A stretch of 27,210 nucleotides of DNA from NCBI GenBank assembly GCA_043754535.1, contig JAYUUN010000105.1, forward strand, positions 62,001-89,210, written 5' to 3'. The translations under genes and the position numbers were made by a program. Shown here one piece after another: positions 1 to 27,210 of the stretch (positions are counted from its first letter, which is position 1; every line of letters begins with the position of its first letter). This DNA comes from Chloroflexota bacterium (lineage in GTDB: Bacteria; Chloroflexota; Chloroflexia; QHBQ01). The notes under the pieces were generated by a model. That model made no database searches. It was not told the origin of the DNA and saw only the letters and a list, made by a program, of their open reading frames with translations.

Positions 1-833
1 CCGTCACCGCTGGTCTGCTCATCGCCGAGGGCCTGCTCGTCACTGCCCGTAGTCTGGGCGGTGAAGACAATTTTCTGCTTGGGTGCGGGCCGGTAGTCCT
101 TGTCGCTGATGGTAGCGACGAGCGTAAGTTTGGTGGTATCGTCGGCTGACACAAAGGCAGAGGAGGATTGCAGGCGCAGGTAGCCATTGCCAGCACTGTG
201 CTGGTCGCTCTGGGGGGGCGTGTTGTCAGTCGGCAGGGTGGGGGTAGTGCCGCCACTCTTGTCGCCAAAATCCTTACTGCCCGCACTGCTCTTGGCAAAC
301 TCTTTCTCGCTCACCTCGGTACCACTAGTCTTGTCGAGGATAAAGAAGTTGCTGCTCACGCCCTTCCAGAGGTCGTCTCCGCTCAACTTGCCCTCAATGG
401 CTCTCTGGAAGTCGCTGGCCTGGGCAGCGAAGACTAGCCAGTAGTTACCTATCTCTAGCGCACTGAAAAGGCTGGCAGACTTGGGGTAGTAGGTGTGCAA
501 GGCGTAGAAGCCTTCAACCGCCTGCTGAATGTTGTTCTCGTCCTCATAGGCGTGTTGGCTGGTTGGGTCGAAGGTGGGGGAGTAGAGGCGCATGATCACG
601 CCAACGTTGCTGCGGTCTACGTTACCCTTACTGTCGGTCACATAGCCGACATCAACTATGCTGTAGCCCTTGCTGCTCAGGTAGCTAGAGACGCTGTTCC
701 CGGCTGCGTCGCTGCTGCTGCCTACCCCGCTGCTACTTTGGGCGCGGGCAGTCTGGGGCGTAAGCAGGCTGATCGTCAGCAGCAGCACAGCCAGCCCTGC
801 CAGCATTGCCATCCCCTGGCGCAGCAGTTTCAT
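1..833 (-). CDS. Secreted/surface protein, 3' end truncated by window edge; possible Ig-like (Big-1-type) domain starting near the edge
   Basis: Not in ORF track. ATG at 833 with GGAG upstream. Reads MKLLRQGMAMLAGLAVLLLTISLLTPQTARA|QSS (Sec signal, ARA cleavage site) and stays open to the window edge. Ends ...ADDTTKLTLVATISDKDYRPAPKQKIVFTA, which resembles a Big-1 repeat. Confidence 0.8.
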   Translation of the reverse strand, partial: MKLLRQGMAMLAGLAVLLLTISLLTPQTARAQSSSGVGSSSDAAGNSVSSYLSSKGYSIVDVGYVTDSKGNVDRSNVGVIMRLYSPTFDPTSQHAYEDENNIQQAVEGFYALHTYYPKSASLFSALEIGNYWLVFAAQASDFQRAIEGKLSGDDLWKGVSSNFFILDKTSGTEVSEKEFAKSSAGSKDFGDKSGGTTPTLPTDNTPPQSDQHSAGNGYLRLQSSSAFVSADDTTKLTLVATISDKDYRPAPKQKIVFTAQTTGSDEQALGDEQTSGD

Positions 834-929
834 AGTAACACGATTCTCCATCTTGAACACTCCTCTGGCTGAGTAGCCGGGGCTGCGGCCCACTTGCGAG
901 CCACGTCACAATGCGGAAGTTGCTAGCCC

Positions 930-938
930 ATTATAGCA
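930..938 (-). promoter_or_regulatory. Extended -10 promoter (TGCTATAAT) for the secreted-protein gene
   Basis: Reverse complement of attatagca, about 100 nt upstream of ATG 833. Confidence 0.6.
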
Positions 939-1123
939 TGAAACGAGCAAACGATCATCTAACTGCGTAAAATGGACGCTGCTTTAGATTATACGCAGCC
1001 TCCACCTGTTTTGTTGCGGGCCGGGGCCAAGACTATAACATACTTCTCACCGATTGGTGTCTAGCACCCTGCCAGTGGCGGCGGCTACGCGTCCTGGCGG
1101 TGAGCAAGTGCGCTGGCTGCTAT

Positions 1124-1153
1124 TTGCCGCTACCCGCCGCAACATGGTATAGT
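1124..1153 (+). promoter_or_regulatory. Sigma70-type promoter TTGCCG-N18-TATAGT with TG extension
   Basis: TTGCCG at 1124-1129 and TGGTATAGT at 1145-1153, upstream of the small membrane protein gene. Confidence 0.55.
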
Positions 1154-1224
1154 AGCAGCGCAGCAGCCTCCATCCTGGTGGGCTTGCTTTGCTCAACACC
1201 TGCGTCATCTGCCAGCAGGTATGC

Positions 1225-1662
1225 ATGGTAGTAGCATTGGCTGACGGAGGTAATAACCTGGCCCCCAACGAGCAACAAAGCCACAACCAGCTAGCACCGA
1301 GGCCACCGCTGCCAGTCGCTAGCCTCGTCTCACAGCCGCACCCACCTGAGCCGATCAGCTTCGTCGAGCAGTTGGAGGGGCCGATTCGTTCGCTGCCCTA
1401 TGCCGCCTACGCCTGCACGCTGGCCGCCCTGCTACTGGGTCTGCTGGGTCTGAGTGGCTGGGGGTCTACGCTGGCTATCGTCAGCATCGCGGTCAGCAGC
1501 TATCTGCTACGCAAGAACTGGGAGATCAAAGACTCGCGGCTGCCCCTCTCCCTGCTGTTGGGCAACGCACTGCTTGCCTGGCTGCTGTTCATGATCGAGA
1601 TCATGCAGGTCTACCCCTGGCTGCGCGACCTACCAACTATCCTCACTGGCAAGCCAGCCTGA
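1225..1662 (+). CDS. Small hypothetical membrane protein (about 3 TM helices, Pro/Gln-rich N-terminus); start uncertain (ATG 1225 or CTG 1258)
   Basis: Hydrophobic segments YAAYACTLAALLLGLLGL, TLAIVSIAVSSYLL and LSLLLGNALLAWLLFMI; promoter upstream. Confidence 0.7.
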   Translation: MVVALADGGNNLAPNEQQSHNQLAPRPPLPVASLVSQPHPPEPISFVEQLEGPIRSLPYAAYACTLAALLLGLLGLSGWGSTLAIVSIAVSSYLLRKNWEIKDSRLPLSLLLGNALLAWLLFMIEIMQVYPWLRDLPTILTGKPA

Positions 1663-1710
1663 GGCCAGATCAGCAACCCTGGCTGCGATGAAGCGCATGA
1701 TGTGTGTTCC

Positions 1711-3993
1711 CTACTTGCCTTCGGTAGCCACTGCGCCGAGGATCAATTGGTTGACTACTTGCTCCAGTGGGGCGCGGTCGTCGGTGAAGGGGGCAGGGAA
1801 GCCGATGCGGGCGGGGGCAGTGCTGTCGGGTGGCCGGATGTTGCCCTGTTGCAGGGCGCGGGCAAACATGGTCTTGAGGTTGGGGTTGGTGCCAGCGGCG
1901 GCGGTTAGGCGGGCGGCGTTGGCCTCAAAATCGGCGGCCCTGGTCGGCTGGTTGGTGCCGATCACCATGCTGTTACCGCCGCCTGCCACGTCTATGATCC
2001 AGACGCTGGGATAAACCGCGCTCATCGTGTTCGCAATCGCCTCAACCAGGCGGAAGTCAGCCCCATAGCGACCAGCATTGACGACCATCACCCCGCTTGG
2101 CGTGAGGCGGTCGCGCACCTCTTGGAAGAACTCGCGGGTGGTTAGCTGGAAGGGGATGTAGGGCTGGCGGTAAGCGTCCACGCCCACAATATCGTACTTT
2201 AGGCCGCTGGTGCGAATGAAGTAGCGACCGTCGGCCACGTTGATCTTTACGTTCGGCTCGTTCATTGCAAAGTAGGTCTGGCCGATCTTGACGATCTCAG
2301 GGTCGATCTCTACGTTGTCTACGCGGATTGGGCCGTAGATGCGCGTGATCTCCTTGCTGACTGTGCCAGCCGCCGAACCGACCATGCAGAGGCTTTGCAC
2401 AGCAGCGGGGTCATGGTTGGGGTTGAAGTAAGGGGCAATGCCAAAGTAGTCCCAGGGGCCGCCAACTAGTACCTGGGCCGGGTCGGGGTTGTACTTGCTG
2501 TGGATCGCGTGGCCCTCGTTCAGGGCAAGGAGCATCTGCCCATCACGCTCCAAGACCTGGATGTAGCCGTAGGAACTTTCGCGCTCGGCCACCAGCCTGC
2601 CGTAGGGTGCGGGCTTGACCAGGCTGGGTGGCACAAAGAGGATCAGGGCGATCAGCAGGAGCGGTGCAGCCACGGCGAACAAGCCCCTCCCAGGCTGGGT
2701 GATCAGCAACCCGGCGATGCTAAAGGCTAGCAGGATCAGGGAGCCGGCCAGGATGGTGCGGAAGGTGCCAATGGTGGGGATCAGCAAGAACACCGGCCCG
2801 AAGGTGCCAATGATGCTACCGAGTGTGCTGAGGGCGTAGATGCGGCCAGCAGTGCGCCCGCCCCGCTCTACCTTGCCGAGGGCCAGGCGGATGGCGAAGG
2901 GCGAGGTCATGCCAACCAGGGTTAGCGGCAGGGCAAACAGGATGATCACTGCGATAAAGGTGGCGGCGATGCTGTTGGGGATAGCCGCGATAGCGAAGTC
3001 TAGTACTGGCGTTGCTAGCAAGGTGGCGAGGGCGAACAAGCCAGCGCAGGCGAGGGTGAGGCTGAATAGGGTGCGCGGCTGGGGGGCGCGGTCGGCCACG
3101 TTGCCGCCGAGATAGTAGCCGAGGCTGAGGAAGACCAGGGTTAGGCCGATCAGCACCCCCCAGGTGGTCAGCGAACTGCCAAAGTACGGCTCGACGAAGC
3201 GGCTGGCTGTCATCTGGATTGCCATGCCGCTGATGCCAGAGCAGAAGACGACCAGCAGTAGTGGCCCCCGCCTACCCTCCCGCCCAGCCAGGAGAGCGAG
3301 CAAGCTGGCGGCGGCTAGCAAACCTGCTACCAGCAACAAGCTAGTTCGCGCCCCAAAGCTGGGGATCAGCAAGAAGACTGGCACGAACGTACCCACAATA
3401 CTACCTACCGTGCTGAGGGCGTAGATGCTGCCAGCGATGCGCCCACCCTTCTCTATCGTAGCTTGCTGGCCGCTGGCTGCTGGTTGGCTGCCTGCGCCGG
3501 GCTGTTCGTTGCCGAGGGCCAGGCGGATCGCAAAGGTCGTCACCGTGCCGAGGATCACCACAGGCACAGCAAAGAGGGCGACGACCGCCAGCAGTGCGCC
3601 AACGAAGCCGCCCACGCTCTCCGACTTGAAGGCAGCAAGCGAACCTTCGAGGATCGGCTGGGCTAGCCAGGGGACGAGGCCGAGGAACAACCCAGCCCCC
3701 ACTGTCATCTGGTAGAGCAGGCTGGCACGGGGCTGGCGGTCGGCCAGCCAGCCGCCAAGATAGTAGCCTGCGCTCAAGTAGATGAAGACCAGCCCGATCA
3801 GGATCGCCCAGATGTAGAGCGAACTGCCGAAGTAGGGGAGTAGCAGGCGGCTGGCACTCATCTCTGTCGCCATCGTGGTCATGCCTTCGACGAAGACGAG
3901 GCCGAGTAGCACTGCCGTCTGCGGGCTGGGGCGGGCAGCAGCCCGGCTGCTAGGTACGCTGCTGATTACAGTCGGTTCCTGGGTAGTCGCCAT
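1711..3993 (-). CDS. Fused MFS-like membrane domain (duplicated) / spermidine-synthase-like SAM-binding protein
   Basis: Two PYFGSS...GYYLGG..AD..P / AG.IYALST.GSI.GTF membrane repeats. C-terminal SAM fold with VGSAAGT, VEIDPEIV, ADGRYF, YDIVGVDAY, TREFF and L.PSGVMVVN. Confidence 0.9.
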   Translation of the reverse strand: MATTQEPTVISSVPSSRAAARPSPQTAVLLGLVFVEGMTTMATEMSASRLLLPYFGSSLYIWAILIGLVFIYLSAGYYLGGWLADRQPRASLLYQMTVGAGLFLGLVPWLAQPILEGSLAAFKSESVGGFVGALLAVVALFAVPVVILGTVTTFAIRLALGNEQPGAGSQPAASGQQATIEKGGRIAGSIYALSTVGSIVGTFVPVFLLIPSFGARTSLLLVAGLLAAASLLALLAGREGRRGPLLLVVFCSGISGMAIQMTASRFVEPYFGSSLTTWGVLIGLTLVFLSLGYYLGGNVADRAPQPRTLFSLTLACAGLFALATLLATPVLDFAIAAIPNSIAATFIAVIILFALPLTLVGMTSPFAIRLALGKVERGGRTAGRIYALSTLGSIIGTFGPVFLLIPTIGTFRTILAGSLILLAFSIAGLLITQPGRGLFAVAAPLLLIALILFVPPSLVKPAPYGRLVAERESSYGYIQVLERDGQMLLALNEGHAIHSKYNPDPAQVLVGGPWDYFGIAPYFNPNHDPAAVQSLCMVGSAAGTVSKEITRIYGPIRVDNVEIDPEIVKIGQTYFAMNEPNVKINVADGRYFIRTSGLKYDIVGVDAYRQPYIPFQLTTREFFQEVRDRLTPSGVMVVNAGRYGADFRLVEAIANTMSAVYPSVWIIDVAGGGNSMVIGTNQPTRAADFEANAARLTAAAGTNPNLKTMFARALQQGNIRPPDSTAPARIGFPAPFTDDRAPLEQVVNQLILGAVATEGK

Positions 3994-4032
3994 CTATGCT
4001 CCAATTCGATCAAGTGATTGAGGTTTGCGCTC

Positions 4033-4041
4033 ATTATACCA
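4033..4041 (-). promoter_or_regulatory. Extended -10 promoter (TGGTATAAT) for the MFS/spermidine synthase gene
   Basis: Reverse complement of attatacca, 40 nt upstream of ATG 3993, which has a GGAG SD. Confidence 0.65.
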
Positions 4042-4099
4042 TCTCTGGTACCATTTCGGCTTCTTTCTGTCCTCGTATGCTCCTACCACCAGCCCGTTT

Positions 4100-4108
4100 T
4101 GGTATAAT
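4100..4108 (+). promoter_or_regulatory. Extended -10 promoter (TGGTATAAT), probably giving a leaderless transcript
   Basis: Perfect TGnTATAAT ending 6 nt before ATG 4115. Confidence 0.7.
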
Positions 4109-4114
4109 CTCTGC

Positions 4115-5308
4115 ATGACAAAAGTAAATCTATTGGAAGCGAGCCTATCGGCGGCGGATACGCTGTTGCTGGCTGAGATCGCGCTGGCTGCCGAGCAGCG
4201 GGTGCTGCTTTGGGGCGGCGGGGACGGCAGGCTGGCGGTCGCGCTAGCCGAGGTTGTCGGCAACCACAATCTGCTGGTAGTGGAGAGTGATTACGTGGCC
4301 CAGCAAGCCGCCGCAGTGACATACCGCGCCAGCAAGCTGGAGATCGCCAGCGTGCCACCCTCCTACTTCTACAACGACGACCCACCGCTAGACTCGCCCG
4401 ACGCAACCCACCGCCTGCGCGATGCCGAGGGCAGCTTGCCCTCCTTCGACCTGGCGATCCTGCATACCGCCAACCAGCCTAGCCACAAAGCTCTGGCTGG
4501 CGAGATCGGCAATGCTGGCCGCTGGCTGGGCGACGGTGGCCGCCTCTACGTCGTGGGCGCACGCGACGAGGGGATCGAGGCGGCAGGCAGGCTGCTAACC
4601 GAAATCTTCCAGAACAGCCGCCTAGTCGCCTACAAGCGCGGCCAACGCCTCTACTCTGCGCTCAAGGATGCTGGCCGCTACCAGTTTCAGCCCCCTGTCT
4701 TGGAGGCAGACCTGAGCGACGGCAGGGCTGAGCTTGCGCCCCGAATGCGCCCACTGACGATCCGGGGACAGGAGATCACGCTCTACGAGGGCGAGGGTAT
4801 CTTCAACCGCGGGCTGCTCGACCCGGCTAGCATCATGCTGGCGGAGGCAATGCAGATACCAGCGGGGGCTAGCGTGCTAGACCTTGGCTGCGGCGGTGGC
4901 GGGCTGGCGATCCTGGCGGCAAAGCTGGGGGCCGCCCGCCTCTACCTGGTAGACAGCAACGACTATGCGGTGAGCCGCGCCCGCTTCAACCTGAGCCGGA
5001 ACGGGATAGCCGAGGCGCAGTTGCACTGGGGCGACGGGGCGAACCAACCGTTGCCGAAGGGCGGCGGCTTCGATGTGGTGCTAACCAACCCACCCTTCCA
5101 CCAGGGCCACGAGCAGACTACTGCTACCGGCCTCCGCTTCATCGCCACGGCAGCGCGGCTGCTGAAGCCGGAAGGCAGCCTCTACCTGGTTGCCAGTCGC
5201 TTCATCAAGTACGAGCCGACTATGCGCCAGCACCTGGCTAGCGTCAGCGAGGTGGCGGGCGACGGTAAGTTCAAGGTACTATTGGGCCGCAAGTTAGGAG
5301 CCGGGTAG
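4115..5308 (+). CDS. Class I SAM-dependent methyltransferase, RsmC/RlmG-like (MTS domain, tandem MTase folds)
   Basis: C-terminal GIFNRGLLDPAS, VLDLGCGGG, VLTNPPFHQG and GKFKVL; degenerate N-terminal MTase half (LLWGGGDG). Start placed at ATG 4115 rather than TTG 4025. Confidence 0.85.
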   Translation: MTKVNLLEASLSAADTLLLAEIALAAEQRVLLWGGGDGRLAVALAEVVGNHNLLVVESDYVAQQAAAVTYRASKLEIASVPPSYFYNDDPPLDSPDATHRLRDAEGSLPSFDLAILHTANQPSHKALAGEIGNAGRWLGDGGRLYVVGARDEGIEAAGRLLTEIFQNSRLVAYKRGQRLYSALKDAGRYQFQPPVLEADLSDGRAELAPRMRPLTIRGQEITLYEGEGIFNRGLLDPASIMLAEAMQIPAGASVLDLGCGGGGLAILAAKLGAARLYLVDSNDYAVSRARFNLSRNGIAEAQLHWGDGANQPLPKGGGFDVVLTNPPFHQGHEQTTATGLRFIATAARLLKPEGSLYLVASRFIKYEPTMRQHLASVSEVAGDGKFKVLLGRKLGAG

Positions 5309-5352
5309 CCCTGCTGCATTGACTGCCCTTTGGCCCGCAATGGAGGTAAAGT

Positions 5353-6111
5353 ATGGACCCACTCTCGATGATCCGCACCACTGGCAAGCGCATCCTGGTG
5401 GCCGTCAGCCACCCAGGAGAGGAGGCGCGGGACTTTGGTGGGCTGATCGACCGCTACTCGAAGTACGCCGCTCTGGTGGGCCTGATCGTGATGACGAAAG
5501 GTGAGGCTAGCGCATTGCCAGCGACTACCAGGCAGGAGGAGAGCAGGCAGGCGATCAAGCTGATCGGGGTTAGCCAGAGCTATTTCTGGAGCTACAAGGC
5601 TGGTACGCTGGCGGCGGGTGACCAAAACGAGATGACCCAGCGCGTAACCCAGATCATCCGCCTGTTGATCCCCCAGGTGGTCGTTACCTATGCACCCGGC
5701 TCTGCGCCCGATGCCGACAACAATGCGTTGGCGAAGGTCGTTGCTGCCGCCGTGCCAGCCGCCGCCGATGATCGCCGCTATGTAGAGCAGCTAGAGAAGG
5801 GCTTGCCCATCCACCAGGCCGACAAGCTCTACTACCTGACCAGCCCAGCTCCGCCCCACGATCCTGAGCAGCAGGCAGACTGGTACCCACCGACGACAGT
5901 GCTGAATGTGGCCCGCAACCTTGAGGCGCAGCGCGCAGCCTGGTGCGCCCACCGCAGCCTGAGTGCAGGTACAGCAGACTTTGAGCAACAGATCAGTACG
6001 CTGGAGGGCAAGGTCTACCTCCATCTAGCGGTCGGCAAGCCGGGCCGCCGCCCAGGGGAACCATTTGAGAGCGACCTCTTTGGCGGTCTCAACACCCTAC
6101 CGCAGGGCTGA
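5353..6111 (+). CDS. PIG-L/LmbE-family deacetylase-like protein with degenerate catalytic motifs
   Basis: Fold motifs ILVAVSHP, T.GE, R.EE..A..LIGV, P.VVVTY, KLYY, AH.S and C-terminal DLF.GL; SD GGAGGT before the ATG. Confidence 0.8.
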   Translation: MDPLSMIRTTGKRILVAVSHPGEEARDFGGLIDRYSKYAALVGLIVMTKGEASALPATTRQEESRQAIKLIGVSQSYFWSYKAGTLAAGDQNEMTQRVTQIIRLLIPQVVVTYAPGSAPDADNNALAKVVAAAVPAAADDRRYVEQLEKGLPIHQADKLYYLTSPAPPHDPEQQADWYPPTTVLNVARNLEAQRAAWCAHRSLSAGTADFEQQISTLEGKVYLHLAVGKPGRRPGEPFESDLFGGLNTLPQG

Positions 6112-6113
6112 TC

Positions 6114-9100
6114 CTAACTGGCTACTTGCAGGGCTGCATCCATGCGCTCAAGTTCGCGCACCAGACCAAGGCTGGTAAAGAGGGCATAGCCCTGCTGCCA
6201 CAACTCGCGCCCCCGCTGCGGATCGCCCGCCTGCAACTCGTACTCTGCCCAGCTACGCAAACTACGCGCTTCTTCCACCTGGATACCGCCCAGCCTGTAG
6301 ATCAGGGCTACCTCGGCATAGCAATTGCTGGCGGTGTAGAGCCTGCCCTCTGCTTCTACTCCGTTGCAGGCAGCCGCAACCAGGGTGAGGGCTTCCCAGG
6401 CGATGGCGATGTACTCCGGCCCTTCCGTTTCCTGCACGAAGCTGAGAGCCTGCCGTGCAACTGTAGCCGCCTCTGCACACCGCTCCTGGCCCAGCAGAGC
6501 CTTGGTCAGCGACTTGTAGGTGGGAACAAGGAAGGGCAGTCGGTCGTCGCCTGCTAGCAGCAGAGCCTGTCGCACAGCAGCCTCGGCCTCGGCATAACGG
6601 CCCAGGCCGACCAACGCTTCACTGACTGTAACCAGGCTGGACAACTCGCCACGTCGCTGCCCTATTTGCTGGGCAATAGCGACTGCTTCGGTGCTGAGGC
6701 GCAGCGCAGTCTCATAGTTGTCCATTGCCAGCCATACCTCGGCCAGGTTGGAGAGGGCAATGGGCAAGATGCCACGCACCCCCATCTGCTGACCAGCAGT
6801 TACATATTCCTCGAAGTGGAGTACTCCCTGCTTGTAGTCACCTTCGACCATTGCCACCGTGCCAAGTAGATTGAGGCAGTTGGCGACCAGGCGCAGATCG
6901 CCGATCTCTCGGCTGAGAGATAGAGCCTCCTGCCCCAGCAGTTTCGCCTCGGTCAGCCTGCCCAGCAGATGCAGCACCCAGCCCCTGCCGTGCAGAGCGC
7001 GGGCGCGGGTCGCAGGTGAACTCCCTCGGCGGGCGACCTGTTCTGCCCTGGTCACGCTCTTGAGCGAGGCGTAGTGGTCGCCCAGTTCGTCTTGCAAGAA
7101 GGCAAGGCCGAGTAGAGCTTGTACCTGCCGGTCGGGGTCGGCAGCGGTGACGGCGGTGCGGCGCATGGCGGCATAGACCAGCATCGCCTCCTCGAAGCGG
7201 GCCTGGTTCCGCAGCACCAGACCAAGGGCCTCGTAGATGTCCAACCGCTGAGCGGAATAGAGTGGCTCGTCAGAGATGAGGGTGAGGGCTTGCTGATAGT
7301 GGTGAGCAGCTACATCGGGTAGATAGCGCACTTCTGCCCGCCCCCCCGCCTGAGCATACCACTGCCCTGCGAGCAGGGGTTGGTTGCCCTGTTCATAATG
7401 GAGAGCGAGCAGGGCGGCGTATTCGCCAACCCGTGCGCCGCTCTGCTCCTGAATCCAGGCTGCCATAGCCGCGTGGTAGCTGCGCCGCACCTTCCGCAGC
7501 ACCCCCTCGTAGGTCACATCGCGTAGGATCGCGTGCTTGAAACTATACTCAGCACTACCCTGGAAGTCAGAGTCATTGTGTTGGTAGATCAGCCCCTTAC
7601 CCACCAGCGATTGCAACAAGGCGCAAGTTTCATTCTTGGGCTGATCGTTCGCCAGCCGCTGCACTGCGCTATCCCAGAAGATGCGCCCCACGACCGAAGC
7701 ACGTTGGATCGTTGCCAGTTCCTCGCGGCTGAGGCTGTCTAGGCGAGCTTGCAGCACGCCGGTGAGGGTGGGTGGCACGCGCAGGCGGCCCGGTTGGGCA
7801 TTAACCACCTGCCACTGCTCCTCGCCACGCAGGATCACTTCCTCCTCAATCAGCATCTTGATAATTTCTTCGATGTAGAAGGGGTTGCCTTCGGCTCCAT
7901 CACTGATCAGGTCGAGCAGTGCACCTGGTACTTGGGGGATGGGCCGTAGGATGTCTCTAGCCAGGCTGCGGCTCTCCTCCTGCGAGAGGGGCGTGAGATC
8001 AATCCGCTGGTAGCCAGCCAGCCCAGCCCCCCACTGTGGCTGCTCCTCAAAGAGGATCGGCCTGCTTGCCGCGATGATCAGCAGTGATTCGCTCTGGCTC
8101 TGCTGGGCCAGGTAGGTGAGTAGGGCTAGCGAACCCGCGTCGGCCCAATGCAAGTCATCGAGCAGCAGCATCACTGGGAAGCGGGCAAGGGCGGCCTGCA
8201 TCAAGCTGGCGAAGTAACGAGAACCATCGTCATGCAGTTGGCGTTGGCTCTGCTTGCGCTCTTGCACGGCGGGGCTGTCGCTGAAGTCGAAGCCGAGCAG
8301 TTGGCCCAACACCTGGGCCTGCTCCTCGCTCTCCGGGCCGAGGAAGCTGGCTACCCCGCGCACAAACTTGTCGCAGACCACAGGGAGCGGATCGTTGTCG
8401 AGGATATCGAAGCGCAAAGCCAGCATCTCACGCAGCAGACCGTAGGGAACGTTGCTCTGGTTCTGCTCGGCCTGGGCGCAGAAGTACCAGACGGTGGGGG
8501 TGGTGAGGTCAAACCAGATGTTGAACTCCTGGAGCAGGCGCGACTTGCCCATACCAGCCTCGGCTACTATCGTCAATAGTCGTAGGCCATTCCCTTCCAG
8601 CACCTCCTGGTGGGCGTGCTTGAGCCGTGCCAACTGGCCGTCGCGGCCCACCATCGTGGTCACAACCCCCTCTACTCCACGCTGGCTAACCCGCAGGGGG
8701 CGGGGTCGCTCACCGCGGGCCAGATAGGCCTGCACTGCTTCGCTCTTGCCCTTCAAGGCCAGTGGCTCTAGCCGCCGCAGTTGGAAGCCACCGCGTACCT
8801 GACGGTAGACATCCTGCGAGATGACCACCCCGCCAGAGGGGGCAGTTTGTTGCAGGCGGGCCGCCAGGTTGACGCTGTCGCCAACTACCGTGTACTCCCC
8901 CCGCGTGCCAATCGTGGTCAGTAGCACAGGGCCAGTATGGACCCCTACGCGCAGGCCCAGTTCGGGCAACGAGCGGCGGTTCATCTCCACAGGTAGGCTA
9001 AAGCTGGCGAAGGCAGTCTGCATCGCCAGGGCAGCCCGCACTGCCTGCTGGGGATCATCCTCGTGGGAGACAGCCGCGCCGAACAAGGCAAGCAGGCCGT

Positions 9101-9401
9101 CACCCAGGTGCTTGTCTACTACCCCGCCAAACTGGCGCACGATAGCGTCAAGTTCGGCCCACAGAGCATCTAGCGCATCGGCCACATCCTCTGCGTCAAC
9201 CGCTTCAGACCAGGCGGTGTAGTTGGCAATGTCGGCAAAAAGGATGGTCAATTGCTTGCGCTGAGCCTGCTGGCTACGCTCAAGCAGAGTTAGCTTCTCA
9301 CTCAGGGCGGCTACCGCTGCCTCAACCACAGCGTCACCAAGCTGGCTACGCTGGCCTGCCAGCTTGCTGATCGCCTCCTCAATTTGCTCGCGCTCGTTCA
9401 C
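6114..9401 (-). CDS. Class III adenylate/guanylate cyclase - STAND (AAA_16) ATPase - TPR protein
   Basis: Cyclase motifs LFADI, DKHLGDG and YTVVGDSVNLAARL (K/T specificity residues suggest ATP). P-loop AEAGMGKSRL, Walker B LLLDDLHWAD, GNPFY and FKHAILRDV.Y; TPR C-terminus. Confidence 0.92.
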   Translation of the reverse strand: MNEREQIEEAISKLAGQRSQLGDAVVEAAVAALSEKLTLLERSQQAQRKQLTILFADIANYTAWSEAVDAEDVADALDALWAELDAIVRQFGGVVDKHLGDGLLALFGAAVSHEDDPQQAVRAALAMQTAFASFSLPVEMNRRSLPELGLRVGVHTGPVLLTTIGTRGEYTVVGDSVNLAARLQQTAPSGGVVISQDVYRQVRGGFQLRRLEPLALKGKSEAVQAYLARGERPRPLRVSQRGVEGVVTTMVGRDGQLARLKHAHQEVLEGNGLRLLTIVAEAGMGKSRLLQEFNIWFDLTTPTVWYFCAQAEQNQSNVPYGLLREMLALRFDILDNDPLPVVCDKFVRGVASFLGPESEEQAQVLGQLLGFDFSDSPAVQERKQSQRQLHDDGSRYFASLMQAALARFPVMLLLDDLHWADAGSLALLTYLAQQSQSESLLIIAASRPILFEEQPQWGAGLAGYQRIDLTPLSQEESRSLARDILRPIPQVPGALLDLISDGAEGNPFYIEEIIKMLIEEEVILRGEEQWQVVNAQPGRLRVPPTLTGVLQARLDSLSREELATIQRASVVGRIFWDSAVQRLANDQPKNETCALLQSLVGKGLIYQHNDSDFQGSAEYSFKHAILRDVTYEGVLRKVRRSYHAAMAAWIQEQSGARVGEYAALLALHYEQGNQPLLAGQWYAQAGGRAEVRYLPDVAAHHYQQALTLISDEPLYSAQRLDIYEALGLVLRNQARFEEAMLVYAAMRRTAVTAADPDRQVQALLGLAFLQDELGDHYASLKSVTRAEQVARRGSSPATRARALHGRGWVLHLLGRLTEAKLLGQEALSLSREIGDLRLVANCLNLLGTVAMVEGDYKQGVLHFEEYVTAGQQMGVRGILPIALSNLAEVWLAMDNYETALRLSTEAVAIAQQIGQRRGELSSLVTVSEALVGLGRYAEAEAAVRQALLLAGDDRLPFLVPTYKSLTKALLGQERCAEAATVARQALSFVQETEGPEYIAIAWEALTLVAAACNGVEAEGRLYTASNCYAEVALIYRLGGIQVEEARSLRSWAEYELQAGDPQRGRELWQQGYALFTSLGLVRELERMDAALQVAS

Positions 9402-9623
9402 TGCTTCCCCCTACCAACTCGCTAGCTAACCTGGATATTATTCTCATGATACTTACGCAACAGAGAGCAGATCGGTTGTCTCCCTGAGGCAATTCTTAGC
9501 CCTTTACTACGTACTGTGCTAGCCAACCCTTCTATATATAGCAAAAAGGTGGCCGCCACTGCTAGCCACAAATGCCAGCCGCGAACAGTGCTTGCTATCC
9601 CCTACCGTAGCTTACCCTGGCCG

Positions 9624-9632
9624 TGTTATAAT
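9624..9632 (+). promoter_or_regulatory. Extended -10 promoter (TGTTATAAT)
   Basis: Perfect TGnTATAAT about 100 nt upstream of ATG 9734. Confidence 0.6.
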
Positions 9633-9733
9633 CAACAGGCATAGTAACAAGGGTGCAACAAGCTGCGCTCCAGCGAGTGGGTGCCGACAGGTAGTTGGCC
9701 TCGCATAGTGGCCTTGCGGCCAGGAGGTTGATC

Positions 9734-10678
9734 ATGAGAAAGTCTGTTGTGGTGCGATTTTTGGCTTTTGCCCTGCTAACGGTGGTGCTGCTGCCTCTCA
9801 GTCAGGCAGCGGCGGCATATTCGGGTTATTACGCCTACGCCAATCCTGCCTTCTACAACTCGTGGTACAAGGTGGACGGCGTGGTGTCGAACGGGGTGGT
9901 GCGGCGGCCACTCTATTGGGGGGCGGGGCCGGTCAGCGACAAGCTGAACAACAGCCCCAGCGATCCAGGTCGCATCGTTCAATACTTCGACAAGGGGCGG
10001 ATGGAGATCACCGACGTGAACGGTGACAAGAGCGGCCCGTACTACGTCAGCAGTAGCCTGTTGGCAAAGGAACTGGTCAGCGGCCAGCGGGAGGTGCAGG
10101 AGCGGCTCAAGATCGCCCGTAGTTCTGCCCTGATCCCGATTGTCTCTGACATGGACGACGCGAAGGCCGTCACCTACGCCAGCTTCAAGAGCCTGATCAA
10201 CAGCCGTGCTGCCAATATATCGGTGGGAGTGACTGGCAAGCAAAGTCAGCCTATTGCCACCCTCGACTACCAGGGCAAGGTTGGCAGCGATGGTGGCAAG
10301 TTCAACGCCGGTAATAGTGCGTTGGACAATCTGTACTACGATAATACCACCGGCCACAACCTGCCTCGCGCCTTCTGGGACTTCCTCAATGCCAGTGGGC
10401 CAACGTACGATTGCACTGCGGCCCGCTGCGTTGTTGGTGGCCCCTCTGGGCGCAAGCTAGCCAGCCCCTGGTACCTCTACAGCGGCCTGCCGATCAGCGA
10501 ACCGTACTGGATCAAGGCCAAAATCGGCAACCGCCCAAACATGGACGTGCTGGTACAGGTCTTCGAACGGCGTGTCCTCTACTATATGCCGGACGGTGCA
10601 GCGGGGCAGAAGGTGCAGTTCGCTAATGTTGGGCGCGCCCACTACGTTTGGATTTATGGCATGGAAGGTCTCGGCTAA
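9734..10678 (+). CDS. Secreted protein with Chloroflexota-type envelope domain (unknown function)
   Basis: SD AGGAGG then ATG 9734; signal peptide MRKSVVVRFLAFALLTVVLLPLSQAAAA. Motifs VQYFDKGRME, TGHN, GLPISEPYW, VLVQVFERRVL and NVG.HY are ones I recognise from Chloroflexota extracellular proteins. Confidence 0.8.
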   Translation: MRKSVVVRFLAFALLTVVLLPLSQAAAAYSGYYAYANPAFYNSWYKVDGVVSNGVVRRPLYWGAGPVSDKLNNSPSDPGRIVQYFDKGRMEITDVNGDKSGPYYVSSSLLAKELVSGQREVQERLKIARSSALIPIVSDMDDAKAVTYASFKSLINSRAANISVGVTGKQSQPIATLDYQGKVGSDGGKFNAGNSALDNLYYDNTTGHNLPRAFWDFLNASGPTYDCTAARCVVGGPSGRKLASPWYLYSGLPISEPYWIKAKIGNRPNMDVLVQVFERRVLYYMPDGAAGQKVQFANVGRAHYVWIYGMEGLG

Positions 10679-10712
10679 GCCCGCTGCTCTACACGCCCCA
10701 GCCCCAGTAAAC

Positions 10713-10749
10713 AGCAAGAGCGCACCCTTTTGCGGTGCGCTCCTTTGCT
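10713..10749. terminator. Hairpin between convergent genes, probable (bidirectional) terminator
   Basis: GAGCGCACC (10718-10726) / GGTGCGCTC (10734-10742), extended by AGCAA/TTGCT. Confidence 0.6.
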
Positions 10750-10767
10750 CTGCAATGTAGCAGGCGA

Positions 10768-11790
10768 TCAGCGTTCGATGTTACCAAAGGTGTCGCGGGT
10801 AGCACCATCTGCGTCCTTGCTGCTTACCTGGTTGGGGTCGGCAGCGGCGCGGGCGGGCGCATTACTGTTGTCAATATAGCCACCTGCCTGGTTCACCGCG
10901 TCGCCTACCGCACTGGCTGCGTCGGGTTGGTCGGTGCGGAGGCTCTCGCTAGCGGCATAGCTCGTGGTTGCAGCGTACTGTGAACCAGTGGTGGTCTTGG
11001 CGTAGTCCCCCCCACCTTCGGAGCCAGCCAGCCCAGCATTGCCCATTGCGGCATCGCTGGCAGCGGCATAGGCAGCTTCCTGATCGCGCAGGGCGGGGTC
11101 GTGTGCGTCGAAGTAGTTGGCGGTGGAGTTGTTGCCCGCCTCTATCTCGCTGGCCGGGTAGACCCCACCAGAGAGCGCATCGCTAGCAACCATCGTCGGG
11201 CTGACGGCGGTCATCCTGCCACTGGTGGTGCTACCAATCCCTGCATTGCTAGCGGTCAGCGCAGGGCTGCTGCCCATGCGGTTCTGCACATCCTCAGCCC
11301 CAGCATCAAGCAGGATGCGGCGGGTAGCAGCCTCATCCTGACCCTGCGGGTCAACGGTGAGCAGGATACTGCCCTCGCCTACTGCTGCCTGGTAGTATTG
11401 CGCCTCCTCGGATGGCACACCCGCATTGGTCAGGCTGCCCAGCAGCCCCCCTGCGACGGCCCCGGTTGCCGCGCCAATGCCAGCTCCAGCGGCAGTCCAG
11501 GCCAGCGCACTACCTGCAAGAGCAATAGGGCCGAGGATCGGCAGGGTGAGGATAGTACCAGTGGCGATCAAAGCGGCCAGTGCGCCACCGACGACCGTGC
11601 CTTCAACAGCCCCCGCCCCAGCAACAGTACCAGCATCAGTTACATCGTTGGCAGCGGCCATCGTCTTGCTGGTGTCGCGGTTTTGGGCGACCACGCCGAT
11701 CTGGTTGGCCTCATAACCAGCCGCCTTCAGATCGCTGATCGCTCGCTCGGCGGCACTCTCAGTGCGGAACAAACCTACTACAGTAGCCAT
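10768..11790 (-). CDS. General stress protein (YflT/17M-like N-terminal domain with glycine-zipper hairpin), paralogue B
   Basis: SD AGAGGAGGAG then ATG 11790. MATVVGLF...AERAI..LKAAGY...IGVVA, GxxxG-rich TM hairpin, GVPSEEAQYY...G.ILLTV; low-complexity tail. Confidence 0.82.
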   Translation of the reverse strand: MATVVGLFRTESAAERAISDLKAAGYEANQIGVVAQNRDTSKTMAAANDVTDAGTVAGAGAVEGTVVGGALAALIATGTILTLPILGPIALAGSALAWTAAGAGIGAATGAVAGGLLGSLTNAGVPSEEAQYYQAAVGEGSILLTVDPQGQDEAATRRILLDAGAEDVQNRMGSSPALTASNAGIGSTTSGRMTAVSPTMVASDALSGGVYPASEIEAGNNSTANYFDAHDPALRDQEAAYAAASDAAMGNAGLAGSEGGGDYAKTTTGSQYAATTSYAASESLRTDQPDAASAVGDAVNQAGGYIDNSNAPARAAADPNQVSSKDADGATRDTFGNIER

Positions 11791-11919
11791 TCTCGCTCCT
11801 CCTCTTGGCTGGCGAACTAGTTGCCGAACAAAGACGCTGCCCGCGTTGCCAACCACTGCGGTTCAGGGTTGTGGCTGCGGGCAGAGTCTGCTAGTGGTTA
11901 AGTTGGCTGGCGGTCAGCC

Positions 11920-12822
11920 TTAGCTGTGGTCGCCAAGCTCGTTGCGGACATCACCCTCGGCGCGCTTCATCTTGCCTTCAACCACGTCGCCGGTGCCGCC
12001 GGCCTGCAAGTTGTCGTTGTTCAACACGTCACCAACGCCGCGCTTGATGTTGCCGAAGGTCTCCTGCGCTGCGCCACCAACCTGGTCATGGTCGGGGAGA
12101 ACCTTGCCAGCATCGTGGGCTACATTGCCAGCTGCGTTGCCAGTGTTGTTCGCCGCAGTGCCAATGGCGTTGCCAGTGTTGTCCATTGCACTACCAGCAG
12201 CATAGCCAGCACTACCCATCGCGCTGCCAGCGGTGTAGCCAGCGTTGCCCGTCGTGCTGCTAGTGCTGTCAGCATAGGTGCTGCTCATGCTGCCAGTCCC
12301 CGTGCTGCTGCTGTCGCCCTGGAAGCTGACAGCCCCAGCAGTGCTGAGGATTTGGCGGGTCTGGCTTTCGTTCTTGTTGCTGTGGACGGTAAGGAGGATG
12401 CCACCCTGACCGACTTCGGTCTGGTAGAAGCGGGCCTCATCCTCTGGTACGCCAGAGTCGGTCAGGCTGCCGAGCAGACCACCAGCGATAGCCCCAGTTG
12501 CGGCACCGATACCAGCCCCAGCGGCGGTCCAGGCCAATGCGCTACCTGCGAGGGCGATAGGGCCGAGGATTGGCAGGGTGAGGATAGTACCAGTGGCGAT
12601 CAAGGCCGCCAGCGCGCCACCGACGACGGTGCCTTCGACGGCCCCCGCCCCAGCGGCAGTACCAGCGTCAGTCACATTGTTGTCAGCGGCCATTGCCTTG
12701 CTGGTGCCGCGGTTCTGGGCGACTACGCCGATCTCACTTGCCTCGTAACCAGCAGTTTTGAGGGCGTTGATTGCCTGCTCGGCATCGCTCTCATTGCGGA
12801 ACAAACCTGCTACGGTAGCCAT
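11920..12822 (-). CDS. General stress protein (YflT/17M-like domain) with C-terminal CsbD-like domain, paralogue A
   Basis: SD AAAGGAG. Same N-terminal domain as paralogue B. C-terminus DQVGGAAQETFGNIKRGVGDVLNNDNLQAGGTGDVVEGKMKRAEGDVR fits the CsbD pattern. Confidence 0.85.
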   Translation of the reverse strand: MATVAGLFRNESDAEQAINALKTAGYEASEIGVVAQNRGTSKAMAADNNVTDAGTAAGAGAVEGTVVGGALAALIATGTILTLPILGPIALAGSALAWTAAGAGIGAATGAIAGGLLGSLTDSGVPEDEARFYQTEVGQGGILLTVHSNKNESQTRQILSTAGAVSFQGDSSSTGTGSMSSTYADSTSSTTGNAGYTAGSAMGSAGYAAGSAMDNTGNAIGTAANNTGNAAGNVAHDAGKVLPDHDQVGGAAQETFGNIKRGVGDVLNNDNLQAGGTGDVVEGKMKRAEGDVRNELGDHS

Positions 12823-12930
12823 GTTCTTCGTTCTCCTTTAGGGTTGTATTGGCTGAGATCAGCCGCTTAGGATCTTGTAAGTCACGGGTGGCTGTTGTTG
12901 CGGCCACTGTACTTCCTGCTCGCTCCTCTA

Positions 12931-12956
12931 TAACGCTCCCGGCTCCACCCTGTTAC
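12931..12956 (-). promoter_or_regulatory. ECF-sigma-like promoter GTAAC-N16-CGTTA
   Basis: Reverse complement of gttac (12952-12956) and taacg (12931-12935), 16-nt spacer, upstream of the stress genes. Confidence 0.5.
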
Positions 12957-12987
12957 GGGCGGCCCCATCGCCGTTCATCACCTTATG

Positions 12988-13003
12988 AGCAACCTGCGTG
13001 CCA
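12988..13003 (-). promoter_or_regulatory. Sigma54 (-24/-12) promoter TGGCACGCAGGTTGCT
   Basis: Exact match to TGGCACG-N4-TTGCW, oriented toward the stress genes. Confidence 0.75.
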
Positions 13004-13121
13004 CTAGTCGCCCTAAATTAGCGACTCGCCCCAAAATCGCTAATCAACGACCTGGCTACTGGTGTGCGGCAGTGGTCAACGCCGATTCTGCAAATTGGGG
13101 GTTGGTTCTGGACAAAACCTC

Positions 13122-13151
13122 TTGACAAAGGCCATCGTCCTGTGTTACAAT
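13122..13151 (+). promoter_or_regulatory. Strong sigma70-type promoter TTGACA-N18-TACAAT with TG extension
   Basis: TTGACA at 13122-13127 and TGTTACAAT at 13143-13151. Confidence 0.75.
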
Positions 13152-13229
13152 TCTTCCTACGAGGACAGCCTCTGCCGCCACTAGCAGTTCGACGGCATCG
13201 GTAACGACAGGGAAAGGAGGCACACGCCA

Positions 13230-13286
13230 ATGTACCCTTTGATCAATCCTCACCTCTTGCACATGAGGTTTCAGACTGACAGTTAG
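13230..13286 (+). CDS. Candidate 18-aa small ORF MYPLINPHLLHMRFQTDS
   Basis: AAAGGAGG at 13213-13220, 9 nt before ATG 13230; TAG at 13284-13286. Confidence 0.4.
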   Translation: MYPLINPHLLHMRFQTDS

Positions 13287-13330
13287 GCCCTGAATAGGGG
13301 CGTACCTGAGGACATCTGAAGAAAAGAGAC

Positions 13331-13368
13331 AACCCCATCGGCCAGATCGGTCAGTGGGGTTTCTTTTT
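13331..13368 (+). terminator. Intrinsic terminator
   Basis: AACCCCAT/GTGGGGTT stem with inner GGCC/GGTC, running into TTTCTTTTT; A-rich 5' flank. Confidence 0.75.
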
Positions 13369-13416
13369 GCCTCCACTCCTGCGCTCCCGCTCCACTGCGT
13401 GCAGCAGATCACAATC

Positions 13417-13446
13417 TTGCAGCACGAGTCCGGCATTTGGTATCAT
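13417..13446 (+). promoter_or_regulatory. Probable pan/coa operon promoter TTGCAG-N18-TATCAT with TG extension
   Basis: TTGCAG at 13417-13422 and TGGTATCAT at 13438-13446. Confidence 0.55.
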
Positions 13447-13479
13447 CCATTTAACCACTTAGAGCGATAGTGCCTGAGA

Positions 13480-13567
13480 TGGTCATAGAGCGAAAAGATA
13501 CGGTTGGGCGTTCTGCGCCATCTACCGTCCTGCTCCCTTGACCAGCCGCACACGCTAGTCTATGCGG
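13480..13567 (+). promoter_or_regulatory. Structured 5' leader of the pan operon (candidate cis-regulatory RNA, possibly pan-motif-like)
   Basis: Long bulged hairpin TGGTCA/TGACCA, GAGC/GCTC, ACGGT/ACCGT, GGCG/CGCC (13480-13544), followed by a CCGCA/TGCGG hairpin abutting the SD. Confidence 0.55.
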
Positions 13568-13579
13568 GGAGGGCTGCGG

Positions 13580-14545
13580 ATGAGCGAGGACATGGCAACA
13601 GGCTGGCTGGCTGACGAGAGCCACAGTTGGCGGATTGGGTTTGTGGGGGCCGGGCGGGTTGGTAGCGCACTGGCGATCCTGCTGCGACAGGCAGGCTATC
13701 GGATCAGCGCGATCAGCAGCGAGTACCGCCGCAGTGCCGAGGCGTTGGCCCAGGTATTGGGCGATAGCGGGTTGGTGGCCGCAGATGCGGTGGCGGTAGC
13801 CGAGCGCAGTGACCTGATCTTTATCACCACGCCAGACGATGCTATCGCGCCAGTGGCAGGCCAGATCGGGCGGGCAGGGGTGAGTGCGGGTAAGGCTGTG
13901 GTGCATACCAGCGGGGCGTTGCCCAGCCTGGTGCTGGCGGGGGTGCGCGAACATGGGGCGTTGATCGCTAGTCTGCACCCGCTGCAAGCCTTCGCCAGCG
14001 TCGAGGCGGCCCTTAGTAAACTGCGGGGTAGCAGCTTCGCTATCGAGGGCGACCCCCTGCTGTTGCCAGCCCTGACCCGGCTGGTCAGCGACCTGGGTGG
14101 TGTGCCAATGGCGATCCGCCCGCAGGACAAGGTGCTGTACCACGCGGCAGCGGTGATCGCAGCAAACTATGCAGTGACCCTGGCGGATGTGGCGACCAGC
14201 CTGCTGGCCCAGACTGGTATCCCGAAGGCACAGGCGTTGCAGGCTTTGCTACCGCTCTTGCAGGGTAGCCTGGACAACCTGAAGGAGCTTGGCCTGCCGC
14301 ACGCCCTAACCGGCCCGGTGGCGCGGGGTGATGTGGGGACGGTGCGCCGCCACCTGACTGCCCTCGACGCAACCGACCGCGAGGTAGCCGCACTCTATCG
14401 CAGTCTGGCGGCCTTTACCCTGCCCGTCGCCCTCGGCAAGGGGCTGGATGCGGATAAGCTGAACGCGCTGCACGATCTGCTGACCGAACCAGCGGCTAGC
14501 GATGCCGACCTGTACGATGACAGCACGATTGCAGAGGCAATGTAA
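13580..14545 (+). CDS. panG: Rossmann-like / DUF2520 oxidoreductase, probable PanG-type ketopantoate reductase
   Basis: GFVGAGRVG, ITTPDDAI, VHTSGA, SLHPLQAF, LYHAAAVIAAN and LTGPVARGD; first gene of the pan operon. Confidence 0.8.
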   Translation: MSEDMATGWLADESHSWRIGFVGAGRVGSALAILLRQAGYRISAISSEYRRSAEALAQVLGDSGLVAADAVAVAERSDLIFITTPDDAIAPVAGQIGRAGVSAGKAVVHTSGALPSLVLAGVREHGALIASLHPLQAFASVEAALSKLRGSSFAIEGDPLLLPALTRLVSDLGGVPMAIRPQDKVLYHAAAVIAANYAVTLADVATSLLAQTGIPKAQALQALLPLLQGSLDNLKELGLPHALTGPVARGDVGTVRRHLTALDATDREVAALYRSLAAFTLPVALGKGLDADKLNALHDLLTEPAASDADLYDDSTIAEAM

Positions 14546-14609
14546 GCCTCCTGGTTGGCTTTGGCTTACTTTGGTTGATTAAGAAAGAGAAGATTGAGGA
14601 GGGTTGGCG

Positions 14610-15503
14610 ATGACATATGCAAGTACAGCCACTACCGGCAGCGACCGGAGGGGGACTGACAGTACGACAGCTCGTGTCACGATCAACGACATCAAAGCGA
14701 TGAAGCTGCGTGCTGAGAAGATCGCCATGCTAACTGCCTACGACTACCCCACTGCCCGCCTGCTTGATGCAGCGGGCATCCCCATGCTGCTGGTCGGCGA
14801 CTCGCTGGGGATGGTGCTGCTTGGCTACCCCGACACCCTACACGTAACTATGGCTGACATGATTTCGCACACGGCGGCAGTGGCTCGCGGCGCGCAGCAA
14901 GCCCTGATTGTCGCAGATATGCCCTTCATGAGTTACCAAACCGGCCCCCGCGATGCACTCCGCAATGCAGCCCGCCTGCTGACCGAGGGGAACGCGCAGG
15001 CGGTCAAGCTGGAAGGCGGCCACGCTATTGCCTCCACCGTGGCACGATTGACCGCCGCTGGCATCCCGGTGATCGGCCACCTGGGGCTGACCCCCCAATC
15101 CTTCAACCAGCTTGGTGGCTATAAGGTACAGGGCAAGAGCCGCGAGTCCGCCCGCCGCTTGCTGGCCGACGCACACGAGTTGGAGGCGGCAGGGGCGTTC
15201 GCTATCGTCCTCGAAACCGTTCCTGCACCGCTGGCGAAGTTGGTTAGTGGCAAGCTAACCATCCCCACTATTGGTATCGGGGCTGGGGCGGGCTGCGACG
15301 GTCAGGTGCAGGTTGTTCATGACATCCTCGGCCTCAACTTCGGCCACCAGCCCCGCCACGCCCACCAATACGTTGACTTGGCCGCCCTGATCACCCAGGC
15401 TGGCAGCGCATACCTGAGCGAAGTAACTAGCGGCGCGTTCCCTACCGAGGCGAACGCCTTCAAGATGGACGAGAGCTTGCTTGAGGGGATCGACAGTTTC
15501 TAA
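14610..15503 (+). CDS. panB: 3-methyl-2-oxobutanoate hydroxymethyltransferase
   Basis: MLTAYD, LVGDSLG, ADMPF, VKLEGG, GHLGLTPQ and TIGIGAG..CDGQV; SD GAGGAGG then ATG 14610. Confidence 0.97.
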   Translation: MTYASTATTGSDRRGTDSTTARVTINDIKAMKLRAEKIAMLTAYDYPTARLLDAAGIPMLLVGDSLGMVLLGYPDTLHVTMADMISHTAAVARGAQQALIVADMPFMSYQTGPRDALRNAARLLTEGNAQAVKLEGGHAIASTVARLTAAGIPVIGHLGLTPQSFNQLGGYKVQGKSRESARRLLADAHELEAAGAFAIVLETVPAPLAKLVSGKLTIPTIGIGAGAGCDGQVQVVHDILGLNFGHQPRHAHQYVDLAALITQAGSAYLSEVTSGAFPTEANAFKMDESLLEGIDSF

Positions 15504-15627
15504 TGGTTCTGGTACTTTATCGAAATGAAACAGCGTGGCAAATGCAACAAAGCCGCCCCAGCCGTCCGTTCGTTTTAGGGTTACGTTAGCTGTGTGGGCT
15601 TGCAGCTAAGACTAAGAAGGAGCAACA

Positions 15628-16521
15628 ATGCAACTGATCGAGTCTGTCCAGGAGATGATCGCCTGGCGCAAGGAGTACTCCGAGTTTAGCCTCGGCTTCG
15701 TCCCCACTATGGGCTACCTGCATGGCGGCCACCTCAGCCTGGTCGAACGGGCAATGACCGAAAACCAGATAACCTGCGTCAGCATCTTCGTCAACCCTGC
15801 TCAGTTTGGGCCAGCCGAAGACTTCAAGAGTTATCCCCGTGACCTCGCCCGCGACCTCGGCTTGCTGCGCTGCTGTAGCGTCGGTGTGATCTTCTCGCCC
15901 CACGCAAAGGAGATGTACCCGCCAGACTTCCAGACCTACGTCAGCGTGCAGGATGTGACCAGACCACTGGAGGGGGCGGCCCGCCCCGGCCACTTCGCTG
16001 GGGTAACGACCATCGTCGCCAAGCTGTTCAATATCGTGCAGCCTACCCGCGTCTACTTCGGCCAGAAGGACGCGCAGCAGGTCAAGGTGATCGAGCAGAT
16101 GGTGCGCGACCTCAACTACCCGCTTGAGATCGTCACCTGCCCTATCGTGCGCGAACCAGACGGCCTGGCAATGAGCAGCCGTAATACTTACCTCAGCGAC
16201 TACGAGCGTGAGCAGGCCACTGTCATCTACCGCTCGCTAGCCACCGCCAAGCGGCTGTACGAGGGTGGGCAGCGCGACCCCCGCACGATCAAGGCAGCAG
16301 TGCTGGATGTGCTAAAGCAGGAGCCAGCGGCGGAAATTGAGTACGTTAGCCTGGCCGACAACCACACCTTGCAGGAAGTAACCAGGCCGATTGCCAACGG
16401 GCAGGAGGTGCTGATCAGCATGGCGGTCAAGTTGGGTCAGCCGCGCCTGATCGACAACCTGATCCTCGGCGGCACGGATGACGACGGGATGTTGGCCGAG
16501 GTGAACGAGGGTATACAGTAG
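15628..16521 (+). CDS. panC: Pantoate--beta-alanine ligase
   Basis: GFVPTMGYLHGGH, SIFVNP.QF, RPGHF.GV, FGQKDAQQ, REPDGLAMSSRN and RLIDN. Confidence 0.97.
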   Translation: MQLIESVQEMIAWRKEYSEFSLGFVPTMGYLHGGHLSLVERAMTENQITCVSIFVNPAQFGPAEDFKSYPRDLARDLGLLRCCSVGVIFSPHAKEMYPPDFQTYVSVQDVTRPLEGAARPGHFAGVTTIVAKLFNIVQPTRVYFGQKDAQQVKVIEQMVRDLNYPLEIVTCPIVREPDGLAMSSRNTYLSDYEREQATVIYRSLATAKRLYEGGQRDPRTIKAAVLDVLKQEPAAEIEYVSLADNHTLQEVTRPIANGQEVLISMAVKLGQPRLIDNLILGGTDDDGMLAEVNEGIQ

Positions 16522-17313
16522 ATGCTCCTGACCATAGATGTGGGCAACACCAACGTAGTAGTTGGTCTGTTTGGGGGCGAGACGCTGACCAATAGTTGGC
16601 GGTTCGCTACTGACGACCGCCGCACGCGGGACGAGTGGGGCATCCTGCTCAACAACCTGTTGGCCCTACACGGCTTCAAGGCGGGGGAGATCGAAGGGGC
16701 AATAGTTGGCAGCGTGGTGCCAGCGGTTACTACTGCCCTGCGCGAGATGATCCCAGCCTACGTGGGCTGCAAGGTGCTGGTGATAGAGCCTGGCATCCGC
16801 ACTGGCCTGCGTATCCTCACCGACAACCCCCGTGAGGTGGGCGCGGATCGCATCGTCAACACCCTGGCTGCCCACCGCCGCTATGGTGGCCCGGCTATCG
16901 TGATCGACTTCGGCACCGCCACCACCTTCGACGTGGTATCACCGCAGGGCGACTACCTGGGCGGGGCTATTGCTCCCGGCATCGTGATCAGCAGCGAGTC
17001 GCTCTATGAACACACGGCCCTGCTCACCCGCGTCGAACTGTGCGCCCCCCGCTATGCAATTGGCAAGAACACGGCGGCTTGCCTGCAATCGGGTATCGTC
17101 CTCGGCTATGTCAGCATGGTTGAGGGGATGATCGGGCGGATCAAGGGCGAGATGGAGACGATGCTCGGCAAGCCTGCCGCGCCGCTTGGTTCGATCAAGG
17201 TGATCGCTACTGGCGGCCTGGGCAACGTGATCGCTGCGGCTACTACGGTGATCGAACACTATGACGCTAACCTCACCCTAGATGGCCTGCGCCTGATCTA
17301 CGAGATGAACTGA
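16522..17313 (+). CDS. coaX: Type III pantothenate kinase
   Basis: IDVGNT, VGADR, IDFGTATT, GGAIAPG and ATGG; ATG immediately follows the panC stop. Confidence 0.96.
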   Translation: MLLTIDVGNTNVVVGLFGGETLTNSWRFATDDRRTRDEWGILLNNLLALHGFKAGEIEGAIVGSVVPAVTTALREMIPAYVGCKVLVIEPGIRTGLRILTDNPREVGADRIVNTLAAHRRYGGPAIVIDFGTATTFDVVSPQGDYLGGAIAPGIVISSESLYEHTALLTRVELCAPRYAIGKNTAACLQSGIVLGYVSMVEGMIGRIKGEMETMLGKPAAPLGSIKVIATGGLGNVIAAATTVIEHYDANLTLDGLRLIYEMN

Positions 17314-18515
17314 TGCTAGAAGGTAAGCGGATCATCCTCGGTGTATGTGGCTCTATCGCTTGCTACAAGGCAGTCGAGCTTGCCAACCTGCTGACCAAAG
17401 CGGGGGCATTGGTGGATGTGATCATGACTGAAGATGCTACCCGCTTCGTTGCCCCGCTCACCTTCCAGAGCCTCACCCATCGGCTGGTGCGCCACGATCT
17501 CTATGCGCACTGGGAGGGAGAAGACCTCGGCCACGTGTCGCTGGCTGAAGCCGACCTGATTTTGGTTGCCCCTGCCAGCTTCAATACGCTGGCGAAGCTG
17601 GCGCATGGCTTGACCGACAACCTGCTCACTGCTACCATCCTTAGCAGCACAGCCCCGCTGCTGGTCGCCCCGGCTGGCGACCGCAATATGTACAGCCACC
17701 CAGCGACCCAGGCCAACCTTGCTACCTTGCGCGAACGCGGCGTGCAGGTGATCGAACCGGCGCACGGCAGGCTAGCCAGCGGCCATGTTGGGCTGGGCAG
17801 GCTGCCAGAACCGGACGAGCTTGTCTCTCACATCAGTCTCGCTCTGGCGAGGGGGGGCGACCTTGCAGGCCGCAGCTTCCTGGTCACCGCTGGTGGCACC
17901 CAGGAGCCGCTCGATCCAGTGCGCTTCATTGGCAATCGTAGCAGCGGCAAGCAGGGTTACGCCCTCGCACAGGCCGCCCTCGAACGCGGTGCGACGGTGA
18001 CGCTGATCACCACTGTCAGCAGCCTCACTCCGCCGCTAGGGGCGCAGGTGATCCGTGTGCAGACGGCAGCAGAGTTGCGCGACGCGGTGTTGACTGCCGC
18101 CCCTGCCCACGACGTGCTGATCATGGCTGCCGCCCCCGCCGATTACCGCCCATTGCAGCAAAGCGAGCAGAAGATCAAGAAGGGGCAGGCGGAGCTGACC
18201 CTCCAGCTAACCCGCACCGACGACATCCTCAGCCTGTTGGCAGAGCGGGCGGCGGAGATGCCTCACCTGATCCGCGTGGGCTTTGCCGCAGAGACGGAGA
18301 ACCTGCTAGCCAACGCTGCCGACAAGCTGGCCCGCAAGCGGCTGCACCTGATCGTCGCCAACGACGCTGCCACCAGCATTGGCGCGGACAGCAGTAGCGT
18401 GACCATTCTTGATGCGGAGGGCGGTCAGGTTAGCCTGCCCGCGCTACCGAAGGCGGAGACTGCCCGCCTGATCATCGAGCAGATCGCGGGCCTGCTGAAG
18501 CGGCGTGCTAGCTAG
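17313..18515 (+). CDS. coaBC: Bifunctional phosphopantothenoylcysteine decarboxylase / phosphopantothenate--cysteine ligase
   Basis: GSIACYKA, GHV.L, APA..N.LAK, TAGGT.EPLDPVRFIGNRSSGKQG, GFAAET and IVAND; TGATG overlap with coaX. Confidence 0.95.
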   Translation: MLEGKRIILGVCGSIACYKAVELANLLTKAGALVDVIMTEDATRFVAPLTFQSLTHRLVRHDLYAHWEGEDLGHVSLAEADLILVAPASFNTLAKLAHGLTDNLLTATILSSTAPLLVAPAGDRNMYSHPATQANLATLRERGVQVIEPAHGRLASGHVGLGRLPEPDELVSHISLALARGGDLAGRSFLVTAGGTQEPLDPVRFIGNRSSGKQGYALAQAALERGATVTLITTVSSLTPPLGAQVIRVQTAAELRDAVLTAAPAHDVLIMAAAPADYRPLQQSEQKIKKGQAELTLQLTRTDDILSLLAERAAEMPHLIRVGFAAETENLLANAADKLARKRLHLIVANDAATSIGADSSSVTILDAEGGQVSLPALPKAETARLIIEQIAGLLKRRAS

Positions 18516-18540
18516 GCGGTCAGGTGCAAGCAGCAGCGGC

Positions 18541-18574
18541 AACAAGAAGGGGCGCAGCCATGTGGCTGCGCCCC
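18541..18574 (-). terminator. Intrinsic terminator for the moxR operon, possibly bidirectional
   Basis: Perfect 11-bp stem GGGGCGCAGCC/GGCTGCGCCCC (18549-18574), followed by TTCTTGTT on the minus strand. Confidence 0.75.
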
Positions 18575-18587
18575 AACCTGGGCGACC

Positions 18588-21188
18588 CTACTTACGCTTG
18601 AAGAAGGAAGTAGGTATGCGGCGCATGATCGCCTGACGGATCGCCAGCCAATGGTCGCGCAAGGTCTGCCGCTCACCCATCGGCACTTCGCGTTTGCCAT
18701 AGCGTTCGCGCACGTAGGCGCGGGCTAGAGGCTTGATCATGCCGCTGACGGCGGGCAACTGGCGGTCTAGCTGGTCGGCGTACTCAAAGGGAGTCTGGTT
18801 GGCGCGGGGGCCGAGGCCACCCCACTTCGCCCAGCGGGTCAGCTTCTCATAGTAGTCGGCTGCCGGGTAAACGCGCTCGTTCTCGCGCCGCCAGAGGAAC
18901 AGCAGCAGTCCAATCAGGGCAATCAGCGGTAGGGCAGCCCACTTGAGCGCGGTGGTTAGTGGGCCATCAGGTTGGTTGCTGCCACCGACGATGGTCGGCA
19001 CTGGGGTAGGAGTGCTGTCCGCATCTCTAACACGGGCGGTAGGACTGGGCTGGGGGGTCGGCGTGGTGCTACCAGCGGTAGGGCTGGGGCTGGGGGTCTG
19101 GGGGGTCGGCGGGCGGGCCAGGCCGCCGAAGGTTGGCTCGAAGGGTATCCAGCCGTAGCCAGGATAGTAGACCTCCGGCCAGGTGTGTGCCTGCGCTTCC
19201 TTGACGATGTAGGTGCCAGGGTTGGCCGGGTCTTCCTCACCAGGGGCGTAGCCGAGGGCCATGCGTGCTGGCACACCAATGCTGCGAAGCATCACCACCA
19301 TTGAAGCAGCGTAGTATTCACAGTACCCCTGCTTGGAGTCGAACAGGAAGTAGTCTACCCGGTCGACCCCATTTGGTGGGGTAGGAATGTCCAGGGTATA
19401 GGTGTAGTTTTGGGGGTCGTGCAAGTAGTTCTGAATCTTGATCGCTTTGTCGTAGGGATTGTCCTCTGCCGGGCTGCTGGGGGCAGCAATGCGGGCGGCC
19501 AGTTCTCGCGTACGCTCGGTAACGGAGGTGGGCAGGTTGAGGTACCGCTTCGTGACCCAATCTGGATACTTGCTGCTGGCTGTTCGCAAGCTTTGTTCGT
19601 CAGCAGTGGAGACGCTGGAAATGACACTGTAGGTTTCGCCCGAACTAAGGTTGTGGTTGGTCGTTACCCCTAGTAGGTCGTCCTGGATCGGGATCAGCCC
19701 CTCATAGTGCAGCCAGAGACTACCGTTGCGGATGCTTAGAAGTACCTTGATCCCGCGTTCGCCGAGGCTGCCGATCTCGCGGTTGGCATCGCGCAATTGA
19801 CTGCTTACGTCGTTGCTGTTCAGGCTGCTGATCACCGCATCATGGTCGTTGGTGTCCTTGCTGCGGTCACCTGCTACCAGGCGCAGATCGTTGGGGGCGA
19901 GCTTGAGTTTGTCCACCAGGTCACGCAATTCCTGCGGCACCGCCGTGTTGTTGGTCTGCCCATCGATCACCAGGTCGGCGTTGGCATCCTGCCAGGAGAC
20001 ATCGAGTAGGGTGCTGACCGTGCTGCTGACGGGTAGGTACTCGGCGAAAATGATCTTGTCGCGTGGGGCAACGACCGTCACCGTCTGCGACATCTCCGTT
20101 CGTAGCAGGTCGTTATTGCGAAGCTGGCTGCTGGGAGCGAGGGAGAGGAACGAGGAGCGATTGGCGTGCTGACCACTGGCCTTGAAGCTGTCGGCTGCTG
20201 TGTTGCGCCAGTGTACGCCATCGTAGAGGTCAACTGCATTAGCCCGCATATAGGTTGCGCGTGGGGCGCGCACGATCAGGGCAGTGTTCTGGCTCAGGTT
20301 GATCCTGCCACCCATGGTGAAGCTGTTGCCGAAGCTGGCGTAGCTGGTGTCTCCCTTACCACCACTGACCCCACCAAACATATCGCCAAGTCGCTTGCTC
20401 ATGTCGTCCCAGGGCTGGTTGAAGTTGTTTACCCAGCTGGCAACCCCTTCATTCACGTTGTCGCTGTTTGGCACGTACCAGGCCAGGCCTGTAACCAGCA
20501 GGCAGAAGACCGCGCTGGCCCGCAGGAACCGCCAGATGATATTGGGGGCGTAGTTGACGCGCTCTCGCTCCCACTTCTGTTCGTGTTGCAGGAGATTGAA
20601 GCGGGCAAGCAGCAGTAGTGCGTTAAAGACAAAGAGCAGGAAGTAGACGGTCAGGTTCTCTGGGCGCAGGGTGTAGGCCAGGTTGATCAGGATCGCCACG
20701 CCATTTGGCACCACCGCCCACCAGGCCCAGTGACTGCGAAAGATAAACCATGCGCTGCTATAGGCCAGGAGCCACATCATTGCAGCGAGGGAGAGTTGGA
20801 ATAGGGTGAGGTCGTCGCTAGCCCCACCGCTGCTGAAGGCTGCCACCCATTGCATCGTGCTGCGGATCAGGTCGGCGGCCTTCTCCTGCCAGTTGGGGCC
20901 GGGTAGGATGGTAGACATCTGGTAGAAGATAAAGAGGATACCGACCAGGGTACCGAGGGTGTGGAGCAGGTAACGTGGTACCTCTTGCAGCTTCGCCAGC
21001 ACCAGCCCGGTGAGTAGACCGACCAGGGTGATCGGCGAGAGTATCCAAAGCCCTTCAGGAGTCCAACCCGCCGCCTGGATCGCCCAGGTGACGCTGAACA
21101 GCATGAGGGCGAGCAGGAGCAGGGTGATGCTGCCCTCCCGCAACCGCCAGGCCAACACTCTATTTAGTAGATTACGCAATCTGTTCAT
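18588..21188 (-). CDS. Membrane transglutaminase-like protein (TgpA-type: TM domain, Transglut_core, DUF4129-like C-terminus)
   Basis: N-terminal TM bundle; GYCEYYA, AHTWPEVY and GWIPFEPT catalytic motifs; Pro/Thr linker; C-terminal TPFEYA...YVRERYG. Confidence 0.92.
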   Translation of the reverse strand: MNRLRNLLNRVLAWRLREGSITLLLLALMLFSVTWAIQAAGWTPEGLWILSPITLVGLLTGLVLAKLQEVPRYLLHTLGTLVGILFIFYQMSTILPGPNWQEKAADLIRSTMQWVAAFSSGGASDDLTLFQLSLAAMMWLLAYSSAWFIFRSHWAWWAVVPNGVAILINLAYTLRPENLTVYFLLFVFNALLLLARFNLLQHEQKWERERVNYAPNIIWRFLRASAVFCLLVTGLAWYVPNSDNVNEGVASWVNNFNQPWDDMSKRLGDMFGGVSGGKGDTSYASFGNSFTMGGRINLSQNTALIVRAPRATYMRANAVDLYDGVHWRNTAADSFKASGQHANRSSFLSLAPSSQLRNNDLLRTEMSQTVTVVAPRDKIIFAEYLPVSSTVSTLLDVSWQDANADLVIDGQTNNTAVPQELRDLVDKLKLAPNDLRLVAGDRSKDTNDHDAVISSLNSNDVSSQLRDANREIGSLGERGIKVLLSIRNGSLWLHYEGLIPIQDDLLGVTTNHNLSSGETYSVISSVSTADEQSLRTASSKYPDWVTKRYLNLPTSVTERTRELAARIAAPSSPAEDNPYDKAIKIQNYLHDPQNYTYTLDIPTPPNGVDRVDYFLFDSKQGYCEYYAASMVVMLRSIGVPARMALGYAPGEEDPANPGTYIVKEAQAHTWPEVYYPGYGWIPFEPTFGGLARPPTPQTPSPSPTAGSTTPTPQPSPTARVRDADSTPTPVPTIVGGSNQPDGPLTTALKWAALPLIALIGLLLFLWRRENERVYPAADYYEKLTRWAKWGGLGPRANQTPFEYADQLDRQLPAVSGMIKPLARAYVRERYGKREVPMGERQTLRDHWLAIRQAIMRRIPTSFFKRK

Positions 21189-21290
21189 CTGGTTTCCCCT
21201 GAGCTGCTAAAAGGTTGATTTTGAGCGAACGCGCAGAGCATTGCGCGCTCTAGCCCTATTTTGTTGCCAATTTGTCAGCTTCGTGCTGGA

Positions 21291-22622
21291 TCAGCGGATC
21301 ACTTTTACCCCGCCCAGCCCTTGAGCGAGGGAGAGGTTGATCGGTGTGCCGCGCTTGACCAGGTATGAGGGGATGTTGGCGGCGGCGAGGGCAGCAACGA
21401 CAAACATTGAGTTATCCTGGTGGTGTTCGCCTTGTACGTTGAAGGTGCTACGCTCGATCTGGACTACTGCGCTGCGGATGCCACGCCCACTGATGCCAGC
21501 GAGTGTCTTGACCCACTGCTCATCACCATTGGCGGTAATCACGATCAGCGTGCTATTGCGGCCAAAGCGGTTGCTCTCTGCCGTCAACACCTCATTGAGG
21601 GGGGTAGTGCCTTGCGCCCGCAGAACGGCCAGGCTCCGCAGGATGCGCTGCAACTGGCGTGCGCCCCGATCACTGCTGAGTACCTCATGGTGCTGACCCC
21701 AACTGATCATCCCGACGTTGCGCCCCTCGGCAATCAAGCGCGCGGCCAGGCTACTCGCCAGAGCTACGCCGTACTCCTCGGTGCTGGGTGGCAGGTAGAT
21801 CGGCTGCCCCGTACTGTCGCCCGCAAAGTCTATGCTGCGGCGGGCCTCATCGCTGTAGCGGCCCGCCTTGTCGGGGCGCGGCACCTGGGGCAACAGGTTG
21901 GGGTTACCCGCCTGGGCAGCACCCTGCATATCCAGCACGATCCAGATGTCGGTGGTTGGGTCAATCTCGAACTCTTTGACCATCAACTGCTGTTGGCGGG
22001 CTGTGGCTGCCCAGTGGATGCGGTTGTATGGATCGCCTGCCACGTACTGGCGCAGGCCAGCCGCCAGCGGCGTGATATTGAAGCTGCGGCTGCGGCGGTT
22101 GCTAGAGCCAGTTAGTTCGCTGGCGGGCAGGCCGAAGGCGGCCAGGTCGAGGATTGGGGGGTAGACTAGCAACTCGCGTTCCTCGGTCTGGCGGCGCAGG
22201 AAGCGAAAGAGGCCGAAGGGATCACCAGTGACCAGGACGACAGGGCCAAGACGGTAGACTCCCCGTTGGCGACAGACGGTGCGAACACGCCAGGTTTTCT
22301 TCTGCTGGCTGCCGAGGCTGACTACGCAGGAGGTGCGGTGGCCGGGCAGGTTGGAGCGGTCGCGGGCCTCCACCCAGATTTTGGGGAACTTGCTGTCGTT
22401 GTGCAGGGTCAACGATTCCTCATAGACCTGACCCATCTGCAAGGTGTAGTGGTGGGCTGCCCGGCTGATCGTCACCCCACGCAGGTTGAGGCGCGCCCAG
22501 ACTAGTGAACCGAGCGTGACCAACGCCAGCACATAGGCAAGGAAGTAGAGTGGGTGTAGGCCCGTCGCCAGAGCAAGAAAGAAGACGAAGGCCGCGGCTG
22601 CCAGCAGGCGAATACCGTTCAA
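21291..22622 (-). CDS. DUF58 family protein
   Basis: RG.Y.LGP...DPFGLF, LVYP, LRQY..GD...RIHW.ATAR...LMVKEFE and IVLD; TTG start with GAGGAG SD. Confidence 0.92.
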   Translation of the reverse strand: MNGIRLLAAAAFVFFLALATGLHPLYFLAYVLALVTLGSLVWARLNLRGVTISRAAHHYTLQMGQVYEESLTLHNDSKFPKIWVEARDRSNLPGHRTSCVVSLGSQQKKTWRVRTVCRQRGVYRLGPVVLVTGDPFGLFRFLRRQTEERELLVYPPILDLAAFGLPASELTGSSNRRSRSFNITPLAAGLRQYVAGDPYNRIHWAATARQQQLMVKEFEIDPTTDIWIVLDMQGAAQAGNPNLLPQVPRPDKAGRYSDEARRSIDFAGDSTGQPIYLPPSTEEYGVALASSLAARLIAEGRNVGMISWGQHHEVLSSDRGARQLQRILRSLAVLRAQGTTPLNEVLTAESNRFGRNSTLIVITANGDEQWVKTLAGISGRGIRSAVVQIERSTFNVQGEHHQDNSMFVVAALAAANIPSYLVKRGTPINLSLAQGLGGVKVIR

Positions 22623-22623
22623 G

Positions 22624-23598
22624 TTAGCTCCTCACTGGGCCGCCGTGTGGGGTGGTGCGGCTGGGGCTAGGGATCGCAGCGGCGCGCACCACTTCACCAA
22701 CTACCGCTATGCTATCCACGTTGCGGACGCGGGCTGCCGGGTTGAGGATCAGGCGGTGGGCCAGCACCGGGGCGGCCAGTGCCTTTGCGTCGTCAGGGAT
22801 CGCGTAGTCACGCCCTTGCAGAGCCGAGATTGCCTGGCATGCCCGATAGAGGGCTATCGAACCACGTGGGCTGGCACCGAGGTAGACATCAGGGTGTTTG
22901 CGTGTTGCTTCAGTCAGCGAAACGATGTACTCCTTGATCGCCCTATCCACGTAGACTTCCTTGATCGCCGCCTGCATCTGGATCAGTTCGCTGGCCGCCA
23001 CAACCTGCTCAAGGTCCTCTAGTGGGTGGCGAAACTGGATGCGGTCGAGGATATCTAGTTCGTCGGCGTGCTTGGGGTAGCCGAGGGTGATGCGCATGAA
23101 GAAGCGGTCTAGCTGCGCCTCTGGCAGCGGGAAGGTACCCTCATATTCAATTGGGTTCTGGGTGGCAAGCACGATGAAGGGTGAGGGCAGGGGGTAGGTC
23201 ACGCCGTCTACGCTAACCTGCTGTTCCTCCATCGCTTCAAGCAGAGCCGATTGAGTCTTGGGCGTGGCTCGATTGATCTCGTCGGCCAACACGATCTGGG
23301 CCATCACTGGGCCGGGGCGGTACTCGAACTCGCTGGTCTTCTGGTTGTAGACGCTGACCCCGCTCACGTCGCTGGGCAGCAGGTCGGGGGTGAACTGGAT
23401 GCGGCGGAAGGTACAGCCCAGCGAGCGGGCAATCGCCTTCGCGAGCGTGGTCTTGCCCACACCTGGTACGTCCTCGATCAGCACGTGGCCGCGACAGAGC
23501 AGCGCAACCAGCAGTGATTGCACCTCATAGTGCTTGCCAACGATAACCTTCTCAACGTTGCGAACCAGCCGTTCGCCGAGGCTGCGGACATCTTCCAT
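22624..23598 (-). CDS. moxR: MoxR family AAA+ ATPase
   Basis: [61 protein letters not shown] and GASPR; start placed at ATG 23598. Confidence 0.95.
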
Positions 23599-23760
23599 GC
23601 GCTTTGGGTTTCCTCTCGCAATTTCCGGGTGTTCAAGTGTTATATCAAATAGCAGGCAGTGTGGTTGGCTTGCTGCCAGATCAGCCGCAAGCAGGCAGCC
23701 AGGAGGTCGCACCATCCCCTATAATAGTAATACGGCTCTGTGTGCCATATTGTTCAACTC

Positions 23761-23769
23761 ATTATACCA
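23761..23769 (-). promoter_or_regulatory. Extended -10 promoter (TGGTATAAT) for the moxR operon
   Basis: Reverse complement of attatacca. Confidence 0.55.
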
Positions 23770-23863
23770 TTATCGCCCCATGTGGGCTAGTTCCAACCTC
23801 GATTCTAATGCTACGCCAATCCAGATTGGAGTGGATGATAACGATCTGTTAACCTTCGTTGCC

Positions 23864-23893
23864 TTGCGGCGGCCAAAGCCGATCTGCTATACT
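23864..23893 (+). promoter_or_regulatory. Promoter TTGCGG-N18-TATACT with TG extension for the nuclease/HPRT pair
   Basis: TGCTATACT at 23885-23893; GGAG SD downstream. Confidence 0.55.
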
Positions 23894-23915
23894 AGGCGGT
23901 GGGAGAGCGTTCGCT

Positions 23916-24296
23916 ATGCAAGATGTAGTAGAGAAGCCAGCACATAACTTCGCTAATCAGGCCGAGGCCGAGTTCGGCAAGCTGCTCGATTTCTACGGCA
24001 TCGTCTGGCAGTACGAGCCGCACTCCTTCCCCCTTCGCTGGGAGGATGGTCGGGTGGTAGAGATGTTCACGCCAGATTTCTACCTGCCAGAGTACGACCT
24101 CTACCTGGAGTTGACCGTGATGAAGCAGAAGCTCGTCACCCGCAAGAACCGCAAGCTGCGGATGCTGCGCGAACTCTACCCCGAAGTGGCGATCAAGCTG
24201 ATCTACCGACGCGACTTCCAGCGGCTGTTTGAGATGTTCGGCCTGCCCCTGCCCGACGGTAGCCCGACCAACCCGCCAGTGCCTGACCGTGACTAG
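23916..24296 (+). CDS. Small hypothetical protein with PD-(D/E)xK nuclease-like fold
   Basis: E..F...LD....W.YEP..F, FTPDFYLP..DLYLELT and K.RK...L.ELYP, i.e. a PD...E-x-T variant of the restriction-endonuclease fold; ATG 23916. Confidence 0.7.
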   Translation: MQDVVEKPAHNFANQAEAEFGKLLDFYGIVWQYEPHSFPLRWEDGRVVEMFTPDFYLPEYDLYLELTVMKQKLVTRKNRKLRMLRELYPEVAIKLIYRRDFQRLFEMFGLPLPDGSPTNPPVPDRD

Positions 24297-24903
24297 GCCA
24301 CCCAACCCCGCTAATGCCCCCACTGCGCTCCCGGTGCGCGAGGGTGCGATCCAGGTGCTGATCGGGGCGAGCGAGATTGCGCGGCGCACCGCCGAACTGG
24401 GTGCGCAGATCGGGGCCGACTACCTGGGGCGGGGCAGCAATGGCCTGCTGCTGGTTGGCCTGCTCAAGGGGGCCAGCTTCTTCCTGGCCGACCTGGTGCG
24501 CACGATCCCCACCACTTTGGCGGTGGACTACGACTTCATCTCGATCTCGCGCTACGGCACGGCAGGCGACCGCTCGGCCCGCATCCTGATGGATTTGGAG
24601 GCGAGCGTGCGTGGGCGCGACGTACTGCTAGTCAAGGACGTGTTCGATACCGGGCTGGCTATCGCCTACATCCAGCGGGTGCTGCGCGTGCGCCAGCCCG
24701 CCAGCCTGCGCACCTGCGTGCTGCTCGACCGCCAATCGGTGCGCCTGATCGACATCCCCCTCGATTACGTCGGCTTCAGCCTGCCCGACCGCTTCGTAGT
24801 CGGCTACGGCATGGACTTGCACGAACGCTACCGCAACCTCCCCTACATCGGCGTGCTGCCCGCTGACGCTGCCCGCCCCACGGCAGTGCGGATGGGTGAG
24901 TGA
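24289..24903 (+). CDS. Hypoxanthine phosphoribosyltransferase-like protein with variant PRPP loop
   Basis: GLLKGA..F..DL, DF.SISRY, GRDVLLVKDVFDTG, DYVGF..PD.FVVGYG.D and YRNLPYI; GTG 24289 overlaps the upstream stop. Confidence 0.85.
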   Translation: MTRPPNPANAPTALPVREGAIQVLIGASEIARRTAELGAQIGADYLGRGSNGLLLVGLLKGASFFLADLVRTIPTTLAVDYDFISISRYGTAGDRSARILMDLEASVRGRDVLLVKDVFDTGLAIAYIQRVLRVRQPASLRTCVLLDRQSVRLIDIPLDYVGFSLPDRFVVGYGMDLHERYRNLPYIGVLPADAARPTAVRMGE

Positions 24904-24915
24904 GCGGCTGCTAAG

Positions 24916-24944
24916 TCTCTCCCTGGGGAGAGGTTGGTGAGGGG
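24916..24944. repeat. Degenerate REP-like palindromic element (CCCTCACC..CCTCTCCC..GGGAGAG type)
   Basis: TCTCTCCCTGGGGAGAGGTTGGTGAGGGG between convergent stop codons. Confidence 0.45.
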
Positions 24945-26603
24945 CTACTCGCCAGCGTCCAGCCTGCGTCGCGTCTCCTTCAGGTACTTTTCGGCGGCCT
25001 CGGCCAACGCAGCATAGCCAACTCGCTGCGCTATCTCCACCGCCTGCTCGAAGTACGGCAACGCCTCTTGTAGATCGCCAGCGGCAAAGTGAACTCCGCC
25101 GATGTTATTGAGGGTGGTCGCTTCGCCGCTGCGGTCGCCCACCTCGCGGCTGATGGGTAGGGCCTGCTCGTAGTAGCGTAGTGCCTGCTGCTTATCGCCC
25201 AGGTCGGCATACACCAAGCCAATGTTGGTGAGGGTGGCCGCTTCGCCGCTGCGGTTGCCCACCTCGCGGCTGATGGGTAGAGCCTGCTCGTAGTAGCGTA
25301 GTGCCTGCTGCTGGTCGCCCAGGTTGGCATACACCGCGCCGATGTTGGTGAGGGTAGTCGCTTCGCCTCTGCGGTTGCCGCTGGTGTGGTAGTGGGCTAG
25401 CACCTGCTCCAACTGGGGAAACTCGCGGGCGACTGCTGGTGGCTTGTATTGGTTGGCATCCATGTACTGCTTGTAGTAGTCGGCGTGCCGTGTCTGCGCC
25501 TCGCTCAGACTTGTGCCAGCCCGCTCACTGGCGACGGCAGCGACGACCTGGTGGAGCAGCAGTCGCCCATCCGCTGCTTCTTCCAGCAGGCTACGGCGAA
25601 CCAGCAGGTTGATCGTCTGCTCGTCGCTGGCGCACACTGCATAGGCGGCCTCGCGGCTGAAGCTAGCGGGCTTGGCAGCAAAGGCAGCGAGAGCAGCGAA
25701 GGCTGCTTGCTCCGCTGTGGTCAGCACGTCCACGCTGAGGCCGATGATCTCGCGTATTTGCTTCTTGCGCGTCTTGTCGGTCAGGGCCAGCCAGGTGTCG
25801 GCGCGGGTGCAGAGGTCGTCGAGGTCGGCCTGTGGCACGGTGTGGCGAGTGCCGCGACCGAGCAGGTAGCCCGCGATCAGGGAGATGGCGAGGGGGAGGT
25901 AGCCGACGGAAGCAACGATACGCTTGCGGGTGGCCGCCTCCACCTGCACCAATGCGGGGCAGGTTCCGGTCAGCAAGGCGAGTGCCTGCTGCTCCTGCAT
26001 CTCGCCAACCATCAGGTTGTACTCGCCGAAGCCCTGGGCAATGGCATAGTCGCGGCTGGTCAGCAGCATGGCACAGCCCGGCCCCGTCACCTGGCCGAGT
26101 AGATCAGCGTGCTGCTGGTGCCACACGTCGTCGAGGACGATCAGCAGGCGGCGTTGCTTGATCTGGTCGCGCAAGAGACGGATGCGACCTGGGGTGTCGA
26201 GTCTACCAACCTCGTTGCTGTCGAGGCCCAGTTCGCCCGCCCAGCTGGAGAGGATGATATCAAGGTTAGTGTTAGCATCTTCATTCAGCCCGACCCAGAG
26301 TACACCGCCAGCAAAGTGTTCGCGCACCTGGTAGTCGTAGGCAAGGGCAGTCGCCAGCGTGGTCTTGCCCGTGCCACCCCGCCCGTCGGTAGAGAAGGTA
26401 GTCGCCTTACCAGCCAGTAGCGCAGCCTTGAGCGGTTCGCTGAGGTCGAGGCGAGCGACAAAGTGGGGCGGCAGGCTCGGCACCCCGGCGAACGGTCTAC
26501 CATCATCAGGGCGGCCATACCAGTTGTTGACCACCGCACCGTTACCCAGCACCGCCGTGTTGCCGTTGACACTGCTGATCGTGAATTGCCTAGTGTCCTC
26601 CAC
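24945..26603 (-). CDS. NLR-like NB-ARC/TPR STAND protein with very short N-terminus (start GTG 26603 or 26618)
   Basis: P-loop GRGGTGKTTLA, kinase-2 LLIVLDDVW, LLTSR, GYLPLAI and MHD-like LLHQ; three C-terminal TPRs. Confidence 0.92.
   Translation of the reverse strand: MEDTRQFTISSVNGNTAVLGNGAVVNNWYGRPDDGRPFAGVPSLPPHFVARLDLSEPLKAALLAGKATTFSTDGRGGTGKTTLATALAYDYQVREHFAGGVLWVGLNEDANTNLDIILSSWAGELGLDSNEVGRLDTPGRIRLLRDQIKQRRLLIVLDDVWHQQHADLLGQVTGPGCAMLLTSRDYAIAQGFGEYNLMVGEMQEQQALALLTGTCPALVQVEAATRKRIVASVGYLPLAISLIAGYLLGRGTRHTVPQADLDDLCTRADTWLALTDKTRKKQIREIIGLSVDVLTTAEQAAFAALAAFAAKPASFSREAAYAVCASDEQTINLLVRRSLLEEAADGRLLLHQVVAAVASERAGTSLSEAQTRHADYYKQYMDANQYKPPAVAREFPQLEQVLAHYHTSGNRRGEATTLTNIGAVYANLGDQQQALRYYEQALPISREVGNRSGEAATLTNIGLVYADLGDKQQALRYYEQALPISREVGDRSGEATTLNNIGGVHFAAGDLQEALPYFEQAVEIAQRVGYAALAEAAEKYLKETRRRLDAGE
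25099..25380. repeat. Tandem 120-bp (40-aa TPR) repeat, about 2.4 copies
   Basis: 25141-25260 versus 25261-25380 differ at 11 of 120 positions by my count; partial third copy at 25099-25140. Confidence 0.9.
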
Positions 26604-26633
26604 CGCTCCACCCCCCACTCATCTGCTACCACC

Positions 26634-26642
26634 ATTATAGCA
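26634..26642 (-). promoter_or_regulatory. Extended -10 promoter (TGCTATAAT) for the NLR-like gene
   Basis: Reverse complement of attatagca, about 30 nt upstream of GTG 26603. Confidence 0.65.
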
Positions 26643-26787
26643 TAGAAGTGGCTGCCGTCAACTGGGTGGCCGGGTGGGAACGAGCAGCCTGGGTGCGGCG
26701 TGAGCTAGCCGGGTGTGGCGCGCTGCTGCTGGTTTCAGCCGGGCATCGGTGCCTGCTCATCAGTATTCCAGGTCACGAACACCGCTG

Positions 26788-27045
26788 CTAGAACGGCCAG
26801 ATGGGCAGGCCGCCGAATATGCGGATCAGCAGGTAGATGACGAGGGCAGAGAGGAGCAGTGAGCCGAGCCAGGCCAGCACCTCCAGGCCGAAGAAGGCAG
26901 CCACTTTGCCCGCATCGGGGGGAGGGGCGGGCGGGGCTGTCCCTTGCAGGCGCACAGCTTCGCCGCTGAACTCGCGCCCCTGCGGTAGGCCGCGACTGGA
27001 GTTGGCGTAATCGGTTGGCTGACTCTGTCGCTCATTGTCGTCCAT
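26788..27045 (-). CDS. Small hypothetical membrane protein (85 aa, C-terminal TM helix)
   Basis: SD GAGGGGG then ATG 27045; MDDNERQSQ...VAAFFGLEVLAWLGSLLLSALVIYLLIRIFGGLPIWPF. Confidence 0.7.
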   Translation of the reverse strand: MDDNERQSQPTDYANSSRGLPQGREFSGEAVRLQGTAPPAPPPDAGKVAAFFGLEVLAWLGSLLLSALVIYLLIRIFGGLPIWPF

Positions 27046-27056
27046 GACTGCCCCCT

Positions 27057-27210
27057 CTAACTGTGGAAGTGGGTGAGAAAGATGATGAAGCCGATTGCAA
27101 CCAGCAGCAGGGCTAGCCAGCCGACGAAGCCGTTGACCACCAACCCTGCGAGGCTGAGAGCGAGGGCTAGCTGTGGCACCTGCGCCCTCCTCTGCTGCCA
27201 CCAGGCTACC
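27057..27210 (-). CDS. C-terminus of a membrane protein (5' end truncated)
   Basis: Open frame VAWWQQRRAQVPQLALALSLAGLVVNGFVGWLALLLVAIGFIIFLTHFHS*, with its stop abutting the SD of the next gene. Confidence 0.6.
   Translation of the reverse strand, partial: VAWWQQRRAQVPQLALALSLAGLVVNGFVGWLALLLVAIGFIIFLTHFHS

Follow-up and report, generated by a model that had tools for sequence, protein, structure and literature searches.

We identified a self-contained transcription unit between 13,122 and 13,368 bp (forward strand) of the window (the whole stretch of 27,210 nucleotides analysed here, from a Chloroflexota bacterium), which is probably an independent, monocistronic gene for a microprotein of 18 residues, with a stable mRNA and a product that acts in trans. 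Its small ORF (MYPLINPHLLHMRFQTDS, 18 codons followed by TAG, at 13,230-13,286, forward strand) belongs to a conserved peptide family, and the comparison of its members makes it very likely that this is a conserved small gene that is translated. The unit adds a new family to the stand-alone bacterial microprotein genes, a known kind, with an unusual design in which a hairpin directly follows the stop codon. The initial annotation had proposed at this place a strong promoter, an ORF of 18 amino acids and an intrinsic terminator, matching no known RNA family, and all of these are borne out by the analyses described below; its sequestered Shine-Dalgarno (SD) sequence and its attenuator of the downstream operon are not.

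The promoter is composed of the -35 hexamer TTGACA (13,122-13,127, forward strand) and the extended -10 element TGtTACAAT (13,143-13,151, forward strand), with an 18-nt spacer. It has 11 of 12 consensus matches together with the TG of an extended -10, and the extended -10 shows no change in the same-genus relative. It is the one site found by a promoter scan of 12,500-14,000 (vs 0.4 ± 0.7 sites in shuffled sequences), and the minus strand of the same region gave no promoter-like site. The 5′ leader is about 72 nt long (13,158-13,229, forward strand; start predicted from the -10 element), and its sequence conservation is confined to the genus. Two small leader hairpins had been drawn: TGCCG/CGGCA is part of the minimum-energy structure of the window RNA, but TCG-GTAA-CGA is absent from it. 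The SD sequence AAAGGAGG (13,213-13,220, forward strand) lies 9 nt 5′ of the ATG, and there is no in-frame start upstream of this ATG in the window. Every member listed has a strong SD ahead of the small ORF, and all complete family members have an AGGAGG-type SD followed by an ATG after 6-10 nt. The G+C content is 0.52 at 13,001-13,500, vs about 0.60-0.66 over most of the remaining window, which marks a non-coding island containing the unit; an antisense ORF of 126 aa at 13,056-13,436 has no Pfam match.

We also checked if the SD can be hidden by the leader, since the initial annotation read the unit as a possible translational switch in which GCCTCT (13,168-13,173) pairs with GGAGGC (13,216-13,221). 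Both stretches are present, but the helix GCCUCU:GGAGGC has a predicted pair probability of 0.002-0.003, with a penalty of 3.8 kcal/mol if forced, and no leader complement to the SD is found in the other genus of the window's family (f1). According to the predicted pair probabilities, the SD bases 13,213-13,218 are unpaired at 74-99% and the AUG at 68-100%, while G13219 and G13220 are part of a small local stem. A second proposed anti-SD, TGCCTCC (13,368-13,374), is present in the window but reads TGTCCCC in the same-genus relative. With an SD predicted to be open and proposed anti-SDs that are not conserved, the switch is not supported for the window. Across 37 loci the median predicted unpaired probability of the SD is 0.57 (0.90 in the window), and it is below 0.3 in 10 of the 37, seven of which belong to family f8. 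In these f8 loci (L048-L053 and L057), nearly the whole SD is predicted to be in pairs (unpaired probability 0.00-0.25), and the peptides carry an N-terminal extension of 3-4 residues; by these predicted folds, the paired SD and the extended N-terminus may represent a lineage-specific translational control.

The peptides of the family are 16-21 residues long and share the consensus M-x3-K-x-H-V-L-E-M-R-Y-Q-V-D-R, the last 10-11 residues being the most strongly conserved part; R13, Q15, and D17 (window numbering) do not vary among 22 distinct peptides. In the peptide alignment, charged and polar residues are found throughout the 18 positions, and there is no run of one amino acid or repeated residue class. 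We examined the last 10 codons of 23 distinct nucleotide sequences for a coding signature. The entropies at codon positions 1, 2, and 3 are 0.64, 0.25, and 1.24, i.e., the third position varies most; and pairwise codon differences are 943 synonymous vs 747 non-synonymous in frame, compared to 161 vs 1445 and 48 vs 1512 in the two shifted frames. All six codons are used for the invariant arginine, and all four for valine. In complete members the stop follows the invariant D after 0-1 codon, the residue in between being R, S, T, I, L, E, or none, and all three stop codons occur in the family. For example, the ORF in the other genus of f1 (MFPLLKPHVLFVRYQTDR) has the same length and stop position as the window ORF and a comparable SD-to-ATG spacing, and differs from it by three synonymous and eight replacement codon changes and by its stop codon. 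On these sequence comparisons, the small ORF is a conserved protein-coding gene under protein-level purifying selection, in agreement with the small-protein mRNA that was one of the readings first offered for the unit.

The family extends well beyond the genus. A BLAST search of 41 genomes found the unit in four, including the window's own genome (G000): the copy in the same-genus relative has four changes from the -35 to the end of the U-tract, with more differences in the flanks, and the match to the two copies from the other f1 genus is confined to the ORF and the 3′ part. These four sequences were used to build a covariance model, which gave weak hits when run over 40 genomes of the order; nine of ten weak-hit loci were inspected, of which four contain the small ORF and five are terminator-like chance matches without it. 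We then used a peptide profile (A5, built from 22 distinct peptides, with a match cut-off of E ≤ 1e-5), which matches 33 of the 40 genomes of the order; among the other seven genomes, six have no match and one has a weak match (E = 0.46). This count includes two unpublished genomes as positives (G007 and G015) and leaves the weak one (G034) uncounted; minus these three it is 31 of 37. In a sample of the class (111 genomes in all, namely those chosen for at least 90% completeness and G000), the same profile matches 23 of the 111, including 9 of 10 genomes in f2, 1 of 2 in f3, 9 of 16 in f6, and 3 of 5 in f8, and has no match in the nine other families of the sample.

We also searched with back-translated DNA patterns. 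A strict pattern yielded 26 matches in 25 of 401 class genomes, vs four for the reversed control, and none in 135 genomes from other classes of the phylum or in 15 further genomes of the same class. The first strict pattern, run over genome contigs, picked up 10 loci, three of which (in Chloroflexi/Chloroflexia MAGs) have the unit; the other seven lack the motif followed by a stop and were rejected. A second pattern found six metagenome loci, all having the ORF, the SD, and the stop-adjacent stem. In these searches the family is limited to part of the class Chloroflexia, in which the peptide is found in several families, and alignments indicate protein-level conservation across five of them.

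We find no earlier description of the family. Rfam gave no match at gathering score for the whole window, nor at E ≤ 10 for 12,700-13,700, and in eight other member loci it gave two matches only, both below the gathering score; no tRNA or tmRNA was found. Searches of Pfam and NCBIfam with peptide versions of 21-32 aa identified no family (one chance hit, E = 0.029), exact look-ups of four sequences drew no match among about 15 billion collected proteins, and literature searches on the peptide strings, Chloroflexi small ORFs and sRNAs, and Chloroflexota smORFs gave nothing on this family among the papers listed.

The sequence is present in RNA libraries. Twelve public runs contain the stretch: ten are DNA runs, a possible source, and two are metatranscriptome runs from one study, whose contigs match 13,181-13,345 (165 nt) and 13,181-13,329 without mismatch and lie wholly within the predicted unit. 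The contigs show presence in an RNA library; they are silent on strand, ends, and level, and DNA carry-over is possible. In one of the two metatranscriptomes, contigs also fall on the DUF2520 gene. Another run (X13) yielded no placed contig, and the stretches 12,823-13,180 and 13,346-13,651 have no RNA contig in the two metatranscriptome runs; neither result is evidence of absence or of transcript ends.

The same architecture is found in the other members. Among 40 loci with distinct copies, 37 were scorable: all 37 have a promoter of the form TTGACN-16..18-TAnnnT, with a leader of 51-83 nt, and 34 have a terminator hairpin with a T-run about 45-135 nt after the last stop. The predicted transcripts have a median length of 202 nt (range 163-363). 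In five f3 loci (L025, L034, L035, L043, and L044) there are two SD-ORF-hairpin modules about 150 nt apart, within a single promoter-to-terminator unit that is predicted to give one transcript; TTG or GTG is often the start codon of the second ORF, and the peptides of the two modules are not the same (KTHVLEM... vs NPRVLEM...).

Downstream of the small ORF the window RNA is predicted to be highly structured. A GC hairpin of five bp, GCCCU-GAAUA-GGGGC (13,287-13,301, forward strand), begins at the first base after the stop codon, and is followed by a spacer (13,302-13,321, forward strand) with the motifs AGGACA and GAAGAAA, both common to the two genera of f1 in the alignments; in the fold, the A-rich end of the spacer pairs with the U-tract. 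The intrinsic terminator (13,322-13,368, forward strand) has an interrupted stem (core AACCCCA/UGGGGUU) and the tract UUUCUUUUU, and does not differ in the same-genus relative; a simple terminator scan found none at the unit, presumably because the loop is longer than the scan's 8-nt limit. The complete RNA of 212 nt folds at -76.8 kcal/mol, better than all 200 shuffled sequences (z = -3.6). Part of the ORF can also pair, CCUCA with UGAGG inside the ORF in f1, and CUCACG with the upstream CGUGAG in f2.

Across the family, the stem starts 0-2 nt 3′ of the stop codon in 23 of 26 rows. The energy of this stem alone is unremarkable (median z of -1.3, with z < -2 in 7 of the 26 rows), and the case for it therefore rests on its position and on covariation in family f2. 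The f2 structure set comprises 18 species of one genus, and its 3′ part aligns well. Here a stop-adjacent hairpin of 14 bp and the terminator have 97.4% of cells paired; 19 of the 28 pairs in these two 3′ helices are changed on both sides. None of 500 shuffles reaches this, and slid controls all score far lower. For the stop-adjacent hairpin alone, 8 of 14 pairs have changes on both sides. An unpaired ACCGNAC between the two helices is nearly invariant, within f2 only. The f2 leaders have a 5′-terminal hairpin in 18 of 18, with zero pairs changed on both sides, and a CGUGAG/CUCACG stem around the SD and AUG, likewise in 18 of 18 and with zero double-sided changes; over all families this second stem has 62% of cells paired, a level reached by 19 of 500 shuffles, and its family-wide status is not established. 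RNAalifold returned no consensus pairs for 22 members from all families, no unpaired motif is common to all families, and the sequence outside the ORF diverges fast. The conserved RNA structure exceeds what a plain mRNA needs: the covarying hairpin and terminator of f2, its ACCGNAC, its stem around the SD and AUG, and the paired SD of f8 fit an added RNA-level or translation-coupled role.

The microprotein gene would work as follows. The near-consensus promoter of the sigma-70 type would start an RNA of about 210 nt; the strong SD, predicted to be open, would drive translation of the ORF; and the stop-adjacent GC hairpin and the intrinsic terminator would close the transcript. The hairpins at the 5′ and 3′ ends most likely make it a compact, nuclease-resistant mRNA. 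The peptide itself would most likely be a small protein acting in trans: within its conserved half, hydrophobic residues (M, F/Y, V/I/T) and the invariant polar ones (R, Q, D) alternate in a manner resembling a beta-strand, and such a strand-like peptide may dock onto a partner protein.

Alternatively, the RNA of about 200 nt may both encode the peptide and act itself in trans as a riboregulator, by base-pairing or protein binding through the unpaired stretch that is conserved between the stop-adjacent hairpin and the terminator. Such a dual function would be in line with the unit's own promoter and terminator and its sRNA-like size (the median of 202 nt), with the fold of the whole RNA relative to shuffles, and with what is kept around the spacer, i.e., the nearly invariant ACCGNAC between covarying helices in f2 and the two motifs shared by both genera in f1. 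However, not one unpaired motif occurs in all families, RNAalifold finds no common pairs, everything outside the ORF diverges rapidly, and the hairpins are explicable as mRNA-stabilising elements; we therefore regard a dual-function RNA as unlikely.

A special form of this idea, which we consider quite unlikely, would make the RNA report on its own translation. The conserved nascent peptide would slow the ribosome on the last codons, where it has to unwind the covarying, stop-abutting hairpin; opening of the hairpin would expose the conserved unpaired spacer (ACCGNAC in f2, AGGACA...GAAGAAA in f1), and the RNA of about 200 nt would be active in trans only while it is translated. If true, such a peptide-gated dual-function RNA would be of a kind not yet described.

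The peptide could also be a sensor and not a product, with the nascent chain and the stop-abutting hairpin jointly forming a cis element: if the ribosome pauses or stalls when it reaches the end of the ORF, it would hold the hairpin open and change stability, termination, or ribosome loading. Conservation indeed peaks in the last 10-11 residues, which would lie in the exit tunnel at termination, and the N-terminal length is variable (16-21 aa in total). In 23 of 26 rows a stable stem starts within 0-2 nt of the stop codon; this stem, which covaries in f2, has to be unwound by the terminating ribosome. Against this, three different stop codons are in use, and the residue after the invariant D varies or is absent, so the register to the stop is not fixed. 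There is no conserved downstream gene to control (see below), and the tandem copies in f3 suggest that the dosage of the peptide matters. By eye, an alternative of 4-5 bp can be drawn in f1, in which GGGG or AGGGC pairs with the 5′ arm of the hairpin that follows, but antiterminator-type pairing was not found as a feature common to the families. Altogether, the cis element is distinctly improbable.

The genes around the unit differ between families. In f1, a divergent gene with a YflT domain and a CsbD-like tail lies upstream in the window, with DUF2520-panB-panC-coaX-coaBC downstream; the sister genus has the divergent YflT-domain gene as well, with a further terminator and a convergent FAA-hydrolase gene downstream. 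In f2 the neighbours are a divergent MerR-type gene and a convergent M29 peptidase; in f3, either an M3 peptidase in convergent orientation or an hsp20 gene that has a promoter of its own (at L043 this promoter sits 3′ of the unit's terminator); and in f8, an NlpC/P60 gene, among others. The 14 largest clusters of neighbour proteins are each confined to one family, no neighbour gene is conserved across families, and the downstream gene is convergent in L003/L004 and in 11 f2 loci. A type I toxin mRNA was considered and rejected, as there is neither a hydrophobic membrane-spanning peptide nor a promoter-like site on the minus strand of 12,500-14,000.

Some of these neighbourhoods have features of their own. 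The window carries two tandem genes of the YflT domain (heat-induced stress protein) on the reverse strand, at 10,768-11,856 and 11,920-12,822, the second with the CsbD-like tail, and a YflT-domain gene is divergent upstream of the small ORF in both f1 genera. At L029, a perfect inverted repeat (TTTGACGT-TC-ACGTCAAA, at about 1385-1402) lies upstream of the -35 and may be an operator; sister loci L020 and L031 have a divergent gene for a MerR-type regulator according to Pfam, and the upstream ORF of L029 clusters with them. Peptidases of three unrelated families adjoin the small ORF in f2, f3, and f8: M29 is convergent in the 11 f2 loci (including L022, L029, and L031), M3 is convergent in f3 (L025 and L034), and NlpC/P60 is downstream in f8 (L051 and L052). 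This adjacency may be chance, and the peptidase and stress themes are both post hoc; the link to stress suggested by the family-specific neighbours (YflT/CsbD, Hsp20, and MerR-type) is only a hint.

The region between the unit's terminator and the DUF2520-panB-panC-coaX-coaBC operon (13,400-13,561) is almost identical in the same-genus relative. It contains TTGCAG (13,417-13,422), an 18-nt spacer, and TGgTATCAT (13,438-13,446), followed by a leader of about 115 nt; these sequences make a candidate promoter and leader for the pantothenate/CoA operon. Nothing in Rfam matches 13,400-13,561, the pan motif included.

The composition of the neighbourhoods bears on whether the peptide is the precursor of a modified product (a RiPP or a peptide-derived cofactor) whose enzymes are encoded elsewhere in the genome. 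In precursor genes of the pqqA type, a hairpin follows a very short ORF that is strongly expressed, a layout that the unit would share by analogy, and the invariant polar R, Q, and D adjoin an aromatic residue. However, neither the window's 22 long ORFs nor the relatives' flanks include a maturase-type gene (radical SAM, YcaO, lanthipeptide synthetase, or similar), no neighbour is kept across families, and the peptide has no Cys/Ser/Thr pattern, its aromatic position being F or Y; a precursor is very unlikely.

A non-coding sRNA, with the ORF as a by-product of RNA-level conservation, could be suspected from the missing annotation, the missing Rfam family, and the pairing of part of the ORF, but it does not predict the codon-position pattern, the synonymous excess in one frame only, the use of all six arginine codons, or the conserved ATG, SD, and stop; since these mark the ORF as coding, we find this reading highly improbable. 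A leader-peptide attenuator feeding the pantothenate/CoA genes, the other function first proposed, has in its favour the order of promoter, ORF, hairpins, and terminator upstream of the co-oriented DUF2520-panB-panC-coaX-coaBC operon in the window, but has almost no chance of being right and is already contradicted by the comparisons between relatives, since downstream genes differ between them and are sometimes convergent (the arrangement exists in the window's genus only), the unit has its own promoter in 37 of 37 loci and its own terminator in 34 of 37, the peptide has no regulatory codon run, and a separate conserved promoter-like site (13,417-13,446) with a leader stands between the terminator and the operon.

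Returning to the microprotein gene, we compared it with the known systems that it resembles. MgtS, MntS, and AcrZ of E. coli and SpoVM of B. subtilis are encoded by stand-alone bacterial small-protein genes. Similar to these, the Chloroflexia unit escapes gene finders and consists of a tiny ORF served by a promoter, an SD, and a terminator of its own, and proteins of this type act, or are thought to act, by binding a larger protein. Unlike them, the Chloroflexia peptide is shorter (16-21 aa) and has too little hydrophobicity for a membrane helix, and its gene has a covarying stop-abutting hairpin and is limited to part of one class. SgrS/SgrT, RNAIII/delta-haemolysin, and SR1/SR1P are dual-function sRNAs. 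Like them, the unit combines a small ORF with conserved structure outside it, on an independent transcript of some 200 nt that has a promoter and a terminator, but it lacks a non-coding motif common to all families; dual-function sRNAs are treated in the available parts of two reviews (PMC12310071, PMC12612679).

The resemblance to leader peptides is mainly one of layout. The peptides trpL, pheL, and hisL belong to transcription attenuators. Similar to these and to peTrpL of Sinorhizobium meliloti, the unit has a promoter, hairpins, a terminator, and a peptide ORF in the range of 14-20 codons, so that its RNA is short and terminated. The accessible parts of the work on S. meliloti describe peTrpL as a trans-acting leader peptide and rnTrpL as its sRNA (PMC7298713, 10.1101/606483), a precedent, as far as those parts go, that so small a peptide can act in trans. 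Unlike all of these, the Chloroflexia unit has no regulatory codon runs and no conserved downstream operon, and often has a convergent gene next to it. TnaC is a regulatory arrest peptide that acts at termination. The Chloroflexia peptide resembles TnaC in that a very short ORF has its conservation anchored at the C-terminal end, and in that RNA structure lies directly 3′ of this ORF; in the Chloroflexia peptide, however, the stop codon, last residue, and register are variable, and there is no controlled gene.

Overall, a protein family of only 16-21 residues has been kept in two further families besides the order, where 33 of 40 genomes have it, and it reveals a gap in annotation, since the peptide is missing from Pfam, NCBIfam, and Rfam. 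The unit also offers a design example for very short genes, combining a strong SD with a hairpin in the 5′ leader and a stable stem right after the stop codon, and provides a defined experimental target in a phylum where small proteins appear to be little studied. If the hairpin and the peptide do cooperate, the family would represent a new kind of translation-coupled RNA.

What the first reader, a model, noticed from the sequence alone, without database searches (positions are those of the whole stretch)
26514..26603. Effector-less bacterial NLR with an N-terminal amyloid/RHIM-like signalling motif
Seen: the only sequence before the NB-ARC domain is ~35 aa containing QFTISSVNGNTAVLGNGAVVNNWYG, which is N/G/V-rich, Pro-free, and made of beta-strands broken by NG/GN turns. 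Established: NLRs of fungi and multicellular bacteria use short N-terminal amyloid motifs (HET-s, RHIM-like, BASS) to template an effector bearing the same motif, usually encoded next door. No neighbour here shows a matching motif and the gene has its own promoter. Inference: prion-like immune signalling to an unlinked effector, possibly through an undescribed motif family.
Basis: partly seen in the sequence, partly recalled or inferred. Interest (0 to 1): 0.75.

Follow-up and report, generated by a model that had tools for sequence, protein, structure and literature searches.

The report
Amyloid-tagged receptor wired to distant caspase
This bacterial immune-type receptor has no effector domain but begins with a short asparagine/glycine-rich tag that recurs inside the genome's only caspase-family protease, encoded at least 20 kb away, so it likely switches that protease on by predicted amyloid templating, as one of several scattered receptors that would share it.

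Summary
Observation confirmed: window 24945-26603 (-) encodes a 552-aa NB-ARC/TPR NLR with its own promoter and only a ~30-aa N/G/V-rich, Pro-free peptide before the NTPase linker. The missing partner exists. The genome's single C14 caspase (contig C11, no STAND within 5 kb) carries a ~108-aa array of different amyloid-signal-like modules. Its last module matches the NLR peptide in register (8/22 identical). That score does not beat a genome-wide shuffle null, but is significant against this protein (31/20000) and ranks first among 60 composition-matched regions. Three other effector-less STANDs match the same array (two strongly). In the sister genus the pairing is unmistakable (17/21, 23/27 identical) and spreads over ~10 scattered proteins per genome; motifs are genus-private. 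Other Chloroflexia carry caspase+array genes, some linked to matching STANDs. Best reading: dispersed, many-to-one amyloid signalling onto a multi-input caspase. Amyloid formation, binding and immune function are untested. The motif is BASS3-like in layout but lacks the G-phi-Q-phi-G core, so it is not RHIM/BASS3. New variant of a known kind. Earlier scan notes searched showed nothing like it.

The parts
26634..26661 (-). sigma-70-like promoter with extended -10 (TTGACG-16-TG-TATAAT)
   Evidence: 11/12 match, 1 found vs 0.3 expected; consensus match only
24945..26603 (-). NLR-type gene, 552 aa: short N-terminal motif, NB-ARC, winged helix, 3 highly similar TPR units; no effector domain
   Evidence: 82% identical orthologue in G001
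26523..26588 (-). core candidate amyloid signalling motif, residues 6-27; aligns without gaps to residues 381-402 of the caspase at G000:C11:37096-38619(+) (locus L029:5096-6619)
25728..26420 (-). NB-ARC domain (residues 62-292); Walker A GRGGTGKT at 26384-26361
   Evidence: E 3.1e-19; sequence
25097..25379 (-). internally conserved TPR repeats (120-bp period, 2.4 copies, 90% alike); putative sensor, longer in the G001 orthologue

Best explanation
The gene encodes an effector-less NB-ARC/TPR receptor whose N-terminal peptide recurs in register inside the genome's only C14 caspase, and it likely signals in trans by amyloid templating: ligand binding to the TPRs would oligomerise the NB-ARC, cluster the peptides into a predicted cross-beta seed, and recruit the caspase through the matching module, which would activate it by proximity. 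The caspase (C11, His88/Cys143 intact) has a ~108-aa array of several different modules between the protease and a C-terminal EAD7-like helical domain. Different scattered STANDs match different modules (window NLR, C20 and more weakly C82 the last one; C86 the second), so it would act as a multi-input hub. The output is probably abortive cell death or defence; a candidate substrate is the unannotated 335-aa protein encoded just upstream of the caspase. Shown: architecture, motif sharing, dispersal, recurrence in relatives. Inferred: amyloid state, binding, activation, immune role, substrate.
For: (1) The 22-mer scanned without gaps over 12,174 ORFs of G000 returns, after itself, a STAND N-terminus (C82, 47) and the caspase array (45), next 37; the caspase module's best non-self hit is this NLR (45, next 38) (the window was chosen after seeing the match). 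The caspase is the only C14 in G000. (3) Among 40 P-loop ORFs, 3 N-termini reach 0/300 shuffles against the array: this NLR, C20 and C86. (4) Composition control: the array ranks first of the 60 most N/G/S/T-rich regions for 3 of 4 STAND peptides, including this one. (5) Four same-family homologues were found by NB-ARC homology, not by motif. Three match their genus's caspase arrays at z 6.1-10.7, e.g. 17/21 identical in G003 with 5 silent differences; the fourth matches by eye a module on other array proteins. (6) The G002 array finds 10 matches at E<=10 in each of G002-G004, on STAND N-termini and on caspase, EAD7-like, SAVED and small helical proteins on different contigs, and matches at E<=0.001 in only 3 of 301 class genomes. 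(7) The spacing of the module's two cores is 11 residues in the G000/G001 caspases, this NLR and C82, but 13 in 12 of 13 matched sister-genus copies. (8) Linked caspase-array + motif-STAND clusters occur in G022, G029, G056 and G132, and closed genome G132 also has an unlinked one 170 kb away. (9) Mechanistic precedent: BASS motifs form prions and fibrils, and NLR-side motifs convert effector-side ones (10.1101/2020.01.06.895854, sections read); BASS11 templating drives abortive infection (10.1101/2024.11.07.622273).
Against: The raw score in G000 is not exceptional genome-wide: shuffled 30-mers reach a best score of 46.3 +/- 3.2, and 101 of 150 reach 45. phmmer with the first 36 aa found no second hit below E 2.7. 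The G000 array found only itself in G000 and its orthologue in G001. Profiles from 13 sister-genus copies and from 12 copies of other families detect no G000 copy, not even the caspase's. The match is weaker against the G001 caspase (z 1.5) than against G022's (z 2.5), and C82 is marginal (21/300; fifth of 60). C20 has spacing 13 by eye yet matches the 11-spaced caspase. Two G003 STANDs match G002/G004 arrays better than their own caspase. G000 is 89% complete and the contig ends 600 bp upstream, so a better or linked partner could be unassembled. Nine of the 13 sister-genus STANDs were found with the array itself, and kin are not independent. No amyloid predictor or experiment was run.
Confidence: 0.62

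Rival explanations
1. The peptide is an amyloid-type signal but its true partner is another protein, unassembled or just beyond the contig end (Bell-, TIR- or EAD-type), and the caspase match reflects shared ancestry of the module.
For: G000 is 88.9% complete; the contig ends 600 bp upstream and the context was not recovered; sister-genus genomes have several non-caspase array carriers; identity to the caspase module is only 8/22 against 15/22-23/27 for the best sister pairs.
Against: The gene has its own promoter and two membrane-protein genes lie upstream; C20 and C86 independently match the same caspase array; one sister pair is also only 10/24.
Confidence: 0.14
2. The motif is a decaying relic: the network is real in the family but is eroding in this genus, and the peptide no longer signals.
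For: G000 has one array carrier against several per sister-genus genome; the G001 orthologue of C82 is an internally deleted pseudogene; this NLR has only 3 TPR units; between G000 and G001 the array shows 15 amino-acid-changing against 14 silent-only codons, more relaxed than the protease (8 against 21).
Against: The NLR and caspase frames, Walker A, catalytic dyad and promoter are intact; contig X7 lists 32 differences in 25900-26522 and none in codons 1-27 (one contig, clustered changes).
Confidence: 0.12
3. The modules mediate non-amyloid homotypic contacts (finite beta-solenoid stacking) or only stabilise the receptor's own oligomer, and the output need not be cell death.
For: The array is internal, not C-terminal; similar segments sit internally between HTH, EAD or amidase domains and NTPases, and internal motifs have been proposed as scaffolds in fungi (PMC9815663, passage); a sister-genus beta-propeller protein also carries a module.
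Against: Composition and length fit BASS (10.1101/2020.01.06.895854 section 9); the array's first module contains the QAGRD word common in the BASS cluster C01; pairing of single modules on effector-less STANDs with arrays on caspase, SAVED and EAD proteins implies a signal between proteins.
Confidence: 0.12

Closest known systems
BASS1-10 amyloid signalling pairs, NLR + Bell effector (Dyrka et al., 10.1101/2020.01.06.895854; read: abstract, Results parts 1-2 of 3, Discussion part 1 of 2, passages)
   Same: NB-ARC/TPR receptor with a ~25-aa N/G/V/I-rich, P/K/L-poor N-terminal motif repeated in a second protein; internally conserved TPRs; the paper also reports TIR2, CHAT, hydrolase and cyclase effectors and Chloroflexota.
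   Different: BASS families were defined from gene pairs within 5 kb with a C-terminal effector motif, repeated at most as pseudorepeats of one motif. Here the partner is at least 20 kb away, is a Peptidase_C14 caspase, carries the motif internally, and has several different modules matched by different receptors.
BASS3 / RHIM / PP motif (same paper; cluster C03 sequences seen in PMC8086366 supplement 1, part 1)
   Same: Similar layout by eye: hydrophobic-Gly core followed by N at +7 and an aromatic at +9, and a G-x-T-A stretch before it as in some C03 members.
   Different: No G-phi-Q-phi-G core and neither conserved Gln; no Pfam RHIM hit.
Bab/Agp BASS11 antiphage system (Ibarlosa et al., 10.1101/2024.11.07.622273; read: part 1 of 8 and passages)
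   Same: Sensor N-terminal motif templating an effector; BASS11 is also reported with EAD7, TIR, CHAT, NACHT and NB-ARC.
   Different: Adjacent two-gene system with a Bell-like pore former and a TPR-GreA/B-PIN sensor; one motif.
Non-adjacent fungal NLR/effector amyloid signalling (Wojciechowski et al., PMC9815663; passages)
   Same: Motif-bearing NLRs outnumber and are unlinked to effectors; the authors speculate that many NLRs control one effector.
   Different: Fungal; PNP_UDP, HeLo or MLKL-like effectors with C-terminal motifs; 'caspase' has 0 occurrences in the text; no multi-module hub in the passages seen.
EAD-coupled conflict systems and the EACC1-caspase pair (Kaur et al., PMC7159879 and PMC8195603; passages)
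   Same: Homotypic adaptors linking STAND sensors to caspase-type effectors, sometimes elsewhere in the genome; EAD7/EAD1/EAD2/TCAD2 occur in these loci.
   Different: The adaptor there is a folded helical domain. The window NLR has none, and the caspase scores 87.9 against a cut-off of 140 for the EACC1-associated model.

Membership tests
Bacterial NLR (NB-ARC/TPR STAND) | NB-ARC or NACHT domain followed by superstructure-forming repeats | tested here: met
   NB-ARC E 3e-19 over cut-off, TPR_12 E 1.6e-49
BASS amyloid signalling pair | 20-40-aa motif at the NLR N-terminus, rich in N/G/V/I/Q and poor in P/K/L, no effector domain | tested here: met
   (N 4.8x, V 2.2x, no P or K; Q and I not enriched)
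BASS amyloid signalling pair | same motif in an effector protein of the same genome | tested here: met
   for this target; not significant genome-wide; much clearer in relatives
BASS amyloid signalling pair | effector gene adjacent (within 5 kb) | tested here: not met
   no matching neighbour in the window; caspase at least 20 kb from either end of C11; upstream side seen for only 600 bp
BASS amyloid signalling pair | motif at the effector's C-terminus, typically behind a Bell domain | tested here: not met
   module at residues 381-402 of 508, between Peptidase_C14 and a helical domain
BASS amyloid signalling pair | match to a BASS1-11 profile or grammar; ArchCandy score | not testable with these tools
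   no profiles available; visual comparison with 175 effector-side sequences of one validation file only; AVLGN, VVAGNN, VNSGSG, GDISG and AIGRGA have 0 hits in the held, cut dataset; BASS11 sequence not seen
BASS amyloid signalling pair | fibril formation, prion behaviour, NLR-side conversion of the effector side | not testable with these tools
   needs experiment
RHIM / PP / BASS3 | central G-phi-Q-phi-G signature | tested here: not met
   sequence reads NTAVLG, no Gln in the core; signature from 10.1101/2020.01.06.895854
Peptidase_C14 caspase (partner) | caspase domain with His-Cys dyad | tested here: met
   E 4e-20; S86-G87-H88-G89 and C143 invariant in 5 of 5 aligned orthologues
EAD7 (partner's C-terminus) | score over the Pfam EAD7 cut-off | tested here: inconclusive
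   11.6-15 bits against 32; Atlas nearest cluster EAD7 at 0.87, lead only; helical in a low-confidence model
Caspase-gasdermin system | gasdermin gene beside the protease | tested here: inconclusive
   the upstream 335-aa protein has no Pfam, NCBIfam or PADLOC hit and no PDB hit below E 0.33; its model failed (pLDDT 33.5)

The most novel reading that the evidence does not exclude
These Chloroflexia run a genome-wide, lineage-private amyloid switchboard: effector-less STAND receptors of unrelated classes (NB-ARC, NACHT, nSTAND1, AAA-TPR) each carry one short address module, and caspases and other effectors carry concatenated arrays of several modules, so many scattered receptors feed one caspase through orthogonal amyloid channels, an inflammasome-like pathway built on amyloid instead of death domains, possibly ending in an undescribed pore-forming substrate encoded beside the caspase.
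Probability: 0.4. Interest if true: 0.85.

Novelty: new variant of a known kind. Interest (0 to 1): 0.7.

Why it matters
Bacterial amyloid signalling has been catalogued from adjacent NLR-effector pairs, a screen blind to unlinked partners and internal motifs. This case points to a dispersed network with multi-module effectors and a C14 caspase as target, which would be a bacterial analogue of receptor-to-caspase signalosomes using amyloid as adaptor. It explains what 'orphan' effector-less NLRs could signal to. It also offers natural matched and mismatched motif sets (within one array and between sister genera) that make the specificity rules of amyloid cross-seeding directly testable with short peptides.

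Tried and rejected
Truncated-effector remnant: rejected, since there is an in-frame stop and a promoter directly upstream and 4 of 4 intact same-family homologues also start with a short motif. More distant homologues often carry N-terminal domains; of 5 STAND frames viewed, three have one, one has a short motif-like start and one a short start without motif. Recent DNA copying as sole cause: silent differences separate the copies (4 of 8 identical residues in G000; 9 of 23 in G002). Negative or uninformative: phmmer of 36 aa against G000 and against 1.84 billion representatives, where the 3 non-self hits are unrelated repeat proteins; genome-wide shuffle null; cross-lineage profiles; G000 array as query; G056 NLR N-terminus search, which gave no effector; AlphaFold models of the upstream protein (pLDDT 33.5, 4 sequences) and of the caspase (40.1, 5 sequences), too poor for fold searches; homologue searches for the upstream gene (2 of 61 genomes, 2 non-self database proteins, one locus each in the genome and metagenome scans); upstream context in relatives. 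No RNA holder listed. The 40-ORF set includes housekeeping ATPases (7 of the 16 checked). Literature searches showed no report of a multi-module amyloid array on a bacterial C14 caspase or of unlinked bacterial networks; subscription papers and bioRxiv supplements (BASS Table S2, Fig. S5; BASS11 extended data) were not visible and may bear on novelty.

Full report
Observation. Window 24945-26603 (-) encodes a 552-aa protein with NB-ARC at residues 62-292 and TPRs behind it. The finding's coordinates are residues 1-30 and hold the quoted peptide; it has no Pro or Lys and is rich in Asn (4.8x) and Val (2.2x). An in-frame stop lies five codons upstream and a sigma-70-like promoter at 26661-26634. 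The TPR region is a 120-bp repeat, 90% alike; the same-genus orthologue (82% identical, N-terminus cut by its contig end) has more units with varying residues, as described for diversifying NLR sensors (10.1101/2020.01.06.895854, Discussion). The record of the same-genus relative is titled Chloroflexia. The window is the end of contig C105, so only 600 bp are seen upstream.

Not a truncated effector. The four same-family homologues with intact starts, found by whole-protein homology, all begin with a short N/G-rich peptide and no effector domain, but the peptides differ from one another. More distant homologues mostly carry N-terminal domains.

The partner. phmmer with the peptide found nothing in G000 or, apart from unrelated repeat proteins, among 1.84 billion representatives. 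A composition scan led to C11:37096-38619, a 508-aa protein: Peptidase_C14 (E 4e-20) with His88 and Cys143 invariant in 5 of 5 aligned orthologues, a ~108-aa N/G/S/T-rich array, and a helical domain weakly like EAD7. It is the only C14 match in G000, has no STAND within 5 kb, and lies at least 20 kb from either contig end. Residues 381-402 align without gaps to NLR residues 6-27 (QFNIGSINAGNVVAGNNNTISG against QFTISSVNGNTAVLGNGAVVNN; 8/22 identical).

How strong the match is. With the 22-mer, chosen after seeing the match, the two best non-self hits among 12,174 ORFs are another STAND's N-terminus and the caspase, and the caspase module's best non-self hit is this NLR. Restricted tests are positive. 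Against the whole caspase, 31 of 20,000 shuffles reach the score. Of 40 P-loop ORFs (including housekeeping ATPases, 7 of 16 checked), three N-termini reach 0/300 against the array: this NLR, C20 (AAA/TPR, same module) and C86 (nSTAND1, second module); C82 (nSTAND1-WD40) is marginal at 21/300 (the NLR query there included five residues upstream of the assumed start, and without them z is 3.8). The array ranks first of the 60 most N/G/S/T-rich regions for this NLR, C20 and C86, fifth for C82. Most other STANDs viewed have HTH-like or cyclase-like N-termini (by eye).

Relatives. Caspase+array genes occur in G001-G005, G022 and G029. All 4 G000 STAND peptides score best on G000/G001 arrays; 12 of 13 sister-genus STAND peptides score z>=6 on sister-genus arrays and the 13th on none. 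Nine of those 13 were found with the array itself. Of the four found independently, three match (z 6.1-10.7); the fourth matches by eye a module on non-caspase array proteins. The best pairs are 17/21 and 23/27 identical, with silent differences. The G002 array finds 10 matches at E<=10 in each of G002, G003 and G004 and none in G000 or G001: single modules on NB-ARC, NACHT, nSTAND1, nSTAND5 and AAA-TPR proteins, and arrays on caspase, EAD7-like, SAVED and unannotated helical proteins, on different contigs; a few of the weakest are noise. It matches only 3 of 301 class genomes at E<=0.001. The last array module is positionally homologous across the family, two residues shorter in G000/G001; this NLR and C82 share that 11-residue spacing, 12 of 13 matched sister-genus copies have 13, and C20 has 13 by eye (2 of 20 rows did not match the pattern). 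Spacing 11 also occurs in other families, so it is not shown to be derived. Profiles from other lineages do not detect any G000 copy, so the G000 motif is divergent and its family placement rests on the caspase alignment. In a phylum sample 37 of 401 genomes have a related caspase at E<=1e-25; 11 of 25 intact ones, from 29 loci, carry an array by an ad hoc composition score, against 2 of 300 background ORFs. Linked caspase/motif-STAND clusters occur in G022, G029, G056 and G132; G005's partner is on another contig, and closed genome G132 has one 170 kb away. In strain contigs, X7 lists 32 differences in 25900-26522 and none in codons 1-27, while residues 29-36 vary in X6-X8 (weak, one contig, clustered).

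Mechanism. Shown: architecture, sharing, dispersal, recurrence. Inferred from BASS and Bab/Agp: ligand-driven oligomerisation clusters the peptides into a cross-beta seed that recruits the caspase by its matching module and activates it by proximity, with other receptors entering through other modules. The overlapping upstream gene (335 aa, only in G000/G001 of 61 genomes) has no family hit; its nearest Atlas clusters are unnamed (0.96-0.97) and the nearest named ones are beta pore-forming families at 0.83-0.86, a lead only; its model failed. It is a candidate substrate, no more. Confidence 0.62; rivals are an unseen partner (0.14), a decaying relic (0.12) and a non-amyloid or scaffolding role (0.12).

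Comparison. It works like a BASS pair, but fails two defining features (adjacency, C-terminal effector motif) and lacks the RHIM/BASS3 G-phi-Q-phi-G core, although its layout resembles some C03 sequences by eye (175 sequences of one file). Unlinked many-to-one signalling was suspected in fungi (PMC9815663, passages); CHAT effectors are known in adjacent bacterial pairs; EAD-based recruitment of caspases is the helical-domain analogue (PMC8195603 and PMC7159879, passages). PMC12261475 and PMC8851545 were seen as passages only, PMC8086366 as passages and supplement 1 in part. Seven searches showed no report of multi-module arrays on a bacterial C14 caspase; unseen supplements and subscription papers may bear on this. 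Scan notes searched by place, words and sequence showed nothing like it.

Verdict. New variant of a known kind, interest 0.7; the switchboard reading has probability 0.4 and would deserve 0.85.

Noticed in passing
L029:4075-5079 (+) (G000:C11:36075-37079): Unannotated 335-aa protein directly upstream of the caspase; helical start, beta-rich core; nearest named Atlas clusters are beta pore-forming families (0.83-0.86, lead only); found in 2 of 61 genomes.
   Followed up: partly
L084 (G001:C53:14585-14896, -): The G001 orthologue of the C82 nSTAND1-WD40 gene is an internally deleted pseudogene that keeps the N-terminal motif.
   Followed up: partly
L134 (G000:C61:2823-4211, -): NACHT protein cut by its contig end, with a T/I/V/N-rich stretch before the NTPase where G002/G003 homologues carry a module; it does not match the G000 array (109/300 shuffles).
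   Followed up: partly
L057, L058, L060, L056 (G004:C183, G002:C2, G004:C192, G003:C245): Small proteins made of a long multi-module array plus an unannotated ~80-aa helical domain, resembling by eye the C-terminus of the G002/G004 caspases; no Pfam hit; possible adaptors or new effectors.
   Followed up: partly
L067:1414-2124 (G002:C69): Amyloid-like module fused N-terminally to a SAVED domain (E 1e-12).
   Followed up: no
L075, L079 (G004:C83, G002:C100): STAND proteins with an N-terminal Amidase_2 domain (scanned for G004:C83) and an internal module before the NTPase.
   Followed up: no
L080, L078, L082 (G003:C141, G004:C38, G002:C104): Proteins with N-terminal array modules, a hydrophobic segment and a YCF48-like beta-propeller (scanned for G003:C141); possible membrane receptors feeding the same network.
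   Followed up: no
L122:2663-8814 (G022:C2): Linked trio: caspase-array-TCAD2, EAD2-array-TCAD2 and motif-NACHT, next to a divergent nSTAND-like gene and an IS-like frame.
   Followed up: partly
window 26590-26622 (-): A 10-codon out-of-frame ATG ORF starts just behind the promoter and overlaps the NLR start; the NLR's GTG has no well-spaced ribosome-binding site.
   Followed up: no
window 6114-9401 (-): Guanylate/adenylate cyclase-AAA_16-TPR protein, a STAND with its own effector domain and no match to the array.
   Followed up: partly
G000:C43, C62, C71, C78, C93, C97: Expanded family of STAND-TPR paralogues with a shared HTH-like N-terminus (by eye); C35 looks like a 5'-shortened member.
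   Followed up: no
window 10768-12822: Two convergent paralogous ORFs with near-identical N-terminal halves (stress-protein-like, by eye).
   Followed up: no
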